A stretch of 64,000 nt of DNA, from contig OZ037767.1 in NCBI GenBank assembly GCA_964035545.1, forward strand, positions 9,496,581-9,560,580, written 5' to 3'. Made by a program: the position numbers and the translations under genes. This DNA comes from Bugula neritina. Its lineage: Eukaryota > Animalia > Bryozoa. The notes below the pieces were generated by a model. The model worked only from the letters and a program-made list of their open reading frames with translations, did no database searches and was not told the origin of the DNA. Numbering within the stretch: position 1 is the first letter of the stretch; the number at the start of each line of letters is the position of its first letter. Below, one piece after another: positions 1-64,000 of this stretch.

Positions 1-752
1 CAGTATTATTTTCTGCACAATTCCAAAGTTATGTTTAAATTGCTCGTACCATATAACATTTCTGTATGGGTAGAAAGTTTGGTATTTACTGATTCAAATC
101 AACATGTTTTGTAGACTAGAAATATATGTTTCAATATATTATATAGGAAGACTAAAATGCTGAAAAATATATCATTTCATCATACATAATGCACCCAGAT
201 TATAATATTTACCATAATATGACAACATCTGTCTTTCGGATGCACGTACAGGCTAGAGTTTGTTGTGTGGGAAATGCTTTGTCTAATTATGCAACACAAA
301 TTCAAACTTATATTCTCAACCTCTTTCTGTGAATGCAATGGCATTAATTTTTTCATGATGCAATAGAGATTTGTAAATTAAATAATAAACAAGTAATAAA
401 TAATTACTAATCAATATAAATAGCTGCTATTGAAACAATTATCTGTATTAAACCTCCTTCATCTGAATAATTAATATTTTTTGGCAAAGTTTCGTGGTGT
501 ACGAGTGTGACTACCCCCGTTAGAGTTGTCCTCTCTAGTGTCTCGTATCCATGAAGTTTTATATAACTTAACTAACACATAACTTTTTCACTTAGCTATA
601 CTACTCTTCGTCAAATCTATTCCCAACTAAAGTATAACTATTTTGCTGTTGAGCTCATAACCAGTACCACATTGAATCAAGTAGTTATTGCCAATACATT
701 GCTGTACAAACAGTGACCTCAGTCTGCAACCATTATATTTATGAAATTTTAG

Positions 753-4399
<3,647 letters not shown>

Positions 4400-5184
4400 C
4401 TGCAGGAGTAAAGTTGCTGCCAGACTTTGTGTATCATTACAGTGGTAGACAGTCATAGCTTGAGCACTGCTCCAAGTTCACATTAACCTACTATCATCAC
4501 ACACTCCTCACTGTAGCATTATGTATTATACATTAACTTTTTGTTTGCAGTCAACTTAACTGCTATTGTCAAGGAATTACACAGTAATCTCTTATGTCTG
4601 GGTATTGGCTTTTGTTATTTCAACAATATCAATATCAATACACTAATGTCAACAATGCCTGCTCAGTTAACTGTCAGTGTGATGACCTGGGCTGATGTGT
4701 AGGGAATGGTGAGAAAGTGCATTTTCAAGGAATGAATTTGAGTTTAAGAAACTCTTGTGTATTGAGGTTACACTTGGCATTTTTACTTTTAAATGTTTTA
4801 AAAAGTATGAGGTCCGTAGATTGATATTTAAAAATTAGTTTCTGCTAAAATAAATATAATTATGCAAACTAAAACAATAAATTTTTCAATGTTGAAAATA
4901 ACTTTAGAAACCTATAAAGTTTGGCCATATTGACAAGAGTCCAGTTGGCTACTGCCGTGGTGTGATTCTGACAGTGTGTCTGCATGTAGCTAAGATTATA
5001 TTTTATAATTTATTTATAATGCGATTCAAAATTGTGAAAAATTACAACCAAAATAGTTATAAGTACATGTGATGCATAATATGAGCAATAAATATAACAT
5101 ACTGGCATAACAAAACAGAAATCAGTATTGGTTTTGTAGTTGTCCATTTCCAGAAAACAGGCTACATAGGAATAAGCTGAGCAC

Positions 5185-8100
5185 CTACAGCTTATAGTCT
5201 TTTGATCTTGTATCCATGTAACCTTTAACCTTGGGCAATGACTCAAAGTTTTTTCTCCAGCTCTGTACTTTTGGCGACATTCTGCTCCAGATATCTGGAA
5301 CTACTGAATCTTCAATGATCTCCATGGTCCCATACAGCCAGAAATCAGCTATTGATAGCTAAAAAAAGTAAACCGCTGTTATTGTAATGTTTATTGTAGC
5401 ACTCACTGTGGCAGTTATTGCGGTTGTTCGAGTGTGACATACTGATGTATGGATATTATGAGCAACAAAAAACAGAATACTATTGAAATGGTAGCCTACA
5501 TGCCCAGAGTTATACGAAATATATACACTGTTATTTTCAACAGTATTCTTATAGCTTGCTCTAGTGATTATCAATATGTTCAGAAAGGCATATGGAATAA
5601 GTCCAAGATTTATAATAGTCTACATACAATTATTGTGGAACAGCTTGACCATTTTCGCACAGAGGTCTTTATTTCTCTGGGTATTTTAATTTATATGTTG
5701 CCTTAATGCTTTGACAGGATAAAAGTATGACCAAACACACCACCTACCTTTTTTAGGAGCCACATATCTCCAGTGATATGGTCATCTAAATATTTGTTAA
5801 GTAAGACAAGGTCTTTTTCCACAAACTCCTTTTCTTTTACTTTTCTTGTTTCTTCATCCATTTTCCCTGTGCCAAGTAAAAACCTGGATGGGAAGATGGT
5901 GGACCTGCAGTCTTCTATCATATACACTAGAGCATTACACTCTACTTCTTCTTCTCCTCCTGTTAGACCTGCAACACAATACTTTGTCTGTTATATACAA
6001 CACAATACTTTATCTGCTGTATCCCAGCCAATATGACCATTGGTGTTCACTCGGCTGGTTTATTTATGCTCCAGGCTTACCTGTCTCTGATCCTAGATAG
6101 TTTAGAATAGCCAAACTTGTGGTAATTTCTTCATCCCCAACTTTTAGCACTGGAAGAAATCCCATTGGAGTACCTACAGTTTAAAAACATGCCAGTAAAA
6201 TAGTTTACTATCATAAAATATGAAAAAAACACAAAACATTATCAAGTCTTCATTCAAGCAGTTGAGCCAACTTCATGCTTTTAAATCAACTTTGGTAAAT
6301 GATAATATTTTTACTGCGTTATAATTGGTACAATAGCATACTATTCTATCTATAGGCCTACAATATGTCTATGCTCTATATAGTATAAGAAATGGTTTTA
6401 AATTTTAAAGTACATATATGTAAATGTTATTATTTAAAGAGAAGTATTTATTTGCCTTATGACTGTGCAAAATATATCGTTTTGCCAAATAATTATTATC
6501 TTTCTTGACTTGATCAGCTATATTATACTTGACTGAAATGTTACATGAGCACTTTCACACTGTTGAAATTTTCAGGAAATATATATATATTATATACAAA
6601 CAGTGCTACAGTTAGCCACTATAAAAGTGTTTAGTAAAAAAATATATATACATCAAACAGATAATTAGATAGCGTTTCATTTATAATACAAACTTACTAG
6701 GTTTCAGAGCTGGCCACTCATCAAAGGTTACAAGTTCATTCTCATGGTCAACATCAGCATGAGCAAATATCATTCTGTACGGTTCACATCTTCCCCTTAC
6801 TCCGTCAAAGTATGTTAGCTTCATTTTCTCACCACACTTCCCTTCACTTTTCTAAGCATAGGTCATCAATTTTGAACCTCAGTTGAAAATTTTATAATAT
6901 GTGGTTCATGTAATCCACTGTAAACTTATATACTTCAGCTCTCAACACAAAACTTAAATATTGTTACAGCATATTAATTCCTTAATCTCAATTTCAGTAA
7001 ACTCAATATAGTTTGTCAACTTAATATTCGAAGTTATTTGTCCAAAATTAGTTCTTCTATTCTGAATAAGCTAACAATATTATACCAAGTATTGGGCTAT
7101 TTGAGGAATACACTCAAAGTTTTTCCTCCAGCTTTGTACTTTTGGTCCCATTCTTGTCCAAGCATCTTCGTCGAGAGAGTCAGTAATAACTTTCATTGTT
7201 CCGTACAGCCAGAAATCAGCTGCTGTCAACTGAAACAATATTCTAGAGTAAGTCCACCCTCAGCTATGATGTACATGAATGTAAATATCTCATATTAGAT
7301 AGTTGTTTTATAGCTAATGTACACCTTTCATACCTTAGAAGACAATAATACACATGGCATAGTAAACTAAGAGAATATAGAAACCAAATACTGTCAGAAG
7401 TTGACAAATCGAAAGCTAATAACTGATATAGATGATCCTTATAATTTCTGCTTATAGAGTAAAATTCATCAACTAAAAATGACTTGCCATTTTGTAGCTT
7501 GTTTTCAATTAATTTCATGTCATAACTTGCAAGTTTTAAAATGAAAGAAATAAGAATAAAAATTTGCGAAGCTTGAATTCGTATGTTTCTCATTAATTAA
7601 ACATAGCTGAAAACCAAGCGGCTGACTGCATGTGATGGCAGGTACCACATGTGAGCTGTAAATGATGGCAGGTGATAGCAGGTGACTGCATGTGATGGCA
7701 GGTACCGCATGTGAGCTGTGAACTATTTCATGTGTCACATGTTTAACAACTGTGTGACAGATATTTGGTGGCTCTATAAACTTTATGCCAAGCGTTACCT
7801 CCCAAACATGTCAGTAGTGCTATTAATTAGTGATAGTAACTTAATTATCACAATCTATAAACATTATTGCTTGTACTGTTATTCAGTTTTTATTCAATAT
7901 TGTTGGCTTTGTTGTGCTGTCATAACTACTATTACTAAGTGATACTAAATGTTGTCACTATACACACTTCAACAACTGTGTTTGCATTGTCTACTAATAC
8001 ATTGTTTTATTTACTTTGCTGTAAAACACACTCAGCCAAAATTAAATCCATGAGGTGTTGATCATCAAATTTCACTAAATGTTTACTAATGTTGTCAAAG

Positions 8101-11100
8101 CAAGCAACCTTATCCTAATAATCTGCTAATTCGTCAGGTCAAATAGCAACAACTCAATTTTAAAAAAAACCATTCGTACTACTATGATATTTATTTGATC
8201 TCATAAATTAAATTTTATGTTTTGCATTACGATATATGAAGTTTGACTTTTGCTGCTTTGTATTGAACATGAGCGAATATTGACATTTACAATATTTCAG
8301 TTGTAGCTGCCTTATCTAAACATTTAATCTATTTATTTAAACTATTTTAAACTGTAATGCCATGCAGTGGATGCAGTGCAATAAAGCCGTAATTCATAAA
8401 CTTTCTTCATTGTGCAATCTAACAGTGAAGTTTTACAAATAACATGTTTTTATGTCTGTGATATGTAATAAATAAATAAATAAATCAATCAATCAATCAG
8501 TCAAACACGAATTACACGAAATTTGCCTCACATATACATTTTATGTAACCTGACTTATTCTGTATCCTCAGACTTTATTCAATAAAGGCCAATGTTTATT
8601 CTGAAGCAAAAATACCTGCATGCATAGTGCATACTAATTAACTGCAACCATACTGCAAGCATATTTTACCTGTGTGCATCTTTTACTTGCAGACAGCTTC
8701 AGCAAATAACTATTACATATGCAGTTACTGGTATATCTCATTGAATGATCGGCTCATACATACCTTAGACAGGAGCCACTTGGATCCCGTGATGTTAGAC
8801 TCCAGATAAGTTGACAGGGTGGCTAGTGGCCCTTCAGCAAAGGCTTTACACTTTTCTTGCCTCGTTTCCTCATTCATCTTCTGTGTTTTAATATGAAGTC
8901 TGTTGAGAAAAAGGTCACCACTCCTACAGTCTTCTATCATGTTAACCATGGCGTCACAGGCTGCTTGCTCCATACTATCTTTCCCTTTAAGGTCTGCATA
9001 TACAGGTATACAATACTCATTCATTGCAGCAGCTGAAAAACTGTGAATTTTTATATCACCATATGGTTCATAGTTTTCATGAGAGTGCGAATCAGTTGCT
9101 TAGTAAAAACAGAAACATTTTACTCTCACAAATTATTTTATAAAATTTTTTTTGTATACCTACAATGATACACCATAACACTACTCTGGTAGCCTATTTT
9201 ACCTATTTTACTGGTAGAAATAGACAGCATATATGTGAATAATACACTATGGCATTGCAGTAACCATTTACTCTTTGTCCTAGGCAAATCTCTTTTCTCA
9301 TGCTTAGCCAACATAGTGATTTCTGTAAACTAGTAGGCTCTGAACTGTTGACAGAAGTGATAGACAAGGTAGCTGTGATAAAATGGCGAGATGAAAAGGG
9401 GTGCCAACACCTCGCCCCTCCTCACCTAACTTAACGAAAAGCTGTAGGGAGAATTCCTCTCACTGAATTTTACCATTTTCTATACTTAAATTACAGTATA
9501 GCTTAGTGAACCTTATGACTAATTTTTCAGTTGGCTTATTGAAAACTCAGTGGCAACGTGTAAAGCTGTTGAGTATTTACCTGCCACTCCAGCCAGGTAA
9601 CTGAGAATAGACAGACTAGAGAGTAGTTCTTCAGATCCAACTGTCATTATAGGAAGTGTACCCATTTTGGTCTCTGCAAAAGTTGAAGTTAAAAAATTAT
9701 GCTGCAGTTCTCTGAAATTGAAAGTCTAGAAAAGTTGTAGGTGTTTGCAGTGTTTTTTTGCACAGTATATTTGAAGTTTTGCATAATAATGCTGATGTTA
9801 TATTCTAGTGCTACAGCTATGCATCATTTAAATAAACTGCTTGAAAGCTAGTTCATTGCCCTTGTTACACTTGCTTTAGTGAAGATGGAATATCTACCAA
9901 TTCTATGAAGTAGGTCTATTTCTTAGAATAGGTGTTACATAAGGATTAATTCATAACTCATAATTCATAAGCCATTACACCACATTTATAAAATAGCCCT
10001 AAAACTAATGGTTGTTGTTATTACTCTCAGACTACACGGTGGAAAATAATAAATGAGTCATACTTGGTTTCAGTGCTGGCCAGTCCTCCAATGGTATGAT
10101 TTCATTCTTAAACTCAGTTTCCGAGTAAGCAAGTATCATAAGAAGAGGCTCACACCGACCCCCATCTCCAAAATGTGTGAATTTTATTTGACCACTAGGT
10201 TGAGCAGGCTGTAATCAATCAGCAAAAATAATCAGTTTTAGATTTTTTCTTCTTTTCCTATGCAAACACCAAACTCTCTTACTTTATTAGTGAATCTAAA
10301 GATTCCCAAAACAGCAAAATTCCCCATTCGATCAACCTTTTAAGATTAACTCAATTGAAGTTTTTCTAAATTTCCAGGCTCAATCATCATACGTCAACTG
10401 ACAGGCTGCTTAATGTAAATCTCTGTTTTAATAATTCAACTGCTTGATCTGTGAGTTTTGTTTCTTTTAGTAGTGATTTTGAGGGCTGAGTAAAAACAGT
10501 ATTTTTCAGCAAAAAGTTGTGATTTGAAAATGAATGTTGATTTTTACACCCACCAGCTTCTATGATGAATTTTAATATGAAGCTTTTGGGGGTGTAAGCT
10601 ATATTGCTCTACTCCACTTGTTTGCTTAATAACACGATTAAGATAGAGACGGCTGTATGGTTTAATCTACGAAATCTGAAGAGATTTAGCTGACAACTTT
10701 TATCTTATTCATCTTTTTATCTTAATCAGCATTGTTCTTATTTCAACCTTAAAACCTTCTGATTTCAATTGCACATATTAGCAGTGCTACATCTTACTGT
10801 GGAAGTATTACTTGCATAGTAGGCCTATGCATTTTCTATTTGAATTGCTTATCTGCAGAGAAATTTTAACATCCAAGTTTAATTGTTTAAGCAGCCTGAA
10901 AGCTAAAGGTAGTCTGTATTACAGCCTATGTGTTAAAAGAACGCAAACTTCATTGTATCTAGAGCCCATATACAGAAAAGATAGCCATTATTAGAAAAAT
11001 GTATACAGTATTGTGAGAGCATGTTTCTACCTGAGTTGGAGTTGTCTGCTTAGATTGTGCCTGCTTAGTTGTAGGAGCTGGTGGCGAGGCCCCTGCAGTT

Positions 11101-11135
11101 GTTACTGGTGCAGATTTACTTTCATTACACCCCAT
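5185..11135 (-). CDS. Tandem two-domain sigma-like glutathione S-transferase with N-terminal MGCxxS acylation motif (452 aa if spliced as one gene)
   Basis: Exons (minus strand) 11135-11031, 10208-10064, 9673-9581, 8993-8764, 7229-7086, 6851-6698, 6173-6081, 5968-5748, 5358-5185. All junctions are GT-AG and phase-compatible; total 1359 nt = 452 aa plus stop. Domain 1: IKFTHFGDGGRCEPLLMIL...DWPALKP...GTLP...LTAADFWL. Domain 2: MKLTYFDGVRGRCEPYRMIF...EWPALKP...GFLP...LSIADFWL. GST identity is secure; the fusion is inferred. Confidence 0.8.
7622..7720. repeat. About 60-bp tandem duplication rich in E-box-like hexamers, in a GST intron
   Basis: TGACTGCATGTGATGGCAGGTACC(A/G)CATGTGAGCTGT occurs twice, 60 bp apart. 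Confidence 0.75.
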
Positions 11136-11408
11136 GCTGATATAGGAACAGAGCTGATGGAACCTGACTTATTCAGACGCTACCCAGTAATACAATGACA
11201 TACAAGTGTCACCTCCGCTATATATTGCAATGGCTCAGTATAATCAGTTTTCCAAACTCACCTAATGTGTTTGTTTTTCATCTTATTTAAACACATATGA
11301 CTGGGCATTTTTATTCTATCGGATTGCCTGAAGATTGATTTCGCAGTTATATCAATATAATACAGCCTATATCTTTTTGTACTAAAATATCAGGTATTCA
11401 CAATCATG

Positions 11409-11881
11409 CAGGGTTAGAGTAATTATAATTGATTGCAATTAATTGCATTTTTCAAGTAACTGAATGTTATTTGTAAATAATGTATAAACTGTAATTGTAA
11501 TTACACTTCTAATGTAATTGATTTTTACAATTACTTTATAATTACATATCAGCTAATATACAAATTTTTAAATGAAACTTCATACTTCTCCTACCATGCC
11601 TACTGTTTAATAAAAAGTTCACATTAGTTCTTTGTAGTATTGTATCACCCATTTTTAAGAACAAAGGTGGTTGTCCACTGGTAAAATTGCCCCAGGTAGT
11701 TGGACACAAGAGCAAGATTGTATAACTTCAATTTATCCCTCGTGAGATTAAAATTAATTGTAATTAATTACATTACCATGTAATTGTAATTAATTTCATT
11801 AATTTTTAACTGATATTATAAAATTGTAATAGGCAAACTTTCATGTAATTATGCATTCATATGCAATTGACCCCAACCCTG
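11409..11881. mobile_element. Degenerate hAT-like MITE between the DNAJA 3' end and the GST 5' end
   Basis: Ends CAGGGTTAGAGTAATT and AATTGACCCCAACCCTG are imperfect inverted repeats, with subterminal GTAATT repeats. No clean TSD. Confidence 0.6.
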
Positions 11882-12444
11882 TCCACAATCAACAAAGACA
11901 AAGTTTATGTAGAGTAACATACTTCTGTATTTATAGTAATAAAAATGTGCAATTTATGGAGCAAACCTTCTGGTAAGATTATTTTAGTTATTGTAGATGA
12001 CAGGAGAACACAAAAATATTCATGTTTATTTAAGCTCACAGTTTTATTCAATTTCCACTAGACCTTTCTACCACTGCTCACAATCCCAAAAAGAGGCAAA
12101 ACCATAGTTAGTCAAGTCAATAGTAGCCAAAATATCGCAAACAACAATGAAAAGTCTGTGGCATCATAAAAACAACTTTAAATTAAATACAGTGTCAATA
12201 GAGAATGTGAAAAAGACAAATGCATAAGATGGATAAAAATGCCCATCACAGATCTACAATGTGAAATGACAGCACAAATTCAGACAATGTCAATAAAAGC
12301 TAAGCTCTTTGTTATGTAATGGTGGCATAATTTTGTTCAGTAATCATAACATATATTGTATTATAATGACCAAAGAGGAATGGTAAATTAACTAGGCTGG
12401 AGACAGAATACATATAAATGAGAATAGCCTAAGAGTTATATGTT

Positions 12445-15375
12445 TTACTGAGTTCCACACTGAACCCGTTGTCCATGACCTTGCATCTCATCATCACTGT
12501 CATACGCTTCACCATTCTGATGCTACAGAAATATGACACATGTATTATACCTGTATTTATCAATATTCAAATAGGGAGCATAACTCCTGTGCATTCAAAA
12601 TAATCAGTAAAGATTCACTTGATTGAACATGGTTAAATGCAAGTTGAATGTTTGACTCACATACATTATAATATTACTATTTAAAGACAAGCACCACCGC
12701 TTACCCGGTTTCTAGCTGATTCAGGGTTGTACTCGTGGAGCTCAACTTCTTCCATCTGGGAGTTGTGTTCCGCAGAGTTCTTTGGTGGCAAAGCCTTTTC
12801 TAACAACTACAACAATTGCACAAGATATGACCGCCACATCAAACTTTGTATAACGACATGCAATAGGAGGTGTTCAGATATGAGTATTGTAACATAAAGT
12901 GAACATAATCTGGTTTATACCCAAGAGTTGCAGCATATATGAAAACACATACATGTCACACAAAGACGTGACATGATGAAGGTTGAGCACTGTCCCTACC
13001 TTGATCTTTTCGGGTGTAAAGAAGCTGCTCTCTGGAAACTCCACCTCAAACTGTATAATGAGTTGTCCCTTCAGGAAAGGATTTTTGTGGGTGGGCATCC
13101 CCTCACCACTGATGGACCGGACAGCGTTGTGCTTTATGACTTGCCCTGAAGAACACCAGTTACAGCTGCAGGCACAGTACACAGAAGCAAGAAACAGACT
13201 ATCGTAGTAACTAGGCAGTTAGGTGTTGAATATTGCATATCCTATAAACATCAAAACAAAGTATTTGCTACGTAAATGTCCACAGTAGCCACACACCTGG
13301 CTCTTGTTTCAAGAACAGAGTTCGATCATCAAGTGTTTTTATAGTCTTCTCGAAACCGCACAGAGCTTCAGTGAGGGAAATAGACATAGTCATAGCAAGG
13401 TCAGAGCCGTGGCGCTTGAACAAGCTGTGTGGTTTCTCCTCAAGTATGATGATGACATCACCCGGTTCCAGCCCGGGCTCCTGGTCCCCTTCGCCGGTGA
13501 ACTTAATACGCTGGTCTTCCTTCATACCTGTTTAATTGATCGATTTATTACATGACACAGACATGGAAACATGTTGCGAAATTTAGTGTAAATATTGGCC
13601 ATAAGAAATAGACATAAACAAAAATGGAGAAAGAAAAGTAAAGTCAGAACTATATTGGATTATTTAAAATAAAAGATCATTTAAGTGTAGTTGACTTTAC
13701 ACTAGACTTATAGCATGCAACACGGGCTAGCTAAACCATAGCATCTAACTTTATTATTTTCAATATCTTGTTCATCATTTTGTTGTTTTGACTGCGGGAA
13801 CACATCTGGTTGCCTAGCAACATATGATGAATGTACAAACACTATAAAAGCACAGCATAGTGAAACAAAATGCCACAGATTGGAATTTGTTAAACACAAC
13901 TTTTCTCTGCACAAGTTGCTGCGCACCTTTGTCAATATGAACTTCTAGTATCTTCTTTTCTTGAATTGTCTTCTCTCCATTACAATCCGGACACATATAT
14001 TTAGCATTAATTTTCTCTCCGCGGCCTTTGCAAATATTACAGTGTGTTTGGAACTGCTGCACCATCCCGGGACCAATTTGCTGCATCCTGACTTGTACGC
14101 CTCTACCATTACATGGAGTGCATTTCTCTACAGCACCTTCCTTTGTGGCACCCACACCTACAGAGTAACAGTAATAGATACAGAAAAACAGTAATGGGTA
14201 CAGGGCACACAGTAATAGATACAGAGTAACAGTAATAGATACAGAGCACACAGTAATGGATACAGAGCACACAGTAATGGGTACAGAGCACACAGTAATG
14301 GGTACAGAGCACACAGTAATGGATACAGAGCACACAGTAATGGGTACAGAGCACACAGTAATGGGTACAGAGCACACAGTAATGGATACAGAGCACACAG
14401 TAATGAACACAGAGCCCAAATTTTGCAGAAAAAGATTTCCTGTTCAATATTATAACCCATGAAAAATTGTGGATGGTGAAAAGGTGTGAACAGTTACCTT
14501 TACAGGTTGGGCATATTATACTTTTTTGTAAAGCTAACTTCTTCATAGTGCCATTGTATACATCTTCAAGAGAGACCTGCAAGTGTTGCAACATATAATT
14601 AGCAAGAAAATTTTTTGATACCAACGGCTTTTTATACTTAGATCTCAAAAACAATTATTTACGCATGATGTAAAGATTAAAGAGACATTAGTGAAAAAAG
14701 CGTAAGCTGATATGCCAACGTTAAAACTAATACACTATGAGATGATACAAGGTGGGAGAAGATACAAGGTGGGAGATGATACAAGGTGGAAGATGATTGG
14801 TGAGCTAGTACAACTGGCACAGTTACCTTGAGTGGATGAGCAACATCCTTTCCCCTCGGGGGTCCTCTTTGCCGACCTCCACCCCTGCCACCAAAGAACA
14901 TATCAAACAGATTCGTGGGAGAACTGAATCCACCATCACTGCCCCCCTCTTTCAGTGCTTGCTCTCCACCTTCGTCGTACAAACTTCTCTTTTTAGGATC
15001 AGATAGAGTCTCATATGCTTGAGAGATCAATTTGAACTAAAGGGAAAAAGAGAGCAGTGCTCAACATTATCTTCATAAAAAATGCTCCCAATAAAATTTA
15101 TTAACATCACAATTATACTGCAATCCAAGGGCATACCGCTCTGTACACTGCATTGCAATAAAACGTAGTTTTTATATGCACCCAGGTGTGCTCATTATTT
15201 AGCACCTACTAAATTATCATAAATTTATACATACTTTTTCAGCTTTTTCGACATCACCAGGATTTTTATCAGGATGATATTTCAAAGCCATTTTTCTGTA
15301 GGCTTTCTTCAAGTCTGAATCGCTTGCATTTGTTTGTACTCCAAGTACATCATAATATTCAGTTTCTTTAACCAT
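12445..15375 (-). CDS. DNAJA1: DnaJ (Hsp40) subfamily A co-chaperone, DNAJA1/2/4-like
   Basis: Exons 15375-15235, 15036-14827, 14576-14498, 14157-13927, 13527-13297, 13145-13000, 12806-12705, 12522-12445. [13 protein letters not shown]...YHPDKNP (J domain, HPD motif), G/F-rich region, four CxxCxGxG-type zinc motifs, C-terminal domains, CaaX end VQCGTQ*. Confidence 0.93.
14160..14415. repeat. 21-bp minisatellite in a DNAJA intron, abutting the splice acceptor
   Basis: Unit CAGAGCACACAGTAATGG(A/G)TA, about 12 copies, degenerating into the acceptor (minus-strand CTCTGTAG at 14158-14165). Confidence 0.92.
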
Positions 15376-17696
15376 TTTGACTTTCTAAAGACAACAACAT
15401 GGTATCAGTGAGTTAGTGAATGAGCTGTCCACAGTTATTTGTTACCAGTACATCAAATTTAATGGTTTACAGGCAATATGTTAAAGGCCTGCTCATATTA
15501 GGACTTTCGCTACAAAAACGGAATAGTGATGAAAAACACATTGGGATGTCGACAGTAAGAACAAAATGATTTCATATTGAAAAGTTTGCACATTTAATGA
15601 CAGCAGAAACACTTTATGCGACACTTGTTAAAATACATTTACAATGAGTTTTGTAAAAGGCTGTGTTTTTTAATATGTAACCTTTAAACTATTTCTATAT
15701 GCAGGTTTTGAAAAATAACTTGTCTTGTCTTTTACAAAAACGCCCTAACATAAACTTAAATCTAATCATAAACTTTAAATCTAATACTAAAATAAATAGA
15801 CAGATAATTATTGGCATGCGAAACAGTGTAAAGTGATTGGACGACTAAAATGAATTCTGTCTAACCTTCGTAACATATCTACTGTATTTTATAACTCAAT
15901 ATTATATCATTACACTTGCAGAAAACCTACTACTGGGTTTTGTCCATAACGAAAATAATAATTGAGAACTTGTTTTAGGTGCACACTAAGTTGAACTTAC
16001 AGTTTTGTTCCAACAGGAGTAAAGACAAATAACTTGCCCAATTTAAAATTTAACAGTTACAGTTTACAAAATGAAAGTGTGAGTTCTAGTGATAGTAAAA
16101 ACATCTAAGTTAATTTTAATGTATGTTTCAATCAGTGTACATCAGTCACTTTACTTTTCAGATTGAGTGTGCCATTCATCTCAAACTTAAAATTGAATCA
16201 ATTATTAAATTTTAACTTATGAGATGTAGACTAAGACTTCGTTTTAGAGTTGAAGTATCATTATCCTACTCAATGTAGAGTGTAATGATTACTAACATTT
16301 ATACATAACATAACTATAGTGAAACTAAATGTGAAATCACAATTTAATAGTCAGACTCGAACTGAGACCCACTTATTTTCAGTGTGAGGAGCACTATTAT
16401 GCTATTATAAGTCAAACTCGATGTGTAACACCAACTAATACTATTATTATATTAGTATAATAAATTGTAGTTATTAGATTTAGTTGTTATATTTAAATTG
16501 AAACTTACCACCACCAACAGTAATTCTAAGAACTACGAAGTGAGAACTCTAAGCATTAGCATAATGATAATTGATAATCATAATCTTAATGTCATTAATA
16601 ATAATAAATCAATTAAATTAAAATAAATATTCACTAACTTACTTACTAACACCAAGAGTAAGTGAGTATATATACAAATTAAGAATTGGGAATCCTGAAC
16701 ATAATAATAATCAATAATCACCTTATCCTTATCCTAATGCTCCTGATTACAATAAACTTTGACATTAAACCTAAAATTAAACTTAAAGCTAAAGTGATGA
16801 ATGAGCATCAATATGAATTATGAATATGAATTATGAATATGAATTATGAATATGGTATCATTATGAGACTTCGCATGATACTTCATTTTGATTTTCATTT
16901 TGTAACTAATTTAACAATTGTAATTGCTGCTACCCCAACAGGACAAAGCGGAAATAAGTGGGAAAAGTTTAATAATTGTAATTGATATTTTAATACTGAT
17001 ACTCATAAATAAAAATAAAAGGTGAAAGTAATATTTATATTATAATTATAATTATTCAATTGAATGAAATATAAAGATTCACTTTTATAAAATTAATTTT
17101 AAAATTACAATAAAAATGAAATAATAATCACTCAACTTTATTTTTAATAAATTTAAAAGTAATTTACTAATTAAATAACTAAAATATCATTATGACAATC
17201 AAGCGACAATCTGAATCTGCATCAGTATCAGTTATTAACTGATACTGAATCAGATTGTCGCTTAATTGATAATGATTCAGTATGACTAAGTGTAAGACTA
17301 TCACTACGCCTTAATCTATGGTCTAACACTAACAGTAAGTGTAACTCTATCACTATGAATATGATTATGTCATCATTATGATATTGATTATCATTATCAT
17401 TATGATTATGTCTAACATTTACTTTAACAATAACTTTATTTTTACATTCATTTTCAGTTTCACGCTGTGATGACAGTGATTGTTATACTCATTGTGATTG
17501 TCATTGTCATACTCATTCACATTCTGATTCACATTGTGATTGTCATTGTCATCACTCATTGTCATCACTCATTGTGATTGTGGGATAGTCAGCTAGTGAG
17601 TTGGCTAAGCCTAATGCCAATAATGAAGAATCAAATTATGAATAGTTAAAGCTTAAACTAACAGCATGTTTGAAATATGTTGAGATGTATGAAGAA

Positions 17697-17900
17697 ACTT
17701 ACAAGTTGAATAACAATGGCTACAGAATCAAGTAGAACGAGTAAGAGGAAAACGTGAAGACTAACAGGAAAATGTCGAAACCTTTTGGCGAAGCTATTGG
17801 AGAACAATCGAGAAAACCGTGAATGACGCTATTTATAGCAATTCTTGTGCACAAGGAGTTGTCTGTACGCTGCAGCTGGTACGTTCGATTTGCTATTGGA
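17697..17900 (-). promoter_or_regulatory. Probable DNAJA core promoter and non-coding first exon
   Basis: Minus-strand GTAAGT donor at 17702-17697, TATAAAT at about 17837-17831, CCAAT at 17898-17894, locally CpG-richer sequence, and an HSE-like aGAAcaATCgaGAAa at 17801-17815. Confidence 0.5.
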
Positions 17901-19666
17901 TTCTGAACGCGATTTACCGTAAGAGAAATAATTAGGGTAATGAACTTACAACTCCAAGGATATAAAAACATGCACATTTACGTTGAACATTTTTTTAAAA
18001 ATCTTTTAGCTATTTGCAAATGGAGCCATAATAAAATACCGCCAGTCTTGAATAACTGTGATCTGAGGCTATTTGTACTTACAGTTTATGAAGGTATACC
18101 ACATACCCTCCTTGAACCAGTTATATGCATAAATAACAAGAATAGTAAATTTCCCAAAATGTATTTATTATATACCTTCAATCTCGAGAGTTACTTGGCA
18201 AATGATTTTAATTTTCTAAGAAAAGTGCAATGAGCCATATAACCTGTACACTGACCATATAATATATGATAATGTGCTAAGTTGCAATATAATGAATAGC
18301 AATAAGCCATAAGCCTTCAACATTCCAGAGCTAGCTACAACACAAACACAATTGTATATAATAAAAGACTATAAAGGTGGATGTCCATTACATAATTGCA
18401 TTCAAATTTTCAGATATATTAACTCATTTTCTGCAGCAACTCATTTTCTTGCTTCAGGCTACCACTCTAATATTAAACTAAACAATTCTTAGGTTCAGGA
18501 AAATTTATAAAATCACAGGTCCACATTGAAAACAAGGATTCATTATAGGGATGATTAAATGGTGTAGAAGGATATATGGGGAATACAGGTTCAATATTAG
18601 ACCATTTTTGAATAATAATACATTATAAAGTGGAATAAAAATTACATGCATGTGATAGGGAATAGCTACTTCCAGTTTCAAATATAATTGTTAGCATTAT
18701 GGTGTCTCTACTAAATGTCTAAACATTATCTTCACAATAGTCACTCTTCAGAGTTTAGATCAACTCTAATAGTGACTTGAATTGCGAGGTTATTTCAAGT
18801 TTATATTCGTTATCATTTCTTTAATAAAATGAATCCAAGCTTTTTAAATCCCAGTAGAATAGTATATCAAAAGATTTACTAAGTGTTTCTAAACTACATA
18901 TTCCACTCTAGTACTCAATATACTTGAATTTCTCAATTTCGGACTTATAATAACTAATCGGCTAGCTTGGTTCAAATGTAAACTTAAAGATAAATTCTGA
19001 TGTTGCATAATTTTTCAATTGCTATAAATCATAATGCAGGATTAAAAAACATTGAAATGGTTGAATTATACATTGCTTAAAATTCAAACATAAAATGTCC
19101 TTTGAATTAAAAGTTTTTAATCACTTAGCCAAAAATTTATACAAAGAGCAATTTGTCATTAATTTAATATCACATCATACACATATAAGGATGTGTAAGC
19201 ATTCATGGTTTGTAAAGGTGCAATATTTCTGCAAAATGGCTTTGATTTGATAAGGCATGTTATTACTCTTGATGGAAGAAGCAAAATAAAGATAGCAGCT
19301 CTAGAATTTATTTGCTGGCTCTTTGTCTTCACTCATTCTTTTATGATTAAGAAGTTAACAATATACTTGTGAGGTTAATTAGATCATCTTTTTGTATATC
19401 CCTATGAGAGATTGATCATAATTATCAGCTGAATGCAGATAAAATCTAAAATCACGACAATACAAAACACTTTAATATGTTTTATATAAACAAATAGTTT
19501 TAAGACTAAAATATTACCAATGCTTGTCGGCTCAGATAAAAGCAGGTATTCACACAGTATGGTATGCGTTCTAACACTGCCTATACTCTGCCATAAGATG
19601 TACCACAACTGAAATCTGTTAGCTTACAGTACGTGTTGTGTGGCTAGCAACCCTTGACAGCTGAAT

Positions 19667-22600
19667 ATGCTGCAACCAACGTGAGTATTGTATCATTATT
19701 AGGACATCTTCTTAATTCAAAGATTGTAAAAAAATATTTTTAAAATAATTTCAGAAGCAACAAGTGTAAAATTTGTATCTAACTTTCCTTATAGTTTGCT
19801 ATTATAGAAGTGCATACTATGGTATGTACAATATAACATAAAAGTATGCTACTACATATTGTACATAAATCAAGTATACTATTATGTTTATATTAATTAA
19901 ATTTCCTCTGTAAACTGGTAAGAAATTGTACTATTTGTTTCCATTTTAAATATAAATTTTATATACTTGTGTGCTTTGCATATGAAAAGAAGCCTTGATA
20001 TTATTATTCACATACAGACTAATAAGCAATGCTAAATGTTTTACAAAATTATATTTTCAATTAATGCAATATTTGCTTTACTTTTTTCTTACATATATAA
20101 TATATTATGTAAAAATGAATAAAGCTTTCATATTGTTTTACTGAACAATATTTTACAATAAGGTACATTTATATGTAGATTATGAAAAATCACAATAACC
20201 TTTATGATAAGGTTTAAATAAATATCATTTGCTTATAACAAAATATTACTAGATTTATATATTATATTTTATTGTTGCCTATTATATTATTTAACTTATA
20301 TTTATTGTATATCACAATATCATGACATTGTAATATATTATAATTATTGTATTATATAGTGTTTAGATGGATTGTATTATAATATCTTATATTATATTAT
20401 ACTATAATTATTATATATTTTATTATATTGCTTATATCATATTATGCTATATTATATTACATTATATATTTCATTATATCTAAACATAATAGCTAAGCTA
20501 CTGCTCTACAGTAAAACCGATTGAAGGCATAAATTTTAGAATTTTTTGTTCTTTCTGAAATTTGCACAATTAGCACTATGAAAAAAATTTCATTATAATA
20601 TAATTATGAAGGCATTGCCTTCATAATTATATTATTATTATAAGTATATTGTATATTATATATACATATATTACATATTATATATATATTATATTATATA
20701 TTATATTATATAGTATATACTACAATTGAAATGCTTTGAAAATTAATAATATACCAAGCTTAAAATAATTACTATTATGATAGTAAATTTGCTACATGTA
20801 TCTTTAGAAAATGTGTTAAGCTAGGGTAACATATGTTAACGTGAATATGACTGCCTTTAATAATAAGAACTAACTTTGTGACTATAAAGGGTCCCTTTTA
20901 TAGTCAACAAATATTCGTGAACTTGATGGATACTCCTACAGCGTACATGTACATACAGAACTACATAAATCTTTCACTGCCAAATATCATATAGAGCTGA
21001 AATATCTTATATACAGGAAGTTTCTAATTATGCTGAACATCATAACTAATTAATAATATTAAAACAAATTCTAAACTGAATACAGATGAAAGTCTGTGTT
21101 TAAGTTACACGCAAATTATTTTCAATAAAACAAACTACAAGAACTTTAATTTTTTCAATCTATGTTAATTTTGCTGAAATTAATTCATTTTCAACAATTT
21201 TATATTTTCTGGTCACCTTTATAACCATTTTCCCAGTGTGAGCTTGCTCTGTTTTTATGACAACATAACAATATTATTAATGTTACATATGTTAAATAAT
21301 AAGACACCATAACAATATGGTAATATGAAAAAAGTTATATATGTTATATAATATGACAACATAACAATAAGGTAATATTACTAATGTTATATATGCTATA
21401 CGCAACAAATGCGTCAATTCTATTGCCTATGTTCTCTTGTTCAAGTAGTACCATAACAGCTGTGTTATGTTTATGAGTTATTGTGGTCTCATCATGTAAA
21501 TTTAGTTTTTCAAATCTAATCAGATACAAGTATTCAGTATTGAGAAATATTCACATGTGCTTGTTGCAAGCACCTGCATTTTGAATGACTAGCAGGTGAT
21601 CTCCTATATAATATAGTTTTTGTATGTAAGCAAGACCAAACGCATTTAACATTAGTAAATAGTTCAACTTTATATTTTACTTGAAAGAGTTGCAACTGTT
21701 GGCATTAGAACGCCTGCCTTTATTATAACTTAAAATTCCACATAACTAACTTCAAACAAGGTGAATATAATGTCAATACACCAGCATTATAAAGGTGAGT
21801 GGGGTCATTAATAAATGCATGGCTTTGTTGAAGTTTGACTTTAATTCATGAAGAGTGTCATGTTAGTGCATCAAAGGTAGAACTACAAGTCATAGATGTG
21901 TGTTGGCGCAATAATCATTAGTAATGTACTGTGTATAAGGACATATTTTATATACCATGTACCATAAGTTAGCTATACAATTTTCTGATATATATTATAG
22001 CTACTGTATCATATAGCATATGACATATATATGTAATATACAAAGCTGTTTGTGTAATGTTAATCAGATGTATAGTACTGTGCAGTCTTGCTCTTTAGTA
22101 GATCTATTTCAAACTTAAATAGCCCTGGCCATTTGAACAAATAAAATTCTTAATTATTTATTTGTTTATGGATATTATTTATTCAGTATAGTATTTATTT
22201 ATTTATGTATAAACATTAGTAATGTACTGCATATAAGCCATATTTTATATACCGTGTACCATAAGTTAGTTATACTATTTTCTGATATATATATTATAGC
22301 TACTGTATCATATAGCATATAATATTGACCTATATATGTCATGCATATATAAAAGCTGTTTGTATAAATGGTCTCTTGTAGGTGGATTGAGCAGGTAACT
22401 CCCGTGATCACAAAATCCTCCAAACAAAGAAGGGAGTTGATAAATCAGGAAATAGATTATATAAGAACTCTACTTCCGGTAAGGAACAGATCTTTGCAGC
22501 GTCTCAGTCAACTGGAGGTCATGAGTATGGCTTGCATACATATTAGAAGGTGCCATTTCCTTGGTCAGCCATGTAAGTGTTATATTATTATTTACATGTT

Positions 22601-25600
22601 ATAATGTGTAAGTGGAATATTATTATGTAACATGTAAATGTAATATTGTTATGTAACATGTAAATGTAATATTGTTATGTAACATGTAAGTGTAGCATCA
22701 TTATGTACATGTTGTAACAAAGTAAGTGGAATATCATTATGTACGTGTAAGTGTTATACCATTATGTATATGTAACATGTGTTATATCATTACGCAACGT
22801 GTGATATGTAAGTGTAATATTATGGTGTACATGTAACATTATTTCTATAGTCTCTACTATATGACAACTTCAGTCAGTTTTCTCAGCTCGTTTTAAAAAA
22901 ATTATATACTAAATAGAAACTAGCTTTTATAAGATTTTCTAAAAGTTTCAGATGACAATATTTTATTTCTTATAAGTGGTGTAATTGCAGATAACATAAG
23001 CTGACTTCACAAACATCTAGTGAAATGTTAGTATTATTGTATTATAAAATTATATTATAGAAAGATATATGCAAGGCAAGTACCATTACTCTAAAACACA
23101 ATGTAGTGTGAGATTATATGGCAGTATATTATTGCTTTTGGTTAGCTTTATAATTATTATGTAAAAGTTATTCATATGTCAAGGGAGCAGCCTGGGTCTA
23201 GGGGTTAGAGCATTTGCCTAGTAAGCATGAAGTGATTGGTTCGAGGCCTGACAAAGGCTATTAGTTAATGTTAAGAAGAGCATCCTGTCATAATTGCTTA
23301 TGTGCCCAATCTGAATAAATCCTTAGCCCTATTTAAAGGATTGCTCAATCTTAGTTTATTACAATCACATTATAATTATGAACTATAATCAAATGTGTAT
23401 GCAAACAATTGTGACTTTGCAAAGGGATATGTGCCTAGAAAACAGCTTTTCAAAATTCCAATTTTGAGGGAGGTAAAATTTTCAGCCATGAAAAAGAATA
23501 GCCTAATACGTGACGTGTGAACGCCAGTAACTACGCTGCACGTGCTAACTATAACGCTAGTATTCAAGGTTGCCGAGCACAACATCAACCAATAACGCTC
23601 AAGCAGTTACAGTGCGCTATATAGGTCAGCTTTGGTGTGCCCTTAACATTGCACAATCTGACCTGGTTTAGAACGATCGCAGGCATCCATCCTAAAGAAT
23701 GCATGTTTTGCAATGCTTTTTTTAATGTTTACAAGCAAAATATGGCCTAATGTTATCACATGCATGTTATTTAAAATGTCAAAAAACTATAGATTGAGAT
23801 AATTCACATTTGCACTTCTATAAATATACAAATTACGAGCTGAAAGATCACATCTCACAGTCATATTTCTATAGTTATTCATTTGTATAGTCACGTGACC
23901 AGCAGGAATGCTGGCGCTGTTACGTCACATTTCCCAGCTCATTTCAAAATTGGCGTTTTGGCTGTTACCAAACTACACCCTCAACTTCAACTAACTTTTT
24001 CTACCTTTGGTCAAATGCTTTTTGTCAATGCATGCTTAGAAAAACACAATATTATGTGTGTTTGACCTAAATGGCCATTTATTAGACAAGATAGAGCAAT
24101 CCTTTAACAAAAACTCCTTTCATCAGGGGTTTTCTCACAGAGATGGTTACTATAAACTAGGTGAGTTATTCCTATGTCAATGGTATAAATTTATGCAAGC
24201 CTTTACAGTTTTGAATTTATACTGTTCAAATTTTTAAAGAATAATAGTGACCATAGAGACCTTCAAATTCCATACCCATAGGGGTAACTGTAGGACTGAA
24301 AGCGATCTAAGATCCAACAGCAATAAACTTACCCATTTTTCAAACAAGCAAAATTTATTGTTTTCACTTTTAGCTCATTGTTTAAAACATCTGAGAGAGG
24401 AGTGCACCTGAGGCCCTCACCTGTTGGACTTTTAATAGAATAGAGAACATCCATTGTGTGACTATGTCACAATAAACAACTAAATTCTATATTCATTACT
24501 AGAATAGCATTTTCTTTGTTTTCAGCCATAACTTTTTAGCAAAACTACATATAATAAAACTCAATTAAAGCTGTTAGTTCAATGTACAAGTTGTTATAAG
24601 CATAGTTAAATACTTTCCATTATGTTATAGTATGCCATAATATTATAGTCTGTTGTTATTTTTTTTTTACAAAATAATAAAATTATTTTTTAAAAATACA
24701 TATATATGCTATAATGATTGAACAAAATTGGTTGCTCACACCTGTGAAATATCTTTACACACATTATTGCTTTGAATAAAAGTTGTGATCTGTGTTGTGT
24801 TTAAACTAATGAGTAGCTTCTCAGCCTTCCAGGGCAATGCATGTGTGCATGCCGTTACTTAAACTTTAAGCAATTCTTTGACAACTCTTCAAATGTTAAA
24901 AATAAAATAAATTCGCCAAAACTTAATATTTTTACATGAAAATTGCTCAATTTATGTTATTGAAAGCACATAATGATGATGTTTATTATTCTTTAGTGTT
25001 TACACAAAACGAAGAAGATGAAGAAGATATTCTAATGCATGCAGTACCTGGGTTCTTCTTAGTGTGTACCAGTGATGGGAAACTAGTCTACATCTCTCCA
25101 AATGTTACTGATTTTCTTGGGCACTCTACCGTAAATATTTAACATTAGTTAACCCTTGTGTAAGCTAACCCTTAGTGTAAGCTAACCTTTAGTGTGAGCT
25201 AACCCTTAGTGTGAGCTAACCCATAATGTGATTATACTGCCATGAATATTATGCCTCATGCTAAAAGTATCCCAAATTTCCCTATAAAACAACTTAAAGT
25301 TGAACAATATAAAAATAGTTTATTTTGTATAAACCATAAAATTGATAGAATATTTTTAGAAAATTTACAATATCTTCTATTAACCCAATTTTGCACGTCT
25401 TGTCAACTTTGGTGTAATGGATAGATTTAATAGCCCTTTCATAAAAAATTATAGTTAAATCAATGCTGATTAGGCACCAAGAGAATATTGTGATGCTATT
25501 AAAGCAGGTTACCTGATAGCTGAAACTCATGACTAAAACACTTCAAGTTATAACATCTTAATTTCAGATTTCATTTTACACCTCTGGGAATGCTTTATTT

Positions 25601-28600
25601 TAGTTTGCAAAACTTCATGATACTGAATTTAAAACCTTAGATTTGAAAACTGTATACGCACTCTATAAGATCAGCTTGTGGTTTGATTTTGAGCAATGCG
25701 GGAATAGTTAAAGATAACTTGGTAAAATTATTGAAAATATACGTTATAGCATTAAAAATCAATTTCTAAGTGACTACCACACTATACATCTATTATGTTT
25801 TATGATATTATAGATAGATATAACGAAGCAAGGAGACAATATCTACGATATAGTTGACACTCGTGACCATTCTGAGATCAAAGCCTCCTTAACAGACTGG
25901 AGTTCTGCAGAAATTAATTTTAGGTGCAGAATAGCCTTGTCTAGGTACACACGACGCCAGTCTAGTTTCTTTGATGAAAAGGTATTTTAGTCATAGAATA
26001 ACACTAAGTGTTAGAAATTATAACTATCGTGCTGTTGCCAATACAGCAGATATAATATGTCAAATGATCATACACATATCTTTTGGTATTTCACTTTCAA
26101 CCTCACTTTTTCTGAATTAACTTAAAAAGTGTAATTAAATAACAGTTATTATATTAAAGTATTTTGTAATATGTACTTTGATCTCAACTTAATTTTAGCC
26201 AATACAAGTTTCGGGGTACTACACAATGCCGGCAGATTGCTCAGCGTTTCAAGGACCCGTTTTTATTGGGTTATGCACACCAATATTATCTCCCGCAATA
26301 AAGAAATCTATACTCTATCGAACATCAACGTCTTTCACATCAGTTCATCACATAGATATGACTTTTATGGAAGCTTCTCACTTGTGAGTTTATGCAGACG
26401 AAACCTATGACCTCTAACCTTAGTACTTATGACCTTCAACCTTATGACCTCTGCAGTCATGTGGCTTGAGTGCTTTAGAATACATTGCGGTACTGTAGGG
26501 GCACACAATAACTATGGAGAACACTTTGGAACTTTATAATAAATTTAAATAATACAGAGTAATTTTTCTAAATGTGCAAACTTGGGGCTATATTATGGAA
26601 AAATAAAAATAATACTGACCTATATTATTTTAAACTTTAATAGAATTTATTTTGGCTTTTGGCAAAACTGTAAGCAGTTGAATTTAATATAATACTTTTT
26701 TATCAAGTTTATACTCGTAAATACTCTACACAAATATGAGGTCACAGGCAATAGGTTTTTTGATAATCTTAATTTGTAAATACTGTATTTCAGAAATGTA
26801 TCATGATGCATAAAGTTTAAATGAATTTATATAAAACAATAAAATAAATTATATAGGTGTGAGCACTACCTAGGTTTGAAAGAAACAGAACTTGTTGGGA
26901 GATCATGGTATGAGTTTTTATCACCGGACACATTATCGACAGCCGCAGAGCATCATTTAAAAGGTGATCTAAACTGTAGTCACTAAGTTACACACATGCA
27001 CACACACACACACACACGCACCCACACACACACACACACACATATATATAGCATAGGACATTTTTATGATTGTTTTGTGTTCGAGTTTGTGTGCAATCTC
27101 TTCAAATTAAATAATGTTTTTATATTTTGTAGCAATTAATAGTTGTAGTTATCTCTTGCTCAAATATATCAGTTTGTAGTTTCAGAAAGTTATGATGCTG
27201 AGAGTACGTCTGTATTTTATGGTAGAGTAGCTAGACCAGACGGCACTGGGTTCCCTGCAGCTTTCTTCTTACATATTCATAAGACTGAGGAGCAGACCTA
27301 CATAGTCTGTACCGTTCAAGCTCTAAGGTAACTTCGCCACAGCTAGAGCTACTTCCAACATCACAAATACGACTAAAATCTTTGGATTTGCTTCCTACAC
27401 CAACTCTATGTTACTTTCTTGTTGCTGAGCTCAATAGCTCATATTATATAAGTTAATTTGCAAACTCGGTTTTTGTGGTCTTATCACTAAAATCCTGCTT
27501 AACATTGTGCGATAATAGTATGCTGACAGAACTCCTTTCCCACCTGTGAACCTTTGGTATGTAACCAAATCTTCCACCTAAATGCACTCAGTGAATCATA
27601 CAGTCATAATTCCTAGGCTTCCTCTGTATAATAGGGGAAAGAATTTATTAATCAGATTTCTGTTTAAAATGTTGGTGTATATATGGATAAGTCCTTAGCC
27701 TGCTTTAAAGAAACCCTTTTCATCAGGGTTTCGCACAGGGATGGCGACCGTAAACTTGCATGAGTTTTGATAGTAGATACACTAAAGAAGAAATCTGCTA
27801 CATCATCTCTATCATATTGCTATGCTGTAGGGAGGACTATGACTTTCCTAGCTTAACCTATGACTCCCGAGATGGTAAAGAGTGTTCAGAAAGAGTTTCC
27901 CGGGATTATCAACCATCTTCTCCACAAGCCTTTGAGGTTGCCATGGACAACCACTGGTCTCTAAAAGTGACTCATCCCTCCTATGATATGGGTCAGGGTC
28001 ACCAATCCCTAGCTTCTCACCTTTACACACCCTCTCTTTACTCAACATTTTACACTTATTCTATTAACCACCCACAAAACATAGAGAGACAGGAACATTC
28101 TAGAACACCACCATCTTACACAAAAACACCCCTTCACAGGTAAATCAACTTGCAGTATGGCACTAAGGCAGTCAACGTCCTATATTCTCAACATGACTTT
28201 AAAAGCATATTTGATCTCATAAAATTAGTTAAAAAGATTAGAGCTATTAGAAAGCAGCACTGCTCCTTTGTCCTGCAGTCACTCCAGCACGCCATTAATT
28301 GCCATTGCCATACACTACCTCTTTTTCTATGGTTGGCCACATTGTCTCCTAACCTGATCATACTGGCAAGCATAATATATTTGAGTTCAGATAGCAGTCT
28401 ATTGGTTTAAAACTCAGCGACCGTAACTCATAGGTATGTGAAGTTCTCATGCTAGCATGTAGACTAAAATATGGAACTTAAGCTTTACCAAAAAGCAGTT
28501 CTTGTTTATCTTTACTCTATTTCTAACTTCACTCTCCATGTTCTTTTCTTCTCACATTAAACGACCTGGCCATGACATTCACAAGGTCATCACAGGTCTT

Positions 28601-29563
28601 CTTGCTTGTTTCAATTATCTAACAACTTTTAAAGACTCATTAACTCCCATTGTGATCATACCTCCAGTCTTTAGCTGCTTTTCTCTTTCATATACAGTGA
28701 TGTATGCAAACAGTGCACACGCAATATGCTGTATTTCAGACCTAGTGGAGGACTAGTCATGGTAGCCCCTGAGTCTATTTATAACAGGAGCAATAGCAGC
28801 AGCCCCCTAAACTACACGGAACTGGGCGAGTGTCAGCAACTCCAGAACCTTCCTCAACAACACTCGGTAAGAGCAGATCTAAGATTAAATGGCACAGTCT
28901 CAATTTCACCTTAAAATGCTGTTTTGGCCTGTCAAAGAGAATATTCCTATTTTAGAAACTCTAGCAATTTGCTTGACAAGGCTTATTGCTTATTGGATTT
29001 CTGCATTTATTTACCAACAACTTTATTAGTGGTTTAAAAATTTATTCTATTAAGGATTCAAAACTCTGTCTGTAGTTTTTTTATTACTTAAACTTATAAT
29101 ACAACTTTGATGCTAGATAGTGGCTGTTGATTTATGGTAAGCCAAATGTAAATAATCAGTGCCTAATGTAAGCATGAGTATAGATGTGAAATATTGCTAA
29201 ATTTTATTTCCTAAGCTAAACGTTTTGCATTACAGATTTTTTTATGCTTATTATTCACACATGCCTTAATGTGCATGCTCACCAGCAGTGAGCCATAATA
29301 CTTTGGAAAACTCTCATCATAGACACTAAACAATAATACTTTGACAACTTTCTCAAGTTGGTACTTATATTATTTTTTTTAAGAATGCCTCAAATGAAAA
29401 ATGCATGTGGGATTTCAATTTGGATACTCAAAAGAGACTGTTCACAGAACATCTTTGCCATATATCCAACACATCACCGTCAACTATCTTCGAAACCAAT
29501 TCAACTTTAACTGTTGGTAGCCATTCTCCTCAGCATTGCTGGCAGCCACAAGCTGTCCGCTGA
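19667..29563 (+). CDS. bHLH-PAS transcription factor, NPAS4/dysfusion-like
   Basis: Exons 19667-19680 (tentative ATG exon, phase fits), 22382-22572 (bHLH: TKSSKQRRELINQEI...LLP...QRLSQLEVMSMACIHIRR), 24997-25130 (PAS-A: PGFFLVCTSDGKLVYISPNVTDFLGHS), 25814-25981, 26199-26383, 26857-26963 (PAS-B: YLGLKETELVGRSWYEFL), 27180-27328, 27831-28139, 28740-28866, 29384-29563 (stop). The terminal exons are less certain. Confidence 0.82.
22570..22840. repeat. Degenerate ~25-bp tandem array built on the splice-donor motif CATGTAAGTG
   Basis: Repeated (CA)TGTAA(G/A)TG...ATTATG units start at the real donor (22573). Confidence 0.7.
23184..24170 (+). mobile_element. tRNA-derived SINE (tRNA-Thr(AGT)-like head) interrupted by a TTAA-targeting DNA element
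   Basis: A-box-like TGGGTCTAGGGG, CTAGTAA loop, B-box GGTTCGAGGCC. Homologous to the uninterrupted copy at 31250-31468 and the 3' fragment at about 27685-27768. Confidence 0.75.
23337..24103. mobile_element. Non-autonomous Kolobok-type DNA transposon (767 bp)
   Basis: TTAA TSD at 23333-23336 and 24104-24107; TIR AGGATTGCTC(A/T)ATCTT. AGG...CCT termini with a TTAA TSD fit Kolobok. The paralogous SINE at 31250 has a single empty TTAA at the same position. Confidence 0.8.
27685..27768 (+). mobile_element. 3' fragment of the same SINE family
   Basis: ATAAGTCCTTAGCC...AAACCCTTTTCATCAGGGTTTCGCACAGGGATGG...TGAGTTTT matches the tails at 24108-24170 and 31390-31468. Confidence 0.7.
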
Positions 29564-30820
29564 GTCAATGGTGAGACAACTCCACAATTGATTGTTGTAT
29601 AACTGTAATTTGTCTGTCTAGTCATATAAACTATTACTCTAGCTGAATTGGTAATTAAATAAAATATTGTATTGCGCCTTTTGTGAATGATGAGCAGCTA
29701 TAAGAGACATGCGAGATACTTTGTGAATACCACTAAATAATATTACATGAGCACAACGTATATATTATTATATAACTTATGATGTCCTTTGTTAGCATAT
29801 TGTAATAAGGAGTTTAATGTTGTAGAAATATTTTCATTTTTGTTGTTAGAATTTTAATGCCCTTAAACTTTATGGATTGATATTAAAGCTTTGCTAAATT
29901 TTGATGTGGATTTATCTATTTTAAGATATAAAATTTCTAATCAAGAGTCTTAACAAAATATATGGATTTCTACTGTCATCTCGCACCAAGATGAAGACCT
30001 TGGAAATTCTAAGCAGTAAATGCAAAGCTACGCTGGTTAACAGCATTTTGAAAACACAGCCATTTCAAATAAAGAATATAGGGTAACATCAAATTGCGTT
30101 GTCTTTCAAAAAGTAGGCTGAATCAAGCAAGCTGGCCATGCACTCATTAAAATCATGAATTTACGAGGTTGAGTTGAGTGTAATAATTTGTATATATTAA
30201 AAACAGGAAGAAGTGAAACATTCAACTAAGCAATGCAACACAAATTAACATTTATTACATGGCAAGCAGAATTGGCTGTTAGAACAAACATATTTATAAC
30301 AATTAAAACATAGTTTATTTGTGATTTGCATTGATGTGCATATGCAATATAAATTATCCATAAGAAATGGGAAAAAGTTAAAGGATTAATTGTGTATAAT
30401 TAGATTTAGAATATTCTTACTTGCTTTATAGGCCAAGCAATAATTATACTGCAATAAAAACTGGCCTCAAGTGAAAAATAAAATTTATATCACAGCTGTT
30501 ATTAGCTCGGTTTCAAAAAATTGTCAAAAATTATTTTTTATAATTATCATTAGTTTATTGCCGTCTTGAGACCATCTGACATATTTTCCGAAGTACAAAC
30601 TAAACTTTCTAGAAACAAGATTCAGCCATCGAAGATAGAATAAACATTAAAAACTTTCCACGGGTTAGCTTTCAGTAATAGTAACTACTAATAGACCACG
30701 AAACAAGGATAACCACTCTAACAATAATAATTAGAAAATTAGCCTAAAACTACAACCAATCAAATTGTATAAAAAATAAAGCTAATCAAAGCTGTAACAG
30801 CTACTTGATAATGGAAAAGG

Positions 30821-32693
30821 CTATTCGTGGAAAACTTCGAACCTTCTGAGAAATTGTAAAGTAGTCTCAAATGTCATGAAGCTAGTACCCACAGCTATTG
30901 GTCCTTTAATCCAATTCAGAGACAAGCCTTTATACATCCCTCTTAAGAACCCTTCCTCTTTCGTAATGGACAACATCGTGCTTAAAATAGTCTTATAGTA
31001 TCCTTGTCTGCCCTCCAATACTCCTAGAAAGTGAAAGAGTACAGCATTTCTAACAAAAGGAGACACAACTGAGAAATGCATTGAGCTAAGATAGTGTATT
31101 AGAGAATCAGATCTTGTTTCAAATATAACTGGACACCATACAATATAATATACACAATATAACTAGTTTATTGTTATTCAACAAGAAGACAACTCCTTAC
31201 GATATATGCAACAATATATTTATAATGAGTGTAATAGAATGATAGAAACGGAGCAGCCATGGTCAAGGGTCTAGACTCTAGATAGAGTGTTTGCTTAGTA
31301 AACATGATGTCATGGGGTTGAGCCCCGACAAAGACTATCGGTGATGTTAGAAAGAGCATCCAGTCATAATTGCTCCTGTGCCACATACGAATAAGCCCTT
31401 AGCTTGAATTAACAAAACCCCTTTCCACTAGGGGTTTTCACAGAGACTATGAACATACGTGAGTTTTTAGTACAATAACAGAACATGCTGATCAGGCAGC
31501 CAACATGTGTAAGCTAAATACAAAATGAGATGTGATAGAGTTGAACCATTGAGGAGTTATCTTCTATACACAGGTACTATCTGCCTGCAGGGTATTTAGT
31601 GACGCAGTGTAAAACCTTACCAGCTGTCTGCATCCTACGTCGTACAATATCTAATGGGTAGGTACATGATTGGCTGAACGCACCAGCTATAGCACCATAA
31701 CACATCCTATGTATAGGTGTGATGTCATCACTAAACTTCTCTACAACATCAACAACAATATTAGCAAGAGTAAATATGTATACACTTTATGTAATCAGCT
31801 TGTATAAAGGCCTTAGCACATACATGTATAATATCATAGCACTTTCATGGGCTTCCTTTTATATCAAGTATAGAGCTCAGGAAAAAATTACATAATTGAT
31901 GCTAATTACTGTTAAAAACTAAAAGTTCTTTAGCCACTCATTTTTTTTGACATTAGTAGAAAGATGGGCAAAGATATGTGCTTTAAAAATGAACAGAAAA
32001 CTGTGCTATAAAAAAAGCTAAAGTATTGTATTGAAAAATTTATTTTTGTGTGACTCATTAGGACTCATGCTGATTGTCAAGACTAGCATATGTCGTGAGT
32101 AAGGAGTAAAATTTCTAGATACACAAAGTGATAGATTATCTTTGAGCTTTACGAACAGCACGAGGCAAGAACAATTTTAGGGAGCATTTTTAATCTGATC
32201 ATCACCTGCTGCAGTTGAGAAATCTGTGTAAAAATGACAGACTGGGAACACGACTATTAACACTCTAAGTAAGTCTTCTTAGTTTAAAATAATAGATTGT
32301 ACGAAAATTATGAACGAACACATTATTAGGCTGTAAAATTACATAAGGCTAACCTGAGTGGAATTTCTTCAGAGTTTCATATGTGAAAAAGCTAATTCCT
32401 GCATATGGGATAACACCAATAATAGTGGGTACGTAGCCCCTGTACAAAGCCGCAATACCTTCACTTCTATATGTTTTAATAAATACTTCTTGGACTGTGT
32501 GAAATCTGCATCAAACAAGAAATATATCATATGTAGTATTGGTTTCATAAACTCACATGATATTGATAAGATTTTGACCCTAAAATATTTAATACAAGCA
32601 CATTGAAGCAATACTAGGTCTATTCATATTACAGGATAATAAAGTCTTAGTAAATATAGTATAGTATATAGTATATATATATATATATATATA

Positions 32694-32787
<94 letters not shown>

Positions 32788-34593
32788 TATATATATAGTA
32801 TATATATATAGTATATATAGTATATATATATAGTCAAGCAATACATCAACTATAGTGGGTATATGCATACATACATACATACGTATGTGTGCGTGTGTGT
32901 ATGTGGGTGCATATATACTCACGCATCTTTATGAGTAACAGCCATTCGAGCTCTAACGAGGTCTAAAGGATATGTTGCAGACGTAGCGGATACACCAGCA
33001 AATGATCCTGCTAGAAACCTTTCAAGGGGAGGCAAATACCTGTAGATAAGCAGAGCTTTATTATTAAACTAAATAGCACTTCTTTCATTGCAATTATTGA
33101 TAGTAAAAATTATGTGAAGCTGGCCTTTTCTCAAAGGTCAGCTCATAAAGTTTGATAAAAAGATAAAGAACAAAAGTACAATTGCAAATATCAATAAAAT
33201 AGAAATAAGTAATGAAAGATCTCAGAATTGGTGGTTACATCTTTACAATTGAAATTAATGACTTTCAAACATCTTAATGATGAGTTAATGCTTTCTTACA
33301 TAATATTTCAAACCAACCTCTTGACTAAACCTTATGCATTAAATGTTACTGTTTTTAAACGAAAAGTAGTTAAATCATGGGTGTTGTGTGTGAAGGTTTA
33401 CTAGGGATATAGAAATATATGTTTACAAATTAATATATGAATATATGATGACCGAACAAGAAGCAAGATATAACAGTAATACATAAACTTACGTTTGATG
33501 GTCTTGACGATTAGATTTCAATAATAATTTAAATTGTTCATGAGAAGTAAATTGTATGGCGGCATATGGCACAATTCTAATCATAGTTGCAGAGTTGCCA
33601 CGCCACAGGCTGCCTACACCTTCATAGCGGCAGGTACTGACTAGAAACTTTAGAGCAGCCTTCGTGCTAAACTTTTGACTAGAAACTACAGATAAAGTAA
33701 ACATAACTAAATGCTAGAAAAACCAAAGTACTTATAGAGTAAGGCTTGAGTCAAATACTCTTTTTGCAAACAACAAACACAAGAATGAAATAATTTTATT
33801 AAATACAAATTTTTTTATTGTGAGTGTCTAGAGTTAGTGAATCCCCTTGAAATAATCTAAAAAATATTTTGAAAAGACACAGCTTGTGTCGAAAGCAAAA
33901 AGCAAAGAAGTGTTTGATGGCACGGCAGCAAGCTGTCAGAAGTCAAGATAGTGGAAAAACTGTATTAATAGAAGTCGGGGATATTAATAAAAAAAGTGTT
34001 AAAAATCGGCAACAATGTAATGTGCAACTTTACCCTGGAAGTTAATCTTGGTTCTATCAAAAGGTGCAATAGTAGTTTTCGCTACAGCACCAGCGACCCC
34101 TCCCGCAACAAGACTGGTGAAGATTTTATGTTGGTTCGGAACCTATGCATAATTATTTAAAATATATAACTAGCTTATTAGAATCATAGCTTGATAATAA
34201 ATAAACTTGCACTTTATAATATATATTATTTGGAGTTTACATATAATTATAAAAGTTTTTATATTTTATTCTTTAATTACTAAAAGTCAAGTCATTACAC
34301 CATTTTAAATATTTTAAAGTCGCAGCCTCCATTTGTAAAATTCATGAATTACATAACCATTCTGTACAAAGAGCTCACATTGTATTGGATGAATTAGAAT
34401 ATAGCACTCAGTAAAGACATCAACATATCTATTTTGCTTCATTTTAGACCACATATAAGATACAAATGAAAAACAAGTATTTGTATGAAAATTAAACCTT
34501 TTTATGCTGATCACCAGGATCAGAAGAGCTAAGATTATTAGATCTAGATTCTTGATTGTCGACTGATTTGTTAGCAAAGTGCTCATCTGCCAT
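30821..34593 (-). CDS. SLC25A42: Mitochondrial carrier, coenzyme A transporter SLC25A42-like
   Basis: Exons 34593-34498 (tentative start MADEHF), 34142-34034, 33685-33493, 33039-32923, 32505-32354, 31740-31621, 31023-30821. Three carrier repeats: [33 protein letters not shown]. Also [25 protein letters not shown] and [16 protein letters not shown], typical of SLC25A42. Confidence 0.9.
31250..31468 (+). mobile_element. Uninterrupted tRNA-derived SINE copy in an SLC25A42 intron
   Basis: Aligns end to end with 23184-23336 joined to 24108-24170; the CTTAGTAAACATG segment resembles the tRNA-Thr(AGT) anticodon arm. Confidence 0.75.
32655..32832. repeat. (TA)n microsatellite
   Basis: Long TA run with occasional TAG interruptions. 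Confidence 0.97.
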
Positions 34594-36399
34594 TTCACCA
34601 CCATCCCAGGGTGGCTTTTCTATTGTTTCCAGAACTAAAATAATTTTTGAAAGATTATGGTATACTGATCAAATGTTGCTCAATGGCGAAGAATTCTCTT
34701 GCTTATAATGTTCACCTATAACACACATAGTAGATGAATATTAGGTTTTGAAATGTGAATTTTCTTCCAAACTTTCCAACCAGCATTTTTTACATAAACT
34801 CACTCCATATAAATATCCCACATAAAAATGTGTAAACATATCGCATTAAATAGTAACTATAATATAAAATAGAAATGAAATAAAAAGTTAATTTTGAAAT
34901 TATTTTTAACCCCTAAATTGTGATAAACTTAATTTAGATATTCTAAAATGACCCCAAGACCCGTAAATTTAAGATATAAAAAACAATGCACATAACAAAA
35001 GTTGCACAACTATTTTACAGAAGAATGTATCTTGCAGTTAAAATAGTAGAATATTGTATAAGTCAACACGGTAAGATATTAGAGTTGGTGCACACTTCTG
35101 ATTGGGGAATTGGACAAAGCACATTGAATGGCCACCTAGAACATCAGCAACACCCACTAAAATATTACTTGGGTCAGTTTACTTCATTTAGTACACACCA
35201 GCAAATTATGACCTAACATTAAAGTTTGCTCCAAATCCATTGAAATTTACTATACATGGTATTTTTATGTGCTGGTTTTAATTACGCATAACAGCAAAGG
35301 CTGGGAGGGGATTCCCCAACATTAAAGCACAGGTCATTGTCATATGCACTTAATATTCTATATGCACGGACCGTTACGAAAAAACCGTAACGGTCCGTAA
35401 CCAAAACTAGATGAATAATTAGGGAAAAACGTGGGAAATGAAACAAAATTAAAAAGAACTTTGATTATTTAGGTGTATTTATTGGTGCTTAACTAGTTTT
35501 GGCCAAAAAACCATGCTCATTACTAGCTAAATTGTGAAAAATAGCTAAAAACTGAAGATTTCGAGTGTGTACTAAATTAAGTAAAATGACCCACTTAGAT
35601 TCCTTTTTCAGAGAAAATAGATAACTCTTCTACATGAACTTAAGCATTAGAGAAAAAAGTTGCTAAACAAACAATTTAAACGAAAATTTTTAGCTCAGAA
35701 TAGTGGGCTGCAAACTTATTGGTTATAGGTATGTTAGAGAAAGTAGACCACAATATCCAAGAGCAACAGAGTGAACTACTATAATTTTTTAGTCAACAGC
35801 TAGAATAAATATATACACATAATGAACCATGTCAAACTTTTAAAGTTAATGAGTTAAGCATAATTTCAGATAGCTAGCAACAACTTGAAAATTTAATATA
35901 CCAAAATAGTACACTAACAACCAATTCAGTAGCAAAGATTCCTTCTGATTCACTTACCCTGCAACAGACAATATTACTATTTCTACCTTTTAGTAACAAT
36001 TAGAGATCTGAGTTAAAGATAAAACATACAAAACTACTATCTCTTTACTTACAGAACAATTTATTGTCTTCCCAACACAGCCGTTGGCACATCAGCAGAA
36101 GCAGATGGAGTTACAGATAACAAATGGAAAGGTAATAGAAGGAAAATCAGAAGCTGATTAAACTACTCACCCAGTTAGCAAAACCCTCACCTTCACAGCA
36201 TTCAATCCAAGTATTGAACAATAGACAGACTACACATTGAAATTTGCAACCTGCGTTGGAGCTAGCTTAATTATTGATGATAAAATCTCACAGTTATTTT
36301 TGACCAAATGGTCAACAGCTATCTACTAGCAATTGAGCGATTGGGAAAAGCGACAGATATCAATGTAAAAGATTTAAGCAAACAATCAACAGACGATAC

Positions 36400-37310
36400 T
36401 TACAACTACATGATGACCCAGTAGAACCTAAGAACTTTCATCATCAGAGAAAGATACATATTTTGGAGAGACATGGAAAGAAAACCAGGAAAGACAGTTT
36501 GTAGACTAGCTTCCAATCATTGACATTGACGGTTTTGTGGTTTTGTTTATAAAGCAAAGCTGCAGTGGCAGCTAGGATGTAAATCTCATTAATGATATGG
36601 TGAGCTGGCTAGGACCACTTTCAAGAATTTTACGTGCGATTACTGCAATATCAAAGGACACTTGAAAACATTGAATAATGTAAGGGCAATGAAGGTAGTT
36701 AACACATTACCATTATTTCAATTAGAAGTGGCACTCCATGACCAACCTGCACTTCTGAGGATTGACACCGGAGCCAGAGATAACTTCTTATCAGTAAAGA
36801 AATGGAATGAACTCAAATCACTAACTTTTCAACCACCAAAGAATCGGCTACTCATCGCCAGAAGAAGAAACTTCACTTTGTCGTCAGCAAAACACACAAC
36901 TTCAGCTTACTAGAATTCAATAACTAAATGAATCCATGGATTCCCTGATTAAACGCAAGTGGAGAAATAAAGAGTTATGTTTACTCAATCGAAGCCTTCC
37001 TAAAGAAAGCCTGCTAAAAGGAGACATCATTGCTACCATGTGCATCATGAAGTCCATTGGAGCATCATTCAAATTAACTGATCATAGAGTTATAAAGAAA
37101 GAAACGAAGAAGAAAATGGTATCAAGCAAAGCCATGCAATACACCACAGAAGGGAGGCTGGATGCTGAAAGATCAGTAAAGTATTTAGGGCATCAGCCAT
37201 CGCAGAATGAATAATTGGAAATTGAATTTATAAAGGAAATCTCAGAACCTACTGATGTTGAGAGTTTGAAGTCATTTCTTAAATCAATCCAGTTCTACCA
37301 CAAGTTTGAA
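36400..37310 (+). mobile_element. Highly deleted Ty3/Gypsy relic
   Basis: Gag-like FIIRERYIFWRDMERKPG, aspartic protease LRIDTGARDNFLS, RT end SVKYLGH and connection PTDVESLKSFLKSIQFY. Many stops; no LTRs found. Confidence 0.65.
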
Positions 37311-37409
37311 GAATAAGTCTAATCATAATGATAACTTATAATAATAAAGAACAATTTAAATGATAAATGGAAATCAAAACAATCAGTTTTTAATCTATGG
37401 TTGTCAATG

Positions 37410-37690
37410 GTGTCTGGTAAGAATGGCACCGTTAAAAATGGCACAGGCAATAATGGCACAAATGGCAGAATAGGTAAAAATGGCACATTTTCAATATTAA
37501 GATTTGTGGTAGGGTTGAGTGTTTACGATGGAGATTTAGGCTTGGGAATGGGAGTTTGAGGTTTAAGTTTGGGGTTTGTAAAAATTTAACACCAGTGTGC
37601 CATTTTTTCCTACTTTTCCATTTGTGCCCTTATTACCTGTGCCATTTTTACAGTGCCACTTTTATCTGTGCCATTTTCACCAAAAACCGG
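37410..37690. mobile_element. Foldback MITE with arrays of AATGGCAC subterminal repeats
   Basis: Left arm has repeated AATGGCAC; right arm has the repeated complement GTGCCATT around a short spacer. Confidence 0.8.
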
Positions 37691-38524
37691 TTATAAATAT
37701 CACTCACATTGATTATCATAATCATAATGATAATGACTATGAACTATAAGGTACGATACTGATAATTATTATTTTTCAATGATGGCACTGATCCTTATTA
37801 TTAATTTATTATCATGTTAATATAATAATTTATTGACAATCTAAAAACTTTAGCCTAAACTGAAACTCCAAAGTTGATCACGATGATGATGCTCATCTTG
37901 CTCATTTTCCTTTTGATTTAAAATTAATTTCAATCTCAATTTGAATGCCATAGGCACATTAATTTTAAATTTACTACAACTTAAACTATGAACTTGAAGC
38001 ATTTCTATTACTATGAGTATTAGTACTTGTACGACTATAACTATAAGTATTAGTGATACCTATAGTAATACTCATACAGTATTCCTAATAGTAAGACTAG
38101 TAATACTAATACTAATAGTATTACATTTAGATTTAATATACCTGTTGATGTTATCTCCACACTGAACCTCCCGAGAGGGAAAAAGGGGTGTGCCACATAA
38201 AAAATAAGTTGTCAGTACTTGGGCAGTAGTCTAAAAAATGTTAACATTTATGTGCAGATTAACTTAACAGGCCAACTAGCCTGCCTGTGTGTGATTTACA
38301 ATTATGGACTGCTCTGGAAGTCATTCAATCAGTGCTGATCCTCATATCTCTTATCGTTCTTGGGAGAAAACTATAAATATATCCATTTTTGTTCGCTTTC
38401 ACTGATCTGGGAAGTCCTGAAACCTGAGACCGAGTCTGTACAGTACTTGTGGTCTGCTGATCAAGAAAATCAGCATAGGTAGCGCTCAGAGTTGGATGTT
38501 GTGTAGTGTTAAGTTTACCCAGTG

Positions 38525-38595
38525 GCCTCCGTGGTGTAATGGTGGCACAATTGCTTGCAAGCCAGAAGACTCGGGTTCGATTCCAAGTGGGGGCA
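38525..38595 (+). pseudogene. tRNA-like unit, copy 1 (pseudo-tRNA or SINE head)
   Basis: A box TGGTGTAATGG, B box GGTTCGATTCC, acceptor stem GCCTCCG/TGGGGGC; the anticodon stem does not pair properly. Confidence 0.7.
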
Positions 38596-38749
38596 ATTAT
38601 TTTACAAGCTATTTCGGCCTTTAGTGGAGTGTAGTTGTAGTACTCCGAGGGAGTTGAGTGGCCAGGAGAGCCTGATGACTGAAGGAGTAGTAGATAGGCC
38701 AGTGGAGTTCAGAGAACTGGGTGGGATGTAGTGTTAAGTTTACCCAGTG

Positions 38750-38820
38750 GCCTCCGTGGTGTAATGGTAGCACACTTGCTTGCAAGCCAGAAGACTCGGG
38801 TTCGATTCCCAGTGGGGGCA
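38750..38820 (+). pseudogene. tRNA-like unit, copy 2 (225 bp downstream, shared flanks)
   Basis: Near-identical to copy 1, including the upstream TGTAGTGTTAAGTTTACCCAGTG and downstream ATTATTTTACA. Confidence 0.7.
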
Positions 38821-38821
38821 A

Positions 38822-39610
38822 TTATTTTACATGTTGTTCTTCCTTAGACAATATTTTCAAGAGAAGGCTGATGCGTCCACTTTTCCTCCTTAGGTCAAGC
38901 GGCTTCAAACACAGCTTTTTCATCTCCGCAATATTAGTTCTTCCTTTGCTGTTAGAGATAAAACGCACAGCATCTGTTTGTACATTTTCTATTATACTTA
39001 TATGGTTTTTGCTGGATAGGTCCCAGGCTGCGCTGGCATATTCCAAGTGTGGGAGACAGAGGGCTTTGTAGGCAATAAGCTTTGCTCTCTTGGGGGGGGG
39101 GGGGGCCTAGTAGAGTGCACGCTTTATCATACCTAATTGCCGTTTTGCAACAAGAACCTTCTTTACGATGTGTTGGTTAAATTTACAGTCTGATTGCAGT
39201 GTTACACTAAGGTATTTTGTTGAGTCAACATGATCCAACACTGATCCAATAAGCTTGTATTGGGGAGTATCAGTCTTAGGGATAAAGATGATTATCTTGC
39301 TCTTGGAGATGTTGAATGACATTCCCTACTTTTCCGCCCAAGTACCAAGAGAGTCCAGGTTTTGCTGAAATCTCTTACAGTCTTCCGATGAGGAAATTTC
39401 TTGGTAAACGGGTGTGTCATCGGCAAAAAGAGCACAAGAGCAGTTGAGACACTCAGGAAGATCATTTATAAAGACTAGGAAAAGTACCGGCCTTAACACT
39501 GATCCCTGTGGTACACCTGAGCAAACCGGCTTTCGATCTGAGCTGCAGCCTTGTAACACAACACGCTGCTTTCTGTCTGTAAGAAAGTTGTGAACCCAAC
39601 GTAGGAGATA
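38822..39610 (-). mobile_element. CR1/L2-group LINE, RT 3' part (frameshifted)
   Basis: SGVPQGSVLRPVLFLVFINDL, LFADDT, MSFNISKSK, STKYLSVTL, LEYASAAW. Confidence 0.88.
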
Positions 39611-41010
39611 ATCGTATAACTATAACTATAAGTATAAGAGTTAAGAAGTATAACTATAAGTATAAGTCTATAATCTATGAGTATAACAAAGTGATAAAAA
39701 ACTACTAGTACTAGTACTACTACTACTACTACTACTACTACTAAATCTAATAGTAATTGAGCAATACTATTAGTAATAGAGTAATACTAATAGTAACAGT
39801 AATACTAATAAAATAAAAATAAGAATTACTATTAGACTAATAAATACCAAGTGTAAGTCTAATACTAAATCTAATAGTAATAGTAATACTAATAGTAATA
39901 CTATTAGTATTAGTATTAGTATTACTATTATTAATACTAATAGTAATAGTAATAGTAATAGTGATACTGATAGTATTAGTAATACTAATAGTTATACTAA
40001 ATCTAATCTATTTCGATAATTTTCGATAAATCATTTGAAGTACTTACAGTAATAGTAATACTCATACTGATACTCATACTGTAATACTAATACTAATAGT
40101 AATACTAATAACTAATACTCATACTCATACTGTAATAGTAATACTAATACTAATAGAGTAATACTAATAGTAATACTCATACTGTACTAGCCTAATACCA
40201 CAGCAACCATTATTACTTTTGAAATTGAATAGCCTTTAAATTTAGATCACTACAGACATAATAATAAAACTAATAGTAATATATCATTTTATATTATATG
40301 AGTTATAGGTAACGTGAACTGCGCCAATACCAGTACGAGTATGACTATGAGTACGAGTATCACATTGGTACGAGCACAGCGGTCGTCTAGCTTAGCAGCG
40401 TTTTGGTCAATAATATTTTGTTGGTACAAAATTAGCCGTTTTGTCAACAAAATGAAAATGAGGTTCAGACAGCAGCGAATTCTAGAACAGATCAGTGTGT
40501 ACCAACATAGAATACATAGTGATAATTATATGCAATCTCAATGCTCAATAGGCTAAACTGATGGAAAACCCTATTTTTAAGGTCGTTCTGCGGACAGCGT
40601 GTTTGAATTTTCGATAAGAGCGGCTAATACTAATACTAATAGTAATAGTTGATGGTACTTACTAACTTAGCTCATTTACCAAAGAGTAAGAGTAAGGCCT
40701 AAGTGAATAGATTTTAGTGATAAATGCGACTTAGAAGTGTAAAACCAGGCGTATTACTATTGTAATTTATAATTGTTATTCTAGTTATGATTAATATTAT
40801 CATTATGACTTTATCATTATGATCATATTTATAGTCATAGTGATTATCATTATGTGTTCATGTTGATCATTGAACTACTTCAATTACTGATTAGATTTAG
40901 TGAATTAGTCAATTACTATGTCTATTGTCTATTAAAATATTAGTGTATTACTATAATTTGTAAATGTTTAATACTAATACTAATAGTAATAGTGATACTA
41001 ATAGTAATAG
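39610..41010. repeat. AT-rich low-complexity (TAATAC/TAATAG)n tract
   Basis: Degenerate hexamer repeats; similar tracts at about 16400-17600, 38000-38130 and 62300-63300. Confidence 0.75.
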
Positions 41011-41019
41011 TCTTGAAAG

Positions 41020-42450
41020 ATTTTTATCTCCAAGTAAAATGATGTTGCAGCCTGAATACTTATATTTGATGAAGCTAAATATGTTGCTTATTTGTTTAAT
41101 ATTTGGTGTTGCTGCCTTTGGTCTGTAGTAACAACATATGACTAGGTTAGTTGGAATTAGGATGCGTCAAAAGAAACATTTCTGGCCTCAAGTTTTGCTT
41201 TGGTTACATTCATAACTCCTCCTCTGTACGTGTTTCTGTCATTCCACGTCCTTTAAAAAAAAATCTAAACTAGGTGTTTCTATTGCAGTCTTGCTTAATA
41301 CATATTGATTAATATGCGTTTATGTTATACAAATAAAGTTATAGCTTTTAAATGGAGCTGTGATCTCTGCTGTTTTTTTCCTTTGATTGACCTGACATGA
41401 GCAAAAACTGGTTTATATTTGAGATTGCTTTGTTTGTTAATCTTTTGGTGTGAACTTTTTCCAGTTTCCAGATTCAGCTCTCTTTTGAATATTCAAATCC
41501 CTGATACAATATTGTCCTGTTGGCTGTTTCTCCTTTAGTTTTCTAACCTGCTGGCGAAGAGTGTACTCTTTGTCCCTGGTTTCCTTGTTTATGTCTAGCT
41601 TGCAGAACAGAGATTTTGAGCGTAGAGCATGGTTTACTCTTTTTGAAAATTCCCGCTTAAACCTTTCATTTTTAGATTGTAGTTTGATAAAACGATTTTT
41701 GCTTTTAGTTTTAGGGCCAAGTCTAACAGCTTGGACAGGTTTGTTGAAAGTTTTAAATAGTTATTTACACATTTAATTCATCACATTTTACATTGCACTT
41801 TCTCTTTCCGCTAGGCCATACAGGATCGTATTGAATTTCCTTGCTTTGTTGTCTTTCTTGTCCATCTCTAAAGCAAGTGGTGCTTGGCTGGTTGTGGTTA
41901 TTTGTAGGCTTTTTTTATTATTCCCAATTTTTGTGTCTTTGCTGGTAATATCAACCCATGTTTTTTTGCAGAGCACTAACTTTTTCATGCTGTGTTGATG
42001 GTATTTCTCTAACTTTCTTCCAACTTTATCAATTTGCTTAATGCTGTGAAGCATCTTCATAGTGCCACGATCATCTTTTTGAGAAAAGCCACCAACACCT
42101 CTTTCGGACAGTTTGGTGTTGAAAATTACCTCAGATGGTTGGAGGCCCTAACATGTTCCATGATACCATTTCAGGCACACATCACAAAAAATCCATTTTG
42201 TGGCAGCTTTTGCTGTTTTCCTTCTTTGGTTAGAAAGAAGCACTCTTTCTTGAAGCTCGATACACATAATTCATTTTGATCTGTATTCTTGTCATCTCCA
42301 GTAAACCCAGACCGAGAACGTTTAAAAGGGAAGAAGGCACCTTCACTGTGACCAACTTGGTCTTGAGACTGAGCGAGTGTGGTGGTGACATACCCACGCG
42401 TAAACTATTCAATTCAAAAAGAAAAACCAAATCTGTTGAAGCTACCAATG
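41020..42450 (-). mobile_element. CR1/L2-group LINE, 5' part: PHD-containing ORF1 and start of the APE endonuclease (decayed)
   Basis: FCDVCLKWYHGTC (PHD, about 42150-42195), RKFNTILYGLAE and VRLGPK...R.IKL (ORF1 RRM/CTD), DRNTYRGGVM (endonuclease). Same strand as the RT piece at 38822-39610, so possibly one element. Confidence 0.75.
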
Positions 42451-43574
42451 GCTAAGCTGGGTTTTGCTAACTTCAAACTTGATGCTAAAATGATAATTGA
42501 AGAGTTATAATTACGCTATGTAGGTGTAAGCAGAGTGTCTAATTTGAGCTGTTTTTATCTTTGTATTTAGGATCAATTCATACAACTACTTTAATTTAAA
42601 GCTCGTTTGTTTAGAAATTCAAATTTAGCGTCTTTCATGGGTATAAAATGACACTCTTTACTATGATTACTTGCTTTAGAGTGACACTCTAGCTTATACA
42701 GCCTGACTAGGGATAGGAAGGGTTTTCAGAGGTGATCAGAGTTTATTTGAATCACCAACGTTGATCAAATACTGACCGTAAAAACTAAAATAATAATTAC
42801 ATAATGATACTACATAAGGCATAATGATAATGATACTAATGCAAACAAAATGTATGTAACTAATATAGTATATATGTAAAAGCACCAACAACATATATAA
42901 TAAATTGTAGATAGCAGCATGAAATAACAATTCAACTTAGCATGTAACTACAGCCCGTATTATTGAAACTTTATAACATAAAAATGTAAGCACAATACCT
43001 AATTGCAAATAGAAGTTTATTACCTCTTTTCTCTCTTTCCTAGTCTACTGTTATGTTGATGCTGTGGCTTTGTACAGTCTTCCAAAGTAACTAATTACAG
43101 TAGTAAATAGCAATTACAAATAATGCTACTCTTTGGTAGTCTTTCATAAACTTATTAATGCTACTCTTTGGTAGTCTTACATAACTCAAAAATGCTATCT
43201 AAACTGACAGCATGACTAACAATATTGAAACTACTAAAAATGGTTTTCTTATATAATAATCCATTTGATAGACATTATTGTGTTGCAAGAAGTATGATTT
43301 CACATTTTGGCTATTTTGGGGTAGGATCTTACTATTTCAAAGAAGTGGGCTGAAGTAAACAAACATCGTGTGACATCACAGCTGATGCAAGCATAACTGC
43401 TGACTATGAATAATTTGACATGTGTAGCTAACTGTTTTTGTTTGGTAAACAAGCATTAGGTTGACTACTGACTTGCTAGTGGTTGGGTTAATTTTAGATT
43501 GATGATATTGTGAATGATTTTACTATAAATAATAATTCCTGTAAACATCATGCATCCTATTTAGTAACATTACA

Positions 43575-43810
43575 ATGGGCGACCTTGACCTAGTTTTCAA
43601 AAAGGTTTTCGATAAAGTTCCTTATCTACTACTCATGGAGGAAATCAGGCAAATTAAAAAAATTGTCTCATTCATTGACAATTGGATACAAAGCTTTTTG
43701 ACTGACAGAAGTAAAAAAGTGGTGATCAAAGAGACTGAATCATCAAAACTAGGTTCCTCAAGGGTCAGTTATTGGGCTAAAACTTTTCCTAATCTACATC
43801 GATGATCTTT
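43575..43810 (+). mobile_element. Short LINE RT fragment
   Basis: FKKVFDKVP...WIQSFLTDR.KKVVI, then a frameshifted PQGSVIG...FLIYIDDL. Confidence 0.75.
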
Positions 43811-43922
43811 AATCACTACTGGCTTCTTAGTGTCATACTGCAGGAGCTCTGACTTAATCTGTTCTGTTCTGTTCTGCAATGTCCTACACCCACATAATAT
43901 TCTTCTTTAATAAAACACGAAG

Positions 43923-44050
43923 TGGTATGGTCAAGTTTTTATGCTTGGAGAAAATGTCTCAGGTTTGCGCGGTACCTGTGGGTATGGTATGGTATGGTCA
44001 AGTTTTTATGCTTGGAGAAAATGTCTCAGGTTTGCGCGGTACCTGTGGGT
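43923..44050. repeat. About 61-bp perfect tandem duplication
   Basis: TGGTATGGTCAAGTTTTTATGCTTGGAGAAAATGTCTCAGGTTTGCGCGGTACCTGTGGGT occurs twice. Confidence 0.9.
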
Positions 44051-46169
44051 GACAGGCTTAGCATTATTTTGCATACACATCTCATAAGGCTTCTACATAT
44101 TCATTAATTCTCAAAAAACCTTGCTAAACTCAGAGCAAGGATTAGGTTGCATATTCACAGCATTTACATAATTATTATTAACTTTTAACAAAGACAAGGC
44201 GAAACAAGCATATTTACTAAGTAACTCTGTGCTTTGATTTTTAACCATGTAAATGTTTTCAAAAGTGTTTGCACTGTCTAAAGTTATTTGATAAGTTGTG
44301 CACTCATGCCAACAATAGGAAATACAGTGCTACAGGTTCCAAACAGTTTTTGTCTGATTCAACTAGTTTATTAATATTACCTCTGTAATCATTAATGTTT
44401 ACCACTGTCACGCCTGCGCCAATATTTAGTTTAAATTTAAGTTAGCACTCACTATCTGGCTGCGTTACCCATACATTAGCTGTTAGATTGAGGGGTTCAA
44501 CTGATGAAGATCTTTTCCAGGGAATACAGAATCAGGGTCTGCTTTAAAGTTGTCGCTGGGCCCAGTAACTTCACGGACACTGGCTGGTTGCTTCAATTTA
44601 AGTGTCAATATTGGGACTGGAACAAGGAGTGCCATTGGTTGTGCCTTTTTACTCTCAATATTATTCATTGTTATTAAAGGTTACTAGCTACCACCATGTA
44701 GTATTATGACAAATGAATCTTATTGCTTGTAGGACATGCTAAGGGAACCCCACCACTAACAGTGGTGGTTATATGTATATGCACAATCTATATATGTATG
44801 TTTCAGTCAGACATACTAGCTCAAATCTGAATTTTTCAGCAACAGCTTGTTCAGTTTTTCTTAGGATCTTGTGTTGGAAAAAAATAATTTCAATATTTTA
44901 TTTGAAGCAGTTTCACATAGTTCCATTCACCATCACCTTACTTTCAGTTTTTGATATTTTAAAACAATTATTGAAATCAGGACTCTTTTTTTCATATTGC
45001 AAATAGCTTCCTTTAACCCTGTGATTTCGATTTGCTAAATTTCATTGTCAGCTTAATTTAACTCCCTAGTCTGATCAAGGTTTCCTTGACTTAGTCCCTA
45101 TTTTCTTCGTATCGGTCCTATTCAGGGCCATCAACCTGACGCAAAGAGCTCTAATAATAATTTTTACTACATGGTTATACAAGTCCCTCATTTGGTTTAC
45201 AGTGTGAAATTTATTCTATTACAGGTTAGTTTGTTTTATATACATTGATTCCTTTGGTGTCTCCAATAGGTCTTGTTAATAAACTGTCATAATGTACTAG
45301 TGAGCTTGCATATACTAATGTTTCCTCACCACTGGTAGCAGACCTGATGGTTATTGACATATTTGGGCAATCTCATCATTTCTTCATCTGCTATTCGAAG
45401 CGTTTAGTGTTGTTTTTCTCATGAAATTATCATGAGACGATTTAGTTGGTAGATTCTTGTGTCTCTGTCGGAGACGCTAAAGGCTAAGCCAAAAACGTGC
45501 GTTGATGATACTTTCTCAGCCCCTCAATCTAACAGCCGACTGAACAGTCTTGTGCTGTATTATTTCCAAAGACTTGAAACTTTTCCATTTAATGAAGTAT
45601 TTAGTAATGTAATGAGACCTGCAGTTATGAAGTTTGCAGCAGCTTTTTTCCAGTTGAAGGGTGTCTAAGAGTTGCTGACTTACGAAATTGATTTTGGAAG
45701 TATTTGTTGAAAATTTTGGCACACTTTGTACACTTCTAAATCTTATATAAGAATCATCATTTGACATGGTATTTCTTTCCAGAAATTTTTGAATCACCTC
45801 TTTGAATGTATTGGCATAATTTTTATACTAAATATTCTCTTTTTTGTTGACATTCAATTTTACTACTTCCTTTACTTTATTTTTCCAAAAAAAATTGTTA
45901 CCAGTCTCTTCATATTTTTTTTCCGGACCTCTGTGTTTTTGGTATAGTTTTTGCTTTTTGAATCAGTTTGTGTTTTTTTTGCATTGGCCTGTATGTAAAG
46001 TTGCATAAATTTTTTGACTGCGATCAAGGCTCTCTTGTTGGTTGGTCTATGTGAGAAGTTTTTAAATAATCATCACTCATCATTGGGGATATTGTGATAA
46101 ACTTGTGGGTCGAATGTAACTTAGTGCAAGAACAAGGAGTGTTGAAGTAGTAGTGCTCAGAATATTTAT

Positions 46170-49070
46170 TGTAATAAATGTAAATAGGTCTTAACCAGGT
46201 GAGCTCCAGTGGTAGACTGAATCCCCACTGAAACTCGCCTGCTTTTATACACAGAGAACAAAGACATGCATACACAAAAGATCTTTTGTGGTCTGAAATT
46301 CGGTAACTCCGAAATTCGGAAATCCCGAATTTCGGCAGAACCAAAATTTGGATGCTCCGAGTCTCGGGCCACAAATTTTCAACGTCGATATTAACACACA
46401 CAAAATTAAAGAAATAGGGAACAAAAGAGATACAATTTTACCACACACACCCCCTATCAAAAAGCGTGCTTTCCGATTACAGAGGGCTTACAACAAAAAC
46501 AAAAAAAATAAAACAGAAATGACAAAAAACAAGCAAAAAAAAGGTTTGTTACGCAAGACAATCTAACTAGATACATGCAACAGAAACAACACAGAAAATA
46601 CAGATAACATGCTTTGTAAGAATCAATTGCTACACACCCCACCACCATTGTCCGAGGGATACCGCCTCTTATTGTGTTATTTTGGCGCTGTTCTAGCTGG
46701 TAGAGCCGCAGTTGGGTTAGGTCCTCTTCACACCGCGTCAGACGGCGTCGTAAGTGACGCACCTCCTCTTCCAGCTGGGGTCGGGAGCGGGAAGTATTGT
46801 GCCCCGTCCGTTGCTGTCTGCCCGCCGCCAAGGGTCAGGGGCCCAGGTCCGACGCACTGGGCTTTACACCGTCACCGACCCTTGCCAGCACGACCCGAAG
46901 AGGCTGGGTGGCTGCTGGTTGGAGGGCGGCGGCGGGCTTTCCATCCTCTTATTGTATTGGCCGACACGGCGGAAACCCTTGGCCGAGAGCGGCGCGCTTA
47001 TGGGGGTCCGCGACGTGTGGCAGTATGAAATCCCGGAACTCCGGGAATGTGGCTTGGTCCACCGCAAACAGGTGGCCCGTGTGACAGCGCGATATGCGCT
47101 GATGCCTCAGCACATAGTCACGCTGATACGAATATTTACCGCAAAGGCAGAATACAATAATATAATGCTGTGGGGCGTGAACCCGCAGCCGCCGGGTAGA
47201 GGAGAATTTTCTCATGCATTGCTGGCAGATGCGGTTGCCCGTCTCACCGCATGCTTCACCAATCTTACGATTGGTGTAGCAAGACACCCAGTACTGGCGA
47301 GTCACCAGTGCCTGGGCAGAGCTAGTCTGGAGGTGTCTTCATCGTCAGCAGGAGTAAAAGAGGGCTCACCGTATAGTATACCCTGCTCCTCCCCTGCAGC
47401 AAGCTGAAGCTCTACCGGGTTGATAACAGGGCTACTAATAATGGTGAATAGCACCTCGGCTTGGTTGGTAGAGGCCTGCGGGCTGCTGGGAGCCGTCACA
47501 GGGGCAGGTGGAGAGGAGGAGTCGATACGACTCACACCCACCTCGTCGTACTCCATATCAGTGCCTACAACAGATAGCAGAGGCCGTGTGAGGCCGGTCT
47601 CGCTATCGCCGAAATTTGGCATCTGTGGGAGACTGGAAGCTGAGGTGAGTCGCAGAGAGTGACTGACCCCATGTCCTGGTCTAGTAAAAACTCATGGAGA
47701 GAGTCTTCTCCTAAACTCACATCAACATCCCCCTCTAACAAAGTAGATTCGAAAAAATCTAGAAAAGCCCAATTAATAACAGTTGGGTTAGACTCCGATA
47801 CTGGAGGATCTAACCCTAATGAAATACCTGTTCTGGTGGTTGTATCTTCAGGGAGAGTTATACCCATCTTTGAAATATTGTCAAAGTTGTTCAAATTTTT
47901 GAGTTAAAGTTGCGTGTTACTCGCGTGCTGGTAGCAATGGAAATGGCCGAGCCTCGTGCTTCAAAATTTTTACATGCCGACTCGTCGGTTAAGCTATCAT
48001 TGGGAATTCCCATCGAGTTTTGAAGGGACAACTCAGACAATTGCGTGCCCTACGAAATTCGGCTTGAAATTTTCCCTTCTTGTTGTAAATCTCCAGGATA
48101 TTGGAGGAATTTACCATCCAAGGGAGAGTAGAGGCTCATGTCAGATGAATTTCCACCGGGGGGAGGTAACCCTAGATGCCCCACATAGTAATCTGCCTGC
48201 TTGGGGCCCACGGTCGGCGGAAGTTACCGTGAGCCTCGGTTGTTTAAAGGCAGGTGGCCTTTCGGACAGTGTCTCCGCACATGCCCTGGTACTCCGCATC
48301 CTCAGCAAGTGAGCTGAGACGGGCGGGTAGTGTTGTCCCGCACTCAGGGAGCCCGCCTACCCGCCTGCCCTCGTTGTAACTCAGTCACCGTAGCCTGCAG
48401 GCCCTTCACCATGTCCATCAACACGGTGAGCTGCGTCTGCTCCGGTGACTTAGTTGTCGCTGCCGCCACCTGGGGGTTTGAGAGCGTGGCGCTCTCTGGG
48501 TCGTCCTCGACCACCTGGTGGGCGGTGAACCTCGCCTCTTGAAGCCCTTCTACTTGGAAATAGGCTTTACCCATCTCCAAGGCTTCTTCCAAGCTACTGA
48601 CCTTGGCAGCCATCCAGCAGCGTTGAAGATCAGGATTATTCACGCTCCGGAAGAACGCGTTGTATACCATGACTGAAAGCAGTCTGGGCCAAGCGTTCCA
48701 CCTCGTTTGCGTGTTCCTCTAATGATGTCCGCCGGTCCCATCTCTTGACCTGTAGGTGATCTGAAGCCTCCTCAGCTGTCAGGCCAAATCGGGTCCTGAG
48801 GGCTCGCAGGATATGCGCTTCATCGGGTCCAAAAGCAAAACTCTTGGCCCGGCCTGTCAGACAGGCCCGGAGTCGGAGGGCGCGCACTTGAGCTGGCCAT
48901 TCAGCGATGGTGGCCACGCCCTCGAACTCACGGATGAACTGTTCGACATCCCCTTCACTTCCGAAAATCAGGGGACTGAGGCGGTACCTCTCACCAGGTG
49001 GCGCCTGTCTCGTCCCCTGCAATTCTCGGAGGGCTGTCACCAAAGCCTCCACAGTGAGGGTTGGTGTCTC
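46170..49070 (-). mobile_element. 5'-truncated, pol-less LTR retroelement: Gypsy-type gag, accessory C2H2 zinc-finger ORF, PPT-like tract and 3' LTR
   Basis: Gag at about 49052-48220 (DVEQFIREFE...W...LRACLTGRA; LEEALEMG; knuckle C*GCGVPGHVRRHC). Extra ORF at about 47894-46650. TAGGGGGTGTG precedes an LTR candidate 46445-46170 with TGTGGTAAA...TTTATTACA termini. GC content is much higher than the flanks. Confidence 0.75.
46650..47894 (-). pseudogene. Accessory ORF of the LTR element: acidic N-terminus, two C2H2-like fingers, coiled coil (2 frameshifts, 2 stops)
   Basis: Consecutive ORFs 47894-47565, 47622-47302, 47305-46949 and 46831 onward give CQQCMRKFSSTRRLRVHAPQH, FCLCGKYSYQRDYVLRHQRISRCH and LEEEVRHLRRRLTRCEEDLTQL. 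Confidence 0.65.
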
Positions 49071-49369
49071 TGCTGTTATGAAATTGTATTTTTCAATGAT
49101 GCTGAATAAGGGGCATTTTTAACTTTATCTAGCTCACCCAATTATATAACTAACTTGGTTTATCAGTAAAGGAAGTCTTTTACTTCTACAAGCAGTTATC
49201 TTATTTTCACGTTTCAAGCAGCAGAGAAAACTAGATATAAAGCAACCCTAGCTCTATTACTTTATTATTACTCTAGTACATAAGACAATATTTAACAATC
49301 AGACAACCTTGTTCAAAAGCCAGTGTCTCTTCCAAAATTTGATAGAGTGCCCCCTTCAAAATGTTATGT

Positions 49370-52300
49370 TGGCACTTACTGCAGATTGCCCTTTTGCATT
49401 CTACTTTTTTGCTGGTTATAGAATATACTGTCAACTCCCAGTCTTAGAGTTCTTTATGTAGTGCACATAGAAGTTATTTGATATTCACCAATAGAACATG
49501 TAAACAACATTATGGTTTTTTACCTTAAATTTGAAAATTAGTTCATTAGACATTAGTAGTTAGTAGAGCCATCTGTACATTCATCTGCAGGAGCTAACTT
49601 GCACAGTTATAGACAATATACATATACTTTCCATCCGAAACATGGGCATTATTATGTATTTTATAGTATGAAAGCATAAAGTTCTAGTTGGAATCTAGGC
49701 TGGCTCAATTCTTGCAGATCAATCTAAGTCAAAATTAATCAGTTTTATAGTACTTCCGACTTATTATGATGGTTTTGTATCAACTATAGGTGGAAATTTT
49801 CAATCTGTTTGAAAGCAAGTTGACCTATTAATAGAACCCCATTCATAATAAACTAGTGCTAGTTACATAAAATGACAGTACAAAAGATGAGAGCCATTGT
49901 TCTAAAAGTAGGTATTATACACGCCATTTGTTTTTCTCATCAATGCGTTTCTGCAGCTTTTTGTTTTGCTGCTAATTCTAAGAAACAATGCTGCTTTCTC
50001 AAAAGCTCCTCATTTTTATGATGCTGCTGCCAAAAAGCTGGGCTCAAATAGTAAAAAAACCTAAAGAGCTTCACGCACATTGTTTCTGTAAACTTCCCAT
50101 CACGTTTTATGCATTGAGTTATACTTCCCTGTACAGTAAATAAAAAAGTCACTATGTTCTTTCTTAGTTATTTTAAGCTGCCCTTTTACCTGCCCATATC
50201 AGGGGCGCTTCTTAAGAATATATTTATCACCATTAAAAGATTTTTTTTTAAAAATGAAGCTGTAATGTGTAAAAGCAAGGCTCTAATGCTGAGCACTTTA
50301 TTTCTATAATGCCTTTCCCATGAAACTCACAGCTCACTATGCCATCAGGAAAAGCACCTAAAAATGCAAACTCTGTGGATAAAAACAGTTCACAGTCCCA
50401 AACGGTAAGGTTCTTGTGATGAGAGCTGTTGACTTTCAGGTATGCCCTTTTTGCTTTAGTTTCCATTGAGCGGTCATACAGGATAGCTGGTATGAAGCCA
50501 ATGTCTCTTGAGCTTATCAAAGAGCTCATGTCTGTGCGTGTGTCTTCAAGTAAAAATTCCATCCGTGCTTTAAGCGATAGAAATTAGAAGCAGTAATTTT
50601 ACCATGTCTAAGAAATTTGCAGTCATTTTGCTTTACCGTTGCTGCTTCTATGTCGCATGCTCTATTTGTTAGCGGTGAGCTGTAATTAATTGAGAAAAAG
50701 GCTTCACATCGTTTGCTCTTTCTACCAAGGTTGACATCAGCAAGTCATCATCAAAAGTTCCAGTTTCTGAAAAATGTTTTAAGCAGCTATGACTTATTTG
50801 TATGTCAGAGTGCATTCATGTATATGACGCACACACTCACGAGCTCGCAAGCAAACACGCATGAACACACATTTAAATTGATGTATATATACTTATTATT
50901 GTAAAATAATATAAAATATTTAAAGCAATATAGTATATATAAATATATAATTGTTATAAAACAAATGGCAGTATTACAGATAATAAAGCATTTTGATTGC
51001 CGTCATGCCCCGTAAGTGCCCTTCATAATATGCAGTAATACCTCTCAATAAGGTACTTTCTTGGCACTTGTTGCCATTTTCAATGCTTGACTTTTTATCT
51101 TATTGTTGAAAATGATAAACGCGCTCTCACTGGCAAAACTTTTGAGCTCATCTTCCCATTCTTTGAAAGTTGCACCTTTATTGCTACTGGCAGCCACTTA
51201 TGCATTTTCACATAATGCCTGTTCTTTCCAAGATTAACAAGATGTTGAGTATACATACACATTTGGTGGATCTTTTCCAGTTACATTCTCCAACAGTGCA
51301 ACTTTTTTGAGTGGCTTTTTTGAGATATATAGTCCAAGTCTAAAAACTGCTGCTGCTATGTAGTTGCAAGAACTAAGCCTGAAAAAATATGTATGCCCTG
51401 GTGTCCTACTACTCTATCGAGAGAGGTATTTTGCAAACTCCTCTTTCGAAATTGGGTCCATGAGACAGTCTAGTCTGGTGTAGGGATCAACATATTCTGG
51501 CACATCAACTAGAAATTCTCTTCCCAACAGCTCAATCCAACAGGCCTTGCACCTACAGGAATAGCCTTTTTAAATTCGAGGCTATATTACAATATGCCAG
51601 TCATCAGACGCTTGAAATCCTTGCAGAACATTCTCCGTGCTCTTTTAAATAAACGTCGACGTCTGCGATGGCTCGGAAGCATTCCAAACTCCTCCTCACT
51701 TTTGTTGGAACCTCCTAAACTGGCCCTTAAGAAGGAAGAGCCTCTTCAGAGATGTGTCAAGCAAAGTCTGGTGTATGATGACTTTATTGCCTAATATCTC
51801 CCTCCCAAAAATAAGAGGAAGTTCTGTGTTCCTTGATCTTGTCGAATTCCCCATTGGCTAAAGGATTTGGTGGAACCTCATTTAGTTGCGTTTCTGGAAC
51901 ATCCTTCGGTTGCGTTTCTGGAACATCCTTTAACCTATTGTATTCTTCAGCGAGAAGCTGAGCGTATCTCTCTTTTTTGTTCCTCTATCCCTTGATGGAT
52001 TCAAATGAGTACTCAGGAGAGCACTTATGGAGTTCCTGATTGATAGACTATACTCCTTGTTGCTTCAGTCTCACTTCCTCCCTTGCCAATCTAATCAACA
52101 TGCCTTCATCCCATCATTTCCTTTTCTCCCTCTCCTTAATAGTGTTTTTCTCCGTGGGCTCTTCTTAGGGGAATTGATAGCTTGGCTAATGCAGTGGCGA
52201 ATGAGGTGCGTTGATGGTAGTTGCAAACCAGACAAACCCAGGGTCGGTCAGGTCCCCATCCATTAAAGCTCATTTTTATTCTACTGTTTTTTCTGGTGTC

Positions 52301-52823
52301 ACATTTAGTGTTACCACACCGCTGCAGTGAGCACGCACCTGTATATTCAGAAATAGAAGCCCCAGTAGGGGTTCCTTTACGCCTTCTTCTTAGTGGCATA
52401 TCCTCTAGATTAAATAACTTACCGTTTTATAAAAATAACAACTGAGGTAATGCACTATTAGCCGCTGGGACTGTAAAAAAAACCCAGCGTTACCGACTCA
52501 CAAAGAGAAGGTTGTGCATTCAAGAGCGTCTGTCTTTTTCTCTACTCCAATTTTCAATAGTCAGTGGATCCAGTATCGCTATACTCTCCTCAACTTTGAA
52601 AGGATCTAATATTCTTTTTTCTTTGAGTTTCCTTTTCTATTGCCAATTTTGCAGGCCGATAGCCAAAGTGCATTGCTCTATGACTTAAGGAGATTAGTTC
52701 AGCCTTACTTTTTTGCTGTGTGGCAAGTATCTCTTTTTAAGATATTCCTTTAGAGCCATTACTTTTCATGTAGCAATTTCTTCATATGTTTTCTCTAAAT
52801 CTCTTTTGTTAGATGAAACTCCT
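49370..52823 (-). pseudogene. Decayed SAP-SWIM-YqaJ (lambda-exonuclease-like) gene of an ISL2EU-like DNA transposon
   Basis: SAP-like YEEIAT*KVMALKEYLKKRYLPHSKK/KAELI at about 52790-52690; SWIM-like SCNYIAAAVF at about 51350-51378; RHGKITASNF and FLGAFPDGIVSCEFHGKGIIEIKC (PD-(D/E)xK) at 50290-50615; PHD-like Cys remnants near 49370-49660. Confidence 0.72.
51390..52400 (-). mobile_element. Possible non-LTR retroelement fragment inside the YqaJ gene
   Basis: WVCLVCNYH (zinc-finger-like), RMFCKDFKRLMTGIL and MDPISKEEFAKYLSR..SRTPG resemble pre-RT segments of non-LTR elements. Degenerate. Confidence 0.35.
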
Positions 52824-53445
52824 TGTAATGTAAGGTCCTACTCACTCGACAGTCAGTGTTAGAGTGCTGGCTCCTCGTGGGGTCTTTGTTTCCTTAGTCT
52901 GGCATCCAAGCCAGCTTGCAGGCTGGTCGTTAATGCGATTGCTAGCAAGGCGAGTCCGTCCGGTATCCAATGACGTCTAGTTAGCGTCTGCTAACCTGCT
53001 AATAATATCAGCTACTTTATATTCCATGCCCCCCCCCCCTTTGGGGAAAATATAATTAAGAAAATTATCGAAGATATTTGTATGAGTAGACTGAAGCAGT
53101 AGCATTTCCATTGTTATGAAGGTTACTCAAGGTTATAAAGAGGAACTCATGAGGTACCTACCTTTACCCAATTTATACCTCAATGTTCACAATTAAGCTT
53201 TAAGCCACACCATGGAATGATATTAACCTTATCTGTTACTTCAGCAAGCGAGCTTGTTAGGTTTCATACCAAAAGGGAAGTGAGGGTTTAGGGTTTAGAT
53301 ATAGACCTACCTTGTTGGTATTAACTAAGCGTTACTGGTTGCCAGGGTCGGACCAGTCTTTGGTCTTTCCTCCACCACCATAATCTATGGTCTCCTGGCC
53401 ATCAACGTCTGGCTCCTTCTCCTTTTTCGGCCTGACCTCACAAGT

Positions 53446-54542
53446 TTATGAATGAAAACCAACTTCTGGGCTGCCCAGTTTCAGACTAACGCCATCAACC
53501 GTATCACCCTGCACCGCAATTGGATCTCCACCTGAGTGGGTCTCCAAAATGCCACCAGAGTGGACTTTAACCTGACCACTAGAGTGGTCGTGAACTTGAT
53601 CACTAAGATGATCGTTGTTAGCACCACCAGGGTGGGCTAACAGCATGCCACCGAGGTAGACTTCCTGCATAGCCGCTCTACCAGGTGTTTGACCTAGGTC
53701 GCCCACCGGTAATTTATCCGCAATCGCACTAGGTACCTCTGTTGGTACCTCCTCCCTATCAGTCTCCATATCCTCCTGCACATCCTTGAGCTGAGCCAGG
53801 ATTGACTGCAGTTTGGAATGGTTTCTCAAGGTGCGTAGCGCCTTCTTTGCCAACTCAGCCATCTTAGCCTCATGGCGCCTTATCTCTATTTCTCGCTTTT
53901 TTTTGACAATTTCTATCTGGAGTCGGAGGTCCTCCTCCTTGAAGTTGCTAAAACTGTCTATAATAGAACCTATGTTAGCATGTGTACTGGTGACAGGTTT
54001 GCTTTTGGTTGTCAGGTTACTGACTGCAGAAGCGTAGTTTCGTGTAGTGTTCCGCAACCTTGCCACCTTAGCAGGTTCGCAACCCGTGGGTGTGGTTGTC
54101 GTCTTGACCTCCTCTGCAGACCTTTTGACTGAGGTGGTTGTGAATGTCCTACCACCTAACGGGCATTTCTCCACCTGGTGCTCATTGCTGTGGTACCACC
54201 TACACCGGGTGTTGCGGGACAGTCCCTAGCCCAGTGACCATGTTCGCGGCACTTGTGGCAAAAGTGTCCCGGACATTGGGCCGCTATATGGTCCCTCTTG
54301 GCCTTGCAGAGTATGCAGCTCAGTTTGCCTCTGTTGCCATACAGCACCCTTCTAGGCTGATCGTCCCTTGTGATGACTACCGCAGTGACGGTAGTCGCTT
54401 TCCTATCTTTCCTCACCAAGTATGACTTGGTGCTCCTTGTGCCTTCCTCTGAGTCGGTAGACTCCCCTCGTGCCACAGGCTTTTCCCTCTTTTTCTTTTT
54501 TACCGTCCACTCCTGGTCACCTTTGACTCGTTCTTCGCTCAT
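53446..54542 (-). pseudogene. Gypsy ORF3: three CCHC-type knuckles plus coiled coil (one frameshift)
   Basis: CILCKAKRDHIAAQC, CHKCREHGHWARDC, then after the frameshift CRWYHSNEHQVEKC, followed by EEDLRLQIEIVKKKREIEIRRHEAKMAEL...LQSILAQLKDVQEDM. Confidence 0.7.
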
Positions 54543-56418
54543 GTTTCTAAAGCATAGTGAAGAACACTCAATAATACACATAATCATCAAACCTTTTATT
54601 CCTAATCTGCCTTCCGCTCCTAGTGATGACAGCAGCTTGCTCTCGTCAGTTTCTACCATTTCCTCAGGATCTGCAGTTCTAGCTCCAAGCTACTCGGAAA
54701 AAGAAGTGTCATCGTCGAGCGTGTGTGACACGTCTTCTAAGGAGGTTTCGATTGGGTTGGCTGGGCCACCCAGTTGGGGATCTGACTCGTCGTACTTTAA
54801 CTCCCAGGAAGGTTAGTTGGTAATAACCTGAGATGCTTCCTGTTTCTCCTGATCTCGCTAAAGCCTACTTTTACCCAGTAGCTATCTGGGGTATTGTGTT
54901 TCCTAAGAATAATTTCCTCAGCTCCGCTATCAGTAGGTGCCTTAACCCAGACTGAGTCTCCTGGCTCTAACTCCTGGAGCTCTTTTGTTCTATGTTTCCT
55001 GTTGTGCTGGACTTTGGTTGTTTCCTTGAGTTCAAGGTCCGATGTTCAAAGTCATTGTAATTTATTCTACTATTCCTAGGGAGAATACCCAGTAGCTAGG
55101 GGGGGTTGTTCGGTACGCCATAAGGGCTGAGTCTTTATCCGCAGACTTTTTCCAAAGTCTTTTGACAGTTTTGACGGCCCCTTCAGCCATACCATTGGAT
55201 TCTGGTCATCGGGGATTGCTTGTTGTTGACCTGAATTTAAAGTTCCTAGCAAACTCTAGTAACTCATCGCAATTGTAGCAGGGGCCATTGTCTGACCTTA
55301 CTACTATTGGGATAGCTAACCTTGAGTAAATGTACTTCATGGCCTGTATGACCGCTTAGGCGGTCTGCCTATGTATGTGTACTGTCTCTATCCACCTATT
55401 GTAATAATCTATCACAACTAGGTATAGCTCAACATCTAGAGTGAAGATATCCAAGCCAACCACCTCCCAGGGGCCATTAGATAGCTCCATTTCATGTTAG
55501 GGTTGGTGTTTGACTTGTTCATGGATGATGCAAGTGCTATGTTTTTCCACATAATGTTGAATATCAAAACTCAATCCTGGCCACCAAAAGTGTCGTTGGG
55601 CTCGCTTACGACACTTAGTGATACCTCGATGGCCTTCAAGACACAACTCTGAATAGCTGCTTCTGAGCGTTTTAGGGATGTAAACCCTGGCATCATAGTA
55701 AAGCAGGCCGTGGCGATCAGTCGATGTCGACACCCGTATAGTCGTCTGAACTCATTGGGTGCTTCTTCTGGATAGCTGGGAGGCCACCCATTAACTAAAT
55801 ACCCTGTAGCTAGATGATAAAACTCATGATCTGCAACCGCATTTTGAATTTCCTCAAGGCGGCACTCGGAGTACAGAGAGCTATCTACGATAGCCCTAAC
55901 ATACTCTTCTACTGCTAAGGTTTCTGCTTTATCGGAATCCGTGGAACCATCAAACCCAGAGCAGGGCCTACTCAAGTCATCTGCTAAATACATTTTACTA
56001 CCAAGGGTGGGAAATATTTCAAAATCATACGTCGTAAGTCATAGCTTAAACCTGTGTACCCTAATTGGTAGACTAGTTAGATCCTTTTCGCCTAATATAG
56101 GGACTAATGGCTTGTGGTCGGTCTCGACTTCAAATTTCCTACCTACTAAATAGTAATCGAACTTCTCACAAGCCCATGTAGTTGCCAAGGCCTCTTTTTC
56201 TATCATAGCATACCTAGTCTCTGCCTCGGATAACTTCCTAGGGGCATATACTACAGGTTGCCAGTGTTTCCCATTCAACTGCAAAAGCACTGCGCCTATA
56301 GCGTAACTACTAGAGTTGGCAGAGACTCTGTGTTTGCTCTTCGCGTTGAAGTTGCATAGTATAGGAGCTTTGGAAAGTTCTCCTTTTATATCTTCAAAAC
56401 CCTTGGCTTGGTCTAGAC

Positions 56419-56757
56419 CAGGGGTGTCCAACCTTTTCAAACCGAGGGCCACAGAAATGAAATATTTCATGGTGAGGGCCACATTGTAAGCTTCAGCTTG
56501 TGCTGGGGGCCACAGCATCAGCATTTTTCAAACTACTTTATTCCAAAACTTTATGAATCATTACACAATTAAGTCTCAATAGTTACTGCCAGCTGCATTT
56601 TTTGTGTCATTTGTATAAATAAGGCATTTAAAAGGTGGCTTTTTACTTTAATTAATGTAAACAGTGAAAAATTATTTTAGCTTTATGCCTTCGAGGGCCA
56701 CATAAATGTTGGCTGGGGGCAGTATCCTGCCCTAGTGCCGCCTGTTAGACAGCCCTG
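56419..56757. mobile_element. hAT (Charlie/Buster-type) MITE inserted into Gypsy pol
   Basis: TIRs CAGGGGTGTCCAAC / GTTAGACAGCCCTG; perfect 8-bp TSD GTCTAGAC at 56411-56418 and 56758-56765 with central TA. Confidence 0.93.
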
Positions 56758-59700
56758 GTCTAGACCCTAGTACCAGTCGCTTTTGTTACCTGTTACAGCA
56801 TGGATCGGCAGACAACCCCGCAAGCCTAGAGCTAAACTTGCTTAGGTAGTTAACCATACCTGTGAACCTTCTACCTTCCTTCTTGTTACAAAGAGGGTTC
56901 AACTCTAGGATGGCTCTAACTTTCTTTGGATCTGGTTTGATGCCAGCCGCACTGACTGCATGGCCTATGAACTTGACTTCTGAGCAGCCAAACTCACATT
57001 TCTCCTTTTTCAGGGTCATTCCTGAAGTTGCTATCCTATCTAAAACTTTACCCAATCTAGCCCAATGTTCAGCTGGTGTGGTGCCGAACACTAACACATC
57101 ATCCATCATACATCTCACTCTCTCTAAGCCAAGCAATATTTTTTCCATAGTTCATTGGAAAAACTCCGGGGCCGAGGAAATGCCAAATGGCATCCTATTA
57201 AAACAAAACCTACCCCATGGGGTTACGAAAGTAATGTACAGTTTACTGGCCTCGTGAATCTTTATCTGCCAAAATCCTGAATTTGCATCTAACTTAGAAA
57301 ACATAATGCCTTCTGCTAGGAGTGTTAGCATGTCAGAGATCCTAGGTAAGAGCTATACTTCCTGTTTGACACTTTTGTTGAGCATTGCTAGGTCAATACA
57401 CATCCTCATCTTACCACCGGGCTTAGGTGCTATAGTCAGGCCCGAGCACCAATCTGTTGGTTGCTCTACCGGTTCTATGATACCTAATTTAATCATGTCT
57501 ATTTAAGCCTTAGCCTGATCTCTCAAACCCACAGGAATTGGTCGGGGAAAGAATAGACGCTTAGGTTGCGCATCTTCGTAGAGATTATTCTTAAATATAC
57601 CAGGTATTGTTCCCAACCCGCTAAATAGCTAGGGGTACCTCTGGAGAGGTCCAAACTCTGCCTTACTTACTGCGTTAACGACTGCCAACAAACTTAAATT
57701 TTTCAATTCCCTCAAGCCCAAAAGGTTTGACTTGGACCCTTTGAGAACATATAAGCAAGCACTAGTTTTCTTGAGCTTACTCTCTAAAAGAACCTCAGCT
57801 TTCCCTGTGACAGAAACCACAAGTTGTCAGCACCTGTCAAAATTTTATCACTCTTGCAGAGATTAAGTGCCAAGGTTTTACAAGTGTTTTCAATGATAGT
57901 AGACACCTCTGCTCCTGTATCCAAAACAAACTTTTTACTTTTACCTTCTACCTTGAGATGTTGCTTTAGTGCGTCAACACCACCATACAGTCAGCTGCTG
58001 TAGTGAACTAGGCTTTGAGTTGAGCATTAACTCTTCACTGATGTTCTTTATTATGTTTTATTATACTTCTATTGACATCCTATTGACATCGTCAAGACTA
58101 CAATTATTGCAATTCAAACTTACATGATCAGGATAAACATAAATAAACAATAAACAAAAAAGGAAACAATATAATTAATGTAAATAACTTACTTATTTTG
58201 CTCTCTTAAAATTACACCAGTTCACTAGCACCAACTAGAGCCAAGTGCCAGAGTTAGCACTGGCTGTGCTGTAGAAAGCTTTTCTTAGTGTAGCTAAAAT
58301 AGCTTAGCAAACTAGCGCTAATTTCACTACAGCTGCTATTAAACCTAACTTTACTAGACCTGGTGTTTCTCTCCCGAGAACTGTCTCTCTCCTCCTAGGG
58401 GGATCTCTACAAAAGATGGTTTTCTCTGCTCGTCGTCTGCTCCCTGTCGAAGCTGCTGTTCCTTCAGCTTCTATAGCTACCTCTTGGAGACTCATGTTTC
58501 ATTCTGCGGGACCTCCGCATTCTGCAATTCTTTGCGATGGGGGCAGGTTGTCCACACACATAACACCTAATTTCCGAGCAGTTCCTGGTCATAAGATCCG
58601 GTTTATAGCAGATGTAACATAGACCATCTGAGCTGCCATTACTACTTTCACTGCTCATTCTTCGTCTCCTGTAGTCTGGAGACTTGTGTTGAGAATAATC
58701 TCGGCTGCTGTCCCTGGACTTGTATCTGTCTCCTTGACTATCTCTATATCTCTCTCTGGAATTACCTCTGGACTTATCCCTAGAATTTTCTCTATACCTG
58801 TTGGACTTAGGGCTCATTGAGCTCTTTCTATATTTACGACTGTCCCTGTCATCATAATGGCTAGACCTATAAGGTGATTCTCCACCAACTCTTTTGGCTG
58901 GTTTAGTTTTGACTTCGGCTATTTTTGCTGAACTATCTACATTATTAGAACCGCCTGATCTAGCCTCTGAGACCACTATGTTGGACTCTATAGCAATGCT
59001 TTTAGTCTTCAAAGTGTCAGACAGTGTCTTTCAGTTGATGTTTTCATCCACCATGAGTTGACGTCTGACTGACTCATCTCTTAACCCTACTACAGCCATG
59101 CTAATGGCAAATCTTTCCCTGAGGTTCTCGACATTCGCTCCTTCCACAAAGCCCAACTTCCTGCTGTGTTTTTCAACACGTAGTAAGTATTCCAGTTCGT
59201 CTTCACCACAAGTTTGAGATAGGGTAGCTGCCTTGACCCAAGCTACATGGATGTTTCCAGTTTTTTCATAGTGGCCTTTTAACCGTTTCAGCGCTTCATC
59301 ATGAGCACCATTATCATTTATTTCAAGATCGAAACCCAGTGATTGCAGAACTTCAATGCCACTGTCGCCAATAGCATTGAGCAGAGCAAGAAACTTGGTT
59401 TCGCCTCTAAACCGGTTGACAGTATCTCCTGACACTGTTTCCGTACCCATTTCAAGGGTTGCTAAACGAACTGCCAGGTTATACTTTACTAACCATTTCT
59501 TAAAGCTATCACTCTGATTCTCCGAGCTCAAGACCAACTTGGGAAACCGGTTGAGATCGGTGAACCTGGTGTTAGTTGCCATTATGACTGTGAGCTGATG
59601 ACACTGAGCGCGATAATCAAATTCAAAATTTTAATTATCAGTAAGCTCGTTATCCCTTAGTTGACTTTAAACTTAATATTAAATTTAAATTTATCAAATT

Positions 59701-59978
59701 TAATATTTTAACCAAATTACGAATAATAATATCAATATTTCACTAACCACTTCTCTAACTTTTACTATTAATATAATCTACACTTCAACTCTCACCAGCA
59801 CCTCTAACTTTAAATCAAAATCAAAATGAAAATCACTCTCGCTATCTAAATAACCTTAACTCGTATTTGTACTCTCTAAATGAACTCTCACTCGTTACTC
59901 CACAAATAATAATTATTGTTAACACTCTGAATAAACTCTCCTCTACTAATAATCTCCCTGCTGCTTTCGCCTGTCAGT

Positions 59979-59996
59979 ATCCTGCCGACTGCGCCA
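59979..59996 (-). promoter_or_regulatory. Primer-binding site complementary to a tRNA-Ser 3' end
   Basis: Minus-strand TGGCGCAGTCGGCAGGAT lies directly after the LTR terminal CA; its complement ATCCTGCCGACTGCGCCA matches metazoan tRNA-Ser 3' ends as I recall them. Confidence 0.8.
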
Positions 59997-60709
59997 TGTA
60001 ATGTAAGGTCCTACTCACTTGACAGTCAGTGTTAGTGTGCAGGCTCTTCGTGGTGTCTTTGTTTCCTTAGTCTGGTATCCAAGCCAGCTTGCAGGCTGGT
60101 CGTTCCAGCTTAAAGAAGAGATTGTGTATATAGAGGGAACTAGTGGTAATGAAACGTAAACTTGCTACCAATGCTTAGGTTAGATTCATTAACTAGTAAT
60201 TTCATTTTCTGCTACTTTACACGACATTGTCATACCAAGAGGTAGTGGATAACTTACACAGTGTAAATATTCTTAGCGTTTGTTCCGAGTAGCACTCATT
60301 TAATTGTTTTGCTTTTTGCATAAGTACGCTATTTATTTATCATCTAGTGAAAGTAACAAAGAAAGTTAATCTCAGAAGACTGAATTTATTTCCACTCATA
60401 AAGACTTACACATTTTGCTGTGAAATTCTGGGCAAACACCAGTGCTACACTTTCATCTCTCTATATAGAGTCTTGGCGAATTAAAATAAAATGAGTTACC
60501 TTCACCTTATCTAGTATTACTGAAAATTAAAATTAATGTATTCAATTCTCTGAGTTTTGTCGCCTTTATTCTCATTGCTAAAGATAATCATAAATTTTGA
60601 AGAGTGCCAAATAGTAAAAAAGACAGATTTTCACATAACTGAAGTTAGTAGTAAGTAGTTTACTGTAGAAACAATGATTAATAGTTTGTTCGATATTTTA
60701 TAGGTCAGT

Positions 60710-61138
60710 ATGAGAATCTGTGCTTTCAATAACTGTCATAATGGAGAGTATAAACGTCGAAAGTTTCGGAAGAACAATCCTGGACAATCAGATCCTTTTA
60801 CTCTCTATACATTTCCACACAAAAGCAAAAAGCAGCTTCTCCAATGGTGTGTTTTAATAAATAAAATAGATGAAGCAGGAAAATTATGGATGCCAAACAA
60901 ACAATCTAGAGTTTGCTCGATACATTTCAAGGATAGTCAGCCAACTGAGCAAAATCCAAATCCAACGCTTCATTTGGGTTACCAATGCACTAAAACTTAT
61001 AATGTAAGACGAACAAAAAACAGTGGTTTTAAAGAAGCAAGTCAAGAAAGAAACAAACGGACAACATGTTCAACAAAGTCAGACGTAGAGCAGAGCCCAT
61101 CCGACAGACATCCTCAGACTCAGGTTCCAGTCAGCTAG
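60710..61138 (+). CDS. THAP zinc-finger domain ORF (probable transposase N-terminus)
   Basis: C2CH signature CAFNNC...FP...W...RVCSIHF...PTL. No DDE domain is recognisable downstream within the window. Confidence 0.75.
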   Translation: MRICAFNNCHNGEYKRRKFRKNNPGQSDPFTLYTFPHKSKKQLLQWCVLINKIDEAGKLWMPNKQSRVCSIHFKDSQPTEQNPNPTLHLGYQCTKTYNVRRTKNSGFKEASQERNKRTTCSTKSDVEQSPSDRHPQTQVPVS

Positions 61139-64000
61139 TTGACCTCTAAATTGTGTTCCACATCATGCTTATTATGTACTGTTTATTATTACCAGTATTG
61201 TTTATTCTTTTACTACTTGTGTGGTTTGTGTTTCACTCATATTTTTCATGTCTTGTATAATTTGTTGTAAAGTTGATGACTGCATAAGCCATAAAGTAAT
61301 AATGTTTGTCTTTTTGGGTGGGAAATGTAGTATAATCGAGTGTTGTATTATAGCTATATAAGCTATTAGAGAAAAGCTCTCATCTGTATAGCTAATTTTC
61401 GATGCATGTAGTGTTTTCACTTGCTCTGTACTATCTAACCAATTTACAGGTCCTACACTAAATAAAATAGATTCACCATAGTACTACAGACTCGAACATG
61501 GCTCCAAATTACTGCACTCAGTCACCCGAACTCTAAGCTGCTTATAGCAAATTTCTTGAAAATTAGCCTAGCTATATTATTATCACGAATATTAACACTA
61601 AATCTGAGGTGTAGAGTGCCTCAATGCTAATTTGCTTTTTGAATTGAATGCATTTGCATCAATAAAAACAAATAATAAATACAACCAACTAGGCAGTAAA
61701 ATAAATGCAAGATCAAAATCTTGGATATGTAGAAAAAAATAACTGCCTAAAGAACAAATTTATGGGCATATGTATACATATTAATATATTTCATGGAAGC
61801 TTGTACATTTGTACTTGACATGACACACAAACGTTGATGCAGCACAAAGTCTAGGGTAAATGAAGTGCAGTGGTCGGAGGTCTCCAGTTGGGGGTGTTAG
61901 TTTCAATATATTATAGCCAAACACTGCGTTCTACGCATTGAACTATAATCTATATAGTTTCAGTTCAGTGGTTCTACGATTCCAACATTGTGCTGCATCT
62001 AGCACTTTTTTCAAGATACAGATTGCCTAAAAGGAGTTGCCCACTTGAAATGTTCGTATTTTAGTCAATCAAATACTAACAGCGATTCCGGTTTTATTGT
62101 TTTGAACTTAGCGTGAGAGCCGTTGTATTTGCAGTTTTAGAAAGTTGTTTCATTGTAAGTCATTGGTAATACTTTTTACTCTTTGTATTAAGTAATAACC
62201 TCAGTCTTTTTAATACTTATTTTGCAGCAGACGAAGGCATATGGTTCAGCTGCCTATGTGCCAGAGTATTAGTAGCTCTATAATAATTAATAAAATTAAA
62301 TGCACCATGAAGTTTATAGTGACAGTCACAGTTTATAATGATAATTATACATATTGATATAGTTATAGTTGAGTTAATGTTACAGCAGTAGCTGTACTAA
62401 AAGTAATAGTAAATCACCAAATGTAATAGTAATATTTAATTTTAAATTTATAGCTATGCTTTAGCTTATGCCTTATACTTATAGTTATAGTAATAGTTAT
62501 TGTTAAATAGTAATACTAATACTCAGTAATAGTTATGGTAATACTGTAACAGTTTAATACTAATAATAATGCTTATAGTAATTATACTAATACTTAAACA
62601 TATAGTAATAGTTCACCTCATTATCATTATGATTATATTTATAATGACTATTTCTATTAGTAAAACTAAACAGTAAATCACTAAATGTATGAGAAACTTC
62701 CTATAACTATAAATGTAATAATAATTATATTTATAATAGCATAACTAATGCTAATACAATTACTATTACTATTAGTGTTATTATTATTATTTACATCGTA
62801 ATTTTTCACTATTAAATTTACATTCAAATTGGTTTTGCTACAAGTATAACTACTACACCAACACTATCTAGAACTATAACATTACATTTAAGTTTAGCGG
62901 ACTAAAGGATTTAGGTTTGTAGATAATCTTAGCTTATAATTATAAATGTGAAAAAATAAATAAACATGTTTATAACAATATAAAAATTAAGTACTTCTAA
63001 TTCTATTTATAATTATATTATAATTATTAATATTAGTAATAGTTTAAATTAGTAATGTTATTATAATATTACTACTTTTACTAGTTGTGTTATAGCTCAT
63101 AAGCAATGTATTATATTTATTGGTTAACTTTAGTAATTAGTTGATTGTCTTTCCATCTATTTTTATATTTAATTTTATCATGATTATTATAATGATAATA
63201 ATTATGACCATCATTACATGTACTGTAAGTGTAACAGGATTACTATTAGTATTACTATTTACTAAAAAGATTGTAATTATGGTCATCATTCACATTTATC
63301 AGTTCATGTGGGTTACTTTTACTTGAGGGTAACTGAGATTCCATCATCTTTAGTTTGAGATTTATATCAGTTACCTATATTATTATATATTATGTTTATA
63401 TGGGCAGGTGTTTTATATAATTTTGCTACAGAAAAAACTCCTCCGTTAAATTTAAGTATTCTATAGCTCAGCAAACAGATAATAACTTGCAGATGGTGCT
63501 GGCTAGTAAAATAGAGAGAGAGGATTCAAACAGATAAAATAGACAACTCAAGCTACAGCATGTGTTAAGGTCAATTCCATGTCATTAAGGACGGGTTTTC
63601 GGCTAAAAATAGAGAAACAGTGGCATCATGCACATACTTTTCAATTACTAATAATAATAATTGATATGCAAGAATAAGATATTGCAATATAAATTTAATA
63701 TTTGATTGTTTATTAGATAATACTATTAATAATGTGTTTGTATATACAAGTCTATGTCTATAGGTGATTTAATCAATGCATTTTAATTATTTGAAACTAT
63801 TTCTCACGTTGAACTATTATTCAAGATCACTTTGAAATGGTCACTTTTTGTATATATCATACTCTAACTATTTATGATGCTATGCTGTACTATATTATTT
63901 TGGATGACAAATGCCAGCTTGTGTTTTAGAGTTGTCTATGTAAGTTATTTTAAATAATGCCAAAACTCTTAATATCATTTCTATGAGTTTGTTTCTGGCT

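Follow-up and report, generated by a model that had tools for sequence, protein, structure and literature searches.

A bryozoan gene that very probably encodes two sigma-class GST domains in a single chain

The window analyzed here is a stretch of 64,000 nucleotides from Bugula neritina (contig OZ037767.1, positions 9,496,581 to 9,560,580). On its minus strand, between positions 11135 and 5185, lie two units of GST exons that are the only copies of this GST type in the window and in the whole genome. The exon model that we rebuilt from the sequence has nine exons, five in unit A (exons 1 to 5) and four in unit B (exons 6 to 9). Every intron runs from GT to AG, and the exons splice in frame to a product of 452 amino acids plus a stop. 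From its N-terminus, this product consists of the motif MGCNESK, a tether of about 35 amino acids rich in Pro, Thr, and Gln, GST domain 1, a linker of nine amino acids, and GST domain 2.

Exon 1 (11135–11031; 35 amino acids) contains the start codon, the dual-acylation motif MGCNESK, and most of the tether, where Ala and Ser are also frequent. An in-frame TAA lies 12 codons upstream of the ATG, provided that the 5′UTR is contiguous, and RNA support comes from record 7 of run X1 and from the joint 10208/11031. Exon 2 (10208–10064), which is covered by an RNA contig, encodes the end of the tether (PAQPSGQ) and the start of domain 1 (IKFTHFGDGGRCEP...), with a His where sigma GSTs have their catalytic Tyr, as judged from an alignment of an orthologue with HPGDS. 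The sequence and RNA contigs define exon 3 (9673–9581; 93 nt), which spans beta3-beta4-alpha3 of domain 1 with its G-site loop, and exon 4 (8993–8764), which spans alpha4-alpha5 with the motif IEDCRS. Domain 1 is completed by exon 5 (7229–7086), present in X1 record 3 and X2 record 10, and reaches the fusion donor at ...IAQYL. Across the fusion intron (7085–6852), exon 6 (6851–6698; sequence and RNA) encodes the linker KSEGKCGEK and the start of domain 2 (MKLTYFDGVRGRCEP...), in which the catalytic Tyr is kept. Exon 7 (6173–6081; 93 nt) holds the G-site loop of domain 2 and has an RNA contig and a weak Pfam match to GST_N (E = 0.0078). Exon 8 (5968–5748; sequence and RNA) again covers alpha4-alpha5 with IEDCRS, and exon 9 (5358–5185), supported by the RNA joint 5358/5748, ends the domain with the stop TAG at 5187–5185. 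The last exon of each half matches Pfam GST_C_3 (E = 6.5e-5 for exon 5 and 6.1e-6 for exon 9). As single-exon queries, most exons gave no Pfam match, and exon 8 gave no meaningful match in the PDB.

The first-pass annotation had proposed that the two GST units are linked by a GT-AG intron of 234 bp at 7085–6852, and both the rebuilt exons and the spliced RNA contigs reproduce this intron. The rebuilt exons also confirm that the join reads ...IAQYL/KSEGKCGEK-MKLTYF... without a frameshift and yields 452 amino acids. The separate in-frame linker exon that had been suggested does not exist: exon 6, with which unit B begins, encodes the linker in its initial 27 nt.

The joint was looked for in contigs of two RNA-seq runs (X1 and X2) from one sample. 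The RNA differs from the window by about 1–8% per exon, and hence it comes from a sibling lineage or close relative, or from a divergent haplotype, rather than from the sequenced individual. The exact GT-AG joint across 7086/6851 is present in both runs, with a depth of 254.5 and 143 nt on its shorter side in X1, and a depth of 46.9 in X2. The depth in X1 falls between that of the unit A exons (276–315) and that of the unit B exons (199–214). In X2, record 10 (423 nt) crosses the joint and contains the last two exons of unit A and the first two of unit B in one contig. The 234-bp intron itself is free of RNA contigs, with a depth of zero; the bins from 6750 to 7149 are fully explained by exon bases. 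The RNA contigs report no loose ends or molecule ends at 6851 or within the intron, and the DNA run X3 contains no joints. Of the differences listed between RNA and window, 35 out of 40 are synonymous; both halves are under purifying selection.

One could argue that contig assembly produced the joint as an artefact, or that the AG at 6852 serves an operon as a trans-splice acceptor. Chimeras can occur among de Bruijn contigs, and the units are only 255 nt apart. Yet the joint falls exactly on GT and AG, is in frame, has its 143 nt on the shorter side, and occurs in contigs of two runs, albeit of one sample. It also has independent counterparts in two other species, one a cDNA and one a gene model. 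We therefore regard an artefact or an operon as extremely improbable. Trans-splicing within an operon was rejected because the RNA joint is present and the contigs list no loose end resembling a leader at 6851; we know of no report of spliced-leader trans-splicing in bryozoans.

It is also possible to read the locus as two separate GST genes, with the joined RNA a minor read-through product (a “conjoined gene”). Most of the protein would then be A-only (240 amino acids, ending at the TAA at 7082–7080) and B-only (204 amino acids, starting at the ATG at 6824). Unit A does meet an in-frame stop at the second codon beyond the donor, and the donor GT overlaps it (TTG/GTA TAA). This stop at 7082–7080 is read only when the intron is retained; in unspliced RNA, unit A would terminate in ...IAQYLV. 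Unit B, in turn, opens with a Met in the canonical GST start MKLTYF. The RNA contigs show presence, not absence, and are unable to show that other isoforms are lacking; a minor unspliced isoform ending at the TAA, or a B-only transcript, may coexist with the joined RNA. Nevertheless, we consider two genes very unlikely, for the following reasons. First, the depth of the joint matches that of the flanking exons, and the intron is without RNA contigs. Second, the gap has no poly(A) signal: the 255 nt from unit A's possible stop to unit B's Met contain no AATAAA on the minus strand, as the first-pass annotation had stated, and no ATTAAA. Third, the same Met is internal in a single-domain relative, where it lies downstream of the MGCNESK exon. 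Fourth, Watersipora has kept the join, without a stop after its donor, and so has a three-domain cDNA. Fifth, the duplication is old (the halves are 52% identical over 198 amino acids), and the join has nevertheless been retained.

The relatives deserve a closer description. A search for two-domain orthologues, which had been proposed as a check, identified Watersipora subatra XP_067942554.1 (P0001), an automatic gene model of 454 amino acids annotated as “uncharacterized protein.” It has the same layout, with MGCNESK, a tether, FTHF in domain 1, a Cys-containing linker, and LTYF in domain 2. Pfam finds GST_C_3 in two stretches (1.8e-28) and GST_N (1.1e-11). Exon by exon, it is 50–74% identical to the window, and in both genomes a DnaJ gene lies upstream. 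The fusion intron is in nearly the same place, although it is about 2.6 kb long and lies three codons further on (DKQ/CAG), the linker has 14 amino acids rather than nine, and no stop overlaps or follows the donor. In a third species, an intron-free cDNA contig with stops upstream of the ATG encodes a protein of 653 amino acids (P0013) with three GST_C_3 stretches and inter-domain linkers of about 4–7 residues. Finally, metagenomic contigs contain a syntenic gene with an MGCNESK exon and a single GST domain, in which this exon is spliced to an acceptor 12 codons before the same conserved Met. Database and structure searches used single exons of the window as queries, and the Watersipora orthologue stood in for the joined protein; joined translations of the window served for the frame check, the BLAST comparison of the two units, and the tree. 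A word-based search with domain 2 of the orthologue returned only two single-domain relatives, and the nearest single-domain GSTs are 33–39% identical. Among the clusters of the ESM Atlas, a 435-amino-acid GST cluster in Oomycota was listed as nearest by features; it may be another two-domain GST.

The spliced RNA contigs, the Watersipora orthologue, and the three-domain cDNA all support the central claim made for this locus, that it is one gene encoding one chain with two GST domains. Hence, we are confident that a single gene of nine exons encodes one chain of 452 amino acids, composed of an MGC acylation signal, a tether, and a His-type and a Tyr-type sigma GST domain. For annotation, the locus carries a warning, since a stop overlapping the donor and an internal Met make it resemble two genes.

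How could such a gene arise? Intron positions and the 93-nt second exon had been said to match between the halves. They do, and the intron phases are identical too (1, 1, 0). In a tree of the domains, the first domains of three species group together as a clade (support 96/97), and the single-domain form branches as sister to all of the duplicated units (96/93). The tree indicates that the duplication predates the split of these species. The proposal of a “tandem duplication followed by fusion” needs to be refined: because the single-domain relative already has the MGCNESK exon, the simplest history is an internal duplication of exons 2–5 within one gene, and two independent genes need never have existed. 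The gene would have arisen in an ancestor of cheilostome bryozoans from a single-domain GST that was already acyl-tethered. Its four GST exons would have been duplicated in tandem within the gene, and the copied exon-2 acceptor would then have paired with a donor located where the first copy ends. On this history, unit B's ATG is an inherited internal Met and should not be taken as the trace of an earlier translation start.

The N-terminus, too, has counterparts in the relatives. The window, Watersipora, and the metagenomic relative share MGCNESK, the three-domain species has MGCDQSK, and all four match the N-myristoylation pattern of PROSITE (PS00008). With its MGC, a Ser at position 6, and a Lys at position 7, the motif resembles the dual-acylation signals of Src-family kinases and G-alpha subunits. 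The resemblance is one of motif only, and lipidation is here a prediction from sequence. A Met-Gly-Cys N-terminus would take myristate and palmitate, and the tether of about 35 amino acids would be disordered. We infer that a membrane holds the protein on its cytosolic side.

Which class of GST do the domains belong to? Queried with the domains of the orthologue, the PDB gave HPGDS and other sigma GSTs as its strongest hits (domain 2, 1.5e-25; domain 1, 1.7e-17), including those of nematodes, insects, and flukes. These matches place both domains in the sigma class, nearest to HPGDS. Arg14, Trp39, Lys43, cis-Pro52, and Ser64 of HPGDS are kept in the orthologue, and the window has the same letters. 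At the position of Asp96/Asp97 the acidic pair is kept as E-D within IEDCRS in both domains. Trp104 is not kept. Tyr8 is kept in domain 2 (LTYF) and is a His in domain 1 (FTHF), a replacement common to the window, Watersipora, and the three-domain species. Domain 1 also has a Cys instead of Ala15 at the start of helix 1, which is fixed in the three species.

Textbooks describe cytosolic GSTs as dimers whose subunits are separate. By analogy, the GST domains described here would pair, within or between chains, as GSTs normally do, and pairing would give an asymmetric enzyme with one canonical and one altered active site. The covalently fixed pseudo-heterodimer proposed by the first-pass annotation is plausible. 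Putative substrates or ligands are membrane-derived lipophilic electrophiles or prostanoid-like molecules. Bugula neritina is known for lipophilic symbiont metabolites (bryostatins).

Structure models of the orthologue do not define the arrangement of the domains. AlphaFold2 with a three-row alignment reached a pLDDT of 43.6 and a pTM of 0.34, too low for a usable model. MAFFT splits single-domain homologues and exon fragments between both domains, and a deeper alignment would thus introduce false couplings. The ESM Atlas model has a pTM of 0.50 and hence no confident packing between the domains. It is a serious possibility, somewhat short of probable, that the chain is real and that its domains pair between chains or form a non-canonical oligomer like that of TDR1. 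This alternative concerns the pairing step only and is compatible with our explanation of the gene. TDR1 has two GST domains per subunit and forms a trimer without the canonical dimer mode (PMC4138524). The number of domains in the three-domain relative is odd, and its linkers of about 4–7 residues may not be long enough to let neighboring domains assemble into the canonical two-fold GST dimer; the pTM of the ESM Atlas model points the same way. On the other side, both domains retain the acidic pair that in HPGDS lies at the dimer interface, and linkers of 9–15 residues, as in the two-domain forms, could bridge tens of angstroms, although neither observation is decisive.

More tentatively, and with considerable doubt, we suggest that these genes form a lineage-specific family of membrane-anchored multi-GSTs, in which duplication of an exon block sets the number of domains to one, two, or three, and in which the rebuilt domain 1 acts as a non-canonical redox, ligand-binding, or regulatory partner of the canonical conjugating domain. 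If this is true, the protein is a natural, obligately asymmetric GST pair in which cross-talk between GST subunits can be studied. The appealing aspect of the locus is the combination of two sigma domains (three in a relative) in one chain with a lipid-anchor signal and an altered catalytic residue in one half. It offers a natural system for asking how much GST function owes to the pairing of subunits, how repeat proteins arise from duplicated exon blocks, and what role a membrane-tethered sigma GST plays.

HPGDS and other sigma GSTs (PDB 2VCQ, 1IYH; nematode 4Q5F) have the same thioredoxin-like N-terminal part and GST_C_3. They are homodimers of subunits of about 200 amino acids (about 23 kDa), whereas the chain of 452 amino acids described here has two domains, with an N-terminal acylation signal and a tether added. 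Drosophila GSTS1 (PDB 1M0U) is a sigma GST that also has an N-terminal extension, of about 45 amino acids (the match starts at chain residue 51), but it has only one domain. This extension, a Pro/Ala-rich segment, is linked to troponin-H of flight muscle and is not known to act as an acylation signal.

Tandem GSTs in a single chain are already known from Leishmania TDR1, a soluble protein with omega-like domains; for the lipid-anchored sigma design of bryozoans we found no paper, and the literature on tandem, fused, or double GSTs yielded no description of this family. In TDR1 (PDB 4AGS) and Trypanosoma cruzi Tc52, duplication and fusion have led to two complete GST domains per polypeptide, a number shared with the protein described here, and TDR1 is grouped with the Cys-type GSTs (PMC4138524). 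The structure 4AGS does not appear in the list of the 60 best solved-structure matches of either domain. Common descent with TDR1 is not what we find: our domains are nearest to sigma Tyr-type GSTs, and the tree places the duplication within the bryozoan lineage. TDR1 is a Cys-type trimer, whereas the bryozoan protein has sigma-class Tyr and His sites, an animal host, and a lipid-anchor signal; its origin is therefore independent.

Our results show that the double-GST gene is transcribed into one spliced mRNA that encodes one chain with two sigma-type GST domains, and that its architecture is conserved and under purifying selection. We rebuilt the exons by script after re-reading positions 5000-11400 on the minus strand. 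Unit A, which encodes the N-terminus and domain 1, comprises minus-strand exons at 11135-11031, 10208-10064, 9673-9581, 8993-8764 and 7229-7086. Unit B, encoding the linker and domain 2, comprises minus-strand exons 6 to 9 of the gene at 6851-6698, 6173-6081, 5968-5748 and 5358-5185. Every intron has GT..AG borders. As proposed in the first-pass annotation, splicing from 7086 to 6851 takes out 234 bp (the fusion intron), leaves the frame intact and yields 452 aa (...IAQYL/KSEGKCGEK-MKLTYF..., the slash marking the joint). The annotation had also described a separate linker exon between the two units; the in-frame join holds, but the linker is encoded by the opening 27 nt of unit B's first exon.

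The two units are 52% identical, have three GST-internal introns at matching codons and phases as well as a 93-nt second GST exon each, as previously noted, and both match Pfam GST_C_3 with their last exon. A sequence scan of the 255-nt gap between them found neither AATAAA nor ATTAAA, in agreement with the earlier reading. The fusion-intron donor overlaps an in-frame stop (TTG/GTA TAA), hence unspliced RNA would terminate unit A at ...IAQYLV. Neither the window nor the 216-Mb genome has a further copy of this GST type. Intron 4, between exons 4 and 5, also contains a short block (...CACATGCGGTACCTGCCATCACATGCAGTCA...) that is present twice within 7600-7760 on the minus strand. A low-depth RNA contig matches just 7668-7703 of this block and has unrelated flanks, hence we are probably dealing with a dispersed repeat that is expressed at another site. 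The same intron carries a (GATT)n/(ATTT)n microsatellite at 8459-8511, which we left out of the contig comparison as a repeat.

We placed contigs from two RNA-seq runs of a single 'symbiont metagenome' sample (X1 and X2) and from one DNA run (X3) on 5150-11145 (5,996 letters). The RNA evidence consists of contigs rather than reads and comes from one sample; it can demonstrate presence, not absence. RNA contigs are confined to exons and represent all 8 exon joints. At the joint 6851/7086 the depth is 254.5 (X1) and 46.9 (X2), and the shorter side of the joint measures 143 nt. A 423-nt X2 contig (record 10) starts at the end of exon 4, crosses exons 5 and 6 and reaches into exon 7, and an X1 contig (record 3) contains exons 5 and 6 with a joint at either side. 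X1 bin depths across 6750-7149 equal the expectation from exon bases, which means that the fusion intron has no RNA contig, and no loose end or molecule end was reported at 6851 or within this intron in the X1 and X2 contigs. The X3 DNA contigs contain none of the exon joints, so the joined form does not reflect a processed copy in X3.

Per exon, the RNA and the window diverge by about 1-8%, and 35 of the 40 listed differences are synonymous (17/17 in unit B, 18/23 in unit A). The RNA therefore represents either a sibling lineage or a divergent haplotype, and its synonymous divergence fits the status of B. neritina as a sibling-species complex. The synonymous excess in both units also shows purifying selection on both halves. 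Small intron indels in about half of the X3 contig depth (6210-6225, 9475-9508 and 10242-10491) look like a second haplotype of the sequenced sample. The X1 contig of exon 1 (record 7) continues 478 nt upstream past 11145, so the 5'UTR is either long or includes one or more upstream exons.

The design recurs in other species, with one, two or three GST domains. From GST exon 4 in its two copies we built a profile (A1) and scored it against a set of 1.84 billion representative proteins. The best match, with two matched stretches, was a two-domain orthologue of the kind the first-pass annotation had suggested looking for: P0001 (XP_067942554.1, 454 aa), annotated as 'uncharacterized protein' in Watersipora subatra, a cheilostome bryozoan. 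It reads MGCNESK, tether, domain 1 (FTHF), linker DKQCAGSTAMSKDV, domain 2 (LTYF), and its exon map matches that of the window, two 93-nt exons included. Its fusion intron is about 2.6 kb long and lies at DKQ/CAG, three codons from the window position; unlike in the window, no stop follows the donor. With P0001 as query we found P0013 (653 aa), which begins with MGCDQSK and has three GST_C_3 stretches. Its source, a 2,175-nt sequencing-run contig, is intron-free and has stops 5' of the ATG, which indicates a cDNA of a three-domain form. The single-gene, single-chain reading is thus supported by joint-crossing RNA contigs, the Watersipora orthologue and this cDNA.

Other matches are single-exon ORFs from several additional species. 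From one of them we reached three metagenomic contigs (L005, L007 and L009) in which an MGCNESK exon and a single GST unit lie downstream of a DnaJ gene. This single-domain form has the intron positions of the double-GST gene, an acceptor 12 codons before MKLVYF and a modelled product of 267 aa. The window likewise has a DnaJ (DNAJA-like) gene, whose end lies a short way upstream of the double GST in the same orientation (12030-13200, minus strand; C-terminus ...RVQCGTQ, AATAAA signals near 12045); one exon matches DnaJ_C with an E-value of 2.3e-5, below Pfam's own cut-off. The order of DnaJ and acyl-GST is kept in L005, L009 and the Watersipora locus (L003), where DnaJ again precedes the double GST in the same orientation. 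Downstream of the Watersipora double GST, the opposite strand carries a cytochrome P450 gene (L003 31568-33357).

The first-pass annotation explained the gene by tandem duplication followed by fusion. The duplication stands, but the single-domain relative with its MGCNESK exon and the domain tree speak for an internal exon-block duplication rather than a fusion of separate genes. In a maximum-likelihood tree with ordinary sigma GSTs as outgroup, domain 1 of three species forms one clade (96/97), and every duplicated unit falls into one clade (96/93) to which the single-domain form is sister. The domain duplication is therefore older than the split of these species. In the ancestral gene the acylation exon was already spliced to an acceptor just before a conserved Met, hence the ATG of unit B was inherited as an internal Met and does not mark the start of a formerly separate gene. 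The simplest account is that exons 2-5 were duplicated in tandem within one gene; the copied acceptor would then have been taken up by a donor newly arisen where the first copy ends. The fusion donor and acceptor are shifted by a few codons between the window and Watersipora, and the linker there is otherwise poorly conserved.

For database and structure comparisons we used P0001 in place of the joined window protein. The best matches of its domains are HPGDS and other sigma-class GSTs (1.5e-25 for domain 2 and 1.7e-17 for domain 1), and identity to the closest single-domain proteins is only 33-39%. In alignments, both domains retain Arg14, Trp39, Lys43, Pro52 and Ser64 of HPGDS; Trp104 is not retained. 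At the Asp96/Asp97 position P0001 has E-D in domain 2 (IEDCRS) and E-E in domain 1 (IEECRG); both halves of the window have E-D (IEDCRS). The catalytic Tyr8 is retained in domain 2 and is His in domain 1, where position 15 is Cys. Both changes in domain 1, His8 and Cys15, are fixed across the three species compared (the window, Watersipora and the three-domain species).

In 4/4 species the N-terminus matches the N-myristoylation pattern, with Cys3. Predicted co-translational myristoylation of Gly2 and palmitoylation of Cys3 would hold the chain at the cytosolic membrane face, with a flexible tether linking the lipid anchor to the GST domains. A Cys also precedes several GST units by a few residues (GKCGEK-M, window 6825-6851; TGCP-I, P0001 residues 38-40; KQCAG..., P0001 residues 239-252; VVCPAP-M, single-domain form, L005 about 4459-4494). 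It could be an extra palmitoylation site, a redox site or chance.

The GST domains would then pair and so combine a canonical with an altered active site. Provided the chain itself is real, the proposed intrachain pseudo-heterodimer is about as probable as its absence. AlphaFold2 on P0001 gave a pLDDT of 43.6 and a pTM of 0.34 from an alignment of 3 rows, the sole clean one, since MAFFT puts single-domain homologues on wrong parts of the two-domain query; the ESM Atlas model has a pTM of 0.50. The linkers of P0013 are short (about 4-7 residues) and Leishmania TDR1 is a trimer of a non-canonical kind (PMC4138524), both of which call for caution regarding a canonical intrachain dimer.

Literature searches returned no account of this bryozoan GST family, nor of any tandem GST that is sigma-class or from an animal, and P0001 is already in RefSeq without a name. 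By features, P0001 lies closest to an ESM Atlas cluster of 193 members, most of them from Oomycota. This 435-aa GST family has GST_N and GST_C_3 and may be another two-domain GST of independent origin. Tandem GST domains within one chain are already known from TDR1 (PMC4138524), which, like the bryozoan gene product, carries two GST domains per chain.

Follow-up and report, generated by a model that had tools for sequence, protein, structure and literature searches.

A candidate dual-acylation signal encoded by the short first exon of a predicted two-domain sigma-class GST in Bugula neritina

GSTs at membranes and proteins with related N-termini

GSTs of the cytosolic classes are textbook soluble dimers, and GSH chemistry at membranes is usually credited to the unrelated MAPEG proteins or to transmembrane-anchored GST-like proteins. 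Human GSTP1 is a cytosolic-class GST which is palmitoylated and plasma-membrane-associated, and which cannot be myristoylated according to the authors of that study (PMC11398671). It differs from the bryozoan GST described here by its internal palmitoylation sites, the absence of Gly2, its pi class and its single domain. In GDAP1, mPGES-2, MAPEG and FSP1, GSH- or redox-dependent chemistry is put at the membrane, as is proposed for the bryozoan GST. The protection conferred by FSP1 depends on its myristate. FSP1 shields the plasma membrane from lipid peroxidation (PMC10582465), and GDAP1 binds 4-hydroxynonenal (bioRxiv 10.1101/2022.10.28.514248). The anchors of GDAP1, mPGES-2 and MAPEG are, however, transmembrane or hydrophobic segments, and the fold of FSP1 is unrelated; none of the four combines the sigma class of GSTs with an acylation signal at the N-terminus.

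HPGDS (1pd2, 2vcq), the vertebrate sigma GST, gave the best match to both domains of the bryozoan protein in sequence and in structure, with an identity of 24–29%. Of the HPGDS residues, Tyr8, Arg14, Trp39 and, in the Gln-Ser pair, the Ser are retained at the aligned positions of domain 2. HPGDS itself lacks an extension and forms a soluble homodimer (about 199 residues), and the bryozoan domain 1 displays a His at the position of Tyr8. Drosophila GstS1 (GST-2, PDB 1m0u) resembles the bryozoan GST in its sigma fold and in the disordered, Pro/Ala-rich stretch (about 45 residues in GstS1) that precedes the domain, but it has a single domain, forms a homodimer and keeps the catalytic Tyr. To our knowledge, the GstS1 extension does not start with Met-Gly-Cys and is not lipidated.

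In SH4-type signals, myristate is attached to Gly2 and palmitate is then attached to Cys3, resulting in fast and stable membrane binding; Met-Gly-Cys is the consensus for this dual acylation, and position 6 matters as well (PMC2132482). Similarly to the Src-family kinases (Fyn, Lyn, Yes, Lck) and to G-alpha-i/o/z, the protein described here starts with Met-Gly-Cys, has Ser6 and Lys7, and continues with an unstructured segment. In contrast to these proteins, the cargo is a GST, the sequence relation is limited to the heptapeptide, and acylation is predicted from sequence. The literature searched contained no description of a soluble-class GST with N-myristoylation, nor of sigma GSTs in tandem. 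A predicted SH4-type signal for dual acylation is here combined with a sigma GST of several domains.

The probable first coding exon and the nine-exon gene model

The window (the whole stretch of 64,000 nucleotides that was analysed) contains a gene of nine exons which is likely to encode a protein of 452 residues composed of a lipid-anchor signal, a disordered, net basic tether (about 42 residues) and a pair of sigma-class GST domains in a single chain. The gene model (Table 1) has AG/GT at every exon border and 453 codons in total. Exon 1 encodes the start MGCNESK, followed by most of a tether rich in Ser, Thr, Pro, Ala, Gln and Lys. The start codon has an A at position -3 and a G at +4, and the 3' border of the exon is formed by a GT donor at 11030–11029. 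Its coordinates, strand, translation and splice signals agree exactly with the preliminary description of this DNA. Exon 1 is missing from the ORF track because the frame containing it is an ORF of 58 amino acids (10959–11135), slightly shorter than the 60-aa default of an ORF list. Further upstream, an in-frame uORF of 10 codons starts at ATG 11201–11199 and terminates at the TAA 5' of the start codon, and the TATA-like element is identical in a sibling Bugula genome. A search of the B. neritina genome revealed no second copy of exon 1. At the canonical GST start, exon 2 is without a start codon; no ATG precedes the GST core either, and the frame contains a stop just 5' of the acceptor. An upstream coding exon is therefore required.

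Table 1. Predicted features of the GST gene and of its 5' and 3' surroundings (positions in the window)
Feature	Position	Strand	Details
TATA-like TATATAG, inferred possible core promoter	11218–11224	-	83–89 nt 5' of ATG
In-frame TAA	11169–11171	-	12 codons 5' of start, no intervening ATG; conserved in sibling genome
Coding exon 1	11031–11135	-	105 nt, 35 codons; translation MGCNESKSAPVTTAGASPPAPTTKQAQSKQTTPTQ
Intron 1	10209–11030	-	822 nt, GT...AG; acceptor AG 10210–10209 after pyrimidine-rich stretch
Exon 2	10064–10208	-	final seven residues of the tether (PAQPSGQ) followed by beta1-alpha1 of GST domain 1 (IKFTHFGDGGRCEPL...)
Exon 3, N-terminal domain of GST domain 1	9581–9673	-	
Exon 4, helical domain of GST domain 1	8764–8993	-	
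Exon 5, last part of GST domain 1 (Pfam GST_C_3)	7086–7229	-	donor GT 7085–7084
Exon 6	6698–6851	-	9-residue linker KSEGKCGEK, then GST domain 2 start MKLTYFDG...; catalytic Tyr kept
Exon 7, GST domain 2	6081–6173	-	
Exon 8, GST domain 2	5748–5968	-	
Exon 9, last part of GST domain 2 (Pfam GST_C_3)	5185–5358	-	includes stop TAG 5187–5185
AATAAA, first poly(A) signal past stop	5009–5014	-	

Comparison with the sibling Bugula genome supports coding constraint on the predicted gene. The exons are 95.3% identical to those of the window without any gap, while the introns show 83.2% identity and 274 gap columns. Over the whole gene, 33 synonymous and 7 non-synonymous codon changes were counted, and the splice sites are kept. 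Exon 1 alone shows 95.2% identity, 0 gaps and an open frame, with four synonymous changes and one non-synonymous change, next to an intron 1 with 80.7% identity and 86 gap columns. Over the 270 nt 5' of the ATG, the identity to the sibling genome amounts to 93–97%. Because this flank is as conserved as exon 1, the coding argument drawn from the sibling rests on the open frame and on the 4:1 ratio of codon changes, which is a ratio of small numbers.

An orthologue was identified in Watersipora subatra (XP_067942554.1), as a computed gene model annotated as 'uncharacterized protein' only. It has 454 aa, two GST domains and the N-terminus MGCNESK. Its exon 1 consists of 35 codons and ends in phase 0, exactly as in B. 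neritina, and an in-frame stop lies 34 codons 5' of the start with no ATG between. In another bryozoan-like species, a three-domain GST of 653 aa with the start MGCDQSK was found on four independent intron-less transcript contigs (two SRA runs and two JGI samples), in which the motif is joined to the GST. The 5'UTRs of these contigs (64–88 nt) contain in-frame stops and no ATG. A genomic contig from a relative of this species (L017) carries a separate first exon of 33 codons with GT/AG borders and phase 0, while the contigs of three more relatives (L010, L011, L012) end too close 5' of exon 2 to include exon 1. Word-index searches in the protein collection gave matches only to P0002, P0012 and one exon-2 fragment, with no spliced protein of B. 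neritina or of its sibling among them. A DNA pattern of exon 1 likewise matched no JGI contig, in a collection from which entries close to this genome are evidently missing. The GC-rich contig L019 matches the FTHFGDG pattern only and was taken for a chance hit. The AG/GT borders, the matching exon of W. subatra and the transcripts all agree with the phase-0 joint that had been proposed between exon 1 and the sequence encoding PAQPSGQ and GST domain 1. As judged from these sequences, the two-domain GST of B. neritina very probably has 11135–11031 as its genuine first coding exon.

The pattern MGC..[STAGCN]{not P}, searched after ATG, occurs once in the 64-kb window, at exon 1, and a mean of 0.77 occurrences per window is expected by chance (200 composition-matched simulated windows). 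The motif by itself is no more than chance; the part above chance is its position before a start-less GST exon and its conservation in orthologues. Exon 1 as a chance open frame in promoter or 5'UTR sequence, which begins with MGC by accident, would fit with this expectation, with the conserved upstream flank and with the match of the W. subatra N-terminus to the window in tblastn (E = 0.78 only). This explanation is considered extremely improbable, since the same heptapeptide, exon length and phase are found in W. subatra, since a nearly identical heptapeptide is present in the transcripts and in a genomic exon of the third lineage, and since translation of exon 2 requires an exon further upstream. 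The four transcript contigs contradict the idea that annotation artefacts account for the orthologous N-termini.

A real exon 1 might also lie outside the mature GST mRNA of B. neritina or belong to a minor isoform, translation starting, for instance, from an unrecognised 5' exon or from the first Met in domain 2. Internal initiation, with a soluble GST of one domain as its product, is conceivable, as the Met at the canonical GST start is kept in domain 2 and in all later domains of the orthologues. An AG is also found immediately 5' of the ATG of exon 1 (11138–11137). We consider this quite improbable. Domain 1 is devoid of its own ATG in six lineages, exon 1 is open in the sibling genome, where its splice sites are intact and its codon changes are mostly synonymous, and its size and phase equal those of W. 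subatra. Moreover, the poly(A) signals of the upstream neighbour, a DnaJ gene, are located near 12048–12030 and leave less than 1 kb for another 5' exon. The AG before the ATG is not conserved in W. subatra, and the mature 5'UTR of the transcript contigs contains a similar CAG. Its use as an acceptor, either of a 5'UTR intron or in trans-splicing, is thus unsupported.

The two GST domains could alternatively be the products of two genes, an anchored single-domain GST ending at TAA 7082–7080 and a second GST (ATG 6824) which is transcribed separately. Without splicing, the frame of exon 5 indeed ends at this TAA, two codons past the exon, and domain 2 carries its own ATG. Against this very improbable arrangement, the GT donor of exon 5 and the AG acceptor at 6853–6852 link both domains in frame, no poly(A) signal was found from 7894 to 6452, and the stop and the ATG are separated by 255 nt only. 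In the sibling genome, this stretch shows intron-like divergence (79.7% identity, with gaps), and the 27-nt linker shows exon-like divergence. Finally, the domains are joined at the corresponding position in the W. subatra model and in the four transcript contigs.

The predicted acylation signal and the tether

The N-termini were compared with a pattern for N-myristoyltransferase (NMT), which asks for an uncharged, non-bulky residue at position 3, for Ser, Thr, Ala, Gly, Cys or Asn at position 6, and for any residue but Pro at position 7, where Lys is favoured. The N-termini of the window, of W. subatra and of P0012 all fit, as do those on contig L017 and on the metagenomic contig L018; the fit was judged by pattern only, and the pattern tolerates the acidic residue at position 5 (or 4). 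Cys3 is invariant in five of the five sequences compared. The heptapeptide of the orthologues is either MGCNESK or MGCDQSK, while the remaining tether diverges. Within the heptapeptide, positions 4 and 5 vary between lineages; Gly2, the small uncharged residue 3, Ser6 and Lys7 are constant. In the preliminary description, the signal depended on conservation of MGC..S in orthologues and on the absence of an upstream in-frame start. Both were borne out at the sequence level: the motif is conserved in the orthologues, and stops precede the start in the window, in the sibling genome, in W. subatra and in the transcript 5'UTRs. An NMT gene was also found in the genome of B. neritina. Because the first seven residues are kept among bryozoans while the rest of the tail drifts, the GST is probably tied to a membrane in B. 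neritina.

The tethers of the window, W. subatra and P0012 have lengths of 42, 41 and 45 aa and net charges of +2, +4 and +5, respectively. An AlphaFold2 model of residues 1–245 of the W. subatra protein gave a pLDDT below 50 for residues 1–37, while most of the GST fold exceeded 90, in line with the disordered tether that had been suggested for the GST in the window. The tethers are basic and predicted to be disordered, and they differ in sequence.

According to the mechanism proposed, the initiator Met would be cleaved off first, and NMT would attach myristate to Gly2 co-translationally. This modification is proposed because the rules fit, with the small and uncharged Cys3, the Ser at position 6 and the Lys at position 7. 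Cys3 of the weakly membrane-bound protein would then receive palmitate from a membrane DHHC enzyme (S-palmitoylation), similarly to Src-family kinases and G-alpha-i/o. Double acylation would give a stable hold on the cytoplasmic face of the membrane.

With a real exon 1, MGC(N/D)(E/Q)SK may still serve another purpose: it might mediate docking, act as a degron, receive another N-terminal modification or target the protein through a partner that reads it, and the GST would be soluble. Conservation of the heptapeptide demonstrates constraint and not its cause. Drosophila GstS1 has a disordered N-terminal extension of similar length, its structure (PDB 1m0u) aligning only from residue 51–54, and this extension reportedly binds a muscle protein and not a membrane. 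A soluble GST of this kind is nevertheless regarded as unlikely. Every position constrained by NMT is kept in all lineages, and variation is confined to the free positions 4 and 5. The three tethers are net basic, like myristate-plus-basic anchors, and Met-Gly-Cys is the published consensus for dual acylation (PMC2132482).

Two sigma-class domains and their possible role at the membrane

Pfam GST_C_3 was detected above cut-off on exons 5 and 9. Exons 2–4, searched singly against Pfam, gave no match, and neither did exon 4 alone against the PDB. In the B. neritina genome, exon 4 matches only the two GST domains of this gene. Domains 1 and 2 of the orthologue, searched against the PDB, gave sigma GSTs as best matches, with E-values of 1.5e-17 and 1.5e-25. 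A Foldseek search with the AlphaFold2 model returned 1pd2 as top match, and the top group included HPGDS, Ascaris GST1 and Sh28GST. From sequence and from the predicted structure, both domains are assigned to the sigma class.

The His encoded by exon 2 at the catalytic Tyr position (FTHF) aligns to Tyr8 of HPGDS and is present in domain 1 of the window, of W. subatra, of the transcript species and of three further genomic contigs. The catalytic Tyr is retained in domain 2, and also in domains 2 and 3 of the three-domain form. Because His replaces the sigma catalytic Tyr, domain 1 may not be a standard enzyme. With the Tyr of domain 2, at least one canonical site is left in the protein, while the conserved His of domain 1, the domain next to the tether, may form a modified or ligand-binding site.

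Pairing of the two domains was modelled with the orthologue. Domain 1 against domain 2 reached an ipSAE of 0.72, compared to 0.00 for the best control, a value which may reflect memory of solved GST dimers; the ipSAE mark is reached by 51 of 78 solved complexes and by 2 of 108 mismatched pairs. The runs with domains 1 and 2 agreed in at least 94% of the contacts with a partner pLDDT of at least 87, which may likewise reflect remembered GST dimers. Sigma-class dimers form through the alpha3/alpha4 interface; in the model, residues 85–135 of domain 1 contact residues 47–95 of domain 2. The two GST domains may pack together like the subunits of an ordinary GST dimer. Because the domains would pair within the chain, one anchor would hold a complete pseudo-dimer at about one tether length from the bilayer.

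We infer acylation, membrane location, the pseudo-dimer and the substrates from these features, the latter being most plausibly membrane-derived lipid electrophiles or eicosanoid precursors. More tentatively, and at somewhat less than even chance, a distinct lineage of lipid-anchored GSTs of the soluble type may exist in bryozoans, and perhaps in other eukaryotes as well in view of contig L018. Its members would be single chains of two or three sigma domains, forming myristoyl-palmitoyl-anchored pseudo-dimers on the cytoplasmic side of a membrane, with a basic disordered tether and a Tyr-to-His replacement in the membrane-proximal domain.

This locus illustrates that short first exons below the thresholds of ORF lists can hold decisive targeting information. 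If the proposed anchoring is true, it would represent a third, independent route to GSH chemistry at membranes, beside MAPEG and transmembrane-anchored GST-like proteins. Such an enzyme might be tuned to lipid peroxidation products or to eicosanoid-type lipids, and it would be a novel and simple means of detoxifying locally, or of making lipid mediators, at the membrane.

Structure of the tandem GST gene and its N-terminal exon

An exon map was established by homology with full-length orthologues and by inspection of the borders, the exons of the window being searched singly. The nine exons total 453 codons (452 residues and a stop). Read from this map, the GST gene at 5185-11135 on the minus strand encodes a single-chain tandem. 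The reading frame runs from domain 1 across donor 7085-7084 and acceptor 6853-6852 into a linker of 9 residues and then domain 2. The stretch between the domains has no poly(A) signal; past the final stop, the first is at 5014. In orthologues the fusion lies at the same place: Watersipora subatra has two domains, the species known from transcripts three.

Features of the GST gene and its surroundings (every exon border is AG/GT; contigs C41 to C127 are small unplaced contigs of the B. neritina assembly, G000)
Feature	Position	Strand	Remarks
Exon 1	11135-11031	minus	105-nt open stretch, starts with ATG, encodes MGCNESKSAPVTTAGASPPAPTTKQAQSKQTTPTQ
Exon 2	10208-10064	minus	AG/GT borders
Exon 3	9673-9581	minus	AG/GT borders
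Exon 4	8993-8764	minus	AG/GT borders
Exon 5	7229-7086	minus	AG/GT borders; passes Pfam GST_C_3
Exon 6	6851-6698	minus	AG/GT borders
Exon 7	6173-6081	minus	AG/GT borders
Exon 8	5968-5748	minus	AG/GT borders
Exon 9	5358-5185	minus	AG/GT borders; passes Pfam GST_C_3
DnaJ gene	12680-15200	minus	type A, Cys-rich zinc-finger; immediate upstream neighbour of GST, same strand
Minisatellite	2636-3235		3' of GST gene; near-perfect, 45-nt unit x13.3, 98% matches
Minisatellite	3633-3910		3' of GST gene; near-perfect, 12-nt unit x23.2, 98% matches
GST_C_3/NMT match	C127:7842-8099		in-frame TAA/TAG
GST_C_3/NMT match	C41:68590-68853		in-frame TAA/TAG
GST_C_3/NMT match	C62:5202-5402		in-frame TAA/TAG
GST_C_3/NMT match	C86:56194-56544		in-frame TAA/TAG

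The preliminary description had placed a dual-acylation motif and a tether in exon 1. Its exon position, translation and predicted phase-0 splice to PAQPSGQ agree in every detail with the sequence and the splice signals. With A at -3 and G at +4, the context of the ATG is strong. A donor GT at 11030-11029 directly follows the exon. The acceptor AG at 10210-10209 is preceded by a pyrimidine-rich tract, and exon 2 then begins with CCT GCT, encoding PAQPSGQ-IKFTHFGDGGRCEPL, which sets the joint in phase 0. The unspliced ORF of exon 1 counts 58 aa, under the usual list threshold of 60 aa. Since a stop is located just 5' of the exon 2 acceptor and no ATG lies ahead of the GST core (the paralogous second domain reads MKLTYF where domain 1 is without ATG), an intact domain 1 needs an upstream coding exon.

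An upstream in-frame start that would remove Gly2 from the N-terminus was found neither in the window nor in W. subatra, and the transcript 5'UTRs lack ATG and carry in-frame stops. In the window, an in-frame TAA (11171-11169, minus) lies 12 codons 5' of the exon 1 ATG and terminates the 10-codon uORF opened by the sole upstream in-frame ATG (11201-11199). A TATA-like TATATAG at 11224-11218 (minus) may set the transcription start near or past that ATG. In W. subatra, an in-frame stop is located 34 codons upstream of the start with no ATG between. The poly(A) signals of the DnaJ gene near 12048-12030 leave less than 1 kb in which another 5' exon of GST could lie. The DnaJ gene itself contains 21-nt and 17-nt tandem repeats (14159-14415 and 14739-14797), the copy number of which varies between the window and a sibling Bugula genome; the DnaJ-GST arrangement is also kept in the latter.

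Conservation of the motif in related genomes

For the search in the window, the motif was defined as an ATG codon, then G, C, two free positions, [STAGCN] and any residue but Pro. It occurred once, at exon 1, versus a mean of 0.77 across 200 windows simulated with matching composition. The motif by itself is not beyond chance, and the case rests on its context and on relatives.

An exhaustive HMMER protein search with exon 4 as query matched 11 proteins, with XP_067942554.1 (W. subatra, 454 aa, 'uncharacterized protein') as the sole full-length match. Its start is MGCNESK; then come 34 residues rich in Ser/Thr/Pro/Lys, with a sequence unlike that of the window tether, and two GST domains. At its locus exon 1 has exactly 35 codons and phase 0, and each of the nine exons has its counterpart in the window. 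A third lineage yielded P0012, a protein of 653 aa with three GST domains and the start MGCDQSK. Its coding sequence is intron-less on four independently assembled contigs (two SRA runs, two JGI samples), which share a 5'UTR of 64-88 nt with in-frame stops and no ATG, and 2 nt distinguish the coding sequences. As spliced mRNAs, these contigs show that the third lineage joins the motif to GST and has it at the true N-terminus. Among metagenome contigs, a pattern scan delivered L017, a genomic contig from a relative of this species with 81-87% identity to the transcripts, where MGCDQSK starts a separate 33-codon exon followed by GT, an intron of ~570 nt, AG and the FTHF exon in phase 0. Three further genomic contigs of other relatives contain the ATG-less FTHF exon or later exons and stop short of any exon 1. 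The expected retention of the motif in orthologues was thus borne out by W. subatra, the P0012 transcripts and L017.

Metagenomic contigs of the sibling genome (L006-L009; JGI and SRA) are collinear with the window, DnaJ gene included, at ~86-88% identity. Over the stretch spanning exons 1 to 6, exon identity is 95.3% without any gap, versus 83.2% and 274 gap columns for introns, and both splice sites of introns 1 and 5 are kept. Codon changes are 33 synonymous and 7 non-synonymous overall, 4 and 1 (P19A) in exon 1. The 270 nt 5' of the ATG are as conserved as exon 1 (93-97%), so that identity alone cannot tell exon 1 from promoter. Upstream of the GST promoter, a 478-nt AT-rich block (11407-11884) with dense TAATTG/CAATTA direct and inverted repeats is missing from the sibling; its origin may be a small non-autonomous transposon, or an indel in repetitive sequence.

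The unrelated eukaryotic metagenomic contig L018 (SXGU01347566.1) encodes a sigma-like GST at 773-1438, in which MGCDESKARSNEP leads straight into the N-domain and the Tyr is retained. It starts with MGCDESK, the tether has only ~6 residues, and no intron separates motif and GST; residue 13 aligns with residue 5 of haematopoietic prostaglandin D synthase (HPGDS; E 1.7e-14). This pairing hints at a spread beyond bryozoans, by common descent or convergence. The contig may be chimeric, given the GC shift from 65-73% in its first 600 nt to about 47-53% in the gene.

Tether, GST domains and predicted membrane attachment

Every N-terminus matches the pattern M-G-{EDRKHPFYW}-x-x-[STAGCN]-{P}. The rule-constrained residues G2, C3, S6 and K7 are invariant across lineages, and changes at the free positions are conservative (position 4 N/D, position 5 E/Q). 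PMC2132482 gives Met-Gly-Cys as the consensus for proteins that are both myristoylated and palmitoylated, and shows that myristoylation is decided by position 6. An N-myristoyltransferase (NMT) gene is present in the B. neritina genome (C4:4125408-4126168). Several small unplaced contigs have GST_C_3 and NMT matches in which TAA and TAG occur in frame and TGA does not; these contigs may be DNA of an organism reading TAA/TAG as sense, e.g. a ciliate growing on B. neritina, that stayed in the assembly.

The tether measures 42, 41 and 45 residues in three lineages, with net charges of +2, +4 and +5, and S/T/P/A/G/Q/K/N/E make up 78-93% of its residues. In the AlphaFold2 model of W. subatra residues 1-245, residues 1-37 have pLDDT <50 and no secondary structure, and the GST fold from residue 42 on is mostly >90.

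Both domains have their best sequence matches in sigma-class GSTs (E 1.5e-17 and 1.5e-25; HPGDS, Ascaris GST1, Schistosoma 28-kDa GST and Drosophila GST-2), which fold comparison also places closest. In domain 1, a His conserved in six lineages aligns with the catalytic Tyr8 of HPGDS (FTHF vs LTYF; codon 10178-10176 in exon 2, residue 46 in W. subatra, residue 50 in P0012). Tyr is kept in the domains downstream. The His may form an altered catalytic or ligand-binding site next to the membrane. Each downstream domain has Met at the canonical GST start (window 6824, W. subatra 253, P0012 248 and 451), which is lost in domain 1; it could be a relic of duplication or an internal initiation site giving a soluble form. 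When domains 1 and 2 of W. subatra were folded as two chains, the score was 0.72 versus 0.00 for the best control, a pass that may stem from solved GST dimers remembered by the model. Runs shared at least 94% of contacts, and the partner pLDDT was at least 87; in comparison sets, this mark was attained by 51 of 78 solved complexes and by 2 of 108 mismatched pairs. The predicted interface involves the helices forming the ordinary GST dimer.

In the open-access literature neither an N-myristoylated soluble-class GST nor a tandem sigma GST was found. GSTP1 is palmitoylated and, according to its authors, cannot be myristoylated (PMC11398671). An Arabidopsis member of the GST family is located at the plasma membrane by a signal that is not known (PMC2657551), and the membrane-anchored GDAP1 also turned up.

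In the proposed mechanism, the initiator Met would be removed, Gly2 myristoylated during translation and Cys3 then palmitoylated at a membrane. The basic, disordered tether would keep the GST, a pseudo-dimer in one chain, on the cytoplasmic face, with a canonical active site in domain 2 and a modified site near the membrane in domain 1. As the relatives are sigma-class, lipid electrophiles or eicosanoid precursors would be natural guesses for the substrates.
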